Notes: generated by a model from the sequence alone, not told the origin. DNA of 64,000 bases from Candidatus Marinacidobacterales bacterium (GCA_965219415.1 CBDCNP010000002.1:1856001-1920000), one strand, 5' to 3'. Counted from the first letter of the stretch, positions 1 to 64,000 are shown. Numbers and translations: made by a program.

Positions 1-5
1 CGACC

Positions 6-581
6 TTGAAGTGGGCGCGCGACCACAACGTGAGTGCTCTTGGAGCGCATCAACGAGATCGGGTGCAACTCGTTCGGGGAGACGTGCGTGGGGTCAGAGA
101 CCCCCAAGCGGAGTTGATCGCGGGACTCAACTTCAGCTATTCCGTCTTCAAGACCCGCAAGGATATGGGCGTCTACATCAACAACGCTCATCGCGCGCTC
201 TTGCCCGGCGGCCTCTTCGTACTCGAAGCCTGGGGCGGCGGTCGGGCTCAGTTCCTGATGAAGGAGCGGAAACGATTCAAGGGGTTTACCTACGTCTGGG
301 ATCAGGCCGACTTCGATCCCGTGACACACCATATCCTCTGCAAGATTCACTTCGAGTTTCGGGACGGGACCCGCATGAAGAACGCCTTCATCTACGATTT
401 GCGGCTCTGGACTCTCCCGGAGCTCCGTGAGCTCATGGACGAGGCGGGGTTTTCGGACATCCACGTGCTCTGGGAAGGCACCGACCGCAATACCGGGGAA
501 GGCAACGGGGTATTCAGGAGAGTCGAGCGTGGCGGCGACGAGGAGGCCTGGATTGCCTACGTCATCGGTCAGAAGCGGTAA
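6..581 (+). CDS. Class I SAM-dependent methyltransferase (5' end likely outside the window)
   Basis: C-terminal MTase motifs LVRGDVR, LNFSY and ALLPGGLFVLE, plus the YDLRLWTLPEL tail; the frame is open from the window edge. Confidence 0.7.
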   Translation: MKWARDHNVSALGAHQRDRVQLVRGDVRGVRDPQAELIAGLNFSYSVFKTRKDMGVYINNAHRALLPGGLFVLEAWGGGRAQFLMKERKRFKGFTYVWDQADFDPVTHHILCKIHFEFRDGTRMKNAFIYDLRLWTLPELRELMDEAGFSDIHVLWEGTDRNTGEGNGVFRRVERGGDEEAWIAYVIGQKR

Positions 582-597
582 CTCACTTGCAGTAGAG

Positions 598-747
598 TGT
601 GCCTTCTATTTATTCATCCGCCAGCCCATGAGTCGGAAGTCAGCCCTGCGGCGCGAAATACCCTGGATTCTGCGCGGATTCCAACGGCGTCTAAGCTGCT
701 GATTTGTGGTCTATTTCAAAAGGGCCGAGTTTTGGCACAGGACGGGG
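598..747 (+). repeat. R1 MITE-like element, full copy (~150 bp)
   Basis: Near-identical copies at 9496-9642 and 16673-16822 (reverse); ends TGTGCCTTCTATTTATTCATCCG and GAGTTTTGGCACAGGACGGGG. Confidence 0.85.
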
Positions 748-823
748 TCTACGTGATCGGCACAGGCTCTCCTAGCAAAGAACCGGCGCGCCCCCACCAA
801 GAGTATAAAAGGAGGCAGCCATC

Positions 824-1789
824 GTGATGAGAGTAAGAACAGTTTGGACCTGGGGTGTCCCCATCGTTGCGCTACTCCTTGTGGCGGCATGCGCCCGTGA
901 TTCGAATCCCACTGCCGTGAGTTCGCTACCTCCCAATGTCGATCAAGAGGACGAGGTCCCTGAAGGGAACGAGGCCCCTGAGTCGACCCCGGCGGCAGAG
1001 TTTAGCTGCACGAACGTCGAGATGGTTCGTGCCCGCTTCAGTCGGCCCGGATATGTGGAGCACAACAAAGTCGGGCTCTATGTGTTTTTCCGGGGTATTC
1101 CCGAGGGTGAGAAGCGTCTGCAGATCTGGTGGGACTATCTGGGTCGCCGCGATGTCTCCCGCGACGTTCGGATCGAAAGCGGGGAAGAGATCTTCGAAAA
1201 CGTGCTGGAGCATGTCTACGAGGGATTGACAGAACCAACGACTTTCACGGTCCGTGTCCAGGTCATCGTGGACGGTCTGCGCGGTCAATGTGCCCGCAAT
1301 CGTGAGGTAGACGTACGGCCGCCGCCTTCCGGCGTTCAGACTTCCGGCGTTCAGACCGCCTTCGTCGGACCGGTCGATAACACCATCGGCGACATGCAAA
1401 CCTCCGGCGACTCGCAAACCTCCTATTCCTTCGGCCTGAAATTCACGGTGCTCAGAACGATGACGCTTCGGAGCGTGAGGGTGTATCCGGAAGGGACCGG
1501 AACCCTGGTCGTTCAGATATCAGATGCCGATGGCAATCCGATCGGGTCGAGTTCAGCCGCGATCACGACCCCCGGCGACCAGCGCGTATCGGTTGGGATG
1601 ACGCTTCCACCGGGGGATTATGAGATTAGCCTTACTGGAACATCGCTCTCCCCACCTGGGTTGTCCTGGAATTCTTCCGGGGTAGTGTTTCCTTACACCG
1701 TGCCAGGGGTCGTGAGCATCAACTCGGCGACCGGCGATGTATTGATCGAGTACAACTACTTCTACAACTGGGAAGTGTCGTGGCAGTAG
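824..1789 (+). CDS. Hypothetical lipoprotein with beta-rich extracellular domains
   Basis: AGGAGG RBS, signal peptide with lipobox VAAC, SGVQT tandem linker, YNYFYNWEV C-terminus. Confidence 0.65.
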   Translation: MMRVRTVWTWGVPIVALLLVAACARDSNPTAVSSLPPNVDQEDEVPEGNEAPESTPAAEFSCTNVEMVRARFSRPGYVEHNKVGLYVFFRGIPEGEKRLQIWWDYLGRRDVSRDVRIESGEEIFENVLEHVYEGLTEPTTFTVRVQVIVDGLRGQCARNREVDVRPPPSGVQTSGVQTAFVGPVDNTIGDMQTSGDSQTSYSFGLKFTVLRTMTLRSVRVYPEGTGTLVVQISDADGNPIGSSSAAITTPGDQRVSVGMTLPPGDYEISLTGTSLSPPGLSWNSSGVVFPYTVPGVVSINSATGDVLIEYNYFYNWEVSWQ

Positions 1790-1869
1790 TTGACGTGGGC
1801 GTTGGGTTGCAGCTACTCCGAGTCCGGGCGGCATCCAACTCGAGCGGGTCCAGCTTTTGCTATTCCAGA

Positions 1870-2115
1870 GGTGCTTCCGCAATCAAGTGTTGGTGGCTGC
1901 CGCGTAACCCGCTCGCGTGCTAGAGTTTGGGCCTGATTTGGATAGATGCAAGTTCTTTCGGCGATACCGGCTGGGCTGACCACGCGGTGCCTGACGTTCA
2001 GGGACATCTTCGTGTGCACGCCGACATCCTTAATTTATGGCGTTCGCCGACACAGGCAGGCCAACTGATATTAGCATTCAAACGCGGCGTAGCAACACTT
2101 GATGGCGGAAGCATC
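1870..2115 (+). mobile_element. Internally deleted IS/MITE with GGTGCTTCCGC terminal inverted repeats
   Basis: Left end GGTGCTTCCGCAATCAAGTGTTG, right end CAACACTTGATGGCGGAAGCA; the left end recurs at 16057-16140. Confidence 0.65.
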
Positions 2116-2211
2116 CTTATGATGAGGTATGAGAGAAGAGGACGACCTTCATCGCCGCGGCGATCTAACCCTTCTTGAACGCTGCAGTGTGAGCCACTCC
2201 AGGAGGTAACG

Positions 2212-2793
2212 GTGGGATTGTTTGGAAAATCGGAACCGCAAAAACTCAACGTCGTGACCGGTCCCCGCGGTGTTCCGGCCCAGAACGAATCACCATCGGT
2301 CGCGCCGCAAACGTTGATCGGGGCGAAAACGATCATCAGCGGTGAGTTGAACACCAGCGAGGTGCTCCAGATCGAAGGGCGGGTGGAAGGCAAGATCAAG
2401 AGCAGCGGAATGGTTGTAATCGGAGAAGCTGGTCGAGTGAAAGCGAAGGTCGAGGCGGCCAACGTCTCGATACGTGGCAAGCTAGAGGGCGACTGCACGG
2501 CAAGCGACAAAGTTGAGCTCACCCGCACCGGAAAGGTGTTCGGAAATCTCCGCGCCGCACGCATCGCGGTTGCCGAAGGAGCCATCTTCAAGGGGTCGAT
2601 CCAAATGACGGTCAACGAGGAACGCTCCGCTCCTGCTGAACCGGAGGCTGCTGAGCCAGAGGCTGCTGAGCCAGAGGCTGCTGAACCGGAGGCTGCTGAG
2701 CCAGGGGCTGCTGAACCAGAGGTTGCTGAGCCGGAGGCTGCTGAACCAGAGGTCGACGATGGCGATTCGCAATCCAGGGAGTCGCAGCCATGA
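2212..2793 (+). CDS. Bactofilin (polymer-forming cytoskeletal protein) with acidic repeat tail
   Basis: TLIGAKTIISGEL..LQIEGRVEGKI..VIGEAGRVKAKVEA..IRGKLEGD..GAIFKGSIQM beta-helix pattern; AGGAGG RBS. Confidence 0.9.
   Translation: MGLFGKSEPQKLNVVTGPRGVPAQNESPSVAPQTLIGAKTIISGELNTSEVLQIEGRVEGKIKSSGMVVIGEAGRVKAKVEAANVSIRGKLEGDCTASDKVELTRTGKVFGNLRAARIAVAEGAIFKGSIQMTVNEERSAPAEPEAAEPEAAEPEAAEPEAAEPGAAEPEVAEPEAAEPEVDDGDSQSRESQP
2635..2754 (+). repeat. 15-bp tandem repeat x8 encoding (AEPEA)n
   Basis: GCTGARCCRGAGGCT units visible directly. Confidence 0.95.
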
Positions 2794-2794
2794 T

Positions 2795-2960
2795 GGTGCT
2801 TGCGCTGTTTACTGTTGGTGATGTATATGCATCCCTTTTCAAAAGAGGCACTTACGCTCCATTTAGCACGCAGCGAAGGTCACGAACGCTATTTTGGCTG
2901 TAATTTAATGCACCGTAGGGTCTTAGTGTCATCTCACCAACACTTAATGGCGGAAGCACC
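2795..2960 (+). mobile_element. R2 MITE (166 bp), GGTGCTT...AAGCACC termini
   Basis: Homologous copy at 5806-5971; right end shared with the 1870-2115 element. Confidence 0.8.
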
Positions 2961-3139
2961 CTTGAGATTGTCGCCAGCGACGGTAGCCCCTAGGTGGACT
3001 CGACCGGCGTAGCGTGGAAACACAACTTCAGGAACACGCTTCGATATTTTCTCTCGACTAGGTGGTCATCTGCACGGTGGCGACCCGTCCGCCCAAGACG
3101 ATTTATAAGCCGCTCCGGTTGTGAGAGGACTTCCCTCTC

Positions 3140-3187
3140 TTGCAAAGGCATGTGTGCACATCACCAACAGCAAACAGCGCAAGCACC
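3140..3187 (-). repeat. R2 MITE left-end fragment
   Basis: Reverse complement of GGTGCTTGCGCTGTTTGCTGTTGGTGATGTG. Confidence 0.75.
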
Positions 3188-3202
3188 GCGTCGCACCAAA
3201 CG

Positions 3203-3715
3203 CTAGGTTTCCCCCCACAACGGAAGCCTTGCCATCACAAGGCGAAACGGGACGAGCAGACACCCCGCCGCCAGGAGTTTGACGCCGTAATCGCCCATCG
3301 CCCAGCTCACCCACGGTGTTCCCGTCGCGGCGAAGGCGACGCTGAAGAAGATCACGGTGTCGAGTGCCGAGGCGAGCGCCGACGAGATCAGAGGCGCCCG
3401 CCACCAGCTTACCCGTCGAAGGCGGTCGAAGATGGCAACGTCTGCGAGCTGCCCCATAAGGAAGGCCGTACCAGAGGCCGTGGCGATCCGGGGCGTAGCG
3501 ATGATGGCGGAGAGTCCGACCGCCAGCGCAAATCCCACGTAGACTATACGTCGGGCGGGCTCTGCACCGAGAGCCCGGTTGGTGAGGTCGGTGACCAGGA
3601 AAGCGAAAGGGTACGTGAAGGCACCCCAGGTGAGCCAGTCGTTGATGGGGTACTGAACGGCGACGTTGGACACGACGACGGTCAGCGTCATGGCCAGAAT
3701 AGCGATGGGGTTCAA
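3203..3715 (-). CDS. Queuosine precursor transporter (VUT/YhhQ family)
   Basis: VVSNVAVQ, TWGAFTYPFAFLVTDL, RIATASGTAFLMGQLAD, DTVIFFSVAF motifs. Confidence 0.88.
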   Translation of the reverse strand: MNPIAILAMTLTVVVSNVAVQYPINDWLTWGAFTYPFAFLVTDLTNRALGAEPARRIVYVGFALAVGLSAIIATPRIATASGTAFLMGQLADVAIFDRLRRVSWWRAPLISSALASALDTVIFFSVAFAATGTPWVSWAMGDYGVKLLAAGCLLVPFRLVMARLPLWGET

Positions 3716-3737
3716 GTCAACGTTCAGCAGTACACTG

Positions 3738-3791
3738 AGCTGCTGATTTATGGTCTATTTCAAAAGGTCCGAGTTTTGGCACAGGACGGGG
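3738..3791 (+). repeat. R1 right-end fragment
   Basis: Matches the last ~54 bp of R1 at 598-747. Confidence 0.8.
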
Positions 3792-3969
3792 TGGCGGAGG
3801 GTGCAGTCTGGAGCCATCCGCGTCGTGTCCAAAAATACAAATTCGTTTGTGTTGTTGGACACGACGGAATTCGCACGTTCGCAGGCAACAAGAAGACGCC
3901 GAGACGTTCGTCCTCGACATCCATCGGCAAGGGACGAGCGTGCAACCATCCCCGCCATTGAGATAGACG

Positions 3970-5676
3970 CTAAGGCGACAAGGATCCGTAAACTAACTCG
4001 CCGCCGAGCACGGTGGCCACGACCTCGATCTCGTTGATGTCTTCTGCTGGAACGGTGAGTATGTCCTGGCCCAGCACCACGAAGTCCGCGTACTTGCCCG
4101 CCTCGATCGAGCCCTTTTTGTCTTCTTCGAAGCTGGTGTAGGCAGAATGTTGTGTTATCGCGCGGATGGCCTCTTCTCGGGAGATCGCTTGATGAGCTGC
4201 CAGTATCCCGCCACCACCCATCTCGCGGATCACCGCGATCTCGATCTGCATCAGCGGAGCCGAGCGAACGGAAATGGCCTTGTCGGCCCCCAAGGTCATC
4301 ATCACCCCGTTGTCGATCCAGTCCCTGAACCGATAGGTCATTTCGGCCAGCGGCTTTCCCCAGAACTCAATGAATTTGTCTCCGATGATGTAGATGTGCC
4401 TTGGTTGCGCGTTCACGATGAGCTCCAGCCCCTTGATTCGCTCGTACTGGTCGGGCTGCAACAAGATCGCGTGATCGAGCATCCAACGTTTCCCTACGAT
4501 CGAGCTCTGGGCATTCGCATGTTCGAAAGCGTTCAATGCGAGATCGATAGCCGCGTCGCCTACCGCATGAGGACCGGGACGCCAGCCATGGCGAGCCGCA
4601 GCGGCCGCGAATGCATTGAACTGCTCTTGCGGCACGACCGACACACCGTGGTAGTCGGGACGCCCCTTGTACGCACCGCGTAAAAATGCCGACTCTTCCG
4701 CCCCGTCGAGCATCAGCTCGGCCAATCCGTCGGCACGAAACATGCCCTCACCCCATGTCTCGTCCGGAGAACCCAGGGCTTCGAAAACCGTGTCCAGCTC
4801 TGCTTCCGGGGTGTTGGGGTCGACGTTGTAACACCAATCCACGCGGGCGGTGAGCTCGCCTCGGTCATAGATTTCCCGGAGCATCGCGACTTGTTCCTTC
4901 GTACCGCCTGCCTCCCTGAAGCTCGTCATGCCCCAACTGTTGACTCGGCTGATGGCCTGCCGGATCCCGTCGAGCCGCTGCTCTTGAGTTAGCTTGGGAA
5001 CGTATTGGCGTGTCGGATGGTGGGCCGCTTTGAGAAGGAACCCGGTAGGATTGCCTTTCTCGTCCTTCCAGATCTCACCGCCGGGAGGATCGGGTGTGTC
5101 CTTCGTATAGTTGAGGCGTTCGAGAGCCAGGCTATTAGCGATATTGTAGTGCCCCCCTCTAAGGACTACTGGGTTGTCAGGAGACACAGGATCGAGATCA
5201 TGGCGGTTCGGTAGGCGCCTGTCCGAGAGCATGAACTGCCACCAACCACCCTCGCTGAAAAGCCACTCGCCGGACTCGGACTCCGTCACCGCCTTGGCGA
5301 CCACTTCTTGAATGTCGGCGATGGAGGTAACCGAAGTCAGATCCATCGAGGCGGGGAGGTTGAGCCCCATGGTGACCGCATGGGTGTGCGTATCGTGGAA
5401 CCCGGGGAGGACCGTCTTGCCACCTAGATCGACTTGCTTGGTATTCGCGCCGGCCATCGCGCGTACGTCGCTATCGGCTCCGACCACGACGAACTTACCG
5501 TCCTTGATAGCCGCCGCTTCGGCTATGGAAAAGGCTTCGTCCACGGTAAGGATCTTGGCGTTATGGACGACGAGGTCCACCGCTACCCCTTGCGAGGAGC
5601 CTGGATCTTCTTCACCGCATCCCGCCAAGCCCCCCATTCCTGCCACCAAAACGACCAGCTTTACTAAGCGACCCAT
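3970..5676 (-). CDS. Amidohydrolase (YtcJ-like, Amidohydro_3) lipoprotein
   Basis: PGFHDTHTH, HAVGDAA, KGSIEAGKYADFVVL; start chosen at ATG 5676 after AGGAGG with lipobox LAGC. Confidence 0.9.
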   Translation of the reverse strand: MGRLVKLVVLVAGMGGLAGCGEEDPGSSQGVAVDLVVHNAKILTVDEAFSIAEAAAIKDGKFVVVGADSDVRAMAGANTKQVDLGGKTVLPGFHDTHTHAVTMGLNLPASMDLTSVTSIADIQEVVAKAVTESESGEWLFSEGGWWQFMLSDRRLPNRHDLDPVSPDNPVVLRGGHYNIANSLALERLNYTKDTPDPPGGEIWKDEKGNPTGFLLKAAHHPTRQYVPKLTQEQRLDGIRQAISRVNSWGMTSFREAGGTKEQVAMLREIYDRGELTARVDWCYNVDPNTPEAELDTVFEALGSPDETWGEGMFRADGLAELMLDGAEESAFLRGAYKGRPDYHGVSVVPQEQFNAFAAAAARHGWRPGPHAVGDAAIDLALNAFEHANAQSSIVGKRWMLDHAILLQPDQYERIKGLELIVNAQPRHIYIIGDKFIEFWGKPLAEMTYRFRDWIDNGVMMTLGADKAISVRSAPLMQIEIAVIREMGGGGILAAHQAISREEAIRAITQHSAYTSFEEDKKGSIEAGKYADFVVLGQDILTVPAEDINEIEVVATVLGGELVYGSLSP

Positions 5677-5805
5677 GACTCCCCTCCTGAGTTCTAAATC
5701 ACCCCCATAGCATAGAACAAACCCGTTGTGTCCGAAAACACGAACGGCAGGTCTAAAATGCGCAATCAACACTGGATAGACTTTTTGCGGAGCACAGCCG
5801 TGAAC

Positions 5806-5971
5806 GGTGCTTGCGCTGTTTGCTGTTGGTGATGTGTACGTATCCCTTTGCAAAAAAAGTGCTTACGCTCCATTTAGCGCGCGGCGAAGGTCGTGAGCGC
5901 TATTTTGGCTGTAATTTAATGCAGTGTAAAGTCTTAGCGTCATCTCACCAACACTTAATGGCGGAAGCACC
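5806..5971 (+). mobile_element. R2 MITE copy 2
   Basis: Diverged copy of 2795-2960 with the same termini. Confidence 0.8.
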
Positions 5972-6255
5972 ATCATTCGTGCCGGACTCATTTGTCGCTT
6001 GAGAAGGACGCGCGCGAGCCTCGCCGCGTAGAGTCGCCGACGATGGGCAAAGTAAGTGCCATTCCAAAGGTGGGTGGTCTCCATCATTATTGCACTCGAC
6101 GCGCTGCTTGAGCCGATCCGCTCGGAACGGCTGCCGGACTTCGCACCAGCTTACACCTCTACCCCTGAGTAGAGCCGACGCCGGCTCTTAAAACGTCCTA
6201 CATGAAGACGACCAAAGCATCCTGGTTGCACGCGGATGAATAAATAGGAGGCACA

Positions 6256-6463
6256 CCTTCCATGGTTCGCCGATGGACCGCTCTTGGCGTCGTCACCGCG
6301 CAGAAAAAGTTCCAGCGTATCAAAGGCTATCGCCATATGGGCGCTCTCGTTCACGCGCTTAGAAGCAAACAGAAATCTCTTGACAGCGATGAGTTTGCTG
6401 CCTAAGAGTATTCACAGGTGCCGTCGCTACCCGACCAAATTCAACAGCGGTCGGGACATCCCC
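6256..6463 (+). mobile_element. IS256 (type A) right-end remnant
   Basis: Nearly identical to the last ~208 bp of 27617-29077, ending in GGGACATCCCC; cut on the left by an R1-type terminus at 6231-6255. Confidence 0.9.
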
Positions 6464-6631
6464 GTCTGCCCGTCAATACGCGATCTTCTTTTTTGCGGAT
6501 CACAACTGTCAAGTTGATGAAAAAGCTAGCAGACCGACCCCCAAGATACTGGGCTCAAGCCCGTGGTGAACCCACCATGCCGGGCATCAGAAACGGCCGT
6601 CAGCCTCAACTTGACAATGCTGGTAAAAAGG

Positions 6632-7051
6632 CTAGGGCGCGGTGGGTAGCAACGCCCAGCCAATGCACCGCTCAGCATCATCAAGCAAACTTGCCGCGGC
6701 GGGGTCCTCAAGCAGTGGTACTCCAAGCCTGACCAGACAACAGGGCAAGTCCAGCTCCGCCGGTAGCTCCGCCGCCAACCAGCGCACGCCCTTCGCTGCG
6801 CCCCCGACCGTCCAGGCCGTCACGCAACGAACCATGACTCGGCGCTCGGTTCCCTCAATGAGCCAGCCCACCGCGCCGGTCCAGGTGTTCCTGATGCTTA
6901 GAAAGTATTCGGTGAATCCGGGCAACGGCATCGCCTGGCCGCTGGTGGCTGCCTTGACGATGGGCCTCAACGCGGCCAGCGTCTCGGGGCGAACATCCGA
7001 GCGTGGAATCTGGGCCATGTGGCCCGTCGATAGGTGGTAGTGGTGTATCAC
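6632..7051 (-). CDS. Hypothetical protein
   Basis: 139-aa ORF with protein-like composition; no recognised motif. Confidence 0.4.
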   Translation of the reverse strand: MIHHYHLSTGHMAQIPRSDVRPETLAALRPIVKAATSGQAMPLPGFTEYFLSIRNTWTGAVGWLIEGTERRVMVRCVTAWTVGGAAKGVRWLAAELPAELDLPCCLVRLGVPLLEDPAAASLLDDAERCIGWALLPTAP

Positions 7052-7174
7052 CCCGCCGGCGAAACAACGCCCAAGGGTAGCAACCCGTTCGCCAACATCT
7101 CCCTCGCCCGTTAGCTGTGCCTTCTATTTATTCATCCGCGCGCACCGAACTTAATTAGTCTCCGGTCTGTCGGC

Positions 7175-8392
7175 ACCCGTATGGTGCAAAAACTCAGCCG
7201 GTCATCTTCCGCAGCGGTAAGTGACTTCCGCTACGATGCTTGCGATGAGCACATTGGTCTCGCCACAAATCTTCCTGGTCTCGCTCCTGGCCGGTTGGCT
7301 GAACCAGGAGCAGCAGAAGATCCTTGAGTATCTGCAGGAGGAGAACCGTGTTTTGAAGGCGCAACTCGGTCAGCGGTTACGCTTGAGCGACGAGCAGCCG
7401 ATGGCATCGTGAGCTCATCGCGAGGAAATGGACGTACCCTTGTCGTCAAGCGGGGCGTCCGCCTATCTCGTCGGAAATCGAGGAGTTGGTCGTGCGCATG
7501 GCCAAGTCGAGCCCGTCTTGGGGCTACGACCGAATCCAAGGAGCTATGGCCAACCTCGGCCACAAGATCGCGCCGAACATGGTGAAGCGGCTCTTGAAGG
7601 AGCACGGTATCGAACCGGCACCGCTTCGCCGGCGAAGGACGACATGGGCGCAGTTTCTTCGGAGTCACGGGGACACCCTTGCCGCCGCCGATTCCTTCAC
7701 CACCGAAATCTGAACTCCCACGGGTCTGGTTACGTTCTACGTCTTCTTCGCGATTCAGCTGAAGACCCGCCGGGTCCATATCTCGATACCCACACCAAAC
7801 TCGGACCGAGTCTTCATGAAACAAGTAGCGCTCGACCTTGCCGCGTTCGACGACAGCTTTCTCCGAGGCTACTCGCACCTCATCATCGACCGAGATTCGA
7901 AATACACAACGGAGTTTCGAGAAGTCCTGAAGGAAAACGACGTGGACATTGTCCCGATTCCGACAAAATCTCCGAACTGCAATCCTCACGCGGAGCGCTT
8001 CGTGCGCTCGGTCAAAGAGGAGTGCCTAAACAGGACGGTCTTGTTTGGCCGGAATGCGTTGGAACGCGCTCTCCGCGAATATCGTCTCCATTATCTGCGT
8101 GAGAGGAATCACCAGGGTTTCGGCAACCGTTTGCTAGACGATTTTCCCCAGGACGCGGATGGGCCCAGCGTCGAGTGCCGCAAGCGACTCGGCGGCCTAC
8201 TTCGTTATTACTATCGTGCGGCTTGCCTGAGCAGATACGTTCGAGTGCCGTCCGAGCCGCCCCGTGGGTTTCGTATCGTCGTGGCATTGACCTCGGCTGA
8301 CGGCCCATTGAATCCTCGCGTTCGCGCAGATCCGGTCATCGACCCTCCACGGGCCGACGTCGAGCTCGACGTACTATTTGCACCATACGGGT
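7175..8392 (+). mobile_element. rve/integrase-core IS element with degraded transposase
   Basis: 16-bp TIR ACCCGTATGGTGCAAA at both ends; fragments WGYDRIQG, LIIDRDSKY, SPNCNPHAERFVRS, ERNHQG, RLGGLLRYY; internal stop and deletion. Confidence 0.85.
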
Positions 8393-8427
8393 CATAGATG
8401 ACAGGCCTCTCCGCTCGCAGCAGGGAC

Positions 8428-8754
8428 TCAACGGGCCCGCTCGATCAGCCGCATCAGGTTCGCGACATGCTGCTTCAGTCGGGTTCGGCCGTTGGTGGTC
8501 AGATGATACCAAGTCACCGGTCGCCGGTCGCGATGGGTCTTCTCGATCGACAGGTAGCCGGCGTCCTCGAGCTTGCGAAGGTGCGTGCCGAGACTGCCGT
8601 CCTTCTCTTCGAGCACCTGCTTCAGGCGACTGAACGACATCGCGTCGTGCTTTGAGAGCAGGACACAGATCGCGAGCCGCACCCGGTGTTCGAGGAGTCC
8701 GTTGAGCGACTCCAACTCGTCGAGACCTGGAATGTCCGGGTCAGTTCGTGGCAT
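8428..8754 (-). CDS. Winged-helix transcriptional regulator (MarR/ArsR-like)
   Basis: HRVRLAIC..MSFSRLK..DGSLGTHLRKLEDAGY..TWYHLT..GR. Confidence 0.85.
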   Translation of the reverse strand: MPRTDPDIPGLDELESLNGLLEHRVRLAICVLLSKHDAMSFSRLKQVLEEKDGSLGTHLRKLEDAGYLSIEKTHRDRRPVTWYHLTTNGRTRLKQHVANLMRLIERAR

Positions 8755-9312
8755 CGTGCTTCCGTGCTTCAAGAAATGCCTGCACTGTGAGCGCGACGGC
8801 GACGATGACACCGGCGGTGGTCCACACGTACCCAGGCAAGAAGAGCGTGATCAGGTAACAGACGCCGAGCACCAAGCCAATCGGCAAGAGCCGGCGTTCC
8901 AGATGCACACCCGCTTGGAAGTACGTCAAGCTCAGGAGCAGGACCCAAAGCGAATTGAATCCGGACCACTTCAAGTGTCCCGCTGCGACGAGCGCCCCAC
9001 CGAGCAGACCAGCCACCATGAACGCCAGCCAGTGAAGGCTCCAGCGAATGCCCTCCTGACGATCGGCCTGCCCGGCGTGGTGACTTGCCCGCATGCCGAG
9101 CCACACGGAGAGGCAGAAACCGGCTGGCGCCGAGACGACCCAAATACCTACCGATCCATCGGTAGTCGTCGACGAAATCCACCAGCGCGAAGCCGCAGAG
9201 TGCTATTACCGCCCACAGCAGATATATGGACGGGACAAAGATTGGTGTTCGATCGGTCCGCCGCCGCGCGGATGTAGGCGATGTCTTCCTTGAGTTCCTT
9301 TGTGTCGGTCAT
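8741..9312 (-). pseudogene. Membrane protein upstream of the regulator, frameshifted
   Basis: MTDTKELKEDIAYIR start and hydrophobic C-terminal segment lie in different frames. Confidence 0.55.
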
Positions 9313-9495
9313 GTGTTCCTCCATTTCTGCGTCGATGATGTACTCTCATTCCGATGGTACTCTTAAATATAGAGTATATTATTGGAGCTGTCAATAGGAA
9401 CATCGCTTGTCCTGCTGGACGGGATCAGGGTTGGGAAACGGCCCGAAATGGAGTGATGACGGGAAGCATAGGGCGGATAGTGGTGATAGAGGGGT

Positions 9496-9642
9496 TGTAC
9501 CTTCTATTTATTCATCCGCTAGCCCATGGGTCGGAAGTCAGCCCTGCGGCGCGAAATACCCTGGATTCTGCGCGGATTCCAAGGGCGTCTATGCTGATGA
9601 TTTGTGGTCTATTTCTAAAGGGCCGAGTTTTGGCACAGGACG
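9496..9642 (+). repeat. R1 MITE copy truncating the RND gene
   Basis: Matches 598-747; abuts RND codons ...SLAFGV. Confidence 0.85.
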
Positions 9643-12600
9643 CCGAACGCCAGCGATACCGCCATGGGTATCAAGAACGTTGCCTGCATGCTTCTTTCGA
9701 GCATGAGGGGCAGCAGTCCCGCAAACGTTGTGAGCGAAGTCAAGAGGATGGGGCGAAAGCGCACCACGCCGGCTTGACGGATCGCTGCCGCAAGGTCGTC
9801 CTTGGTCTTACGGTAGCGGTTGATGAAATGCACCATGATCAAATTGTCGTTCACGACCACCCCGGCCAAGGCGACGATACCGAACATGGAGAAGATGGTG
9901 AGGTTCAATCCAAGCAGGAAATGTCCCCAGGCGGCGCCAACAATGCCAAAGGGGATGGCGGCCATGATAATGAGAGGCTGTGAGTAAGACTGCAAGGGTA
10001 TCGCCAGCAATGCGTAAATCAACACCAGCGCGATGGCAAAGCCTCGTTGCAGTCCAGCCAGAGATTCTCGCTGCTCGGCCTGTGCGCCCTCGAGGGAATA
10101 GAAGACACTCGGGTGGTCCGCGACGATATCGGGGAGTATGGTGGCCTCCAGATCGGCGATGATATCTCCCGGGGTCACTTGCAAGGAGTTCACATCCGCG
10201 GTGACGTTCACCGACCGGCGCCGATTCACGCGCTGGATGGATGCGTAGCCCCGTCCCGGGGAAACCTCGGCCACCTGATCGAAGGGCACTTCTTGACCAC
10301 TCGAGGTACGAATACGTAGATTCTCCAGGTCGCCCAACGATCGGCGCTCCTCTTGCGGATAGCGAACCATGACGCGGACATCATCGCGCCCTCGCTGAAT
10401 TCGTTGCGCCTCCTCGCCGTAAAATGCTTGCCGCACCTGCCGCGCCAGATCGGCGAGGGTCAGGCCGAGTACCTCCGCGCGCGGTTGGATCTGCAGCTTG
10501 ATCTCCCGCTTTCCTTCGCGGAAGGAATCCGCGATCTCGTAAACGCCGGCATACTCGGCGAGGCGCAGCTTGAGCTCAGTCGCGGCCGCCCGGAGCTCAT
10601 CCAGATCCGAACCGGTTAGCTCGATGTTGATGTCCTCTCCCGGAGAAAAGAGGGTGGCGTTGAAGGACATCTCAACCGCGTCGGGGATGGGGCCGATGAG
10701 ATCTCGACACCGCTCCGCGAGGGTGGAGCTACTGATGTCCCGGTCTTCGGAGGGGACGAGCTCGATGGTGAATTCGCCAAGGTGAGAGCCCGAGTAATTG
10801 ACCTGCCGTCCCGCGCTCGGTCCCATGGTGTTCTGCGACGTCCGAAAGGGTTGATCGCCCACCGCTGCGTATGAATGGCGATAGAGGTCGGTCCCGAACT
10901 CGTCCTCGAGCTGTTTGCGAAGCGTCGCAGCGGATTGTCGAAGCCGCTCAACGCCTTCCGCCGTCGTCGCAACGGGCGTGCCTTGTGGCATGGTGAGGCT
11001 CGCGGTGATGAAGTCGGCCTCGATCTCGGGAAAATAAATGAACGTTATCCAGCCTCCACCCACCAACCCCAATGTGAGGATCAAGGTGGAAACGCCGGTG
11101 GCCAATGTGAGGTAGCGCCAGTGAAGGGCGCACTCAAGGAACGGCCGGTAAAAGGTGTCGATCTGACGCTCCAAACCTTCCGAGAAGCGTGCGTGCAATC
11201 GTCGCCAAAGCCCGGCGCGGGGTGGATCCACGTGGTTCCTCTTGCTCAGTCGTGAGAGGTGATGCGGAAGGATCCACAACGATTCGACCAGCGAAAACAG
11301 AAGACAGGGAATGACGATGAGGGGGATGGTCCGCATAATCTTACCCATTGTTCCGGGAACCATGAGCAGGGGCATGAACGCGGCTATCGAGGTCAGCACC
11401 GCGAAGATGACCGGCGTCATGACGGCCTTCGTACCTTCGATCGCGCCTTCGAGACCCTGATGAGAGGCCTGCTGATGGGTGTAGATGCTCTCGCCGACCA
11501 CGATCGCGTCATCGACAACGATCCCCAAAACGACAATGAAAGCGAAGGCGGAGATCATGTTGATCGAGACGTCGAAGGTCGGCATCAACCAGATGGCGCC
11601 CAAGAAGGAGATGGGAATTCCGAGGCTCACCCAGAATGCCAAGCGAAATCGCAGGAAAAGAGCGAGGGTAAAGAACACCAGGACGAAACCCAGGCGTCCG
11701 TTCCGAAGCATTAAGTCGAGACGGTCGCGAAGCGTCTTCGAGGTGTCGCCCCACGTTGTAAGAGTGATTCCGGCGGGCATGTTGCGTTGCGCGTCGGTGA
11801 CGTAGGTATTCACTTTGTCGGCGATGTCCAGTGCGCCTTGTTCACCGGTGCGATAGGTACGGATGATCATCGTCGGTTGGTCGTCGAAGAAGGAGGATTG
11901 ATCGGTTTCGGCGAAACCGTCGTTCACCCGGGCGACATCACCCAGACGTAGATGAGTGCCGTCAGGATGGGTGATGAGAACGAGATCTTCGAACTCCCGT
12001 TGGCGGTACGCCTGCCCCTTGGCACGCAGCAGAATTTCTCCTCCGCTGGTTTTGACCGAGCCGCCGGGCAAATCGAGAGAAGAGCGTCTCACCGCGTCCG
12101 CCACCTGGCTGAATGTCAGCCCGTGCCGCCGCAAATCGCGCTCCGAGACTTCGATCGAGATCTCGTAGGGACGCGAGTTGACGAACTCGACTTGGCTGAT
12201 TCCGGGAATCGCGGTGAGCTCGTCCCTTACCTGCTCGGCTAGGAATTTGAGCGTCGATTCGTCGGCATCGCCCCACAGCGCAATGTCGATGACCGGCCGG
12301 CGGGTAGTGATCTCCTGGATCACCGGCTTTTCGGTCTGCTCGGGGAAGGTAATGATGGCGTCGACTCTCGATTTGACGTCATCCACGACTTTGCGCGTAT
12401 CGGCACCGAGCTCGAGCTCGATGACGACTTTACCCGAGCCCTCGTTGGCGGTCGAGGTGATTCGCTTGATGCCATCGAGTCCTTGGATCGCCTCTTCGAT
12501 GCGCGTGCAGACTGCTTCTTCGACTTCTTCGGGCGCAGCTCCGAGGTACTCGACGGAGACGGTGATCAAGTCGAGAGAAAACTCGGGCATCACTTCTTGC

Positions 12601-12701
12601 TTGAGGTTGAAAATGGTGAGGAATCCACCCAACACGATCAAGATCATCATCAAGTTCGCGGCGACGCCGTTGCTGGCAAACCATTCGACGGTTCGATTCA
12701 T
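9615..12701 (-). CDS. RND efflux permease (AcrB/AcrD/AcrF family), last TM helix removed by R1
   Basis: GIVVDDAIVVGE, RFRPILLTSLTT; C-terminal LCQNSAL is read from R1. Confidence 0.9.
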   Translation of the reverse strand: MNRTVEWFASNGVAANLMMILIVLGGFLTIFNLKQEVMPEFSLDLITVSVEYLGAAPEEVEEAVCTRIEEAIQGLDGIKRITSTANEGSGKVVIELELGADTRKVVDDVKSRVDAIITFPEQTEKPVIQEITTRRPVIDIALWGDADESTLKFLAEQVRDELTAIPGISQVEFVNSRPYEISIEVSERDLRRHGLTFSQVADAVRRSSLDLPGGSVKTSGGEILLRAKGQAYRQREFEDLVLITHPDGTHLRLGDVARVNDGFAETDQSSFFDDQPTMIIRTYRTGEQGALDIADKVNTYVTDAQRNMPAGITLTTWGDTSKTLRDRLDLMLRNGRLGFVLVFFTLALFLRFRLAFWVSLGIPISFLGAIWLMPTFDVSINMISAFAFIVVLGIVVDDAIVVGESIYTHQQASHQGLEGAIEGTKAVMTPVIFAVLTSIAAFMPLLMVPGTMGKIMRTIPLIVIPCLLFSLVESLWILPHHLSRLSKRNHVDPPRAGLWRRLHARFSEGLERQIDTFYRPFLECALHWRYLTLATGVSTLILTLGLVGGGWITFIYFPEIEADFITASLTMPQGTPVATTAEGVERLRQSAATLRKQLEDEFGTDLYRHSYAAVGDQPFRTSQNTMGPSAGRQVNYSGSHLGEFTIELVPSEDRDISSSTLAERCRDLIGPIPDAVEMSFNATLFSPGEDINIELTGSDLDELRAAATELKLRLAEYAGVYEIADSFREGKREIKLQIQPRAEVLGLTLADLARQVRQAFYGEEAQRIQRGRDDVRVMVRYPQEERRSLGDLENLRIRTSSGQEVPFDQVAEVSPGRGYASIQRVNRRRSVNVTADVNSLQVTPGDIIADLEATILPDIVADHPSVFYSLEGAQAEQRESLAGLQRGFAIALVLIYALLAIPLQSYSQPLIIMAAIPFGIVGAAWGHFLLGLNLTIFSMFGIVALAGVVVNDNLIMVHFINRYRKTKDDLAAAIRQAGVVRFRPILLTSLTTFAGLLPLMLERSMQATFLIPMAVSLAFGVLCQNSAL

Positions 12702-13340
12702 GGTGCCCTCTCACCGTTGAAAGGCGTTTCCGGTCGTCCGCCTTCGGGCTGGATGCGCACCTCCATGCCGTCGGTGACCGCTCCCAGCGGGGAGAGCAAG
12801 ACCCTTTCTCCGTCCTCGAGCCCGTCCCGGACAACTAGCTCTTGATGTGTTTGGCGAAACACGTCGACCTCGCGAAACCGGAGTCGATTCGAAGAGTCGA
12901 CGATCAGAACGTTTCCATCGCTCCTTAAAGCGGCGCGGGGTAGGACCGCAACGTTTTCGGCAACAATTCCCTGTATCTCCGCCTCCACGAACATTCCCAC
13001 TGCCAGCGGTGGGCGCTCGCTTTGTTCGGCACGGCCGTATGGGTTTTCGATTTCCACGACCGCGTGCACCATTCGGCTGGTGCGGTCGATCTCCCCTTCG
13101 GTACGCACAATGCGGCCTTTCCATTCGAACTCTTTGCCCGCGAAATCGGCGCGAAGCCTCACCTCCGGGCCGGCCTGTGCGCGGCTTTCCCCCCGATAGA
13201 CGAGCGGCAGATCCAGATAGGCCAATTCGGTATCGGGTAAGGGAAGCCGAATCTCCGCTTTGTCGATAGCGTAGATGGTTGCCAAGGGACTTCCGACGGT
13301 CACGAACTGTCCAAGGTCGACGTTCTCTTGGCTGTGCATC
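12698..13340 (-). pseudogene. RND periplasmic adaptor (MFP), 5'-truncated
   Basis: VDLGQFVTVG, IVRTEGEIDRTSR, PLAVGMFVEAEI, GLEDGERV; N-terminal half missing. Confidence 0.8.
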
Positions 13341-13574
13341 GTCAAAACTGCTCCGCCCACGAAATCAAGGACTTACGCTCCGCTTGAATTCCGGGCCGAA
13401 GACGGCGAAACTCCGCCGCTATGCTCAACGTTGTTGTCTTCCTCGTCTCACTTGGCGTCCGTGCCATTCGGGCGATGTGTCGGCACCGCGCCGACCTGGT
13501 GTTGGAGAACGTCGCTTTGCGGCAGCAAGTGACGGCGCTGAAGAAAGAGCGCCCACGCCCACCGCTCGACGACA

Positions 13575-13820
13575 AGTGAAGTGAAACTCGGATGCTCCGG
13601 TAGTTTTTCTAAGCTCCGAAAGGGCTGCCGGAAACTGCCTCCACACCTCGCCAATGTGCTCCTTTGGAACCACGACGGCGACCCATGACTTTCGACTAGC
13701 GCGAAGATGCGGGGGCGTGTTCCGCAGGCCTGGGGATCCCGTGTCATCAACGAAGATTCCATGAATGGAACCGGCACGCTGTTGATCGATGAAGTTCTGA
13801 TATCGAAATTTAGGTTTCAC
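13575..13820 (-). pseudogene. DUF3800-like N-terminal fragment, abutting a small integrase remnant (13495-13575, + strand)
   Basis: GIFVDDTGSPG...EFHF motif; adjacent LENVALRQQV integrase N-terminus. Confidence 0.45.
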
Positions 13821-14084
13821 GGGAGAAGGAATACCACGCCTAACTACAAATTAGACTGTTTCCGCCTAAAATCCCCAACACTGCATGACGCCGCTTCCCA
13901 TCACGCGGGCCGCCTTCGTGAACGTATTGGAAGCACAGGGCTTATGGGAATCGGTCCTGGAGATATAATGCAGGAACTTGCAGGGTGCTTCCGCCATCAA
14001 GTGATGGAATGGACTCCTCCACTGACATAGACGGCATCGATGTGCCAAAGTCAGTCGAATACGCATCGAAAAGGAGGAGTCCGA

Positions 14085-15116
14085 ATGAAAGATACGACAA
14101 TCGCTGTGGATCTTGCAAAGAACGTCTTCGAGATTGCCATCTCGGGAGAAGCGGGGAAGGTGTCCAAGCAACTCCGTGTGAGTCGACCCAAATTGGTGTC
14201 GTTCTTTGCCAAACAGAGCGCTGCCACCGTGCTTCTCGAAGCCTGCGGCTCGGCTCACTTCTGGGCAAGGACGTTCCGAAGGTTGGGACACGACGTCGTC
14301 CTGCTCCCACCTCACCTCGTGAGGCCGTATCGACGCGGGAGCAAGAACGACCGCGCCGACACGAAGGCGTTGCTCGAGGCCTACAGGAACGAGGAGCTTC
14401 TTCCCGTACCCATCAAGTCCGTGCACCAGCACACCCTCGCTGCGCTCCATCGCCTGCGCTCAGGATGGCTCTCCACACGGACCGCACGCATCAATGCCGT
14501 ACGCGGGCTCCTGCGCGAACTCGGATTCATCATCCCAAAGGGCGCTCACTTCGTCGTGCCCGCCCTCTTCGAACTCGTCGAAGACGCTGATTCTGATTTG
14601 CCCGACGTGCTCCGTTCGCATCTCCGTGATGCCTGCTCCGAGATTCGAGAACTCAAGGACAAGTGCGCTAGCATCGAGCACGAGCTCAAGGCGCTCACCA
14701 AGCAGCTTCCTGAAGTCCAACGACTTCTCGCCATTCCCGGCATCGGACTTCTGGCCGCGACCGCCATCGTGGGCTTCGTCGGCGATCTTCGCCGCTTCCC
14801 ATCGGGGCGCCGCTTCTCGAGCTACCTCGGCCTAGTTCCCAAGGAAAACTCCAGTGGCGACATTCGCCGCCTCGGACGCATCACCAAGCGTGGCGACTCC
14901 TACCTCCGTATGCTCCTCACCCAGGGCGGGCGCGCCGTGCTCCGCGCGGCGAACGTCAGCAAGAGCCCGCCCGACAAGCTCCGCGCCTGGGCTCGGAAGG
15001 TCCACCGCTCGCGGGGACACAACAAGGCCGTGATTGCTGTCGCCAACAAACTCGCCCGGATCGTCTGGGCCGTCTCCACCCGCGAGAGTGAATTCCAGTC
15101 GCCGGTGGCCGCTTAG
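14085..15116 (+). CDS. IS110/IS1111 DEDD recombinase (bridge recombinase)
   Basis: IAVDLAK, LLEACG, KNDRAD (DEDD), IPGIG, YLGLVPKENSSG (catalytic Ser), LGRITKRGDSYLR, AVANKLARI. Confidence 0.95.
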   Translation: MKDTTIAVDLAKNVFEIAISGEAGKVSKQLRVSRPKLVSFFAKQSAATVLLEACGSAHFWARTFRRLGHDVVLLPPHLVRPYRRGSKNDRADTKALLEAYRNEELLPVPIKSVHQHTLAALHRLRSGWLSTRTARINAVRGLLRELGFIIPKGAHFVVPALFELVEDADSDLPDVLRSHLRDACSEIRELKDKCASIEHELKALTKQLPEVQRLLAIPGIGLLAATAIVGFVGDLRRFPSGRRFSSYLGLVPKENSSGDIRRLGRITKRGDSYLRMLLTQGGRAVLRAANVSKSPPDKLRAWARKVHRSRGHNKAVIAVANKLARIVWAVSTRESEFQSPVAA

Positions 15117-15164
15117 ATTTAGAGGCTCCACTTTCGTGTTTTCCTTTTTCCCTTCCAAAAGAGG

Positions 15165-15345
15165 CTGCGACGATACCCATCCAACTGATGGCGTACCGGT
15201 CGGACCGGCGCGGGGTCAAGCCAATAGCAACACTGGCCCTAAGAGGTCGTTCAAAGTGATTGGCTCCTCGCGCGCGGATTTTCCATCATGGCCCGGAGCA
15301 CCCAAGACGCTCCTCACTGAGGCCGAAGATACGTTTGCAGTCTGA
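15165..15345 (+). ncRNA. Predicted bridge/seekRNA (boundaries approximate)
   Basis: Two stem-loops whose internal loops match the target (15225-15234, 15254-15258) and the donor junction (15281-15289, 15327-15333). Confidence 0.8.
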
Positions 15346-15639
15346 CCCACTCGTCACGACGCGATGGATGCGCAGCTTCGATGGAAGATTTATTAAGAAA
15401 GGGGCGTGACTAGAAAGAAAGGGGCTTGACTAGAGGAGTCCAGATATGTTGCTACGCGGCTGCGGGCAGTGGTACAGGCGCGGAAGAGACCGGGTTGCGC
15501 GCCCCCGCTGGTCCAAATACTCGAACGCCCAGTTCGCCAATCTCATACAGCTCGAGTTTATGGAAGGGACAGGGACTACAGCGAGCGGCGGAAACAACTC
15601 GGACGGCCCCGGGTCATGGCGGAGATTAGCGAGCTCGTT

Positions 15640-15960
15640 GTGGGGATGGCTCAGTATCATGGAGAGCGCAACCATCAAGGGCTCGGGAACGTGTTGATCG
15701 AAGCGGAAGAATGCGTCGGTAGTCCCGACGGGAAGGTGCGATGTCGTAAGCGATTGGGCGGCTTGCTCAGTTACTACCACCGCGCCGCCGCATAGGAGTT
15801 CGGGCGCGCCAGCTGGACGGAACGGATGTTCTGGAGGAGAGCTTCTGCTCGGGGTCGCCTATCGCAGCTCCAGTGCCGCGTCGGCTGGTCCCCGCGAATT
15901 TCGACAACGCCTCTAGGATTAGAGATTTCGGCTCCGTTCGCATTTTCGGACACGACGCCG
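15640..15960 (+). pseudogene. rve integrase 3' remnant with terminus
   Basis: YHGERNHQGLGN..RKRLGGLLSYYHRAAA*, ending in TTTTCGGACACGACG. Confidence 0.75.
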
Positions 15961-16184
15961 TCGTGCTCCGCAAAGAGTCGATCCAGTGTTGATTGCGCGG
16001 TTTAGACCTGCCATGATCGGCGGCTGCTTCGCGCCGATCGAAACGACGACGCCACCGGTGCTTTCGCTGTCAAATGTTGGCGGCCACCGCGTAACCCGTT
16101 CGCGTCCTAGAGTTTGAGCCTGATTTCGAGAGGCGTGGTTTTTTCGTCGATGCCGACTGGGCCGAGTTTTGGCACAGGACGGGG

Positions 16185-16666
16185 TGCGCGGGCTCGAAGA
16201 TGACGACATCGCCAGCATCTTCGATGCATTCCAGCAAAATCGAAATTGGGAAGAGGCTCGAAGGTACGGCTTCATTTCAGCCGGCGGTGGTCGGTGGTAC
16301 ACGAAGAGCTTGGAGATGTTGCACGAAGGCGCTCGCATTTGGGTCTACATACCCGGCACAGGCTATGTTGGCGTCGGGCGAATACTTGAGAAATCGGTGC
16401 CGGTCTCCGAGTTCTTGATAGATGACGACCACGGCAAGTCTGTGCCGATCACGAACCTGCCGCTCGCGATCGCGAAAAGCAATGTCGATGATCCTGAGAA
16501 GATGGAGCATCTTGTCAAGGTCGAGTGGATCAAGACCGTTCCGGTTGCTGAGGCTGTTCTCGAGAAAGGGTTTTTTGCAAACCAACACTCTGCCGCGAAA
16601 CCAAGGGCAAAGAAGTGGCAGCATACGGTTGATAGACTTCGCGTGGGATTTGGCGTGACGGACTGA
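16185..16666 (+). pseudogene. C-terminal fragment of a NucS-associated/restriction-endonuclease-like protein
   Basis: RNWEEARRYGFISAGGG..IWVYIPGTGYVGVG..FFANQ; start codon comes from an R1 end. Confidence 0.5.
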
Positions 16667-16672
16667 CGCCGT

Positions 16673-16822
16673 CCCCGTCCTGTGCCAAAACTCGGCCCTT
16701 TAGAAATAGACCACAAATCAGCAGCTTAGACGCCCTTGGAATCCGCGCAGAATCCAGGGTATTTCGCGCCGCAGGGCTGACTTCCGACCCATGGGCTGGC
16801 GGATGAATAAATAGAAGGCACA
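16673..16822 (-). repeat. R1 MITE full copy
   Basis: Reverse complement of 598-747. Confidence 0.85.
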
Positions 16823-16928
16823 GCTACCTACCCCTGCAAAACCCCGCCAACCGCGCGGAAAATCTCACCCGTCTCTGCAGTGCCACAATTTGCCAGACTG
16901 GGTGGCGGAGGCACGCGGATTCAATCCT

Positions 16929-19259
16929 CTAGTCCGGCTGGCGTGAGGCGCGGCGCATCATCTGCTCGGCTTCTTGGGTTTTTCCAGTAAGGCGATAGGC
17001 TTCGGCGAGATTCTCCATGACCATGCGATTGTTCGGAGCCGCTCTCAAGGCTTGCTCGAAGTGAGGGATTGACTCCGAACAACGGTCGAGCCTGCAAAGT
17101 GTTGTGCCTAAAGCGTTTCTTGTCGAGGGATCTTCTCGTAGCTGGAGCGCGGACTCGAAGGCGGGGATCGCATCTTCGCCCCTACCGACTCGAGAAAGAA
17201 TGACTCCACGATCGTGGTACGCCGGAGCGAAGTTGGGATCAAGGGCGATTGCTTTGTCCAATTCGTCAAGGGCCTCCGGTATCCTCTCTGTTTCACGAAG
17301 AATCGCGCTCAAAGTGTAGTGAACTTGGAGATCTTCGGGACCAGAGCGCAACAATTTTTCCGCTTCCGGGAGCTCCCCGAGCTGCGCCACCAAATGCGCG
17401 TACTCTGCAAGGGCCTTCCCGTTCTCCGGATCTATCTGGACGGCGCGAGCATATTCCGCCCTGGCGTCGTCGAATTGCTTCAGGCCTCGATGGTAGCGAG
17501 CCAAACCGAGACGCGCATCCGTCCTTGCATCGTCGATACGAGCCGCCTCTTGGAAACGCTCGTAGGCTTGCTGCGATTGTCCTTGTGTTAGATAGAGATA
17601 CCCGAGCCGTTCATGAGCACGAGCGAAACGGGAATCCGCTTGGATAGCGGCCTTGAACTCCTTCTCTGCCTCCACCAAATTCCCTTGTCGCCACAGCAGG
17701 TTTCCGAGAGAAAGGTGAGGCAATGGTCGATCGGGGGCAAGTGCCGAGATGCGGCGGTACAAATCGATCGCCTCACCACGAGAACCCTGCTTGTTGCGGG
17801 AGATGGCCAAATGCTCCATCGCCAGAAGGTTGGTAGGGTCCTCTTCCAGAATCGCCGCCGCCTGTCGGGCGGCTTCTGCGTAGTCGCCTTGACCGATGTG
17901 ATGAATTACCCACTGAGACTTATCCCAAAGGTATAGACGATCCTTTGGATCCAAGAGCTCCTCGCCATCGTCACCGGCGTGGCCACCACCGCCCGCGTAA
18001 CCCAAGCTGCGCAGTCTGGCGAGCGTCTCCGGATCCGGTTGGTGTCGCGCAGAGAACGAACCGGGCCAACTCGCATGCAAAGACTCGAGATCGGTTTTCA
18101 TGCGTTCGGCGAGTTTCGGATCTGCGCCAAGAATATTCTCGCTCTCGTCCGGATCCTTCGATAGATCGTAGAGCTCTCGACGCGGGGCTTCGATGTACTT
18201 GAATCCGTCTTGCCGTAGTGAGACGAGGGGAGCCCATCCGAAATTCAATTGAGAGACGTAGCATTCGCTGTAAGCCGTAGCCTTCTCGGAATCTGCCCCA
18301 TCGATCAGGCCCATTAGGCTGACACCTTGCACGGTGTCCGGAGCGGACACGCCTACCAGTTCCAGGACGGTTGGAAATACGTCGACAAGTTCCACTCGCG
18401 ATGGAATGCTCCGATCCTTCGGGAGAGATGGCGAGCTCGTCAGGATGAGGGGAACCTTCAACGTCGCGTCGTAAACAAAGAAGCCATGGGTTCGCTCACC
18501 GTGCTCCCCCAGCGACTCCCCGTGATCGGCGGTAAAGACAACGAGCGTGTTCTCCATCAACCCTCGCGCCTCAATCTCCTTTAGCAGCACACCGATCTGT
18601 TCATCCACGTAGGCAATCTCACCATCGTAAGGAGACGAAGCGAAACGTTCTCGAAACGGGGAGGGGGAAGCGTAGGGCGTGTGAGGATCGAAGAGATGCA
18701 CCCATGCGAAGAACGGCCTTGCTTCGTCCGTCTCGCCGAGCCACCGCCTGAACGCATCAACGACCTCGTTCGCAGGCCTCTCCGAGAACGTACCGACCGC
18801 CTCGTCGTCTCGTGCCTGCATGCGGGCATCGTAGACATCGAATCCCTGGCCGAGGCCGAAGCTCGCGTCGAGAACATAGGCTCCCACGAAAGCACCGGTT
18901 TGATAGCCGGCCGATTGGAGTATCTCGGCGAGCGTCAACGCTTCGGGATCGAGACGAAAGTACGTGTTGTCGCGGACGCCATTGACCGGCGGAAACGTGC
19001 CCGTTAGGAGACTGACATGGGAAGGAAGCGTGACGGGAACCTGGGCGATGGCCTCTTCGAACAAGACGCCCTGGCTCGCCAGTCGGTCGATGTTCGGCGT
19101 AGCGGCGCGCGAATAGCCGTAGCACCCCAGACGGTCGGCCCGCAGCGTGTCGATGGTAATGAGAAGAACGTTCTGGCCTGACTGCGGTTGAACCTTCGGC
19201 GTACTGCAGCCACAGAGAAAACTAAAGAGAAGGAAGAAATTAGTCGCGAGGGTTTTCAT
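16929..19259 (-). CDS. Sulfatase-like hydrolase/transferase with C-terminal TPRs (lipoprotein)
   Basis: ITIDTLRADRLG, TLPSHVSLLTG, HLFDPH, TADHGE; TPR helices. Confidence 0.9.
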   Translation of the reverse strand: MKTLATNFFLLFSFLCGCSTPKVQPQSGQNVLLITIDTLRADRLGCYGYSRAATPNIDRLASQGVLFEEAIAQVPVTLPSHVSLLTGTFPPVNGVRDNTYFRLDPEALTLAEILQSAGYQTGAFVGAYVLDASFGLGQGFDVYDARMQARDDEAVGTFSERPANEVVDAFRRWLGETDEARPFFAWVHLFDPHTPYASPSPFRERFASSPYDGEIAYVDEQIGVLLKEIEARGLMENTLVVFTADHGESLGEHGERTHGFFVYDATLKVPLILTSSPSLPKDRSIPSRVELVDVFPTVLELVGVSAPDTVQGVSLMGLIDGADSEKATAYSECYVSQLNFGWAPLVSLRQDGFKYIEAPRRELYDLSKDPDESENILGADPKLAERMKTDLESLHASWPGSFSARHQPDPETLARLRSLGYAGGGGHAGDDGEELLDPKDRLYLWDKSQWVIHHIGQGDYAEAARQAAAILEEDPTNLLAMEHLAISRNKQGSRGEAIDLYRRISALAPDRPLPHLSLGNLLWRQGNLVEAEKEFKAAIQADSRFARAHERLGYLYLTQGQSQQAYERFQEAARIDDARTDARLGLARYHRGLKQFDDARAEYARAVQIDPENGKALAEYAHLVAQLGELPEAEKLLRSGPEDLQVHYTLSAILRETERIPEALDELDKAIALDPNFAPAYHDRGVILSRVGRGEDAIPAFESALQLREDPSTRNALGTTLCRLDRCSESIPHFEQALRAAPNNRMVMENLAEAYRLTGKTQEAEQMMRRASRQPD

Positions 19260-20994
19260 TCTCTAGTCGCTGATACGCTTCCATTTGCTCCGCCGAGTCG
19301 GCTTCGCGCCCGATCATCCTGTAGACTTCTGCGAGGTTCAGCCGTGCCACGGCGTAGTTAGGATCGAGGCGCACGGCTTCTTCGAAGTGGGACGTCGCCT
19401 TGACTATTTCGCCGCGTTCCGAATAGATGACGCCCAATCCGTTGTGAGGTAGAGCCACCTCGAGATTCGCAGCGACCGCCCTCTCGTAGGTTTGAATCGC
19501 TTCGTCCTTGCGTCCGGTTCGCGAGAGGACAACCCCTAGATCGTTCAGGGCCAGAGCATGCTCGGACTCGATGGAAAGTAGTTTTTGTAAGACCGGCTCC
19601 GCACTTTGGAGGTCGCCGCCAGCCAGGTGGAGCGCGGCGAGCTGATAGAGTGCTGCGACATTGTCCGGCTCGAGAGACAGTGCCTTCTGGACCGCCGCTC
19701 CTGCCTCGTCGAGACTCCCTCGCTCGCGGAACAAGTCCGCCATGAGGATGTAGGCGGCCGTCTGGTCCGGTGCCACTTGAGCGCCTAGTTGCAACACTTG
19801 AAGCGCATCGTCGGGTCGACCTTGTTCCCGATAGAGCTGGCCTAGCTCCACGTAGCTCGTCAGGGCCCCTGGCGAGACAAGCTTTTGACTTTCGAAGCGA
19901 TCGACCTTGTCTTGAAGATCACTCAGTTCCTTGAATCGCTCGAGCACTGCTTGCGCTTCCTGCGGCTGGCCGGCTCTCGCCAACAAGCGTCCGAGTTGGT
20001 AGTGCGCGTCGGCCAGGTAAGGCTGCTCTTCGATGGCGAGGCGACAGTGCTCGATCGCGGCATCGGTCTCCCCCATCGCGGTGAGAATGCGCGCCAGCTC
20101 GGCATGGGCGGGAGCGCGTACCGAAGGCCTATCGAGTGACTTTTCGAGGGCCTGGACTGCCTCCTCCCGTCGACCCAGCTTCGAAAGCGTGATGCCCAAC
20201 TGAAATTGCGCCGACCCGTTCTCCGAGTCGAGCTCCACCGCTTTTTGAAACTGTCGCCTAGCTTCTTCGAACTGTCCCGAGTTCAAATGACAGTAACCGA
20301 GATCCACGAGAAGAGACGGGGTGACCGTCCCCGCTTCCACGATCGCGTCGAATTGCCCGATGGCTTTATCGAAGTCGGCGTGATTCATGTAGGCCCGGCC
20401 GAGAGCTTTCCTTAGGCGTGGGGTGTCCACGCCAGCAGCCAGCACCTGCTCGTACGCTTGGGCCGCGTGTTCGTAAAAGCCGAGCTTCTCCATCACCGAG
20501 CCGAGTTGGGCAGACGACTGGGCATTGCCGGGGTGAAGGACGAGCGCTGCTTCGAAAGCAGCTCGCGCTTCATAAAGCCTCCCTTCGATATGGTAAGCAA
20601 CGCCGAGAAGATGCTGGACCGCCGCGTCACCAGGCTTGATTTCGAGCAACGCGCGGAACAAGTTCTGCGCCTCTTCCGCCCTTCCTTGTTCCAACCGAAT
20701 GCGCCCGAGGTTGAAAAGCGCCGGAGTGTTCTTGGAATCGCCCTTCAAGACCGCTTCGAAGTCCGACGATGCCTCCTCGACGCGCTTCATCATTAGATAG
20801 GCACTCCCTCTCAGCAGATAAGCGGGAGCAAACCCGGGGGGTGAGCTCTTAAGAAGCGGGTCGAGAAGCGCTATCGCTACTTCCGGCTGTCGCTCCTCCA
20901 AGGCTTGCTTGGCCTCGTGCAGAACTTGGCCTGTAGAAGGTGCCGACGCCTGGAGAAAAACCGAAAGGATAGCTAGCTGAACGATGCCTGCCAA
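19240..20994 (-). CDS. Tetratricopeptide repeat protein, secreted
   Basis: Continuous TPR consensus repeats after a signal peptide. Confidence 0.88.
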   Translation of the reverse strand: MAGIVQLAILSVFLQASAPSTGQVLHEAKQALEERQPEVAIALLDPLLKSSPPGFAPAYLLRGSAYLMMKRVEEASSDFEAVLKGDSKNTPALFNLGRIRLEQGRAEEAQNLFRALLEIKPGDAAVQHLLGVAYHIEGRLYEARAAFEAALVLHPGNAQSSAQLGSVMEKLGFYEHAAQAYEQVLAAGVDTPRLRKALGRAYMNHADFDKAIGQFDAIVEAGTVTPSLLVDLGYCHLNSGQFEEARRQFQKAVELDSENGSAQFQLGITLSKLGRREEAVQALEKSLDRPSVRAPAHAELARILTAMGETDAAIEHCRLAIEEQPYLADAHYQLGRLLARAGQPQEAQAVLERFKELSDLQDKVDRFESQKLVSPGALTSYVELGQLYREQGRPDDALQVLQLGAQVAPDQTAAYILMADLFRERGSLDEAGAAVQKALSLEPDNVAALYQLAALHLAGGDLQSAEPVLQKLLSIESEHALALNDLGVVLSRTGRKDEAIQTYERAVAANLEVALPHNGLGVIYSERGEIVKATSHFEEAVRLDPNYAVARLNLAEVYRMIGREADSAEQMEAYQRLENENPRD

Positions 20995-21045
20995 AGCGGA
21001 ACCCTTTTTTCTAGTTAGCCGGGCGAAGCAGAGGTGGGAGCCCGC

Positions 21046-23184
21046 TCAAGGTTGCGGGCGCGCGCTCCCCGAAACCTCCATTTGGCTCAGGAATTGCTTA
21101 ACCGCTTGCTGGTCGGGTTCGATCGCAAGCGACCGGTTGAAGGCTGCCTTCGCGGCATTGATCTTGCCGGAGTAGAACTCTGCTTCACCGAGGGCATTTA
21201 GCAGGCCAATCGACTCTCCACCGAGGTCGATCGCCTCGCGGTAAGCGGTCGCTGCTTTCTCATACCGCTCCTGTCGGAAGAGTGCCAGACCCAGCATGGT
21301 GGTCGCTTCGAAGTCTTTGGGTTCTCTCTCTAAGGCTTGACGGGCCGTTTTCTCGCCGGTCGCGGGGTCGCCCGAATATATTTCTGCTCTTGCCTTGCCC
21401 AAGCGTGCCGACTGAAGGGTTGGATCGTAGTCCAGCGCCGCTTGAAATCGCGTCGTGGCTCTTTCGTAGTTACCCGCCAAAAGGTACTTATGAGCATCAA
21501 GGAGAATTTTTTCCTCCCTGCCAACCTCTTTCACACCCATCGTGGCTAGGCGCCCCATCGGCTGGGCAGTGGGATGGATATGAAAGTCGATCCGTGCAAT
21601 ATCGCTAAAGCCGGTGGTCGCTTCCGAAAGCTCGACTTCCAACGTGTAATCCCCCGGTGCCGGAAAGGGACCCGCAAGATTCTTAAGGATGTCGACCGAG
21701 CCGTCGGCAGCGCCGATATCGGGCCGGTAGCGGTTCGTTTCGTCGAGCACCGTCTGGTCCGCGGTCTTGAGCACGAACCGAGCTTGGATCTCGAGGCTAT
21801 CCACATCCACTTTGTCCTGCGGATAATAAACCTGGAGAAATGCCAAGACGCGCTGCGTCAAACCAAAGACTTGATCGGGCTTCGGATAGAGCACCAGTCG
21901 GCCGAACGTATGCGCAAACGGTGCGTCTAATGGCACGCCCTGTAAGGAGTCCGCCTTGAAACTCGCAAACGCGCTACTCACACTCAACGCATCGGTTGGA
22001 AATGCCGGGACCGAAAGCGTACGGTTGAGCGTCGCCACCTGACGCACTACGAAATCCCGGGCGATCAGCTGGAGGTTATAGCGACCGGGAAGCAACGAAA
22101 TTTTCCTCTGATACAGGAATGGGAAATTCTGCGCTTGGTCCCAATCGTTTTCTTCTATCTTCAACTCGGCCGTGTCCCGGAACTCTTCGACGATCTCCCC
22201 GTCGGCCGTCGTCACCGTCCCGAAGAGATCGATGCGGCCTCGCATGCCATCTTCGTACTGATTCACGTGAAGATCTTCGGCTTTAATCTCGAGTGCGATG
22301 TGGACGTCGGTGAAGTCGTCTCGACCGCGAAAATAGTCCGTCTCGATTTCGACCGGGAGATCCCTACCGAAGGAAACGTCGGCCGTGACGCGTGATGCGA
22401 TGTCGCGATTGAGGTGCTCGAACGTGTAGCCGGGCATAGTAATCAGCATGAGCACTTCTTCGGAGGCGTGACCGGTGTAGCCGGGTCCAATCCCCACCGC
22501 CGCGTCCATAATCTCAAGATCGAACTCCTGCCGCCATTGGTACGGGATGTTGTTGCCAAAGCCGACTTGTGCCGCAATCGCCTTATCGCCGATGAGCCCC
22601 TTCATGCCATCGAAGACGGGGCTGTAGAGCCGGTACTCACCGACCCCGTGTCGCCTGAAGAACATGAAGCGAGGAGCGGTGGGCACTCCGCGGATTTGGA
22701 GTCCTTGATACTGCCAGACCTCGAGGGGGACGAGACGTTGGGTATTCGGGTGAGTCATGATGTCGTGAGGGGCCCCGAGCGTGATGTACATCTGACCCCG
22801 CTCGGTGCGCCATCCCGGACGCGCCTCGCGAAACTTCTTATCCGCTTCCTTCATCCTCTTGTAATGCTCTTCCTGAAACTCGTTGGTCAAGGTCTCCGGA
22901 ATCGGATCCCGAACCTGCCAGAAACTCTCCATGAAGGCGTCTCGTTCCCGGTCGGTCCTCAACTCCAGGAACTTCTCCCGCTCCTTGGGTAGCATGATGT
23001 AGATCGCGTCCTTATCAAGGAACGTCTTGTACTTCTTGCCGAGATCGTCCGTCTCGTCGCCCGCCGCCGGCCTGGCCGGCAGGGAAAGACTCGCGGCGAG
23101 AATTCCCACCGTCAATAGCGTGGATACCAGCCCGTAGGGGCGTCGATGATTTAGATCGAGTCGGTCGGAAATGGGTGTTTTCAT
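21046..23184 (-). CDS. GWxTD-domain protein with C-terminal TPRs
   Basis: FWQVRDP..NEFQEEHYKR..PGWRTERGQMYITLGAP; start uncertain. Confidence 0.88.
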   Translation of the reverse strand: MKTPISDRLDLNHRRPYGLVSTLLTVGILAASLSLPARPAAGDETDDLGKKYKTFLDKDAIYIMLPKEREKFLELRTDRERDAFMESFWQVRDPIPETLTNEFQEEHYKRMKEADKKFREARPGWRTERGQMYITLGAPHDIMTHPNTQRLVPLEVWQYQGLQIRGVPTAPRFMFFRRHGVGEYRLYSPVFDGMKGLIGDKAIAAQVGFGNNIPYQWRQEFDLEIMDAAVGIGPGYTGHASEEVLMLITMPGYTFEHLNRDIASRVTADVSFGRDLPVEIETDYFRGRDDFTDVHIALEIKAEDLHVNQYEDGMRGRIDLFGTVTTADGEIVEEFRDTAELKIEENDWDQAQNFPFLYQRKISLLPGRYNLQLIARDFVVRQVATLNRTLSVPAFPTDALSVSSAFASFKADSLQGVPLDAPFAHTFGRLVLYPKPDQVFGLTQRVLAFLQVYYPQDKVDVDSLEIQARFVLKTADQTVLDETNRYRPDIGAADGSVDILKNLAGPFPAPGDYTLEVELSEATTGFSDIARIDFHIHPTAQPMGRLATMGVKEVGREEKILLDAHKYLLAGNYERATTRFQAALDYDPTLQSARLGKARAEIYSGDPATGEKTARQALEREPKDFEATTMLGLALFRQERYEKAATAYREAIDLGGESIGLLNALGEAEFYSGKINAAKAAFNRSLAIEPDQQAVKQFLSQMEVSGSARPQP

Positions 23185-23338
23185 GGCGGGTACAAAGCCT
23201 CCAGTTCTTCCTAAGTCTTCTCTAGAACACAAGATAGCACGCGATCGGGCCTCCATCAAACCAAGGATCGGCTCATCCGTGGGCTCCGGGTCGGACTTGC
23301 GTTTAGGCCTATCTATTGGTAAAAAGGGATGTTACACG

Positions 23339-25012
23339 ATGGCACCCTTCCGTTTCGCTCGTTTCAGTGAGAGTCGCCGGTGCGTTCAGGCCAGCCATAA
23401 CCGCTCTTCCTTCTCGTCCGCCCTGTTCCTCCTGTCGCTCCTGTTGCTCCCCTTCACGCCCCGCCAAGTTGACGGATTCGCCGCGCAGCGACAAATGGAG
23501 CAGGTAACGGTCGTGGGTCCCCGTGGGCGCCAAGCTATCCCTATTAGCGAGTTTGCCAGCGTCCCGATGGTCCCGCTGGATGAGCTCAACCGTTTCGTTC
23601 GGAGCTCGATCCGTACCGACGCCGATTCCGCCTCGGCGACATTCATAGTCGGCAACCGGTCGGCAAAGATTTCCTCTGGCCGTTCACTCGTGCCAGTCGA
23701 AGGCAAGCTCATCCTGCTCTCCGCACCGATCACCGCCCGGGCGGGACGATGGTTCGTACCGCTTGATTTCCTCGAGAAGGTTCTCCCGGAAGTTACTAGG
23801 CAGAAGATCACTTACGAAGAAGACTCTCGTCTGCTCGTACTCGGGGAGGGCTTCCCAGAGCTCAATGTTCACAGTTTCCCCTACCCCGCGTACACGCGGA
23901 TCGTGCTCGAAGCCACTTCTGAAGTTGACTTTCAGGTGACTCAAGCAGGAGACCAAGTCCGCGTCTTCATGCCGATCGGCTATCTGGAATCCGACTTCTC
24001 GAATGAGGAGCTCCGGGACGGTGTCGTGGACAGCATGACGCTTGCCCGACAAAGGGACGGTTACTTGCTTCTCGTGAATCTGGGCGAGAGATTCGGGACG
24101 CTCAAGGCGTTCGAGCTGGATAGTCCTTCGCGGATGGTGCTCGATCTTTTTCGTAGCCGCGTCCCTACCACTCCCGAGATCATTTCTCCACCGGCTCCAG
24201 GGCCGGAGTTGCCAACCGGCAACACGGGTATTCCAGCACCGCCGCGGCCGACCGTTCCCGACGACCGTACTCCGCGCTCCGACCGACGACCCGGTGTCTT
24301 GACCACGATAACTCTCGATCCAGGCCACGGCGGCTCGGAGACCGGCGCCACCGGCCGAAACGGTTTGCAGGAAAAGGATGTAGCGCTGGCGGTGGCCAGG
24401 CGGTTACACCGATTGTTGGAGGACCGCTTGGGCGTTCGCGTTTTGTTGACCAGAGACTCTGATTCGTTTCTATCTCTGGACGATAGAACCGCACTCGCCA
24501 ACAACAACAAATCTGATCTTTTCCTCAGCATCCACGCCAACGCGTCACCTCGACAGACGGCGCGCGGTAGCGAAGTCTACTACCTTGCCTATCAAGCGTC
24601 CGATGAAGACTCTCGCCGGCTTGCGGCCACTGAGAATGCCGGTCCCCAACGAACGGCCGCTCACCGCACTACCGATCTCGAGTTCATTCTTTGGGATATG
24701 GCCCAGGCAACTCACTTGAACGAATCCGCTACCTTGGCTGAGTTGCTACAGGACGAGTTGCAAGCCAATCGCGCCGACGCCAGGAATCGAGGTATCAAGC
24801 AGGCACCGTTTCGCGTTCTAATGGGCGCCACCATGCCATCGGCACTGATCGAGATCGGATTCGTTACCAATCCCGAAGAAGAAAGACGACTCAGATCCAC
24901 CGAGTACCAGGATCAACTGGCGAATGCAATCTTTCGCGGCGTCGTGAAATACAAAGAGCGCTACGAGCGTACTTTGAGCGTGGGCGGCTCGCCTTCTGGA
25001 CAGAGACCTTAA
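23339..25012 (+). CDS. N-acetylmuramoyl-L-alanine amidase (Amidase_3)
   Basis: LDPGHGG, EKDVAL, LFLSIHANA, ALIEIGF. Confidence 0.93.
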   Translation: MAPFRFARFSESRRCVQASHNRSSFSSALFLLSLLLLPFTPRQVDGFAAQRQMEQVTVVGPRGRQAIPISEFASVPMVPLDELNRFVRSSIRTDADSASATFIVGNRSAKISSGRSLVPVEGKLILLSAPITARAGRWFVPLDFLEKVLPEVTRQKITYEEDSRLLVLGEGFPELNVHSFPYPAYTRIVLEATSEVDFQVTQAGDQVRVFMPIGYLESDFSNEELRDGVVDSMTLARQRDGYLLLVNLGERFGTLKAFELDSPSRMVLDLFRSRVPTTPEIISPPAPGPELPTGNTGIPAPPRPTVPDDRTPRSDRRPGVLTTITLDPGHGGSETGATGRNGLQEKDVALAVARRLHRLLEDRLGVRVLLTRDSDSFLSLDDRTALANNNKSDLFLSIHANASPRQTARGSEVYYLAYQASDEDSRRLAATENAGPQRTAAHRTTDLEFILWDMAQATHLNESATLAELLQDELQANRADARNRGIKQAPFRVLMGATMPSALIEIGFVTNPEEERRLRSTEYQDQLANAIFRGVVKYKERYERTLSVGGSPSGQRP

Positions 25013-25681
25013 GTGACGAAGAAGGGTCTCATCGCCGCGATCGCGATCGCGGTCTTCCTGATCGCGACGATTGTCACGTTGACTCTGTGGCTCTTCGACG
25101 AGCCCGCCACCGAACCCGCAACCGCCGAAGCGCTGGTCGCGCTGGTCGGAGAGCGTTTGGACGTCCCTCTCTCCTCTGGAGGCCCTGCAAACCCTGCTAA
25201 CCCTGCTAACAACGAAGAGCGGGACGTCTCGGCCGAGCGTCGCATCCGGATCACGCTCTACCTGGTTTCCCGGTCAGGAAAAACACTCGCCCTCGAGGAC
25301 AGAGAAATCCCATTGGCAGACTCGGTGCAAGAGCAGGCGAAGCAAGTCATCCGTGAGCTTCTTGCCGGCTCGCGCCAGAACTTGGCTTCCCCGCTTCCGA
25401 GAGGGGTGCAATTGAGGGAGCTCTTCATAACCCCCCAGGGCTTGGCCTTCGTGGACTTCTCGCAGGAGCTCGTCGCAAATCACGTGGGCGGCACGGTCGC
25501 CGAGGAGCTCACCGTGTACAGCCTCTCCAACACTTTGATTGCGAATTTCCCTGCCGTGAAAAGCGTCCATTTCTTGGTGGAGGGTCGCGAAGTCCCGACT
25601 TTGGCCGGTCACCTCGATCTTACGATTCCCTACGGACGCGGCCCGCTTCGGCTGGAACAGGATCAACCGGCCGGCCCCTAA
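25013..25681 (+). CDS. GerMN domain protein
   Basis: [34 protein letters not shown]; synteny with amidase and rph. Confidence 0.85.
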
Positions 25682-25689
25682 AGAGCAAC

Positions 25690-26439
25690 GTGAAACGGGA
25701 AGACGGCCGGCGCATAGACGAGATGCGCCCTATCTCCATCAGCCCGCATTACCTCCGCCACGCCGAGGGATCGGTACTTATCCAAGTCGGTGAAACAAAA
25801 GTCATCTGCTCGGCAACCATCGAACCGAAGGTGCCACCCTTCCTCAAGGGATCGGGGAAGGGTTGGATTACCGCCGAGTACGGCATGATCCCCCGTTCGT
25901 CTGCTCAGAGGATTTCTCGTGAGTCGAGCCGTGGAAAAGTTTCCGGACGCACTCAGGAGATTCAGCGTCTCATCGGACGCTCGCTCCGAGCGGTTGTAGA
26001 CTTGAAGCGCCTAGGGGAAAGGACCGTCTGGATCGACTGCGATGTGATCCAAGCGGACGGCGGAACCCGCACCGCTTCGATTTCCGGCGCGTTCGTCGCC
26101 TTAGCCCTTGCACTAAGAAAGGCCGTCGAGCAAGGTTCACTCAAGGTCTTCCCAGCCCGCGACTTCGTTGCCGCTACCAGTGTCGGCGTGGTCGAAGGAG
26201 AGCTGCTCCTCGATCTCAATTACCCGGAGGACTCGACCGCCGAAGTCGACATGAACGTCGTCAAGACCGGTAAGGGTCGTTTCGTCGAGCTGCAGGGCAC
26301 CGCAGAGTCCGAGCCTTTCGATCAAGACCAGCTCTCGGAGCTGTTGAAGATTGCTCAAAAGGGGATCGATGGAATTGTGCAACACCAAAGCGAGGTGCTG
26401 GGACCCTTGAGCTTCCTTCCCTCCACCGCGGAAAGTTGA
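25690..26439 (+). CDS. rph: Ribonuclease PH
   Basis: [44 protein letters not shown]. Confidence 0.97.
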
Positions 26440-27038
26440 AACTCCTTCTCGCCACTCGAAACCCGGGAAAGATCCGAGAACAAGGGGCGGCCCTTGCCGT
26501 CTGCGGAGTGGAAGTCGTTGGACTGGACGACTGGCCCGATCTCGCCTCACCGGAAGAACCAGGTCCGACCTTTCTAGACAACGCGATCGTCAAGGCGATG
26601 TATTACCACCGAGCCACCCGCCTGGCCGCGCTCGGTGAGGACTCCGGGCTCGAGGTCGAAGCACTCGGGGGTGAGCCGGGCATCCATTCGGCGCGCTGGA
26701 TGGGAGAGAAAACCTCCTACGACATCAAGAATGCCAAGTTGATCGAAGAACTCGCGGGCCTACCTGCGACCCAGCGCAAGGCGCGCTTCGTCAGCACCGC
26801 CGCCATCGCGGATCGAGAGACGATCATCTTCAAGACCGTAGCGAACATCGAGGGACTCATCGCCGAAGCCCCTCGTGGAAAGGGTGGCTTTGGTTACGAT
26901 CCTATCTTCTATTACCCGCCCATCGGTAAGTGCTTCGCCGAGCTCAGCCTCGAGGAAAAGCGCCTCTACGATCATCGGGGGAAAGCCATGGCTCGCGTTT
27001 GTGAGTTTCTTGACCGATCGCGCGAATCGGCCCTATAA
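26436..27038 (+). CDS. rdgB: dITP/XTP pyrophosphatase (HAM1 family)
   Basis: [37 protein letters not shown] (SHR motif is DHR). Confidence 0.93.
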
Positions 27039-27039
27039 T
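27010..27039 (+). promoter_or_regulatory. Sigma70-type promoter of the tRNA cluster
   Basis: TTGACC-18 bp-TATAAT just upstream of tRNA-Pro. Confidence 0.7.
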
Positions 27040-27051
27040 AGTTGGTTTACG

Positions 27052-27129
27052 CGGGGCGTAGCGCAGCCTGGTTAGCGCGCCTGCCTTGGGAGCAGGAGGT
27101 CGGCAGTTCAAATCTGCCCGCCCCGACCA
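27052..27129 (+). tRNA. tRNA-Pro(TGG)
   Basis: Cloverleaf; anticodon arm CCTGC-CT TGG GA-GCAGG; CCA end. Confidence 0.96.
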
Positions 27130-27192
27130 CGTACTCCGCGCGGGGCGCCCTGGCAAGAGGCGGCAGGAGATGAAGCCCGCGGAGCGCATATT

Positions 27193-27269
27193 GCGCCTGT
27201 AGCTCAGCTGGATAGAGCAGCGGCCTTCTAAGCCGCGGGTCAGAGGTTCGAGTCCTCTCAGGCGTGCCA
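27193..27269 (+). tRNA. tRNA-Arg(TCT)
   Basis: GCGGC-CT TCT AA-GCCGC; CCA end. Confidence 0.96.
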
Positions 27270-27276
27270 GTATTAG

Positions 27277-27350
27277 ATGGACCGACCAAATGGAAATGCG
27301 CTGGTCGCTCGAACTCTTCCTCTCCCTCAGGGAGAGGGTAGGATGAGGGG
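27277..27350. repeat. REP-like tRNA-spacer repeat (R3)
   Basis: ATGGACCG...CCTCTCCCTCAGGGAGAGG palindrome; homologues at 49430-49596. Confidence 0.65.
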
Positions 27351-27356
27351 TCTTAT

Positions 27357-27433
27357 GGTGAGTGTAGCTCAGTTGGTAGAGCACCGGATTGTGGTTCCGG
27401 TGGTCGCGGGTTCGAGCCCCGTCACTCACCCCA
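27357..27433 (+). tRNA. tRNA-His(GTG)
   Basis: CCGGA-TT GTG GT-TCCGG, G-1, CCA end. Confidence 0.96.
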
Positions 27434-27616
27434 ACACTTAGTGCTCGCTCGCGGCTCTCGCTCCTCGCTCGAGCCCAAAACCCGGCCAGGTTCCCTTAAG
27501 CGTTCCCCTAACTCAATTCCTCTTGGCCAGCGACCCTTGCGGGCCGCTAACAGTGGGTGCCGGACCTCTGCACTTCCCAGAGAGCTTAGGTTCTCTGTAG
27601 CTCACGGACTCCCGCA

Positions 27617-29077
27617 GGGGATGTCCCGCCGGATGTTGAATTTGGGGTAGCGGCGGCTCCTTGGCCGGCCTAAGAATTAGGTCTGCCAAACAACCGTCTC
27701 CAGAGGGGGACAAGGAGCCACCAATGCCTAGGAAATCAAAGAAGCCAGTAAGAAAGCAAACGCACTCGCCTACGGGCAAGGTAGTTGGCCAAGTCGGTCA
27801 GATACTGCTACCGATGATAGCTGGGATCGCGGCCACGAAGGCGGAACTGACGGAATGGGTGTACGAGCAAGGACTGACAGCTCTGCACCTACTGCTCAGA
27901 GAGGACGCCGAGGAGATCGCGGGGCTCAAGGGCAAGCACGAGAAGGAGCGAACTCATAACCACTGGGGGAGCACGAACGGAGAGCTGAGCTTCGGTGGTC
28001 GTCGCATCCAAGTGTCGCGACCTCGAGTTCGCTCGAAGTCGGGCGAGGAGGCGTCGCTTCCACACTTCGAAGCCTTCCGCGAAGAAGACCCGCTTCCAGA
28101 GCGAGTGTTGAATCAGATCTTGGTGGGGGTATCGACCCGAAATTACGAATCGAGTCTGAACAAACCCGCGGCCAAGTTGAAGTCTCGTGGCACGAGTAAG
28201 AGTGCCGCCAGCCGTCACCTCGTGAGCCAGACGACTAAGAAGCTCGAGGAATACCTGTCTCGGCGGCTAGAGGAGTTCGAGCTTGCGGCACTGATGCTGG
28301 ATGGCCTTGAGGTGGCCGGACAGACCGTCGTCGTAACTCTAGGTATCACAATAGATGGAACGAAGGTGCCCCTGGGTATATGGCTGGGCTCGACGGAGAA
28401 CTCTCGGGTGTGCACCGCGATGTTGCAGGACCTTCTCGAGCGGGGCTTGCGCGTCGATGAGTCGATTCTCTGCGTAGTGGACGGAGGCAAAGGCATCCGC
28501 AAGGCACTCGTCGACGTTTTGGGGGACCTCGCGGTCATCCAAAGGTGCCAGATCCATAAACTCCGGAATCTTCGCTCGTACCTTCCCAAGTCTCGTCACG
28601 CCTACGTGCTCCAGACGATGAAGGAAGCCTACAAGTGCAAGAGTGCCGACAAGGCGCGCAAGCGACTTCAGGCATTGGTGTCGTGGCTCGAGCGAAACGG
28701 CTACGACGAAGCTGCCGGAAGCCTTCGTGAAGGGATGGAAGAGACACTCACGGTCGTGAAGCTCGCGCTGCCCGCCTTACTTCGCCAGTCTCTTGCCACG
28801 ACGAACGCCATTGAGAATCTCAACGGAACCATTCGCAGAGTATCGAGAAACCTCAAGCGTTGGAAGAGTCCTTCCATGGTTCGCCGATGGACCGCTCTTG
28901 GCGTCGTCACCGCGCAGAAAAAGTTCCGGCGTATCAAAGGCTATCGCCATATGGGCGCTCTCGTTCACGCACTTAGAAGCAAACAGAAATCTCTTGACAG
29001 CGATGAGTTTGCTGCCTAAGAGTATTCACAGGTGCCGCCGCTACCCGACCAAATTCAACAGCGGCCGGGACATCCCC
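27617..29077 (+). mobile_element. IS256 family type A, copy 1 (transposase 27724-29019)
   Basis: TIR GGGGATGTCCC/GGGACATCCCC, 8-bp TSD CTCCCGCA, LMLDG/VDGGKG/QRCQIHK/TTNAIE motifs. Confidence 0.96.
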
Positions 29078-29505
29078 CTCCCGCAACAAAAGCAGCACTG
29101 TTCACGACACGACTGGTCGCAGTGGCTCCTGGCCCCCTGTCCATTCTCGTCACCGCAGTAGCGTCGCTCGTGTTCTTCCTTCTCCGGGTGGCAGGATGAA
29201 ACCTTGGGGCAAGCATGAAGGGTCACGCCCTCAGAAAGGTACTGCTTCCACCCCGCTGCATCGTGACCGGCAGGGAAGCAGTAGCCCCATGTCTTGCAGA
29301 GCTTCGGGTCTCTACCGTGGGCAGAAGAGGCACGCCGCTTGTACTCGTCTTTGCCGTGACTGTGACCCTCCTTCTCTGGATCCAACTCTACTTCCTTGGC
29401 GGGCTTGGAAGGCTCCTTCTTCTCCTTGACCTCGCCTGGGCTGGCCGAACCGACCAGCGGGGCGCAGAACAACAGTGACAAGGCTGCAACGCCGAGGGTT
29501 TTCAT
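29078..29505 (-). CDS. Cys-rich secreted protein; last codons displaced by IS256
   Basis: GAGG RBS, signal peptide, about 11 Cys; the native end reconstructs as CCFCCGSP* at 27602-27616. Confidence 0.6.
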
Positions 29506-29569
29506 TGGCTTCCCCTCCTCTAGATACTCCTAACCTCTAGCGGCCGGGGAAACTGAAGGCTTGTAGATG

Positions 29570-30969
29570 GAGATATTGTCAAGAGTTGTGGATCAACTTT
29601 CTGAGTCAAGCGGCGTTCCTCGCTTCTTCGTTTAATCCGTCGACGAACTTCTCTCCCTCAAGTATCCGAGCGACAAGTGCGGGGGCGTTCACCCGGCGCC
29701 ATCGTTGGCTCGCCATGTCGAGTAACTTGTAGGCCATGAGGAGGGCTTTCGAACGGGAGCCTGCTCCCTTGGTAACTCTCTGCCGGAGTCGCACCGTGGC
29801 GAACGCCGACTCGATGGGGTTGGCGGTTCGGATGTGCTCCCAGTGCTCGGCGGGGAAATCGTAGAACGTCAGGAGTTTGTCCTGGTGCTTGGTCAGGGAT
29901 GCGACAGCCTTGGGGTACTTGGCCCCGTAGTCCGATTCGAACCGCTCAAGAGCTTCTTCCGCCTGCTCCCTGGTCTCAGCCTTGACGATCTCGTTCAGGG
30001 CACCCTTCACACGGCCATGAAGACGCCTCGGTAGCTTGTCGAGGACGTTTTTTGTCTTGTGAACGCAGCACAACTGGTGACGGGTTTCCGGCCATACGTT
30101 TCGAACCGCAGCCCAGAATCCCAAGGCGCCGTCTCCGATGGCGAGAAGAGGAGGTTTCATCCCGCGGCGATCTAGTTCCCTCAGCACGTACGCCCAGCTC
30201 TCCTCGCTCTCTCGATAACCGTCCTCCACCGCGAGCAGCTCCTTCATCCCATCCGCCCGAACACCAAGAACGACAAGGGTGCAAAGCCTGTCGTCTTCGA
30301 GACGAACATTGAAGTGAACGCCGTCGACCCAGATGTACGCGTAATCCTCGCGGCTCAAGTCTCGTTTCCGAAACTCTTCGTACTCCGACTGCCATTTCGC
30401 CGTCAGCCTCGTGATCGCCGTCGACGAAAGCCCCGAAGCCTCCTCGCCCAGCAGCTCCTTCAGCGCAGGCCCGAAATCGTTCGTCGACAATCCGCGCAAG
30501 TACAGCAACGGCAAAACCTCACTCACCTTCGGGGAGCGACGCATATACGGAGGTAAGATGCTGCTCGTGAAGCGCTGACGTTCTCCATCGATCACCCGCT
30601 TGTCGTTGACTCGCGGCGCCTCGACTTCCATCGTTCCGCAGCCCATCGTCACTTTGCGGGCTCGAGCTCGACCGTTGCGGACTACGCTCGCGTGTCCGTT
30701 CTCGTCTCGTTCCGGAGAGTGGCTTTCGATGTAGTCTCCGACTTCCTCCTCCAGCGCCGTCATCAACATTCGACGCGCCCCCTCACGAGCCAGCTCATCG
30801 AGCGCAGTCCCGACTTCCTCATGTTTCGTTTCCTTCGGTGGATCTTGTATCCTCAGCATCGGTGGCGTTTCCTTCCTCCGGTTCGCTAAAACCGGTTTGG
30901 CCTTTGTCTTACATGGAAGGATACGCCGCCTTTCTCATTCAGGCGATCCACAATTTCTGGTTATAACTC
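29570..30969 (-). mobile_element. IS256 family type B, copy 1 (intact transposase 29606-30859)
   Basis: YIWVDG, IGDGALGFW, RTANPIES; termini GAGTTATAACC/GAGATATTGTC. Confidence 0.95.
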
Positions 30970-31107
30970 CAACAGTCGTGCGGGTGTGGCTCGTTGCATT
31001 GTGGTCATCGGTCCGTCTAACTAGAAGCTAAGCAGCTCTCGGCTGCATGAACCGAAGTATATCGGTCTTTTGCTGTGAAGGAGACGGTCATGCTGTGTTT
31101 GCTACTC

Positions 31108-33064
31108 TGTTTTGGCCCATATTGATCGTCTGATTTGGCCCACCCGTATCGAACCGTTAGTCTTCCCGGGGCGAAGTCCCGGGAAGGAGGTGTCGGTTGG
31201 AAAGGGGTGCCAAAGTGCGACTGTTCGAGCAGATGAGGCGAGAGTACGAACGCGGAGTTGGAACGATTCAAGGAGTTGCAACGAAGTACGGTGTTCACCG
31301 ACGAATGGTTGCGACAGGCCCTGGAGAAGGCTGTGCCACGGGAGCGTAAAATGTCCAGAACGGGCGTCACCGAAACTGGGTCCAGTGGTCGAGTTCATCG
31401 ACGGGATTCTGGAAGGAGACAAGCGAGCCCCGCGCAAACAGCGTCACACGGCTCATCGAATCTGGAGTCGTGTGATTGAGGAGTATCCGGGACATGAGAT
31501 AGCGGAACCAACGATACGTCGCTACGTAGGTCGTCGGAGGCGAGAGCTGGGGTTGAAGGACGCCGAAGTGTTCGTGCCCCAGAGTTACGAGTGGGGCGGT
31601 GAAGGCCAAGTGGACTGGTACGAGGCTCACTCACGGATCGGAGGGCGAGAGCAGAAGGTCTACGTGCTGGTGGTTCGGAGCATGGCAAGCGGAGGGGCGT
31701 TGCATCGAGGGTATCCGCGTCCGACGCAGCAAGCGTTTTTCGAAGCGCACGAGAAGGCGTTCGAGTTTTTCGGCGGGGTGTTCCACCGGCTGCGTTACGA
31801 CAACCTATCGCTGGCGGTGAGGAAGATCCTTCGGGGTCACCAACGTGAGCAAACAGAACGGTTCATCATGTTTCGCTCGCATTGGAGTTTTGAGTCGGAA
31901 TTTTGCAATCCGAGCCGTGGAAACGAGAAAGGCGGTGTGGAAAGCGAGGTCGGCTACTTCCGCCGCAATCACTGGACGCCGGTCCCTGAGTTCACGGATT
32001 GGGAAGAGCTGAACGACTACCTGCTGACGTGTTGCCGCAAGGAGGAGAAACGTCACATCTCCGGCAAAGCACATACGGTTGGTGTTGGGATGGAGTACGA
32101 ACGCGAGCACCTGTTGCCACTGGCGACGCAGGGTTTCGAGCTCGAAGAAAGACGAATCGGTCTGGTGGATAAGAAGGGTTGCGTCCGTGCGGGCACGAAC
32201 TGGTACTCGACGCCGCTCAAGCGCGGCCAACGTGCGGTGGCCAAGCTGATGCCGCTTGAAGTTGAGGTCTGGCACGAGGGACGCCGGGTGGCGCGTCACG
32301 AACGCTGCTACGACCGCATGAAACAAGTACTAGATCTTGAACACTACTTGGACGTCCTCGAGCGCAAACCCGGAGCCTTAGCCGGGTCGACGCCTCTGGC
32401 GCAGTGGCGCGAGCAAGGACGGTGGCCAGCGAGCTACGATGAAGTGTGGAAGCGATTGAATCGTCGTCACGGCAAGCAAGAAGGCACGCGTCAGATGATC
32501 GAACTCGTGCAGCTTGGACGCCGACACGGTTACGACCAGCTAAGAGATACGTTGCGTGTGGCGCTTGAGATCGGCTGTATCGATGCAGACGCGATTCGGC
32601 ACCTTGTCGAGTCTCCATCGCTTTCGCGCGCGGCATCGTCAGAGCTAGTCCAATCTCAACTCGGTGAGCTGGCGCGCTACGAACGTCCTCTACCTCACGT
32701 GGGTCACTACGACCGACTCGTGGATGAGCAGGCACACGAGGTAAGTCGATGAGACAACCCGTCGAGATTCAAACGATCCAGCAGCATTGCAAGACGCTTC
32801 GGATGCCAACGGTGTCAGCTCAGTTCCACAAGCTCGCAGAACAAGCTAGCCGCGAAAAACAAACCCACGTGGGTTATCTGGAGGTTCTGCTCAGCTCTGA
32901 AGTCGAAGAGCGAGAACACCGAACGGTTCAGAGACGGCTGAAGGAAGCACAGCTGCCGAGAGCGAAGACGCTCGACGAGTTCGACTTCTCGCTGTCACCG
33001 AAGCTGTCCGCTCAGCGAATCCGCCAACTCACTGAGGGTAGATACCTCGAGCGGGCAGAGCCGG
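31108..33064 (+). mobile_element. IS21 family remnant: frameshifted istA (~31198-32752) and truncated istB (32749-~33064)
   Basis: TG..TTGGCCCA repeats at the left end; [17 protein letters not shown]; IstB KTLDEFDF ends before Walker A. Confidence 0.88.
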
Positions 33065-33332
33065 ATTCGTACGCCTCGGCGTGATCGACCGCGTAGTCAC
33101 GCTTGACGACCGCGACGAGCTCCTCACCGCCATGCTCGGTATTGCCGCCCATCGCTTGTACCAATACGAAACCGTCGAGAGCGGCTTCGTTCAACTCACG
33201 CTCCATGGTCGAGGTCTTGTTGGTGGCGAGCAAGCGGTAGTCGACATCGACCGCGTCCTTCGCGGCGAGCATCGAGGTGGGTCCAACCCCAACGCCCATG
33301 AGGAAGATTAGCCGTCCCAAGTACTTCATCAC
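33065..33332 (-). pseudogene. Secreted hypothetical protein, 3'-truncated
   Basis: Signal peptide, DYRLLATNKTSTMERELNEA; runs into istB. Confidence 0.5.
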
Positions 33333-33394
33333 CTACCCCCTATCCTTCGGACGCCGACACTGAGAGGGTAGCATGTATCGGCGTCCGACAGTTG

Positions 33395-33590
33395 CACGCG
33401 ACGGTCTCTCGCCGGCAACTCAGGATCCAGCGTTCGGCGGTTCCATTCTGCCACGGGCTCCGATACGAGGTACGAATGGGTTCGATGCCGAGCGCCCGGA
33501 CGCACTCGACGACGGCCGGGCTGAAAATGGAGTCACGGTCGAAGATGAGATACCTAGGCGCGGTGTCGTATGGGAACGCCTCGCGCAGCG
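33395..33590 (-). pseudogene. rve integrase internal fragment
   Basis: PRYLIFDRDSIF..SPWQNGTAERWI..RRE. Confidence 0.8.
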
Positions 33591-33597
33591 AAAAAAT

Positions 33598-33623
33598 TGG
33601 CACGCCCGGTAGGATTCGAACCT
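33598..33623 (-). repeat. att-like duplication of the tRNA-Arg(TCG) 3' end
   Basis: 26-bp identity to 33771-33796. Confidence 0.85.
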
Positions 33624-33770
33624 TGTTGCGCCAAGGGTCCGGGTGTGGCACCGTCGGCGCCCACCTAGATACTGCACGCACCTATTTGCGGGCAATTGCA
33701 CATCCGTTCTGCAACTTGCGGTTGCGCGTGGCTGGACCTGTTTGCGCGGAATTCCCGCGGGGAGAGAAGT

Positions 33771-33847
33771 TGGCACGCCCGGTAGGATTCGAACCTACGA
33801 CCTACAGATTCGAAGTCTGGCGCTCTATCCAGCTGAGCTACGGGCGC
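33771..33847 (-). tRNA. tRNA-Arg(TCG)
   Basis: Cloverleaf; CAGA-CT TCG AA-TCTG; CCA end. Confidence 0.93.
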
Positions 33848-33973
33848 ACCTAGTCCTTTCAATAACTTACGCTGCCCTGCTTGTCAAATCCGCCGCGCAA
33901 CAGTGTGTATTGCCAACGCGCCAGTTGAAAATCTCTCGGTTTAGTCTCACAATAGTAGATAACCCATCTACAA

Positions 33974-35373
33974 GAGTTATAACCAGAAGTTGTGGATCGC
34001 CTGAATGAGAAAGGCGGCGTATCCTTCCATGTAAGACAAAGGCCAAACCGGTTTTAGCGAACCGGAGGAAGGAAACGCCACCGATGCTGAGGATACAAGA
34101 TCCACCGAAGGAAACGAAACATGAGGAAGTCGGGACTGCGCTCGATGAGCTGGCTCGTGAGGGGGCGCGTCGAATGTTGATGACGGCGCTGGAGGAGGAA
34201 GTCGGAGACTACATCGAAAGCCACTCTCCGGAACGAGACGAGAACGGACACGCGAGCGTAGTCCGCAACGGTCGAGCTCGAGCCCGCAAAGTGACGATGG
34301 GCTGCGGAACGATGGAAGTCGAGGCGCCGCGAGTCAACGACAAGCGGGTGATCGATGGAGAACGTCAGCGCTTCACGAGCAGCATCTTACCTCCGTATAT
34401 GCGTCGCTCCCCGAAGGTGAGTGAGGTTTTGCCGTTGCTGTACTTGCGCGGATTGTCGACGAACGATTTCGGGCCTGCGCTGAAGGAGCTGCTGGGCGAG
34501 GAGGCTTCGGGGCTTTCGTCGACGGCGATCACGAGGCTGACGGCGAAATGGCAGTCGGAGTACGAAGAGTTTCGGAAACGAGACTTGAGCCGCGAGGATT
34601 ACGCGTACATCTGGGTCGACGGCGTTCACTTCAATGTTCGTCTCGAAGACGACAGGCTTTGCACCCTTGTCGTTCTTGGTGTTCGGGCGGATGGGACGAA
34701 GGAGCTGCTCGCGGTGGAGGACGGTTATCGAGAGAGCGAGGAGAGCTGGGCGTACGTGCTGAGGGAACTAGATCGCCGCGGGATGAAACCTCCTCTTCTC
34801 GCCATCGGAGACGGCGCCTTGGGATTCTGGGCTGCGGTTCGAAACGTATAGCCGGAAACCCGTCACCAGTTGTGCTGCGTTCACAAGACAAAAAACGTCC
34901 TCGACAAGCTACCGAGGCGTCTTCATGGCCGTGTGAAGAGCGCCCTGAACGAGATCGTCAAGGCTGAGACCAGGGAGCAGGCGGAAGAAGCTCTTGAGCG
35001 GTTCGAATCGGACTACGGGGCCAAGTACCCCAAGGCTGTCGCATCCCTGACCAAGCACCAGGACAAACTCCTGACGTTCTACGATTTCCCCGCCGAGCAC
35101 TGGGAGCACATCCGAACCGCCAACCCCATCGAGTCGGCGTTCGCCACGGTGCGACTCCGGCAGAGAGTTACCAAGGGAGCAGGCTCCCGTTCGAAAACCC
35201 TCCTCATGGCCTACAAGTTACTCGACATGGCGAGCCAACGATGGCGCCGGGTGAACGCCCCCGCACTTGTCGCTCGGATACTTGAGGGAGAGAAGTTCGT
35301 CGACGGATTAAACGAAGAAGCGAGGAACGCCGCTTGACTCAGAAAGTTGATCCACAACTCTTGACAATATCTC
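33974..35373 (+). mobile_element. IS256 family type B, copy 2 (nonsense TGG>TAG at 34849-34851)
   Basis: Near-identical inverted copy of 29570-30969. Confidence 0.95.
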
Positions 35374-35647
35374 CGACTGTTGTGCCTGGGCACTCTGTCC
35401 TTGGTTAGCTTGGCGGCCTCCAGGGCCTAGCTGGCCTGTAGATGGCCGCAGCCCCAGAACGACGCAGCCGGCGAGGCCCGACAGGAACCACTTCAGGGCC
35501 AGGTTATGCGGGAGCGGGAAGGCCACGTAGCTGTTTGTAGGACTGACTCATGGCGAAGAACAGGCCAATGATGGCCCCGGCACGTACGGGCTCACCATCG
35601 AGATGCCTGGCTGCAAAACCAAGCAACTGAATTCCCGCTGGAACGGG

Positions 35648-37540
35648 CTATTTATCAAGCTCCTCCTGGACAATGTAGGCGCGCATACGATCGATTTTAC
35701 GGGGATGTCCCGCCGGATGTTGAATTTGGGGTAGCGGCGGCTCCTTGGCCGGCCTAAGAATAGGTCTGCCAAACAACCGTCTCCAGAGGGGGACAAGGAG
35801 CCACCAATGCCTAGGAAATCAAAGAAGCCAGTAAGAAAGCAAACGCACTCGCCTACGGGCAAGGTAGTTGGCCAAGTCGGTCAGATACTGCTACCGATGA
35901 TAGCTGGGATCGCGGCCACGAAGGCGGAACTGACGGAATGGGTGTACGAGCAAGGACTGACAGCTCTGCACCTACTGCTCAGAGAGGACGCCGAGGAGAT
36001 CGCGGGGCTCAAGGGCAAGCACGAGAAGGAGCGAACTCATAACCACTGGGGGAGCACGAACGGAGAGCTGAGCTTCGGTGGTCGTCGCATCCAAGTGTCG
36101 CGACCTCGAGTTCGCTCGAAGTCGGGCGAGGAGGCGTCGCTTCCACACTTCGAAGCCTTCCGCGAAGAAGACCCGCTTCCAGAGCGAGTGTTGAATCAGA
36201 TCTTGGTGGGGGTATCGACCCGAAATTACGAATCGAGTCTGAACAAACCCGCGGCCAAGTTGAAGTCTCGTGGCACGAGTAAGAGTGCCGCCAGCCGTCA
36301 CCTCGTGAGCCAGACGACTAAGAAGCTCGAGGAATACCTGTCTCGGCGGCTAGAGGAGTTCGAGCTTGCGGCACTGATGCTGGATGGCCTTGAGGTGGCC
36401 GGACAGACCGTCGTCGTAACTCTAGGTATCACAATAGATGGAACGAAGGTGCCCCTGGGTATATGGCTGGGCTCGACGGAGAACTCTCGGGTGTGCACCG
36501 CGATGTTGCAGGACCTTCTCGAGCGGGGCTTGCGCGTCGATGAGTCGATTCTCTGCGTAGTGGACGGAGGCAAAGGCATCCGCAAGGCACTCGTCGACGT
36601 TTTGGGGGACCTCGCGGTCATCCAAAGGTGCCAGATCCATAAACTCCGGAATCTTCGCTCGTACCTTCCCAAGTCTCGTCACGCCTACGTGCTCCAGACG
36701 ATGAAGGAAGCCTACAAGTGCAAGAGTGCCGACAAGGCGCGCAAGCGACTTCAGGCATTGGTGTCGTGGCTCGAGCGAAACGGCTACGACGAAGCTGCCG
36801 GAAGCCTTCGTGAAGGGATGGAAGAGACACTCACGGTCGTGAAGCTCGCGCTGCCCGCCTTACTTCGCCAGTCTCTTGCCACGACGAACGCCATTGAGAA
36901 TCTCAACGGAACCATTCGCAGAGTATCGAGAAACGTCAAGCGTTGGAAGAGTCCTTCCATGGTTCGCCGATGGACCGCTCTTGGCGTCGTCACCGCGCAG
37001 AAAAAGTTCCGGCGTATCAAAGGCTATCGCCATATGGGCGCTCTCGTTCACGCGCTTAGAAGCAAACAGAAATCTCTTGACAGCGATGAGTTTGCTGCCT
37101 AAGAGTATTCACAGGTGCCGCCGCTACCCGACCAAATTCAACAGCGGCCGGGACATCCCCGATTTTACCTTCGCACACATGTTCCACCGATGCGACCCAG
37201 AATTGCACCCTCGTTCCAGGTTTCCCTCCGTCTATGGCCTTTGTGCTCCTTGTGCCTATTCCCGAGATTTCTACCAAAACCTGATCGTCATGAGCAAATA
37301 TATTGTCAATATTCCACTTCAGATCTGGAAATGAATCAAGGTATCCCTGTATCTCCTCTTCAAGCTCCCCTCGGGCCGTGTTTTGGAGGTTCTCCAAAAT
37401 CTTCATCCACTACGTCATCTGAAACTACAGAAAGGGACCGCTCGATATCGTGTTCTGCGAAACCCTCTATATGGGTTCTCACCAGGGCAATATTGGATCG
37501 TTCTTCTTCTGTGTAGTCAGTGTCACTTGATATTATTCAT
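35648..37540 (-). pseudogene. SnoaL-like/ester cyclase (NTF2 fold), split by IS256 and frameshifted
   Basis: YLDSFPDLKWNIDNIFAHDDQVLVE..EGKI resumes as DRMRAYIVQEELDK* across the IS; low GC. Confidence 0.75.
35701..37160 (+). mobile_element. IS256 family type A, copy 2 (transposase 35807-37102)
   Basis: Near-identical to copy 1; 8-bp TSD GATTTTAC. Confidence 0.96.
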
Positions 37541-38122
37541 TTTTATATATCTCCTGAGGGTATAGTCGGGTTAGTCGAATTGATGAAGTAATTCAAATCC
37601 CAACAATGACTGACTATCGTTGAAGTACTCCAGATTCCTAGGGGATTATTCGTGAATATTCCCTGTATTTTCCCTGATATCAGTGAATAATGTGGTGAAA
37701 ATGGTTAGCTGGAGATTGTAACCACCCCCAAACAGCATTGGTACCTTATCCAGACAGAGTTAAAGAGCACATGTCCTGAAACCTGCCATTACATCACGGC
37801 GATCCAGGGGAAAAAAATTACGATACCGGCCCTGTCACCATAACGACTTCGTGTTGCCCAGGTTCGACCTTTTTAATACCTTGGTATCATCAAAAAGCGG
37901 CTCTGAATTGTTAACAGATAGGAAATCGTATCTCGCCACCGTGTGTCTCACGGGCCTGAATTGTATCGGTTGAGGGTTCGGGTGGCGCAACAACCTACCG
38001 GGCGTGCCATTTGTTTTAGCGACGTATCGGTTTGCTACGATAAGCCTCTATCTAGTTAGGCCGAAAAGAGCGGTTGCTTTCCCCCACTCCCTTGAAACAA
38101 CCTATGTTGGGCGCGCTGCACA

Positions 38123-40603
38123 ATGAGCCAAAAAGAAACATCGACCGCGACGCCATGGGCGAAGCTGCTCTTCGTCAACCTCGCCGTCCTGGCGCTGGGC
38201 CTGGTGGTGCTGGAGCTAGCTTTCGGCAACTGGGTCCGTCCCGACCAGCTCAATCGCTTAAATCTTCTCAAAACCCGTGAAATCCGCTACGACGTCGACG
38301 GTGCATACGGGACCGACCACACGTACACGGTCTATCGTCGCGACGCCTACGGGTTCCGCGGCTCTTATCCCTCGCTCTCGGAAATCGACGTCCTGACCCT
38401 GGGTGGAAGCACCACCGACCAGCGCCACATCCACGAGGGTGAGACGTGGCAGGACGTGCTGCACGAGAACTTCGCCGCTGACGGCCGGGCGGTCTCGATC
38501 GTCAACGCGGGCATCGACGGCCAGTCAACCTACAGGCACATCAAGAACTTCGTTTGGTGGTTTCCCGGCGTCCAAGGCCTGAGAGGCCGCTACTGTCTCG
38601 TCTACGTCGGCATCAACGATTTCTACAAGGAAGCCGGCGCCCAGCGGGACGACCTGCTCCGGCATGGCGAAGGCTCGGTGGTGGGAGCGCTCAAAGAGCG
38701 GAGCGCGATCTACCACCTCTACCGTCTGCTCAAGGGGATTCATGCCGCCGGAGCGCAGCACGGATTGAGTCATACCAAGATAGATTGGGTTTACGCGGAT
38801 TCGTGTGGGTAAGTTCTGACGGAAAAACAGTGTAACTCATTGTGTGGAAAAGGTATCGAGTACTTCATCAGGTGCTGAAAAGTGGTCCATTTTTAGGATA
38901 GGCTAGCCGAGTGAAAAATTCCCAGTCGATCCGCTCGCTGTTTGCGCTGCCAGGTTTCGTGGTTGGTGCCGGATTGAAGGGTCTATTCGGTGACCGATAC
39001 GCCCGCGTCATCCAGCTCAAGAGGCGAAAAAAACAGCTGTGTGCTCTTACTGTGGGCAACGGTGCCGGGGGCGCTATGACAAGCAAGTGTGCCGGGTCCG
39101 CGACCTGTCGTTGGCAGGCTGGCGGATCTATCTGGAATACGAGCGTTGGCGCGTCAACTGTTCTGGGTGCGGCGGTGTGCATGTAGAACACCTAGACTGG
39201 CTGGCGAACAACTCGCGCTACACCCAGCGTTTTGCGACGCATGTGGGCAAGCTGTGCCGGGATATGCCGAACAAGGCGGTGGCCGAGATGGAACGTCTGC
39301 ACCACGGTACGGTGAAGGCTCTGGATACGCTCTACATGCAAGAGCAGGTCGACCGGGCGGGGCTACCGGCGCCTCGGGCCATCGGTGTCGATGAGATCTC
39401 CATCCGCAAGGGACATAATTATCGCGTCATTGTCAGCGACCTGGAGCGGGCGCGTCCCATCTGGGTGGGCGGTAAGGGTCGCAAAGAAACCGACATCGAT
39501 TTGTTCTTCAAGGCGCTGGGCGGAAAGAAAAGCGCCCGTATCAAGCTGGCCGCCATGGATACGTGGAAGCCCTTCCGGAACTCGGTGATTCACAACGCGC
39601 CTAATGCGCGGATCATCTTCGACAAGTTTCATATCATGCGTCATCTGTCAAAGGCCTTCGATGAGGTCCGGCGCGGTGAGTACAAACGCCTCAGCGGCAA
39701 GGACCGGTCGTACATCAAGGGGCAGCGTTACACTTTGCTTTCCCGGCGGGAGAACCTGAGCCTAGACGGTCGCCGCGCACTCAAAAAGTTGCTCCAGGCC
39801 AACCGGCGCCTGAACACCGCCTATATTTTGAAGGAGGCCTTCGGGCAACTCTGGGATTACCGCACCGAACGCGGCGCTCGCGCCTTTTTCACCCGTTGGA
39901 AAGACAGCCTCAAATGGCAACGCCTGCATCCGTACCAGAAGTTCGCCGGTATGATTGAGTCCCATTGGGATGGTATCGCCTCCTACTGTCATCCGGAGAA
40001 CAAAGTCAGTCTCGGCCTAGTTGAAGGGGTCAACAACAAAATCCGTGTTCTGCAACGACGCGCCTACGGCTATCGCGACGAGGAATATCTCAAGCTGAAG
40101 ATCGTGGCGACTTTCCTTCCGCCATTACCCAGAAATGCAGTTTTCAACCCACACGAATCCGCGTAGACCCAATAGATTTCAGCTCGCTGCAGTGGACTTC
40201 GAGTCCTATCGCCGGTGACTACGACGGGCTCATGAAGGAACGGCTGGACGGCTATCGGGAGCGCCTCACGATTCTGTTGGATGCGATTCGCGAGTTCGAC
40301 GCCGCACCCATCCTGGTCTCGCAGCGAAGCATGAAATACAAGTGGATCGGCGGGCAGATCCAAGGTGTGGCCGACACGGAAGACTACGATGGCGTGGCCA
40401 TCAACGGCGTCGACTACTACCACATGCTCTCGCGACTCAACCGGCTGACGCAGCAGGCTTGCCAGCCGTCGGATTGCCTTTTCATAGACCTCGCCGCCGA
40501 GCTCGATCTGAGCGAAGACGACTTCTACGACTACCATACCAACCCTGCAGGCTGCAAAAAGATCGGCGACTACCTCTTCGCGAAGCTTCAACATTTGTTC
40601 TGA
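38123..40603 (+). pseudogene. SGNH/GDSL hydrolase family protein interrupted by ISL3
   Basis: LGGSTT, NAGIDG, YVGIND before the IS; DDFYDYHTNPAG after it; frame restores on IS removal. Confidence 0.85.
38787..40170 (+). mobile_element. ISL3 family element, two-ORF transposase (38911-40166)
   Basis: 24-bp TIR GGGTYTACGCGGATTCGTGTGGGT; IGVDE, FDKFH, EGVNNKI..RRAYGYRD; A7 run at the ORF overlap. Confidence 0.95.
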
Positions 40604-40805
40604 GAGTTTTCACAACGAAGACGTCTCCCCCGCGTCGGTGAGGGTCGACGAGCGGCTCCTACCACCGTAAGACCGATTGTGGTGTAAAGGATGAGGCTGA
40701 GAACCACTTAAAACTATTGTACAGAAGGAGGCGGAGACGGCAACCTTTTAACGGCGCTTGGTTTCACCTGATTGATAGGATATGTTGGCCGTGCTGGTAT
40801 AGAAG

Positions 40806-41777
40806 ATGTTTGGCAAGGGAGATCGAACTCGGCCAGGGAGCACCGTAGCGCTACTCGCGGTCTCCCTGGCGGCGGGGTGCCCTGGTACGGAACCAGAATC
40901 AGCTTCGGACGCGCAGCCAGGGATTGAGCGCCTGGCCGCGGGACCGCCACACGCCATCATCTTTCAGTCCGAACGGGCCGGCGGCGTCGACGTTTGGATG
41001 ATAAACGGCGACGGCTCGCAGCCAACCAACCTGACGGGAAACGGCGCCCTCGACTACAACGACCGCCACCCTACGGGATCTTCCGACGGCTCACGGATCG
41101 CCTTTCGTTCGGATCGAGACGGTAATCCCGACGTCTTCATCATGAGCCGGGACGGCTCCGAGCAGATGAATCTGACCGCTCACACGGCGACGGACATCGA
41201 CCCCTCGTTCTCACCCGACGGCTCGCGTATCACTTTTGATTCGGATCGCGATGGTAAGGTCGAAATCTATGTGATGGACACGGATGGCTCGAACCAGGTC
41301 CGTCTCACCGAGAACGACGCCGTCGACAGCCATCCTTTCTGGTCACCAACCGGTGACCGGATCGCCTTCTACTCGAATCGCGATGACCCGGATAGCGATG
41401 CGATGGATATTTACGTTCTGGATGTCGACGGAGGAGATGTCACTCGCATCACGAACGATCCAGCCGACGATCGCTACCCGTCCTGGTCGCCGGACGGTTC
41501 TCGGGTCACCTTCAGCTCCGATCGAGACGGGAACCCCGAAATCTATACGATGAGCGCCGACGGTTCCGACACCGTGCGCTTGACCCAGAACGATGCTCCG
41601 GATCTCGCACCCGCCTGGTCTCCCGATGGCGACTGGATCGTTTTTCGCTCCGAGCGAGACGGAGGTCCCGAGATCTATGTGATCCGCGCGGACGGCTCTG
41701 AGCCAACTCGACTCACCACGGACGGAGCGGGAAACAGCAACCCACGCTGGCTCTCCAACCAGTCAAGCGACCGGTAA
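40806..41777 (+). CDS. TolB-like PD40 beta-propeller lipoprotein
   Basis: Lipobox AAGC; repeated PxWSPDGxRIxFxSDRDG. Confidence 0.9.
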   Translation: MFGKGDRTRPGSTVALLAVSLAAGCPGTEPESASDAQPGIERLAAGPPHAIIFQSERAGGVDVWMINGDGSQPTNLTGNGALDYNDRHPTGSSDGSRIAFRSDRDGNPDVFIMSRDGSEQMNLTAHTATDIDPSFSPDGSRITFDSDRDGKVEIYVMDTDGSNQVRLTENDAVDSHPFWSPTGDRIAFYSNRDDPDSDAMDIYVLDVDGGDVTRITNDPADDRYPSWSPDGSRVTFSSDRDGNPEIYTMSADGSDTVRLTQNDAPDLAPAWSPDGDWIVFRSERDGGPEIYVIRADGSEPTRLTTDGAGNSNPRWLSNQSSDR

Positions 41778-41811
41778 CGCTTCCGCTCGACGATTGTTCA
41801 AGGAGGAAATC

Positions 41812-42936
41812 ATGTTCGAGAATCCAAGGAAACGTCTTCTCCTAGGCGCGTGGCTCGTTACGACGCTATTGATTGCCTTGGCCGCACCCTCGGCGGCTCT
41901 GGCTCAAGGTTTCTTGACCTACCAGACGGTCCACAGCCCCGGATTGGAAGGCAACCTCTTGGGGGATTCGCCGAACCGGCAGGTGATGGTCTACTTGCCT
42001 CCGAGCTACACGAGCTCTCAGAAAAGCTACCCGGTCGTTTATCTCCTACACGGGTACAACGGAACCAACACGTCGTGGCGGGATGGAAGCTATCAGGGCT
42101 TCAACATTCAAACCGCTATGAACCAGCTCATCGGCGAGGGCAAGATCCTGGAGATGATCGTGGTCATGCCTGATGGTCGCAATTCCTATGGCGGTTCCTA
42201 TTTCGTCAACTCTCCAGTCATCGGTAATTGGGAAGATTTTGTGGCGCGAGACCTGGTCAAGTATGTCGACGAAACCTATCGAACGCTTCCCGACGCAAGC
42301 AGCCGGGCCATCGTCGGCCAATCGATGGGAGGCTACTCGGCCCTCTACATCGCAATCAAGAATGCGGACGTCTTTAGTGCCGTGTACGGACTCAGTGCCT
42401 GTTGTTTGGATATGGTGAAAGATCTCGAGGCCGGCAACCCCGAATGGATTCCGGCCATAGAAGCAAAAGACAGGGACGACCTGCTCCGGACGCATTTCGA
42501 CACCCCGAGCCACGGAAACTACGCCAATGCGCTCACGGCATTGGCGGCAGGCCTGTCGCCCAATCCGGACGAGCCTCCCTTGTTCGTCGATTACCCTTAT
42601 GAGATCGTGAACGGCCAAGTCCGGAGGAATGACAGCGCCTACGACAAGTGGATCGCCAATTTTCCGGCCCACATGGTCGAGCAATATCGATCCAACCTTC
42701 TCAAGCTCAAGGGCATCCGTTTCGTCACCGGTATGTCCGACCACTTGCAGCACATTCCGGCAGGCAGCCGGGCCTTTTCGCAAGCGTTGACGAAGGCCGG
42801 AATCCCCCACGAGCTCGAGATGGATAACGCCAGCCATAATGAGCTGGTGCGTGAATGGATGGAAACTCGAGTCTTACCGTACTTCTCCTTGATTCTGAAG
42901 CACCAGAAGCCGGTGTGGGAGAGGCCGGAGTCCTAA
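41812..42936 (+). CDS. Putative esterase (alpha/beta hydrolase), secreted
   Basis: YLPPSY, YPVVYLLHG, GQSMGG nucleophile elbow; AAGGAGG RBS. Confidence 0.9.
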   Translation: MFENPRKRLLLGAWLVTTLLIALAAPSAALAQGFLTYQTVHSPGLEGNLLGDSPNRQVMVYLPPSYTSSQKSYPVVYLLHGYNGTNTSWRDGSYQGFNIQTAMNQLIGEGKILEMIVVMPDGRNSYGGSYFVNSPVIGNWEDFVARDLVKYVDETYRTLPDASSRAIVGQSMGGYSALYIAIKNADVFSAVYGLSACCLDMVKDLEAGNPEWIPAIEAKDRDDLLRTHFDTPSHGNYANALTALAAGLSPNPDEPPLFVDYPYEIVNGQVRRNDSAYDKWIANFPAHMVEQYRSNLLKLKGIRFVTGMSDHLQHIPAGSRAFSQALTKAGIPHELEMDNASHNELVREWMETRVLPYFSLILKHQKPVWERPES

Positions 42937-42941
42937 CCCGC

Positions 42942-44180
42942 TCAGCGAGTCCCCTCGTCGAGACGCATCGCCGTGTCTTCTACCGCACCTAGCACACGAA
43001 GCGCGTTCTCGCCGAGAACTTTGCGTAGCTCCGTTTCAGAGTAACCGCGACGTGCGAGCTCCACGGTAAGGTTGGGATAATCTCCTACATCCGCCATCCC
43101 TTCCGGAAAGCTCGGCGCGCCGTCGAAGTCCGATCCAAGACCGACGTGATCGATCCCGGCCACCTCGACGACATGATCGATGTGATCGGCGAGGAGCGCG
43201 AGAGGTGTCTCGGAGCGCCCCAGATTCCAAACCCAGTTCTTAGCGAACCTCCAACCGGTGCTCTTGTCGGGGTCTAGATACATCGTGAAGAAGTTGATCA
43301 TCACCACGCCTTCATTCTTCGCGACGGCGCGAAGCATGTCGTCGGAAAGGTTTCGTGGATGGTCGGCAATCGCCCGGACCGAAGAGTGCGATGCCATCAC
43401 CGGTGCCCTAGTGACCTCCATGACGTCCCAAAAAGTTTCGCCGGCAACATGCGAGATGTCGACGATCATCCCCAGACGATTCATTTCAGTGACGACTTCG
43501 CGCCCGAAATCGGACAACCCACCATGATGGGGGACATCGGCGTCATCGATATCCCCCGACGAGTCCGCCCAACCGTGGCTGAAGCTGTGAGTGAGCGTCA
43601 TGTAGCGGACACCCTTTTCGTGATAGAGCCGCAAGTTCGCGAGATCGTCCTCGATGGCATGGCCTCCTTCGAGCCCCATGAGAGCGGCGAGCTTGCCATC
43701 GGAAACGATTCTTCGAACATCTTCGGTCGACGCGGCCATCTCGGCGGCGTCCAGGTGACGGCCCACCTGCTCGCGAAGCGCATGGATAATATCCAGTGCC
43801 CGCTGCCGTGCCTTGCCGGGTTCGGCGGGATCGTAGAAATCGGGACTCACCCAGATCGAGAAGAAAGCAGCATCGAGTCCACCCCTGCGAACTCTCGTTA
43901 GGTCGGTGCTCGTGCGCACGCTGTCGCCTTCGGGCCGGCGAGGGAGCGAGGGGAAAGCGAAATAGAGCCAGGGGGCGCGATCGCTCTCTTCGTCGCCCTT
44001 CATCCCGAGACCGAAACCGAAGTCGAGCATCATTAGTGGCAGGTCGTTGTGACCGTCGACGACGATGGTTTCGGTGTGAATTTGGAGTGCACGCTCTGGA
44101 TTCACTTGCTGTCGTCCACCAGACGCTGCGGCGGCAAACAAGACAGCCAAGCCGAAGACGCTCGAACGGAGGCGCTTCAT
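42942..44180 (-). CDS. Membrane dipeptidase (peptidase M19)
   Basis: DGHNDLP, LEGGH, VDISH, ASHS, HPRN, GLGSDFDG. Confidence 0.93.
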   Translation of the reverse strand: MKRLRSSVFGLAVLFAAAASGGRQQVNPERALQIHTETIVVDGHNDLPLMMLDFGFGLGMKGDEESDRAPWLYFAFPSLPRRPEGDSVRTSTDLTRVRRGGLDAAFFSIWVSPDFYDPAEPGKARQRALDIIHALREQVGRHLDAAEMAASTEDVRRIVSDGKLAALMGLEGGHAIEDDLANLRLYHEKGVRYMTLTHSFSHGWADSSGDIDDADVPHHGGLSDFGREVVTEMNRLGMIVDISHVAGETFWDVMEVTRAPVMASHSSVRAIADHPRNLSDDMLRAVAKNEGVVMINFFTMYLDPDKSTGWRFAKNWVWNLGRSETPLALLADHIDHVVEVAGIDHVGLGSDFDGAPSFPEGMADVGDYPNLTVELARRGYSETELRKVLGENALRVLGAVEDTAMRLDEGTR

Positions 44181-44246
44181 GGGCGGATTCTACACCCAAG
44201 AGTTGCGAACGTGCCCGCCCGAGGGCAGAATGTCCGAGGAGGGAAG

Positions 44247-45023
44247 ATGAAAGTACCGAGCAAACCGGCGGTTGATATCGACGGGCTTCGAGAAGCGATT
44301 CGAGAGGAATACGAAACGGTCGCGTGCGAGCCTCAAAAGGGTTTTCACTTCCATACCGGCCGCTCTCACACCCAGCGTGTCGGGTACAACGAGGACTGGC
44401 TGAAGGGCATTCCCGACGGATCGATCGCGTCTTTCGCGGGAACGGGAAATCCGTTTAGCCTGGGTGAGCTTCGACCGGGAGAGCGTGTGGCAGACGTCGG
44501 ATGCGGCGCCGGCATCGACAGCCTGATCGCCGCGGGAATGGTTGGACCCGAAGGCCGAGTGATCGGCATCGACATTACGGAAGGCATGGTGAAAAAGGCG
44601 CGGGCCTCCGCCGGCGAAGCCGGAGTCAGGAACGCGGAATTCCGGCACGGCTTCGGAGAGAAACTACCCGTCGAGGATGGTCGGGCCGACGTCGTCATCT
44701 CGAACGGGGTACTCAACCTGATGCCCGACAAGCTGACGGCTCTTTCTGAAATGTCGCGTGTTCTCAAGCCAGAAGGTCGACTGCAGATCGCCGACATCGT
44801 GGTCCAGAGGGCGGTTCCAGAAGACGCCAAGGAAAGCATCGATCTCTGGACGGGGTGAATCGCCGGCGCTCTGCTGGAAGCAGAGCTCGAGGCCACCGTC
44901 GCGGCGGCCGGATTCAAGGACTTCGAGGTCACATGGCGGGCCCCCATCTATGAGGACGCACCGCAGAGGTCGAGCGCTAAGAACTTCGGTACCCTGGGCG
45001 TCAACTTTCGCGCCAGAAGATAG
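44247..45023 (+). CDS. Arsenite-methyltransferase-like SAM methyltransferase with in-frame UGA (probable Sec) at 44856-44858
   Basis: FHFHTGR, SFAGTGNPF, DVGCGAGID, VISNGVLNL, LWTG*IAGAL; frame continues 54 sense codons to TAG. Confidence 0.85.
44868..44886 (+). promoter_or_regulatory. SECIS-like hairpin
   Basis: GCTCTGCT-GGA-AGCAGAGC, starting 10 nt after the UGA. Confidence 0.7.
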
Positions 45024-45047
45024 CGTGCCGCCTGCAGATCGCGGAGT

Positions 45048-46778
45048 ATGAAGTATCTGGACGGCGCCACCGTCGAGGTCATCCGCAGCTATCTCTTCTC
45101 CGCCGCCAAAGAGATGCGGCGTACTCTCATACGCACCGCTTTCAACCCCGTCATATACGAAATCCTCGATTTCGGTATTTCCATTTACGATAGCCAGCTC
45201 GAGCCCATCGCCGAGGCTCCCAGCATGCTAACGTTTCTGGGCAGCAACGACTACGCGATCCGCAAAGGTGTTGAGTACATCGGTGAGGAGAACCTCGATG
45301 CGGGCGACATCGTCATCCTCAACTACCCGTACTGGAACTCGGCTCACGCTTCGGACGTCACACTCTTCGCGCCGGTGTTCGCCCCCGCCGCAAATCGGCC
45401 CTTCGCCTACACTTGCATCCGCGCGCATTGGATGGACCTCGGCGCGAAGGATGCCGGCTACGTCCTCGATTCCACCGACATGCATCAAGAAGGGCTCATC
45501 TTTCCGGGAACTAAGGTCTACAAAAAAGGTAAGCCCGATCCGCAAATCATCGATCTCATCCGTTTCAACTCGCGCATGCCGGACCTGGTGTTGGGAGACC
45601 TCCACGCTCAGGTCGCGTCCACACGCACCGGCGAGCGAAGACTAGTCGAGATCCTGGAGAAATTCGGCCGAGAAACTCTCGACACCGCGGTAACCCAAAT
45701 ACTGGATCACGGAGAACAACTCTCTCTCAACGCTCTAAAGGAGCTTCCGCGAGGCACCTGGAGTGCAGAGGGCTTCCTCGACGATGACGGCGTGACGGAC
45801 GAGATGATACCTATACGGGTCACCGTCACCATCGACGACGGGCGCTTCAAGGTGGATTTCACGGAGTCGGCAGGGGCGGTTGCGGGGCCGGTGAACGTTC
45901 CCTTTGGAGCGACCGTCACGCTGTGCAGGGCGCTCTTCAAAGCGCTGACTACTCCTCACTCACCGGCCAACGCCGGGAACTTCCGCCCTCTCGAGGTCGT
46001 CGCTCCCCCCGGAAATCTTTTCCATGCCGTCTACCCCGCGGCGACGTTCACGCTGTGGACGGTAACCGTCGCCATGGAACTAGTCGCAAAGGCGCTTGCT
46101 CAAGGGATGCCCGACCGCGTTCCCGCTTCCTCCGGAGGCGACGTCGTCGGTTTCATGATGGTGGGGATTCACCCGGAAACGAAGCAGTTCTTCGCGGTCA
46201 GCAACAACGATCCGATGGGCTGGGGTGCGACGATCGACCATGACGGCTCGAACGGCCTCAGCCACCCGCTCCAAAGCGTAGTGCGCAATACGCCGGTGGA
46301 GGTTCTGGAGACCAAGACCGGGATGTTCGTCGAACGTTTCGAGCTGAGGGAGGACAGCGGTGGGGCCGGCAAGTTCCGGGGCGGGCTCGGCATCGGGCTG
46401 GACGTCCGTTTCATCTCCGACGGCGAGTTTCTATCGGTGACAAAAAAGTCTAAGACCCGCCCCTGGGCGCTTGCGGGAGGCGCCGAGCCCGAGCCCAACG
46501 GAATGATCTTGTTTCCCGGAACGTCGCGAGAAAAGCGAGTCGGAACCTACCGTCTCCGGGTCTCTAAGGGAGACCGGATCCGCAGCATCACCGCCGGTGG
46601 CGGAGGATTCGGCAAACCCACCGAACGAGACCCGCGTCGAGTCTTGGATGATGTCCGAGACGGCTATATTTCCCCGCAAACGGCTCTCAAGGTATATAAG
46701 GTCGCGATCAACGAGCGTGGGCTCGACCCCTGCCCCACGGAGAAATTGCGACCCGACAAAGACGGGCCGGCGGAATAG
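45048..46778 (+). CDS. Hydantoinase B/oxoprolinase family protein
   Basis: EMRRTLIRTAF, AHWMDLG, NTPVEVLE, DSGGAGKFRGGLG, GGGGFGKP.ER. Confidence 0.92.
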   Translation: MKYLDGATVEVIRSYLFSAAKEMRRTLIRTAFNPVIYEILDFGISIYDSQLEPIAEAPSMLTFLGSNDYAIRKGVEYIGEENLDAGDIVILNYPYWNSAHASDVTLFAPVFAPAANRPFAYTCIRAHWMDLGAKDAGYVLDSTDMHQEGLIFPGTKVYKKGKPDPQIIDLIRFNSRMPDLVLGDLHAQVASTRTGERRLVEILEKFGRETLDTAVTQILDHGEQLSLNALKELPRGTWSAEGFLDDDGVTDEMIPIRVTVTIDDGRFKVDFTESAGAVAGPVNVPFGATVTLCRALFKALTTPHSPANAGNFRPLEVVAPPGNLFHAVYPAATFTLWTVTVAMELVAKALAQGMPDRVPASSGGDVVGFMMVGIHPETKQFFAVSNNDPMGWGATIDHDGSNGLSHPLQSVVRNTPVEVLETKTGMFVERFELREDSGGAGKFRGGLGIGLDVRFISDGEFLSVTKKSKTRPWALAGGAEPEPNGMILFPGTSREKRVGTYRLRVSKGDRIRSITAGGGGFGKPTERDPRRVLDDVRDGYISPQTALKVYKVAINERGLDPCPTEKLRPDKDGPAE

Positions 46779-47081
46779 GCCTGATTCCGCCAACCACCTG
46801 CACCACAGAGGGATACACTTCCCGGCGGCGCGTTTGTCGAAACCGATCGTAGGGCAACACCCAGTCGACTTTACTTACTTGTTACGGGAGTTTCCCCACA
46901 GGCTCGTTGCCGTTTACCCCCTCTTTTTTGAAATGTCGACCATGCCGTTTTCCTCTAACCCCCGAGAGAAAAATCAGTTCTGGGGGCCGGGGGAGCGCGT
47001 AGGGGGCGGGCATAGTTCTTGCTCTAAGTACCGGTTGAGGCGTCGTATCCCCAGCCTCGAGCCTCCAGAAAACAGGGAACT

Positions 47082-49089
47082 ATGAGCGATTCTGGAGCAA
47101 CTGACCCGAAGACAGGTCGCCACGCGGTTGTGGCGGCAGTCGGAAGCCGCTATCACATTCAGGCCAAGGTAGGCACCGGTGCCTTCGCCGACGTCTACGA
47201 GGCTCACGACGCGGTCTTGGACCGCACCGTCGCCATCAAACAGTTTCGTCTCGACAGCTTCGCCTACCCCAGCAAGATAGAAGACCTCAAGAAACGCATC
47301 TTGAGAGAGGCACAGGTGGCGGCGCAGCTGCACCACTCCAATATCGTGACCACCCACGACATCATCTTGACCGACGAGCGGTGCGTCATCGTCATGGAGT
47401 TCGTCGATGGAGTGACTCTGGAAGCGATTGTCGAGAAACACAGCCGGCTCGGCCTTCCCGACACGATCAATATCCTGTCGCAAGTGGCGGAAGCTTTAGA
47501 TCACGCCCACGCGCACAAGGTTGTTCACCGTGACGTGAAGCCTGCCAACGTGATGGTCTCCCGGTCGGGCGAAGTAAAGGTAACGGATTTCGGAATAGCC
47601 AAGACCGAGACTTCCACGAACCTCACCGCTAGCGGAAGCATCCTTGGAACGCCCGATTACATGTCGCCCGAGCAAGCTCGGGCCGAGCATGTGGACGGTC
47701 GATCGGATCTGTTCTCCCTCGGCTGCATCCTTTACGAATGCTTGTCGGGCAGGAAACCGTTTCGGGGAGACGGGTTGACCGGGGTGCTCCTCCAGATTGT
47801 CAACGAAGAGCCCGAACCTCTCGACTGCGAGACACTGGGATTGCCGGTCGCAGTTCAGGCCGTCTTGAAAAACGCTCTGGCAAAGGATCCCCTCAAGCGA
47901 TTCGCTTCTGGACGCGAGTTCGCGTTGGCTCTGCAATCGATCCCTGCCATCGACCCCGACGAGCCGAGCAAGATCTTTCTCGATGGGGAGAGCGCCGAAG
48001 AGTCCAAGAGCAAGCTCTCGACCAAGGAAACGACACCGATCCTCGACGACTCGGTGGCAGACAGCCTGATGAAAGAAGCTCGACGGACCACGCGGATCGA
48101 GCCACACCTTCGGGTACTTCTAGAAGAAGACCGCCGGCTACGTCTCGTTTCGTCTCCTTTGCTCCACTTCCACAACGTGAGCCTGACTCCGGAAGAGGCG
48201 TTCATCCTTTCGCGAATCGACCGAACTGTGGCACCGCGTGACGTCTTTAAGGTGAGCGCGCTTTCAGAAAAAGACACCGCACGCACCCTGCTAGGCTTGC
48301 TGCGTGCCGGAATCATCGAGCTCGGTGGGGCCACCTACCGCCAAGAGAGCAGCCCAGGAAGCCAAACCGGACGCCGCCTCGGACCATGTAGCCGAACCGC
48401 TCCGCCGAGAAATCGCGCAGCTCTTCGAGCTCTTTCAGCAACAGGACGACTGGCAAGTGCTCGGGGTAGGCCAGGAAGCGACGCCCGTCGAAATCAAGAA
48501 GGCGTTTCAAAAGAAAACCTTTCAATTTCACCCGGACCGCTATTCCGGGATCGACGACCCGGGGTTTCACAAAAAGCTATCTTTCCTCTTCACTCAGGTC
48601 AGCGAGGCCTTTGCAACGCTTTCAAACCGAATTCACGCAAACGAGGAAAGCGCCCCCGCTACGAAGACAGCGTCCACCACGAGCAAGATCGAAAATCGCG
48701 CTCGTGCGAGCTCTATCTTCGAGAGCGCCAACGATGCGTTCGAGGCAGAGGATTACTGGCAGGCGATCTTGCTCTGCCGAGAAGCTATCGATCTCGCTAG
48801 CGATCAAGCCGAGTATCACCATGTACTCGGTCTGTCTCTCGCCCAGAATCGCAAATGGCGACTAGAGGCGGAGCAGAACCTCAAGATGGCGACGATCCTC
48901 GACCCGGGCAATCCCGAGTACCTCAGCTCTCTCGGTACTCTCTACGAGCGCGAAAGTCTACGATTGCGAGCGCGGGCGATGTTCGAGAACGCGACCGCGG
49001 TGAGCGGATCATGCTCCATGACGGACGAAGCACTGGCATCTTTCTTGTTCCAAGACCGACCGGCATCGGTCTCGGAAAATCGACTTTGA
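47082..49089 (+). pseudogene. Ser/Thr protein kinase fused to DnaJ and TPR domains, frameshift near 48330
   Basis: GTGAFADV, VAIK, HRDVKPAN, DFG, YMSPEQ; second frame WQVLGV..FHPDRY (HPD) plus TPR. Confidence 0.8.
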
Positions 49090-49346
49090 GTTAGAACGAT
49101 AAACGAAGCCGGGCCCTAACCCTGGCGGAGTTGAAAGAGGGGAGGGAGCACGGAAAGCTCGACTCCTACGTGGTCGATACCATCGCCAAGCGTATTTCGG
49201 CTCTCTGGTAAGCCCGCGGCCCCATTGCCGCAGCTCTTATCTCTCTCAGTACTTGCGAGCATCCCTCCGCTCAAGTATCCTTGTCGGCGCTCCCGGGACG
49301 GACTTCGGTTCGAATTCCTCCCGAGCGTGTCGTTTCCAGCACTTGG

Positions 49347-49423
49347 GCGCCTGTAGCTCAGCTGGATAGAGCGTCTGCCTCCGGAGCAGAAGGCCAGAGG
49401 TTCGAATCCTCTCAGGCGTACCA
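49347..49423 (+). tRNA. tRNA-Arg(CCG)
   Basis: TCTGC-CT CCG GA-GCAGA; CCA end. Confidence 0.96.
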
Positions 49424-49429
49424 ACTATG

Positions 49430-49596
49430 ATGGACCGCCGACAAAAGTTACGCTGGTGCTCCGACTCGTCCTCTCCCTCAGGGAGAGGAATGAGGTGAGG
49501 GTGGTCCAAAAGATGGACCGACGAGGGAAACGAACAGTAGTTCCTCGTCGCTCAAACTACCCCTCTCCCCCTTGGGGAGAGGGATTGGGTGGGGGG
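49430..49596. repeat. Two REP-like R3 repeats between tRNAs
   Basis: ATGGACCG starts at 49430 and 49513; CCTCTCCC..GGGAGAGG palindromes. Confidence 0.65.
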
Positions 49597-49623
49597 TATG
49601 CCAACCCCATCCTCAAAGAGTGT

Positions 49624-49699
<76 letters not shown>

Positions 49700-49739
49700 A
49701 ACGAATCAAGAACGTCCGAGAAACCCGGCGCCTCGGCAC

Positions 49740-49908
49740 CGATTTGGTTCCACCTTCCCCCTGAACCTGTTTCCAGCAAATGGGCAAAGCTCCGCCCATC
49801 CTTCGGAATCCAGCGGGCATAAAACCGCAGCGTCGAGTCCGGCGACCTGTGGCCACGTTGGTGCGAGAAATAGGTTACTGGAGCCAGTCTCGCGAGGAGC
49901 AAGGACAC
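49740..49908 (-). pseudogene. Tyrosine integrase C-terminal remnant next to tRNA-Lys
   Basis: YFSHQRGHRSPDSTLRFYARWIP resembles the box II LGH..T..Y motif. Confidence 0.65.
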
Positions 49909-49993
49909 AGGCGAAGCTAATTGACAACGCTATAGGCGTCTTTTGGTATTGCACTCCCAACTGGTCCGTCGGGGCTAGTTCCTACCCAACCGA

Positions 49994-50844
49994 TTGACCC
50001 TCATCCCGAGCATCGGGAACAGCTTCGGGGTCGATAGCGTCCACTTGGTCGCGCACAGCAAGGGCGGGCTCGACGCGCGCGAATACCTGGCGACCTACCA
50101 GCCGGTCCGTGCGAACGACCTTACGATTCTCTCGTTCAACACCCTCAGCACTCCCCACAACGGCGCCGCCGGTGCCGACCTACTGGTTCTCCGGGATCGA
50201 GCCTTGGAGCAGACGGCCGAGCTCGATTTTGATGGGTTTCCTACATTCACCGAACAGGTTCTCAACGAGTTGCCCGCGCGGCGGACGCCGGCCAGCGGGA
50301 TCTGCCAACCTGGTTAACGGCCGTGTTCAACGCCAGGACCTTGCCGTCGCTGCTTTCCAGCCAGACCATCATCAACACGGTCGCCGACGACGCAGATCGC
50401 AACGACAACAACAGGATCGACAGCTTCCCAGACGAATACCTGGAGCTGAGGGAAGAAAGCACAGACCTAGCAAACCTCTTTGCGCAGAGTCCGTCAAACG
50501 CCGCGCTAGCGGTCACTGTCTTCTATCAAGTTGCGCAACGGGTGGCGAGCGTCGCCATCGATTTTGACGAGCGAAGGAAGTTCGGCGTCGGGAAGAGGCG
50601 GACGGTCGCGGTGCTCACCGCCAACCCCAATCCGCAGGAGCTGGGGAACGATACGCTCGTCACTATTCCCAGTGCTCAAGGACTGGGTTCTATCAGGCCT
50701 CACACGACGAGAAGGGTCATTTTCATAGGCAATCGGGGGCAGCAACAAGCCCGTAACCACGCGAGCGTAGCAGACGCGGGGGTGGCGTCAGTAGTGGCCC
50801 GGTGGATCATCCAGGCTGAGGAAATGCGGGGCGATCTGAAGTAG
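49994..50844 (+). pseudogene. Alpha/beta hydrolase (lipase-like) 3' fragment, frameshifted
   Basis: HLVAHSKGGLD, LSTPHNG, NDTLV, RNHASV spread over two frames. Confidence 0.6.
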
Positions 50845-50867
50845 ACAAGAAAAGCGAGAGCGCACTC

Positions 50868-51818
50868 TATGACCTCTAGAGGATCGAGATCAAAACTGTT
50901 GAGATTGTTCCAGGCGGCCGGGCTTGTAGCCGCGCTCGCCATTACCTTCGTATGGCTCAGCAAAGTAGGAAAAACGGCAAACAATCCCAGGAGATAGTCG
51001 GTGATGTGCCGCTCTTCGAGGCACCGGCATGGCGGACCCAGGGGGAGTTGCTGCTTCGTAGCTCGGGAGAGGACGAAGAAGACCTCCTCCTCATGCATCG
51101 GAAAGTCAAGGAGGTCTACCGCTACGATCCGAACACAGGGCGCTTGCGGGCGATGGTGCCCTATGAGGACTGGGAGCGGGCGACGGGGCCGATTGACGTT
51201 TACGAATCAGAACTCCCACCATCACCGCTCCGTCTGCGCGAGCTACTTGAGAGTTTGAAGTCTTTACCCGAAGCAGGATGGATGGTTCGGAGTGAAGGGC
51301 ATGACAAAGATACCCTCCTCCTCACGCACCTGAGACGCGAGATAGTCTACCGATACGACCAGGCGCCATTCAGGAGCTTTCCCTCGTACCCAACGAGCGT
51401 TGGGAGGCCGCCAGCGGGGCTGTTGTAGTCGACTGCGGTTTGCAGCCCCGTTCTGGCGCCCTGCACATCGACCCGCGGTCGAATCGCCTGCTTGCGAGAG
51501 AGCGGCCGGTGGACGTTGCGGGCAAGGTGGCGCTTGCTGGGAGCCTGTCACCGAGCGGCAGATGGGTAGCGGTACTTTCCGCCGCCGGGCCCGTGGTGAA
51601 ATCATCTGATGCCTTTCGGCGGGGGTGGCGCTTCGGGCCAGCACTACCACGAGGTACTCAGGGCTGACGACTTTTCGAGTACGGGACCGCCGGTGCGCCT
51701 ACCCTTCGAGACTGAGCGTGGATACTTTAGGGCCTGCTGGAGCGCCGAAGAAGACTACGTGGTCTACACCAATGTGTTTTTCTCCGACGTAGTCATCGTC
51801 CGATTTCAGAAGGATTGA
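50868..51818 (+). pseudogene. Hypothetical protein broken over several frames
   Basis: Consecutive coding-like fragments with a duplicated VYRYD motif. Confidence 0.4.
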
Positions 51819-51828
51819 GAGAAGGAAT

Positions 51829-52998
51829 ATGAAGACCGTGAGAGTCCGGACACTCGCGAAAAAGAACAATCCGTGGCTCACGGCCTCAATGCTTCTGACG
51901 CTGTCCGGTCTCCTGTGGGGACAGCCGGTCTCGCCAATGCTCGGTCTACTCGATGCGCGGTTCGAGCTCGATCGGCTGGCCCCCGGACAGACTGTTGGCG
52001 AGGCGGTCTTTGTCGTCGACGATGCCAGTGTCCTTGAGTTCAACATCACCAGCACGATCGCGGCACTCACCACCAGCATCGAGGGACCCAGCGGCGAGAT
52101 CATCGACGAGACGACGGTCGGGAGCTTTGGCGGTGAGTTTGCTGCGTTCGAGGGCGCTTCCGGAAGCGACAGTGGACTCATAATTCCTCTGAGCGCGCCG
52201 GGGTTCCACTTCCTCTACCGTTTCGCCAGCGTCGGACCAGGCACCTACACGGTCCGCTTCAGCGTTCCTGTGGGACTGACGCAAGAGGAGGCGGTGTTCA
52301 CGCAGCTTACTACCAACAGTCCACTCGTTGTGGGGCTCGTCGCGCCCGATTCCGAGGTGGTGCTCACCAATCTCGCCGTGCTGACCGCTGCAGTCTTTGA
52401 GGGAAGCGAGCCCGTGGGCGGCGCGAGCGCTGAGGTGTCCGTGCGAGATCCAGATGGCACCTACACAACCTTCAGCCTGGTGGACGACGGGGTCGAGGCC
52501 GACAACGCAGCCGGGGACGGTCTCTATAGCGGTGAGTTCGAGCCCTCGCTGCCCGGCCGCTACGCTGCCGTCGCGGACATCACGGGGACGACGTCCAGCG
52601 GACTTTCTTTCTCGCGGCAGGCGGCGGAGTTCACGGTGGTGCCGGTCAGGAGCCTGTTGACGGGCGGCTTCAGCGACATGGGGGTGGATGATGACGGCAA
52701 TGGTCTTTTCGATCGCATCTCGATCGAGGTGGACGCCGACACCGTAGAGGCGGGCGACTACCGTCTCTTCCTAACGCTGGATACCGTCGGCGGGAAGTCG
52801 CTGCTGCGCAGCACCAGCGCCAGCCTGGCGGTGGGGCCCAGCGTTCTCACCGTCGACTTCGGGACCGACGCGATCCAGCAGCTGAGAGAGGACGGTCCCT
52901 ACGAGCTGGCGTTGATGGAGCTGCTTTTCCTGCGACCGGCGGGCGCCCGCTCAGCGGACCGACTCCGGAATGTGGGCCAGGCTATGGAATCCGGCTGA
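51829..52998 (+). CDS. Secreted protein with choice-of-anchor-X-like (DDG..AGDG.YSG) domain, probably 3'-truncated
   Basis: Signal peptide, LVDDGVEADNAAGDGLYSGEF, DDDGNGLFD Ca-binding-like motif. Confidence 0.65.
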   Translation: MKTVRVRTLAKKNNPWLTASMLLTLSGLLWGQPVSPMLGLLDARFELDRLAPGQTVGEAVFVVDDASVLEFNITSTIAALTTSIEGPSGEIIDETTVGSFGGEFAAFEGASGSDSGLIIPLSAPGFHFLYRFASVGPGTYTVRFSVPVGLTQEEAVFTQLTTNSPLVVGLVAPDSEVVLTNLAVLTAAVFEGSEPVGGASAEVSVRDPDGTYTTFSLVDDGVEADNAAGDGLYSGEFEPSLPGRYAAVADITGTTSSGLSFSRQAAEFTVVPVRSLLTGGFSDMGVDDDGNGLFDRISIEVDADTVEAGDYRLFLTLDTVGGKSLLRSTSASLAVGPSVLTVDFGTDAIQQLREDGPYELALMELLFLRPAGARSADRLRNVGQAMESG

Positions 52999-53545
52999 GT
53001 GAGAGTGTGTCGATATGTTTCAACAAGGGGCGGCTCAGCACGGAGCCCCAGCAATAGGCGAGCGTCCCAGCGACGAGGGCGGCCATGCCGGCGAGTGTCG
53101 GTGCTTCCTCCTGAACCGAAAGCTTGGGCAGAAACAGAATCGCGAGCCCCAAGACCCCCACCCCGATGGAAACCAATTTTCGCATTGAGAAGGACTCTTC
53201 GTGGGAGGCGAGCCCGATCGCAAAGAGTCCAACTGGAATGAGCGCCAGGTTGACCACTGCGGAGACCCCGCTGGAAACGTGTTGCATCCCCCAGAATAGG
53301 AATCCGTAGCAGGCGGTGTTCACGAGTAGCGCCGCGATGGCGATGCGCGGCCAGTAGTGGGAAGGCCAAGAGCTGCCGCCGTATAGTCTGCCGAGAAATA
53401 TCAGAAGACTTCCCGCCACGAGAAATCTGGACGACGCAAAAAGAAAAGGCGGCAGCGCCGTAACGCCGGTCTTGATGGCAATCCAGGTCAGTCCCCAGAT
53501 GAGGCACATGAGCGCAAAGAGGAGGTGTTTCCGTGTCATGGGCAA
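52982..53545 (-). pseudogene. EamA/DMT transporter, 3'-truncated
   Basis: LIWGLTWIAIK, PPFLFASSRF; only 187 aa. Confidence 0.8.
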
Positions 53546-53659
53546 GGCATCTCCAGGGCCATTTGAATTCTAACCACTCTAGAGGTTAGAACAATACATC
53601 TTGACGGGCGGTGAGTCAACCTGTACGGTGGTTAGAAATAGAGGGGCGTAGGAAAAGGC

Positions 53660-54355
53660 ATGACCCAACCCGATCGGCCGGCGGCCCGATTGAGCCGATT
53701 GAGTCGGATCGGAGGGCGGCTCTGCCTCGATTTCGTCAACACCGTGGGCTGGCGGTTCACCACCCGACCCAACGAATGGCTGCGAAGCTACAGCGACTTG
53801 GTTAACTGGAGCTTGCAGACCGGCGTCCTCGATCGAGCGCAAGCCAACGAGCTCCTACGATTGGCCCGCGGAACAGAGGAAGAAGCCGCGTCGACCCTGG
53901 CGCGGGCTCGGAAACTCCGCGAGGCCCTCTACCTACTGTTGGACAGATGGCGTCGAGGACGGTCCGAGGCCGAGGGAGAGCTGCGGCTTTTGAACCAGGA
54001 GCTGGGCCGGGCACCGGAGAGGTTGCGCCTTCGCTGGCAGAAGAGCGGTTTCGTTTGGGAGGAGAAACTGAGCCCCGTCTGTCTCGAGCGCGTGATCTGG
54101 CCGATCGCCTGGTCGGCTTCCGAGCTATTGACCACCGGCGTGCCGCAGCGACTCAAGCTCTGTGCCGGTGAAGGGTGCGGATGGTTTTACCTCGATGAAA
54201 GCCGCAACCGGAGCCGTCGGTGGTGCTCGATGAGCGATTGCGGCAATCGGGAAAAGGCTCGACGCCACTACGCCCGGAGCAAGGGCTCGGCCGGAAGCGC
54301 AACGAAGTCCAGAGGCTCTGGCGCTGTGGGCGCGAGAAGAAAGGCAAGGTTATGA
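53660..54355 (+). CDS. ABATE/CGNR zinc-finger protein
   Basis: LCLDFVNT..C.GEGCGWFYLDESRNRSRRWCSMSDCGNREKARRH. Confidence 0.93.
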   Translation: MTQPDRPAARLSRLSRIGGRLCLDFVNTVGWRFTTRPNEWLRSYSDLVNWSLQTGVLDRAQANELLRLARGTEEEAASTLARARKLREALYLLLDRWRRGRSEAEGELRLLNQELGRAPERLRLRWQKSGFVWEEKLSPVCLERVIWPIAWSASELLTTGVPQRLKLCAGEGCGWFYLDESRNRSRRWCSMSDCGNREKARRHYARSKGSAGSATKSRGSGAVGARRKARL

Positions 54356-54654
54356 TCGCGAGAATTTGGCACGGCATCGTCCCGGAAGCCAAGGCCGAGG
54401 CCTACACCGAGTATCTGAAGCGGACCGGTATTCCTGGCTACCGGGCGGCCCCCGGCAACCGTGGGGTCCAACTGCTTCGCTGCCTCGAGGACGGAAAGGC
54501 GCACTTTCTCCTGCTGACGCATTGGGAGTCGATGGACGCCATCCGTCGCTTCGCGGGAGACGACCCCGAGAAGGCTCGCTACTACCCGGAAGATGCCCAA
54601 TTTCTCATCGAGCTCGAGCCGCGGGTGAGGCATTACGAGCCGGTCGACGTTTGA
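54352..54654 (+). CDS. Antibiotic biosynthesis monooxygenase-like protein
   Basis: MIARIWHG..PGNRG..WESMDAIRRFAG..ARYYPED. Confidence 0.85.
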   Translation: MIARIWHGIVPEAKAEAYTEYLKRTGIPGYRAAPGNRGVQLLRCLEDGKAHFLLLTHWESMDAIRRFAGDDPEKARYYPEDAQFLIELEPRVRHYEPVDV

Positions 54655-54699
54655 GCTTCGACCTCGGGTTCCCAGATAATCACGAACATGGAGGTAGCT

Positions 54700-56186
54700 A
54701 TGACCGCACGAACGATTCGGCAATTAGGTTTCGTCTTACCGCTGCTGTTAGCGTTTGTATCTCCACCTCGGGCGCTTTGCGCTCAAAAGACACAGAAGAT
54801 CAGCAAGAATCTCATAAAGCGTGCGGAAAAGAGCGTCGAGGAAATTGAGAAGACCGAAAAGCAGCTCGAGACAACAGTTAAGAAATACAACGACCTTCTC
54901 AAGAAGAACAAAGTCAAAGACCGGCAGAAAGAATACAAAAAACTCAACGACGAGCTGAAAAAGACCGATAAGCGGGTGGGCGAGCTTCGCAAGCGCAACG
55001 ACGAGGTGCAGAAAGAGGCGAACAAGTTCTTCACCGAGTGGTCCAAGGGGCTGAGCAAGATCAACGATCCCCAGCTGCAGACCGCCGCTCAAGAGAACCT
55101 CGACCGAACCCAGTCCCGTTTCGGCGAGATCACTGCGGCCGGCAGCAAGGCCGGTGACGCTTACAACAAGTTTCTCACCGACTTGAAAAAACGGGTTTAC
55201 GCGGATTCGTGTGGGTAAGTTCTGACGGAAAAACAGTGTAACTCATTGTGTGGAAAAGGTATCGAGTACTTCATCAGGTGCTGAAAAGTGGTCCATTTTT
55301 AGGATAGGCTAACCGAGTGAAAAATTCCCAGTCGATCCGCTCGCTGTTTGCGCTGCCAGGTTTCGTGGTTGGTGCCGGATTGAAGGGTCTATTCGGTGAC
55401 CGATACGCCCGTGTCATCCAGCTCAAGAGGCGAAAAAAACAGCTGTGTGCTCTTACTGTGGGCAACGGTGCCGGGACAAGTTTCATATCATGCGTCATCT
55501 GTCAAAGGCCCTCGATGAGGTCCGGCGCGGTGAGTACAAACGCCTCAGCGGCAAGGACCGGTCGTACATCAAGGGGCAGCGTTACACTTTGCTTTCCCGG
55601 CGGGAGAACCTGAGCCTAGACGGTCGCCGCGCACTCAAAAAGTTGCTCCAGGCCAACCGGCGCCTGAACACCGCCTATATTTTGAAGGAGGCCTTCGGGC
55701 AACTCTGGGATTACCGCACCGAACGCGGCGCTCGCGCCTTTTTCACCCGTTGGAAAGACAGCCTCAAATGGCAACGCCTGCATCCGTACCAGAAGTTCGC
55801 CGGTATGATTTGAGTCCCATTGGGATGGTATCGCCTCCTACTGTCATCCGGAGAACAAAGTCAGTCTCGGCCTAGTTGAAGGGGTCAACAACAAAATCCG
55901 TGTTCTGCAAACGACGCGCCTACGGCTATCGCGACGAGGAATATCTCAAGCTGAAGATCGTGGCGGCTTTCCTTCCGCCATTACCCAGAAATGCAGTTTT
56001 CAACCCACACGAATCCGCGTAGACCCAAAAAAACAGACTAGCTATCTGGCCCTCGACATGAGCGACGACGCGATGGCGAAACTGAAGGCGGCCCAGCAAA
56101 CGACGAACGCCGACGCGAAAGCGCTCTTCAAGTCGATCGATGACCTCGCCGACGCTACCAACAGCTACATCAAGTCTTTGAAATAG
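54700..56186 (+). pseudogene. Secreted coiled-coil protein (DUF2959-like) interrupted by ISL3
   Basis: FFTEWSK..FLTDLKK resumes as QTSYLALDMS..IKSLK* across the IS. Confidence 0.7.
55193..56026 (+). mobile_element. ISL3 copy 2, internally deleted (~550 bp) non-autonomous derivative
   Basis: Same TIRs as 38787-40170; joins GGTGCCGGG directly to ACAAGTTTC. Confidence 0.93.
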
Positions 56187-56289
56187 AACGGTTGAGAGTG
56201 TGATCCTTGTCCTATCTGGGACGCGGACCTTCCAGTAGGTTAGTCCACTGCCCGATTGTTCTCGCTGAAGAGCTATCCACGCGCCGAGG

Positions 56290-57190
56290 GAGGTAGAGAT
56301 GCCCCAGATCACGAAGCAGCAAAAGGGAAGCCTGCGATACCGCACAGAAAGCACTCAAAGGAAACCCGGGAGTCGTCTCGGTGGGGGTTGGCTACCGCTA
56401 CCGTAACGGTAAGCGCACCGACGAGGTCTGTATTGTCGTCGGCGTCAAGAAGAAGCTTCCGGAGGAGCAGGTTCCGGCCGGGCAAATGGCGTCATCGAGT
56501 ACGGAGAGCTGAAGCCACACTCACTTACCCAGCGGAGGCGCCCTTGTCCTCCCGGCTACTCTATCGGGCACCCGCAGATTACCGCCGGCACGTTGGGTGC
56601 ATGGGTGAAGCGCGGCACCGGCCAGGAGCACTACATCCTCTCCAACAACCACGTGATCGCCAATTCGAATGACACGACCCTGGGCGTCCTCATTCGACAG
56701 CCGGGTCCCGCCGACGGTGGTACGGATGACGATCGCATCGCTCGGTTGACCGAGTACGTCCAGATTCGCTTCGATGACGATCAGAACGGAAACGGCGGCA
56801 AGAAATCCAGCTCCTCTTTCGCGTGGAAGGCGTGGAAGTGGCCCGCCAATTTTCTGGCACGCGCGATGGGCTGTCCTTACCGATTAATGGTGGCGCGGCC
56901 GAACCTCGTCGATCAGCCACACCCCAATCTGGTCGACGCCGCTATTGCTCAGGTCATCCTGGAGAGCAACGTGGACCAGGACATTCCAGAGATCGGCGAG
57001 ATCCAGGGGATCGCAGACCTGCAGCTCGGCGACCGTGTTCAGAAGACCGGGCGAACTACCGAGCACACCACCGGCATGGTGGAGGTGGTGGGAGCGGAAA
57101 GTATCGTGAATTACGGTGCCGGCAAGGGCAACGCCACCTTCAACGATCAGCTTGTCATCAGAGCGGACAGTGGAGATTTTTCTGCCCGCG
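56290..57190 (+). pseudogene. Trypsin-like (S1, Nal1-like) serine protease, frameshifted and cut before the catalytic Ser
   Basis: GYSIGH..TAGTLG, ILSNNHV, QPG..DGG, VDAAIA, VQKTGRTT; FSA not followed by GDSGS. Confidence 0.75.
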
Positions 57191-58953
57191 CGGGCATGTC
57201 TCTGGAGCCGATCCTGCGCAGCCGACTCGCCTCCCGATAGCTCGTTCAGGTTGTCGTTAATGTAGTCTCGGGCACGTTCGTCTCCGACGGCGAAGACGTC
57301 GAGACTCTCGAGCGCCTTGACCTCGCGCTCGTAGCCTCGAGCAACAATGTTGGCCGCCTCCCGGAGATCCTCCTGGGGATCCTTCGGGGACGATTGCCAC
57401 AAGAGATCCATGGCGCGGCGTTCCTCCCCCGCAAGGCGCGCCCGGGCTTTACCCAGTGCGTTTTGAACAAGCACGGGTATTTCCCGGGGGCCCGCATTGG
57501 CCAGAATGTACGCAGACGCACCGACGATAACGGTGGCGCGCTTCATTTGTGTTGCGTCGGCGCGCTCTTTGGTATCCTCATTGGTCCCGATGTACGGATC
57601 GGGTCAGGTGTTGAGCAATACCGCGTTAATACCGAGTGGCGTGACGTCCTCGTGATCGCTAGGTCCCCAGAACTCTTCGATCTTGTAGAAAAACTGATCG
57701 CGACTCCCCGATGGTTCTAGTATTGGCAGAAGGAACTGGACTCCGCGATGCGGGAGTGAGGTCGTATTGCCGGCGGCCACGGTTTCGAACATCTCTTGGA
57801 CCACGTCATTGACGAACGAAGGCGTAGAAAAAGGGGTCCGGTAGAGTCGGAGTATGGACTTGCTGAGCTCCTGGTGATCGCCCACCATGTCCAGGTTGAG
57901 AAGCGCCAGCACCGATGGGATCGCTTCCGGGTTCTGGTAAAAGTAATAAATGATCGCCTTGTGCTCTGCACCCCAAATGAAATGGATGTTTCGGCGAGGC
58001 CTCGGGAGTTTGCCGCCGGCAATGAGGGAAGCGAGAGTCCGGGCCAAATCTACCGTCGCCCCCACGCCGGTCAGGTTGTTGCCTCCCGCTGAGCTTCGGT
58101 AGTTGTTGTGAGCTTGGATCCAAACCGCGGGTAGATCCGGCTCGGTACCCGGAATCGTGGCGTGGACCTGTGGGTAGTAACCGTCGCGCCGCGTCTCGGT
58201 GTCTACCCCGGCGTGCAGGACGAGTCGTTCTCCTGCTCGTAGCCGCTCGGAAAGCTCCCGGCCGGCACGATAAGAAATGGAAAAAGCAAAAGCAGGAGGC
58301 TCGCCGTTCGGGCCATCCCGGTGGTCGAGGGAGGCCGAGCGGATGAGGTCCGGCTCATCGTAGTGGTTCTGAACGCGGTAAACCAAAACGCCCGCCGCTT
58401 TGTTCTCCCAAACCGCGAGACTGTGAACGTCGCCGGCGCTGCCAGAGGCGAGAACGATTTTGCCTGCCACCGACTTGCCTTCGTAATCCGACGGGGAGGT
58501 GCCGGCTCCCACATCCACGAGCTCGGTGGTGATGTCCGCACTGCGACTGAACCGCGCCAAGTAGCCCCGATATGCGTCGAAGCTCGCAATCCTCTTTCGT
58601 TCCGGCTCGACGAGCCAAAGCTCTGCCCTCTTGGCTTCCCACCATGGCTCGGACCGAAACGCCCAATAGAAGAGCTTCCCGTCTGACGGAAACTTCTCGA
58701 TGTGGACGTTGGATAACCCGGAAGCTCTTGCCCGCTCGGCCAGGTATTCCGCGATCTGTTCGGCCCCTCGCGACGGGGCGTAACCGGAAAAGGCAAGCAA
58801 GTTCCCGAAGTGGACCAGCCCCTTCTCGCCCGAGCTTTCGTCGATGAGAGCCTTGAACGACCGGTCGTCTATAAGTGTCGAAGATTGCCCTGACGCCAAA
58901 CCACTGGCGCCGCAAACATAAAGGACGGCCGCGAAAAGGACCCCTGGTTTCAT
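57190..58953 (-). pseudogene. M28 family peptidase with PA domain, frameshifted (~57604) and truncated
   Basis: Signal peptide, ELVDVGAG..DYEGKSVAGKIVL, FIWGAE, LNLDMVG, GPSDHED. Confidence 0.8.
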
Positions 58954-59246
58954 TGCCGTCGCCTCCTTTCCTGCCCGCCGACTGCTTGTGAAACTTTTCT
59001 GCGGACTGCTATACCACATTCCTTTTGGGGTACCAAAACCTCTCAAACCCCTTCAATCGTGGGCGCTTCCGCGGCCTGTGGAAATCCCTGTGGAAAACTA
59101 CCGGGGCCGACGTTTCAGCTGGCCAAGTATCTGCCTGGCTTGAACTTTGCCGGATAGGCTCAGATTGGGATATGTGGAAAAAGGGCTGTCGAGCGGCGGC
59201 TTCTCAGGCGAAATCGCCGTCCGGTCTAATAAAGTTAGGGCCTCGC

Positions 59247-60511
59247 TTAGGGACGCTTTTCGACCTCGCCACCCTTCATCACGAACCGTACCTCCTCCAT
59301 CACATCGATCCGCTGAATCGGGTCGCCGGGCACCGCCACAAGATCGGCTAGTCGTCCCGCCTCGATAACACCTCGATCCTCGAGACCAAGGAGATCTGCG
59401 GCATAGAGCGTGGCTGTTCGCACGGCCTCGAGCGGACTCATCCCACGATCCACGAGGGAGAGGAACTCCAGAAGGTTCTCGCCATGTGGATAAACGGCTG
59501 CGTCGGTTCCGAAAGCGATTTTGACGCCGGTTTTCGAATCGCCCGCCTGAGGCTTTCCTTGGCGATGGGCATCACATACTCCGCCTTGGCCCGAATGAGC
59601 GGTGGCAACGCGTCCAGATCGATGGAATCGGCCAAGTAGGTGGTCGGCACGAGGTAGGTTCCCTTCTTCTTCATCAACCGGATCGCCTCATCGTCGAGCA
59701 TCGACCCGTGCTCGATAGAGGCGACGCCGGCTCGGACCGCCGCGATGATCCCCTCCGTCCCGTGCGCGTGAGCAGCCACTTTGACCCCGTGGCGCTCCGC
59801 TTCCTCCACCATCGCCCGGAGCTCCTCGTAGGAATATTGCTGGGCGCCGACTGGCCCCTCGAAGGACAGAACGCCGGCCGTTGCACACGTCTTGATCACT
59901 TTCGCGCCGTGCTTGATCTGATAGCGAACCGCCTCGATCACCTCGTCGACGCCGTCGGCGATCCCTTCCTCGGGTCCCAGCTCGCGAATCCCCGGCGCAA
60001 AGCCGGTGGCATCGCAATGCCCACCGGTGATTCCGAGCGAGTTACGCGAGGGAATGACCCGAGGACTCTGGACCCGACCCTTTTCTTCCGCCCGGCTCAA
60101 AGCCACCGTGACCTGTCCACCGAAATCCCGTACCGTGGTGAATCCCGCCATCAACGTCTTACGCGCATTGCCGACACTTCGGTATGCCACGTCGGCGGGC
60201 CCCTCGACGACTTCGAGCATCCAAAACCCCGGCTCGAGGTCGTGCACAAGGTGGGTGTGGAGATCCATCAACCCCGGAAGAAGCGTCACGTCACCAAGGT
60301 CCAGGATCTTTGCTCCTCCAGGGGTCGATGAGGGGTTAACAGAGACGATCCTCTCGCCTTCGATCACGACAACGGCATCTTTAACAATCTCGCCCGCGAC
60401 GACGTCCAGCATCCGAGCCGCTCGCAAGACCGTCACCTCCGATGGAGTCTGCGCGGAGGCAGAACTGACAAGGAACGAGGAAATCAACAGCATCGTTAAG
60501 CGCAGTTTCAT
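59247..60511 (-). pseudogene. Metal-dependent amidohydrolase (Xaa-Pro dipeptidase-like), frameshifts near 59455-59535
   Basis: PGLMDLHTH, VAAHAHG, SIEHG; C-terminal GVIEAGRLADLVAV in another frame. Confidence 0.85.
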
Positions 60512-60567
60512 CTTTCTCTACTCCTTTTCAGGATGCGGAGGGGTGATGCGGTTGGTGAGGTCGAGGT

Positions 60568-61662
60568 CTACTCGATCGCGATGGGAGTCGGGACCTTGGT
60601 AACGGCGCAAGAGCGACATATCGATTCGCCCTCGGAACCAGGTTTGTCCCAAGTTCGCTCCCGGTGCGCTTCGCGGATGCGATCGAAGTTTGGACTCGCC
60701 CAGGATTCGCGGACGCTTAGACGAGGGCTCGCGGCTCCTTCGACCACCGGGCCGCCGTCGATCTCCAGGGTGAATCCCTGACAACATGGCATGGTGTGCT
60801 TGCCGTCCCAGGTCACCACCATCCGGCGAAAGGAATCCGTACATTGGAACTCTTCGGCGTTCAGCTGGCGCCACTGCGCCGCTTTCCAATGATGCTCCGA
60901 GCCGGCCGGAAAGTAGCACTCGCTTACCGACATCCAGTCGACGCCCATCTTGTCCTTCCAGAATTCTTCCATGCGCCCGCTATCCACGGCTTGCGCGTTC
61001 AAGTGGGTCCGGACGACAGAGGCGCGGATTCGACAATCGGGTGCCGCCTTGCCGCTTGCCCGAGTTTCGACCGCTCGGCGGACCGAGTTCAGCAGAACTT
61101 CCCAATCCCCACCCACCCTCTGGCGCCGGTAGCCCTCTTCATCACAGGCGTCGACGGAGAACATTAGATCCGTAATCCCCGCTTCGACGATCTCGGCGAA
61201 CAGATCCGGGTTCTTGCGACCGAGGCCGTTTCCGTTGGAGTTCATCATGATGTCCGGGAACTCCAACTCGACGGCGCGCGCTACGAAGTCCGCGATCTCG
61301 GGGTGCAGCGACGGCTCACCCCGGTAGTTCAGCTTGATGGAGCTCACTCCGATGTCCGCGCATTGGCGAAGCAAAACGTTGTACAGGTGGGGGTCCATGT
61401 AGCCGCGCATGTAGGTGTGATCCTCGAACCCTTGCGTCCGGATGTGCTCATGAGTCCATATCTGGCAAAAACCCTCCGGGTCTTCCTCCGAGCTGCCGCA
61501 GCGAAGGTCACACACCGCGACCGATTCCAGATCGACGTGCACGGGGTGGTCGGACGCATCGAGCTCCTCTCCCCGGCGGTCCCACTCCAACCGGTACTGC
61601 TCGTAGCGTTGGCTCCGCGTGGGGGCCTCTCCCAGGACTCTAAAGGTAGGGTCTTTACTCAT
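60568..61662 (-). CDS. Radical SAM protein with SPASM/Twitch-like domain
   Basis: CDLRC-x10-C, RGEPSLHP, NSNG, FSVDA, CTDSF..VTWDG..PCC, CRSC. Confidence 0.8.
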   Translation of the reverse strand: MSKDPTFRVLGEAPTRSQRYEQYRLEWDRRGEELDASDHPVHVDLESVAVCDLRCGSSEEDPEGFCQIWTHEHIRTQGFEDHTYMRGYMDPHLYNVLLRQCADIGVSSIKLNYRGEPSLHPEIADFVARAVELEFPDIMMNSNGNGLGRKNPDLFAEIVEAGITDLMFSVDACDEEGYRRQRVGGDWEVLLNSVRRAVETRASGKAAPDCRIRASVVRTHLNAQAVDSGRMEEFWKDKMGVDWMSVSECYFPAGSEHHWKAAQWRQLNAEEFQCTDSFRRMVVTWDGKHTMPCCQGFTLEIDGGPVVEGAASPRLSVRESWASPNFDRIREAHRERTWDKPGSEGESICRSCAVTKVPTPIAIE

Positions 61663-61667
61663 AGCGA

Positions 61668-63040
61668 GAGCTCTTGTCAATAGGTGTGTAAAAAAGTTCA
61701 GGCAGCAGCAACCTTCGACGACTCCGTTACCCTGTCTCCATCTTCAAATCGAACGCCCAGGTGAACCTCTCGCATCAGCTCCGGTGCGTTGAGCCGGCGA
61801 AAATTCTTCTCCGCAACCAGAAGCAGTTTGAAGATTGTCGCAGTGGCGGACTCGACTTTCTTGAACCTTTTGGCCGCATCCGTTCTCAATCTCAGTGCAG
61901 CGAACGGTGACTCCACGACGTTGCTCGTGCGAAGGTGTTGCCAGTGAGGCTTGGGAAAGGAATAGAAGCTGACCATCCGCTCCCAGTCCTCGTCGAGCAC
62001 GTGCGCGGCCCCCGGAAGACCCTTGCGCAAGCACCAATCCTGGAACTTGGCCTTCTTCGTCTCGCACTCCTGCAGGCTGGTGGGGTAGGGGATCGCCGTC
62101 AACAGCGGCTTGGCCTGCGCCTGGTCCCTTTTCGGAATCCGGTCCAGTACGTTGAGGATTCGGTGGTTCCAGCACCGCTGCTCCTCAGCTTCTGGAAATA
62201 CGTTTCGGGTCGCGGCCCAGATGCCGAGATGACCGTCACCGATCACCAAACGGGGACATCTCAGACCGCGCTTCTTCAGTCTCCGTAGCAGCGACGACCA
62301 TGACGCTTCGGATTCTCGATGCCCGGCCTCCAGCGTCAGGACGATTTTCGTCCCGTCGGACAGGCCACCAACCGCAACTAGCACCGCCGCCTTGTCCTTC
62401 TCAAGGCCGGCCTTCACGTACACGCCATCTATCCACAGGGACACGAGCTTGAGTTCGTCCAGTGGGCGAGCTAGCCACTGCTCGTACTCTCCCTGCCATT
62501 TTCTGTTTCAGCCGCGACACCGTGCTGGGAGAAAGTGGAGCGTCCTCCCCTAGAAGCCCGCGGAGCGCCAAATCGAAATCTCCGTGAGCTAATCCATGCA
62601 GGTACAGCTCCGGAATCAACTCGCTCACCGTTTCGCTCCGACGCTTGAACAGCGGAAGCACTCGACTTTCGAACCTCTCCTCCACGTCCCGTACTCTCGG
62701 CCGGCGAACCGTCACTGTGCCCACGCTCATCGTCAGCTTCCGAGGCTTACCGTATCCATTTCGATAGCCCGCCGTTGTGTCCACGGGCTTCCGTCTCTCC
62801 GATTTCTCACGCCCGAGAAGCTCCGTGACTTCGGCTACCATCAGCTCCTGCACCCAATCCTGGATCTCGAGCCTCGCCCACTTCTCCAGCGACTCCCAAG
62901 CCACCCTTGACGAGCTCCGTCGTCTTGTGGTCTTTTCCTTCATGGCGGTGTCTCCTTCCGTTGGCCCCTTCACGCCGTGTTTCGTGACGCGGAAGGTTAC
63001 TCCGCCTTTACTTTATTTCCACACCTTCTGAGGGTAGCTC
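61668..63040 (-). mobile_element. IS256 family type C (transposase 61698-62943, frameshift ~62498)
   Basis: TIR GAGCT..AGGTGTG, 8-bp TSD CATAGCGA, LWIDG, IGDGHLG, QRCWNH, RTSNVVES. Confidence 0.93.
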
Positions 63041-63109
63041 CATAGCGACGTCCAGCGGCCCTAAGTCTAACGGTTTTGCGTCGGTCAAGCCACACGCCCG
63101 AAATTTGAT

Positions 63110-63496
63110 CGATTAGCGGTAGCGGGCCTCCCAAGGACGGAGGCGGTCATAGAGGCGGGGGTCATCCGGCTGCGGCCGGTGCTCTTGACCGCGGTGACCA
63201 CGGTGCTAGGGCTCATTCCCTTGACCGTCGGTATGAACATCGACTTCTTCAACTGGACTATCACCACCGGCGGGGAATCCTCTCAATGGTGGAGCTCGAT
63301 GGGGGTAGCCGTCATCTTCGATCTGAGCGTCGCGACGGTGCTGACTCTGATTGTCGTGCCGGTGACCTACCACAGCTTAGAAGAACTTTCCGGCTCGATG
63401 CAGCGACTACCGGACCGGTTGCGCGGTTCCCGAAAACGTGCGGGCGGCGGGGAGTTCAAAGCCGATAAGCACGAAACCAAGTCAGTCGACGGGTAG
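63110..63496 (+). pseudogene. RND permease C-terminal fragment
   Basis: EAGVIRLRPVLLTAVTTVLGLIPL..VATVLTLIVVPVTY. Confidence 0.8.
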
Positions 63497-63732
63497 CGAT
63501 TGATGAGCCCCGGTTGCGCCGGCTATAATTCACTCCTCCGACATCCCGGGTCCATCATTAAGGCGAAGGCAAGCCTCGTCGGTCGGGTCGGAGCGCCGGG
63601 TGTGGCCTCGAGATTGGCGGCCGGAGCATGCGAAGTGGCTCCTCAATCATTAGAGGCAGCTCTTCTTCCCCAGGTGGCCCGTGGTGGCCCCCTAAGAGAC
63701 GACGACGTGATGCGAAGGAGATCGAGGAATGC

Positions 63733-63822
63733 GGAGGGGTGCAAGAGCGGCTTATCTGGCGAGCCCGGAAAGCTCGTGTACGGGCAACCGTACCGTGGGT
63801 TCGAATCCCACCCCCTCCGCCA
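63733..63822 (+). tRNA. tRNA-Ser(GGA)
   Basis: Long variable arm; CGAGC-CC GGA AA-GCTCG; GCCA end. Confidence 0.92.
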
Positions 63823-63871
63823 CGCGAACCGCACTTTGTGCGCACTAAGGATTTCGAAAGGACGTTGAGCT

Positions 63872-63984
63872 GCCCTGCGGTTCAGGTCCTGCGCGAGCCG
63901 AACCTGTGAACCCCGTCAGGCCCGGAAGGGAGCAGCGGTAAGCAGATCCTCGACTGTGCCGCAGGAGAACCTGGACCGCAGGGC
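63872..63984 (+). ncRNA. ffs: Signal recognition particle RNA (4.5S)
   Basis: Conserved GTCAGGCCCGGAAGGGAGCAGC loop in a long hairpin closed by GCCCTGCGG/CCGCAGGGC. Confidence 0.93.
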
Positions 63985-64000
63985 TTAATAGCGAGCTCGG

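Follow-up and report, generated by a model that had tools for sequence, protein, structure and literature searches.

When an insertion sequence sits inside the terminal repeat of another mobile element, always at one position and in one orientation, the question arises of what reads the host repeat: the transposase, or an RNA that the element itself encodes. We addressed this question for a locus in the genome of a Candidatus Marinacidobacterales bacterium (GCA_965219415.1, CBDCNP010000002.1:1856001-1920000). The window, as used here, is the whole 64,000-nucleotide stretch that was analysed, and positions are counted from its first letter. Taken as a whole, the evidence makes it very probable that the locus is an autonomous, recently active insertion sequence of the IS1111 family that is RNA-guided. 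Its features are collected in Table 1.

Table 1. Features of the element, its predicted RNA and its target site (window coordinates)
Feature	Position	Strand	Basis
Left target flank, outer 18 bp of host terminal repeat (GGTGCTTCCGCCATCAAG)	13984..14001	+	Precedes left ends of copies
IS1111-type element including both TG copies	14002..15448	+	26 full-length copies, empty sites
Element length, 1445 bp with one TG counted	14002-15446	+	7-left/3-right convention
TG core, left copy	14002..14003	+	Bases common to both junctions and empty site
Left sub-terminal inverted repeat TGGACTCCTC; the terminal extension TGATGGA(A) (14002-14009) lies before it	14010..14019	+	Kept in relatives
GGAGGAGTCC, Shine-Dalgarno region of tnp and third copy of the repeat arm	14073..14082	+	Predicted pairing with left sub-terminal repeat in 5′ UTR
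tnp, 343-aa DEDD (RuvC-like) and Ser transposase/recombinase	14085..15116	+	PF01548, PF02371, NF033542
3′ non-coding region encoding predicted seek/bridge RNA	15117..15446	+	Folding, conserved scaffold
Target-binding module: stem AGCCAAU/AUUGGCU, internal loop, top stem GGCC/GGUC (predicted)	15219..15265	+	Helices 4 and 5 with compensatory changes
5′ target guide UAGCAACACU (DNA TAGCAACACT)	15225..15234	+	10/10 complement of top strand AG-TG-TTGCTA
3′ target guide AAGUG	15254..15258	+	Equals top-strand left flank and core; pairs with bottom strand
Donor-binding module: base stem GCGG/UUGC, internal loop, top stems GGCC/GGCC and GGAGC/GCUCC (predicted)	15274..15338	+	Helices 6-8
5′ donor guide UUCCAUCAU (DNA TTCCATCAT)	15281..15289	+	9/9 complement of A-TG-ATGGAA, abutted ends
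3′ donor guide AGAUACG	15327..15333	+	Matches right end and core AGATATG 6/7
Right sub-terminal inverted repeat GAGGAGTCCA, followed by extension GATA	15433..15442	+	
TG core, right copy	15447..15448	+	Junction comparison
Inner host terminal repeat (TTGCTACGCGG...)	15449..15504	+	blastn against full host copy

The element can be delimited to the base. At the left junction TCAAG (13997-14001) is followed by TG (14002-3) and ATGGAA (14004-9), and at the right junction AGATA (15442-6) is followed by TG (15447-8) and TTGCTA (15449-54). The uninterrupted pre-insertion site, GGTGCTTCCGCCATCAAGTGTTGCTA..., is present many times in the same genome, where the sequence ...CATCAAGTGTTGCTA... is likewise frequent, so the pre-insertion target is not guesswork. 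As TG is the only sequence common to both junctions and empty sites are present, the boundaries are exact.

A blastn search of the same genome returned 36 matches to the element. Of these, 26 are full length (element positions 1-1447), with 16 at 100% identity, 8 with one difference and 2 at 99.4-99.6%; besides them, 4 are nearly full length and the remainder are fragments (about ten near-full or partial matches). The tnp reading frame (361 aa) is open in 29 of the 30 hits that lie within copies of the element, each of the 16 identical copies has outside flanks unique to it, and near-identical elements occupy the same target in two related public genomes (L035 and L036). All three observations speak against the view that the element is a decayed or inactive relic whose genomic copies are artefacts of assembly or contamination. 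That view could draw on the 8.45% contamination reported for the assembly and on the concentration of the repeats on part of contig C3 and on C2; we consider it exceedingly improbable.

The likely start of tnp is the ATG at 14085, with AGGAGG upstream, which gives a protein of 343 aa (homologues, 341-345 aa). The protein contains the domains PF01548 (DEDD_Tnp_IS110, E = 6.9e-12) and PF02371 (Transposase_20, E = 3.2e-24) and reaches 302.9 bits, against a cut-off of 140, with the NCBIfam model NF033542 (‘IS110 family RNA-guided transposase’). Its catalytic residues are D9, E52, D89, D92 and S257, the last within G-L-x-P-x4-S-G. In an alignment with 14 homologues (59-94% identity), E52, D89, D92 and G249-L-x-P252-x4-S257-G258 are invariant and D9 is kept in at least 90%. 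A profile of the homologue alignment lines up these positions with the D/E/D..D and ESG residues of the solved IS621 and ISCro4 recombinases; in the structure-chain alignment the C-terminal domain reaches E = 5e-16 and the N-terminal stretch is weak on its own. Of 8,000 scored candidates, 6,447 are homologues at E ≤ 0.001. Among those with a name, the nearest that we found is a transposase of the ISPa25 family, at 45.9% identity across 99% of the protein.

The remaining architecture is that of the same family. The non-coding stretches measure 330 nt 3′ of tnp and 83 nt 5′ of it. The sub-terminal inverted repeats are perfect over 10 bp (10/11 when extended), against 10-15 bp in relatives, and the terminal extensions comprise TGATGGA (7 bp, TG counted) plus one unpaired position on the left and one unpaired G plus ATA (3 bp) on the right. 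According to PMC11187229, IS1111 transposases are 330-350 aa long, sub-terminal repeats are usually 11-13 bp and the terminal extensions are asymmetric, with 7 bp on the left and 3 bp on the right. By sequence-level criteria, the element is a member of the IS1111 family. The original prediction had called it a complete IS1111-type element with intact DEDD and Ser motifs, and this was borne out by the domains, the NF033542 score, the repeats and the 3′ non-coding region, with motifs that are invariant or nearly so among homologues. It was also right about the TG core. Its description as a new orthologue holds in a modest sense, given that the closest named relative is as distant as stated above; the family itself is already named in NCBIfam. 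The mechanism is of a known type, with nothing new in kind.

The 5′ untranslated region merits a remark of its own. Its predicted fold has −32 kcal/mol (z −4.25), and the repeat-arm core GGAGTC, mostly as the whole GAGGAGTCC, lies upstream of the start codon in 20 of the 20 relatives printed. The predicted pairing between the left repeat and the ribosome-binding site is conserved and goes beyond the ordinary, as do three features taken up below: the natural specificity profile, the right-junction dinucleotide that varies in relatives against a constant left TG, and a UGAUGG that may mask the donor guide.

What the element has entered is the end of another mobile element, as had been predicted. 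GGTGCTTCCGCCATCAAG lies directly 5′ of every left end (two copies have one change each) with unrelated DNA further out, and of the 29 copies for which a script located the right end, 28 have TTGCTA next to it. The hosts that share the GGTGCTTCCGCC... end are a 1.2-kb IS1-like insertion sequence, a 244-bp MITE and further elements with related ends. In the window, the host is a 76-bp fragment of the 1.2-kb element, of which nt 1-23 and 19-76 match by blastn. This host element codes for a 355-aa protein whose best family is IS1, with 83 bits against NF033558 (E = 2.6e-23; cut-off 100) and 22.4 bits against Pfam DDE_Tnp_IS1 (cut-off 24.1); because both scores fall under the family cut-offs, we call the host IS1-like only. 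Its repeat begins GGTG..., which we take to be a resemblance to IS1. The targeted end is the one downstream of the host transposase gene, with the stop codon of that gene a few bases internal to the point of insertion, and the opposite end of the same host element (TTGGTGGC/TTGGCGGC) was hit once. Insertion falls 18-20 bp into the terminal repeat, at a point that also matches the MITE end, and thereby splits it. A split repeat probably cripples IS1-like copies. The repeat content of this genome is very large, and the element may help to shape it in this way.

Searching the genome for GGTGCTTCCGCCATCAAGTG with up to 3 mismatches yielded 480 repeat-like sites, 33 of them occupied and all in one orientation. 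‘A’ ends (TTGCTACGCGG...) are paired with ‘D’ ends (TTGGTGGC/TTGGCGGC...) at least 23 times at a spacing of 1,198-1,202 bp, 12 pairs of ‘B’ and ‘D’ ends are spaced 219-250 bp apart and represent MITEs, and ‘C’ ends are numerous, besides further types. Among the 29 occupied sites at which both ends are present, the 40-nt host flank comes in 21 distinct variants, 9 of which are also found empty. Near-identical copies within varied host flanks, some of them also empty, indicate many recent independent insertions and not passive spread. Passive spread would mean that an IS1-like transposase mobilised a host element or MITE already carrying the insertion sequence, in which case copy number would say little about RNA-guided insertion. 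Some copies do look like such passengers: ten composites of MITE and insertion sequence (1689-1692 bp) keep both outer host ends, three or four composites with the IS1-like element (2625-2647 bp) also keep their outer host ends, and two occupied sites (3049796 and 4171973) share an outside flank, which fits duplication. Against this stands the combination of copies that are 99.4-100% identical with 21 flank variants from at least four host types, and the window copy lies within a 76-bp host fragment that is immobile on its own. We therefore judge passenger spread to be a very unlikely account of the copies as a whole, and retain repeated insertion as the preferred one.

If insertion is guided by RNA, the 3′ non-coding region is the candidate source. 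RNA folding predicts two modules there, each a stem with an internal loop, and the region is more stable than shuffled sequences (z −3.3 over 332 nt; z −2.4 over 156 nt). The target module is predicted to close with AGCCAAT (15219-25) paired to ATTGGCT (15259-65), and both 5′ guide matches lie on the 5′ strand of the internal loops. The 10-mer target guide is expected 0.07 times in the 64-kb window, both strands counted, and occurs twice, as the guide and as another copy of the target repeat; for the 9-mer donor guide 0.30 occurrences are expected in the window. With expected counts this low, either match within a 332-nt region is unlikely to arise by chance. On the other arm, the left-target guide matches over 5 contiguous bases (AAGTG), or 7 with one bulged A allowed, and the donor 3′ guide carries a C/T mismatch at the first core position (CG against TG in the element). 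Upstream of the donor guide lies a conserved UGAUGG (15186-15191) that is predicted to be able to pair with the donor guide and mask it.

Motif scans and public sequencing runs add context to this candidate RNA. An Rfam scan of 13000-17000 at E ≤ 1 found no bridge or seekRNA family and gave a single chance miRNA hit inside tnp, and a scan of 13900-15600 for sigma-70-like promoters found none. A promoter formed across the circle junction would combine TTGACT (15426-15431), immediately internal to the right sub-terminal repeat, with a left-end hexamer, for which the best −10 options are TGGAAT, lacking the consensus A at position 2 (18-nt spacer), and TATGAT (13-nt spacer). Of 24 public sequencing runs, all in the form of assembled contigs, four were compared with the element. 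Contigs from RNA libraries (X18, X17 and X19) match parts of tnp at 90-99% identity, and one X18 contig aligns to 15195-15215 and again to 15319-15345, the 99 letters that separate the two being different, as in the non-coding region of a relative; DNA carry-over is possible in both cases. An empty site is represented by an X17 contig in which 14003 adjoins 15448. The circle junction was not among the matching contigs of the four runs, a result that, coming from assembled contigs, is not proof of absence.

A guide function makes a prediction for relatives, in which guides and flanking target sequences should change together over a constant scaffold. We collected 80 loci from public genomes, 33 of which have both scaffold anchors; with the window included, 34 of 81 sequences have the anchors and 22 of these are distinct, and 19 were aligned once three near-duplicates had been dropped. 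The scaffold is conserved across these 19 sequences: 91.3% of its pair cells hold standard pairs, compared with at most 45.7% in slid controls, and 14 compensatory pairs are present compared with 6.3 ± 1.5 in shuffles, none of 500 shuffles reaching 14. The guides covary with the flanks. Across 18 elements, the 5′ target guide matches the element's own right flank at a mean of 7.39 of 9 positions and the flanks of other elements at 4.50 (306 cross pairs). Scores of 8 or more are reached at 10 of 18 own flanks and in 1% of the cross pairs, and in 20,000 permutations the observed sum was never reached. The 3′ guide behaves in the same way towards the left flank, its longest run averaging 4.19 compared with 2.38 across 16 elements (0 of 20,000 permutations). 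In the donor loop, the 5′ guide changes along with the left end where that end varies among relatives (GGATGG in L060 and L068, for instance). Guide-target covariation among homologues was the test that the original prediction had set for itself, and it passed. The two-loop scaffold that it described, with target and donor matches of 10/10, 9/9 and 6/7, is upheld by the compensatory pairs in relatives, and the junction, stem and guide strings that it named all lie where it placed them.

These comparisons also bear on whether the protein, or the sub-terminal repeats, might recognise the host repeat as DNA, the RNA complementarity being incidental. The short match of the left-flank guide would suit such recognition. 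So would the fact that a variant of 94-95% identity, whose target guide is unchanged, occupies poorly matching sites in L037 and L059, in addition to a site with one mismatch, TTGGTA, in L105; the L037 copy adjoins IS-like sequence and probably reflects a rearrangement. Target-guide scores are as low as 5/9 in 3 of the 18 elements (L037, L056 and L060). Incidental complementarity is hard to square with guides that vary over a conserved scaffold yet match their own flanks, either flank beating every permutation, and four elements (L042, L044, L058 and L061) match at 9/9. RNA was, moreover, essential in four IS1111 members by experiment, according to PMC11187229. Recognition by protein or repeats in place of RNA thus appears highly improbable, and guidance by the RNA is the reading that we carry forward.

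The relatives also define how far the target class extends. The idea that the whole clade targets IS1-like ends was rejected, the element represented by L048-L065 being directed to a REP-like palindrome (CTAGCAGCCCG...CGGGCTGCTAG).

This genome, with 480 near-identical candidate sites, offers a natural specificity profile. By right flank, 28 of 115 sites with TTGCTA are occupied, compared with 0 of 184 with TTGGTG, 1 of 91 with TTGGCG and 0 of 33 with TTGGTA. When the left flank is held at exactly CATCAAG-TG, 27 of 102 TTGCTA sites are occupied compared with 1 of 54 with other right flanks (Fisher p = 4.5e-5). The right-flank positions that differ, +4 to +6, fall under the 5′ guide and decide occupancy; position +7, which lies outside the guide, varies among occupied sites (C, A or G). 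Occupancy depends on the right-flank bases that the guide covers. One occupied site, TTGGCG, has three mismatches in the right flank. No effect of the left flank is resolvable in these data (exact, 27 of 102; other, 1 of 10; p = 0.45), in which left and right variants are confounded by host type.

The core deserves separate consideration, as its two copies may have different origins in the relatives. Among them the left TG, which belongs to the element, never varies, and the 5′ guide of the donor loop is predicted to read it. The right-junction dinucleotide varies among 18 relatives (CG in 8, TG in 4, CA in 2, GG in 2, CT in 1 and CC in 1). In 16 of 19 target loops the bottom-strand guide has CG as its last two bases, and the GATAC of the donor 3′ guide is present in 18 of 19 aligned relatives, where GAUAC runs on to ...ACG. 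It is conceivable, if rather unlikely, that the two ‘core’ copies need not match in this clade, the left junction holding the donor TG and the right one the target dinucleotide. Together with the UGAUGG mask, this could amount to a built-in device that might tolerate or exploit a mismatched first core base and gate the RNA, for example by biasing insertion over excision. An alternative core, ‘AA’, was suggested by three proteobacterial relatives; it fails in other relatives and at this locus.

In the mechanism that we propose, an RNA made from the 3′ non-coding region would guide the DEDD/Ser recombinase. One internal loop would pair with both strands of the target, CATCAAG-TG-TTGCTA, and the other with CAGATA-TG-ATGGAA, the sequence formed where the two ends meet in the excised circle. 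Recombination at the TG that target and circle have in common would then insert the element in one orientation. We infer RNA production and binding, circle formation and the chemistry of strand exchange from the published biochemistry of the family.

That biochemistry centres on seekRNAs, demonstrated in ISEc11, ISPa11, ISKpn4 and ISPst6 and predicted for ISPa25 (PMC11187229). PMC11208160 places predicted bridge RNAs at the right end in 93% of IS1111 elements, which is also where the candidate RNA lies here. The element described here resembles the seekRNA-bearing IS1111 elements in its DEDD/Ser transposase, asymmetric extensions and long 3′ non-coding region, and in its site- and orientation-specific insertion without duplication. 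It also shares their guide order, in which the match to the top strand comes first, on the 5′ side, and overlaps with the one to the bottom strand (PMC11187229). It differs in its target, an IS1-like terminal repeat where the seekRNA elements covered there use attC, REP or a short linear site (PMC11187229). Unlike the demonstrated cases, its RNA is predicted from sequence and its source is an uncultivated acidobacterial lineage. A narrow literature search, with ISfinder and supplements outside its scope, found no paper in which IS1-family ends are the target of an IS1111 element. A close relative may already be present among the target logos that PMC11187229 gives for more than 300 insertion sequences, or in Supplementary Table 5 of PMC11208160.

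Comparison with IS621 (PMC11208160; PDB 8wt6) reveals the same division into target and donor internal loops, with both strands read around a 2-nt core, and catalytic residues that align. Significant alignment with IS621 is confined to the C-terminal domain. In contrast to IS621, where the left end encodes the RNA, the predicted RNA here comes from the right end, the guide order is reversed, the sub-terminal repeats are long, and the core is TG, that of IS621 being CT.

In lifestyle, the element resembles IS4321 and IS5075. These members of the IS1111 family reportedly insert in the terminal inverted repeats of the Tn21 family at one position and in one orientation, as Partridge and Hall are said to have described in 2003. 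The present element likewise uses one position and one orientation inside the terminal repeat of a different transposon family; the hosts of IS4321 and IS5075 are Tn21-family (Tn3-type) transposons of Proteobacteria, whereas the hosts here are IS1-like insertion sequences and MITEs. It would represent a second kind of parasitism of transposon ends by a transposon, beside that of IS4321 and IS5075 in Tn21 ends, and extends the RNA-guided IS110/IS1111 recombinases by one well-resolved natural example. As a candidate tool it is one of thousands, and it comes with a defined target, donor and scaffold and with 18 natural guide variants.

In the IS1111-type element, a third repeat-arm copy, GGAGGAGTCC, forms the Shine-Dalgarno region of the transposase gene tnp and is predicted to pair with the left sub-terminal repeat; the folding energy of the 5′ UTR is −32 kcal/mol (z −4.25). 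GGAGTC, the core of this arm, lies 5′ of the start codon in 20/20 relatives listed, mostly as the complete GAGGAGTCC. Pairing with the left repeat probably hides the ribosome-binding site of tnp in read-through transcripts. A small hairpin at the left end is also kept in most of the 20 relatives listed, with the proteobacterial relatives diverging.

Features of the element and its surroundings (window coordinates)
Feature	Position	Detail
Further ends of the targeted repeat family	1870-2115, 2960, 5971, 16058	
MITE, unoccupied	1870-2115	246 bp; TTGCTA end with one outer-repeat mismatch (GATGC...)
Upstream rve-type remnant	13421-13573	
Left sub-terminal repeat	14010-14019	
Small hairpin	14033-14046	GGCATCGATGTGCC; left end of element
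tnp Shine-Dalgarno region	14073-14082	
UGAUGG	15186-15191	5′ of target loop
Donor guide CCAUCA	15283-15288	
Downstream rve-type remnant	15469-15795	
D-type end, degenerate	16058	end type opposite the targeted one

Within the predicted seek/bridge RNA, the donor guide CCAUCA is complementary to an upstream UGAUGG, which is also a copy of the element's left end. These two segments covary among relatives (position pairs 7/122, 10/119 and 12/117) and the upstream UGAUGG may mask the donor guide within its own RNA. In 18/19 sequences the donor-loop guide is GAUAC, yielding ...ACG, and in 16/19 the target loop's bottom-strand guide has a CG end. Among relatives L040-L078, the dinucleotide that follows ...CAGATA at the right junction (n = 18) is CG in 8, TG in 4, CA and GG in 2 each, and CT and CC in 1 each; the left junction is TG, with GG in 2.

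At least three types of element are nested at the insertion locus. An rve-type (IS481/IS3-like) transposase gene has left remnants on both sides of the insertion: upstream, its first 51 amino acids, which share 98% identity with a complete copy in locus L033; downstream, a fragment in which N- and C-terminal pieces are fused. In some copies of the IS1111-type element, the right end runs into the interior of a second copy. The adjoining sequence starts at element position 1161 in L017 (G000:C3:3315125-3316855) and is the 3′ part of tnp in L034; L037 has a joint of this kind as well. Such joints resemble rearrangements between IS copies or insertions of one copy into a sister copy.

Across the source genome, the 480 repeat-like ends are distributed very unevenly. 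Contig C3 carries 424 of the 480 between 2.5 and 5.7 Mb and 6 in its first 1.5 Mb; the 0.28-Mb contig C2 has 26 and the 2.07-Mb contig C1 only 4.

A different kind of target, the REP-like palindrome CTAGCAGCCCG..GACTTTCACCA|..|CGGGCTGCTAG, is used by a 57%-identical relative (L048-L055 and L065; 8 copies listed). The guides of this relative match at 6/6 positions on the left and 8/9 on the right.
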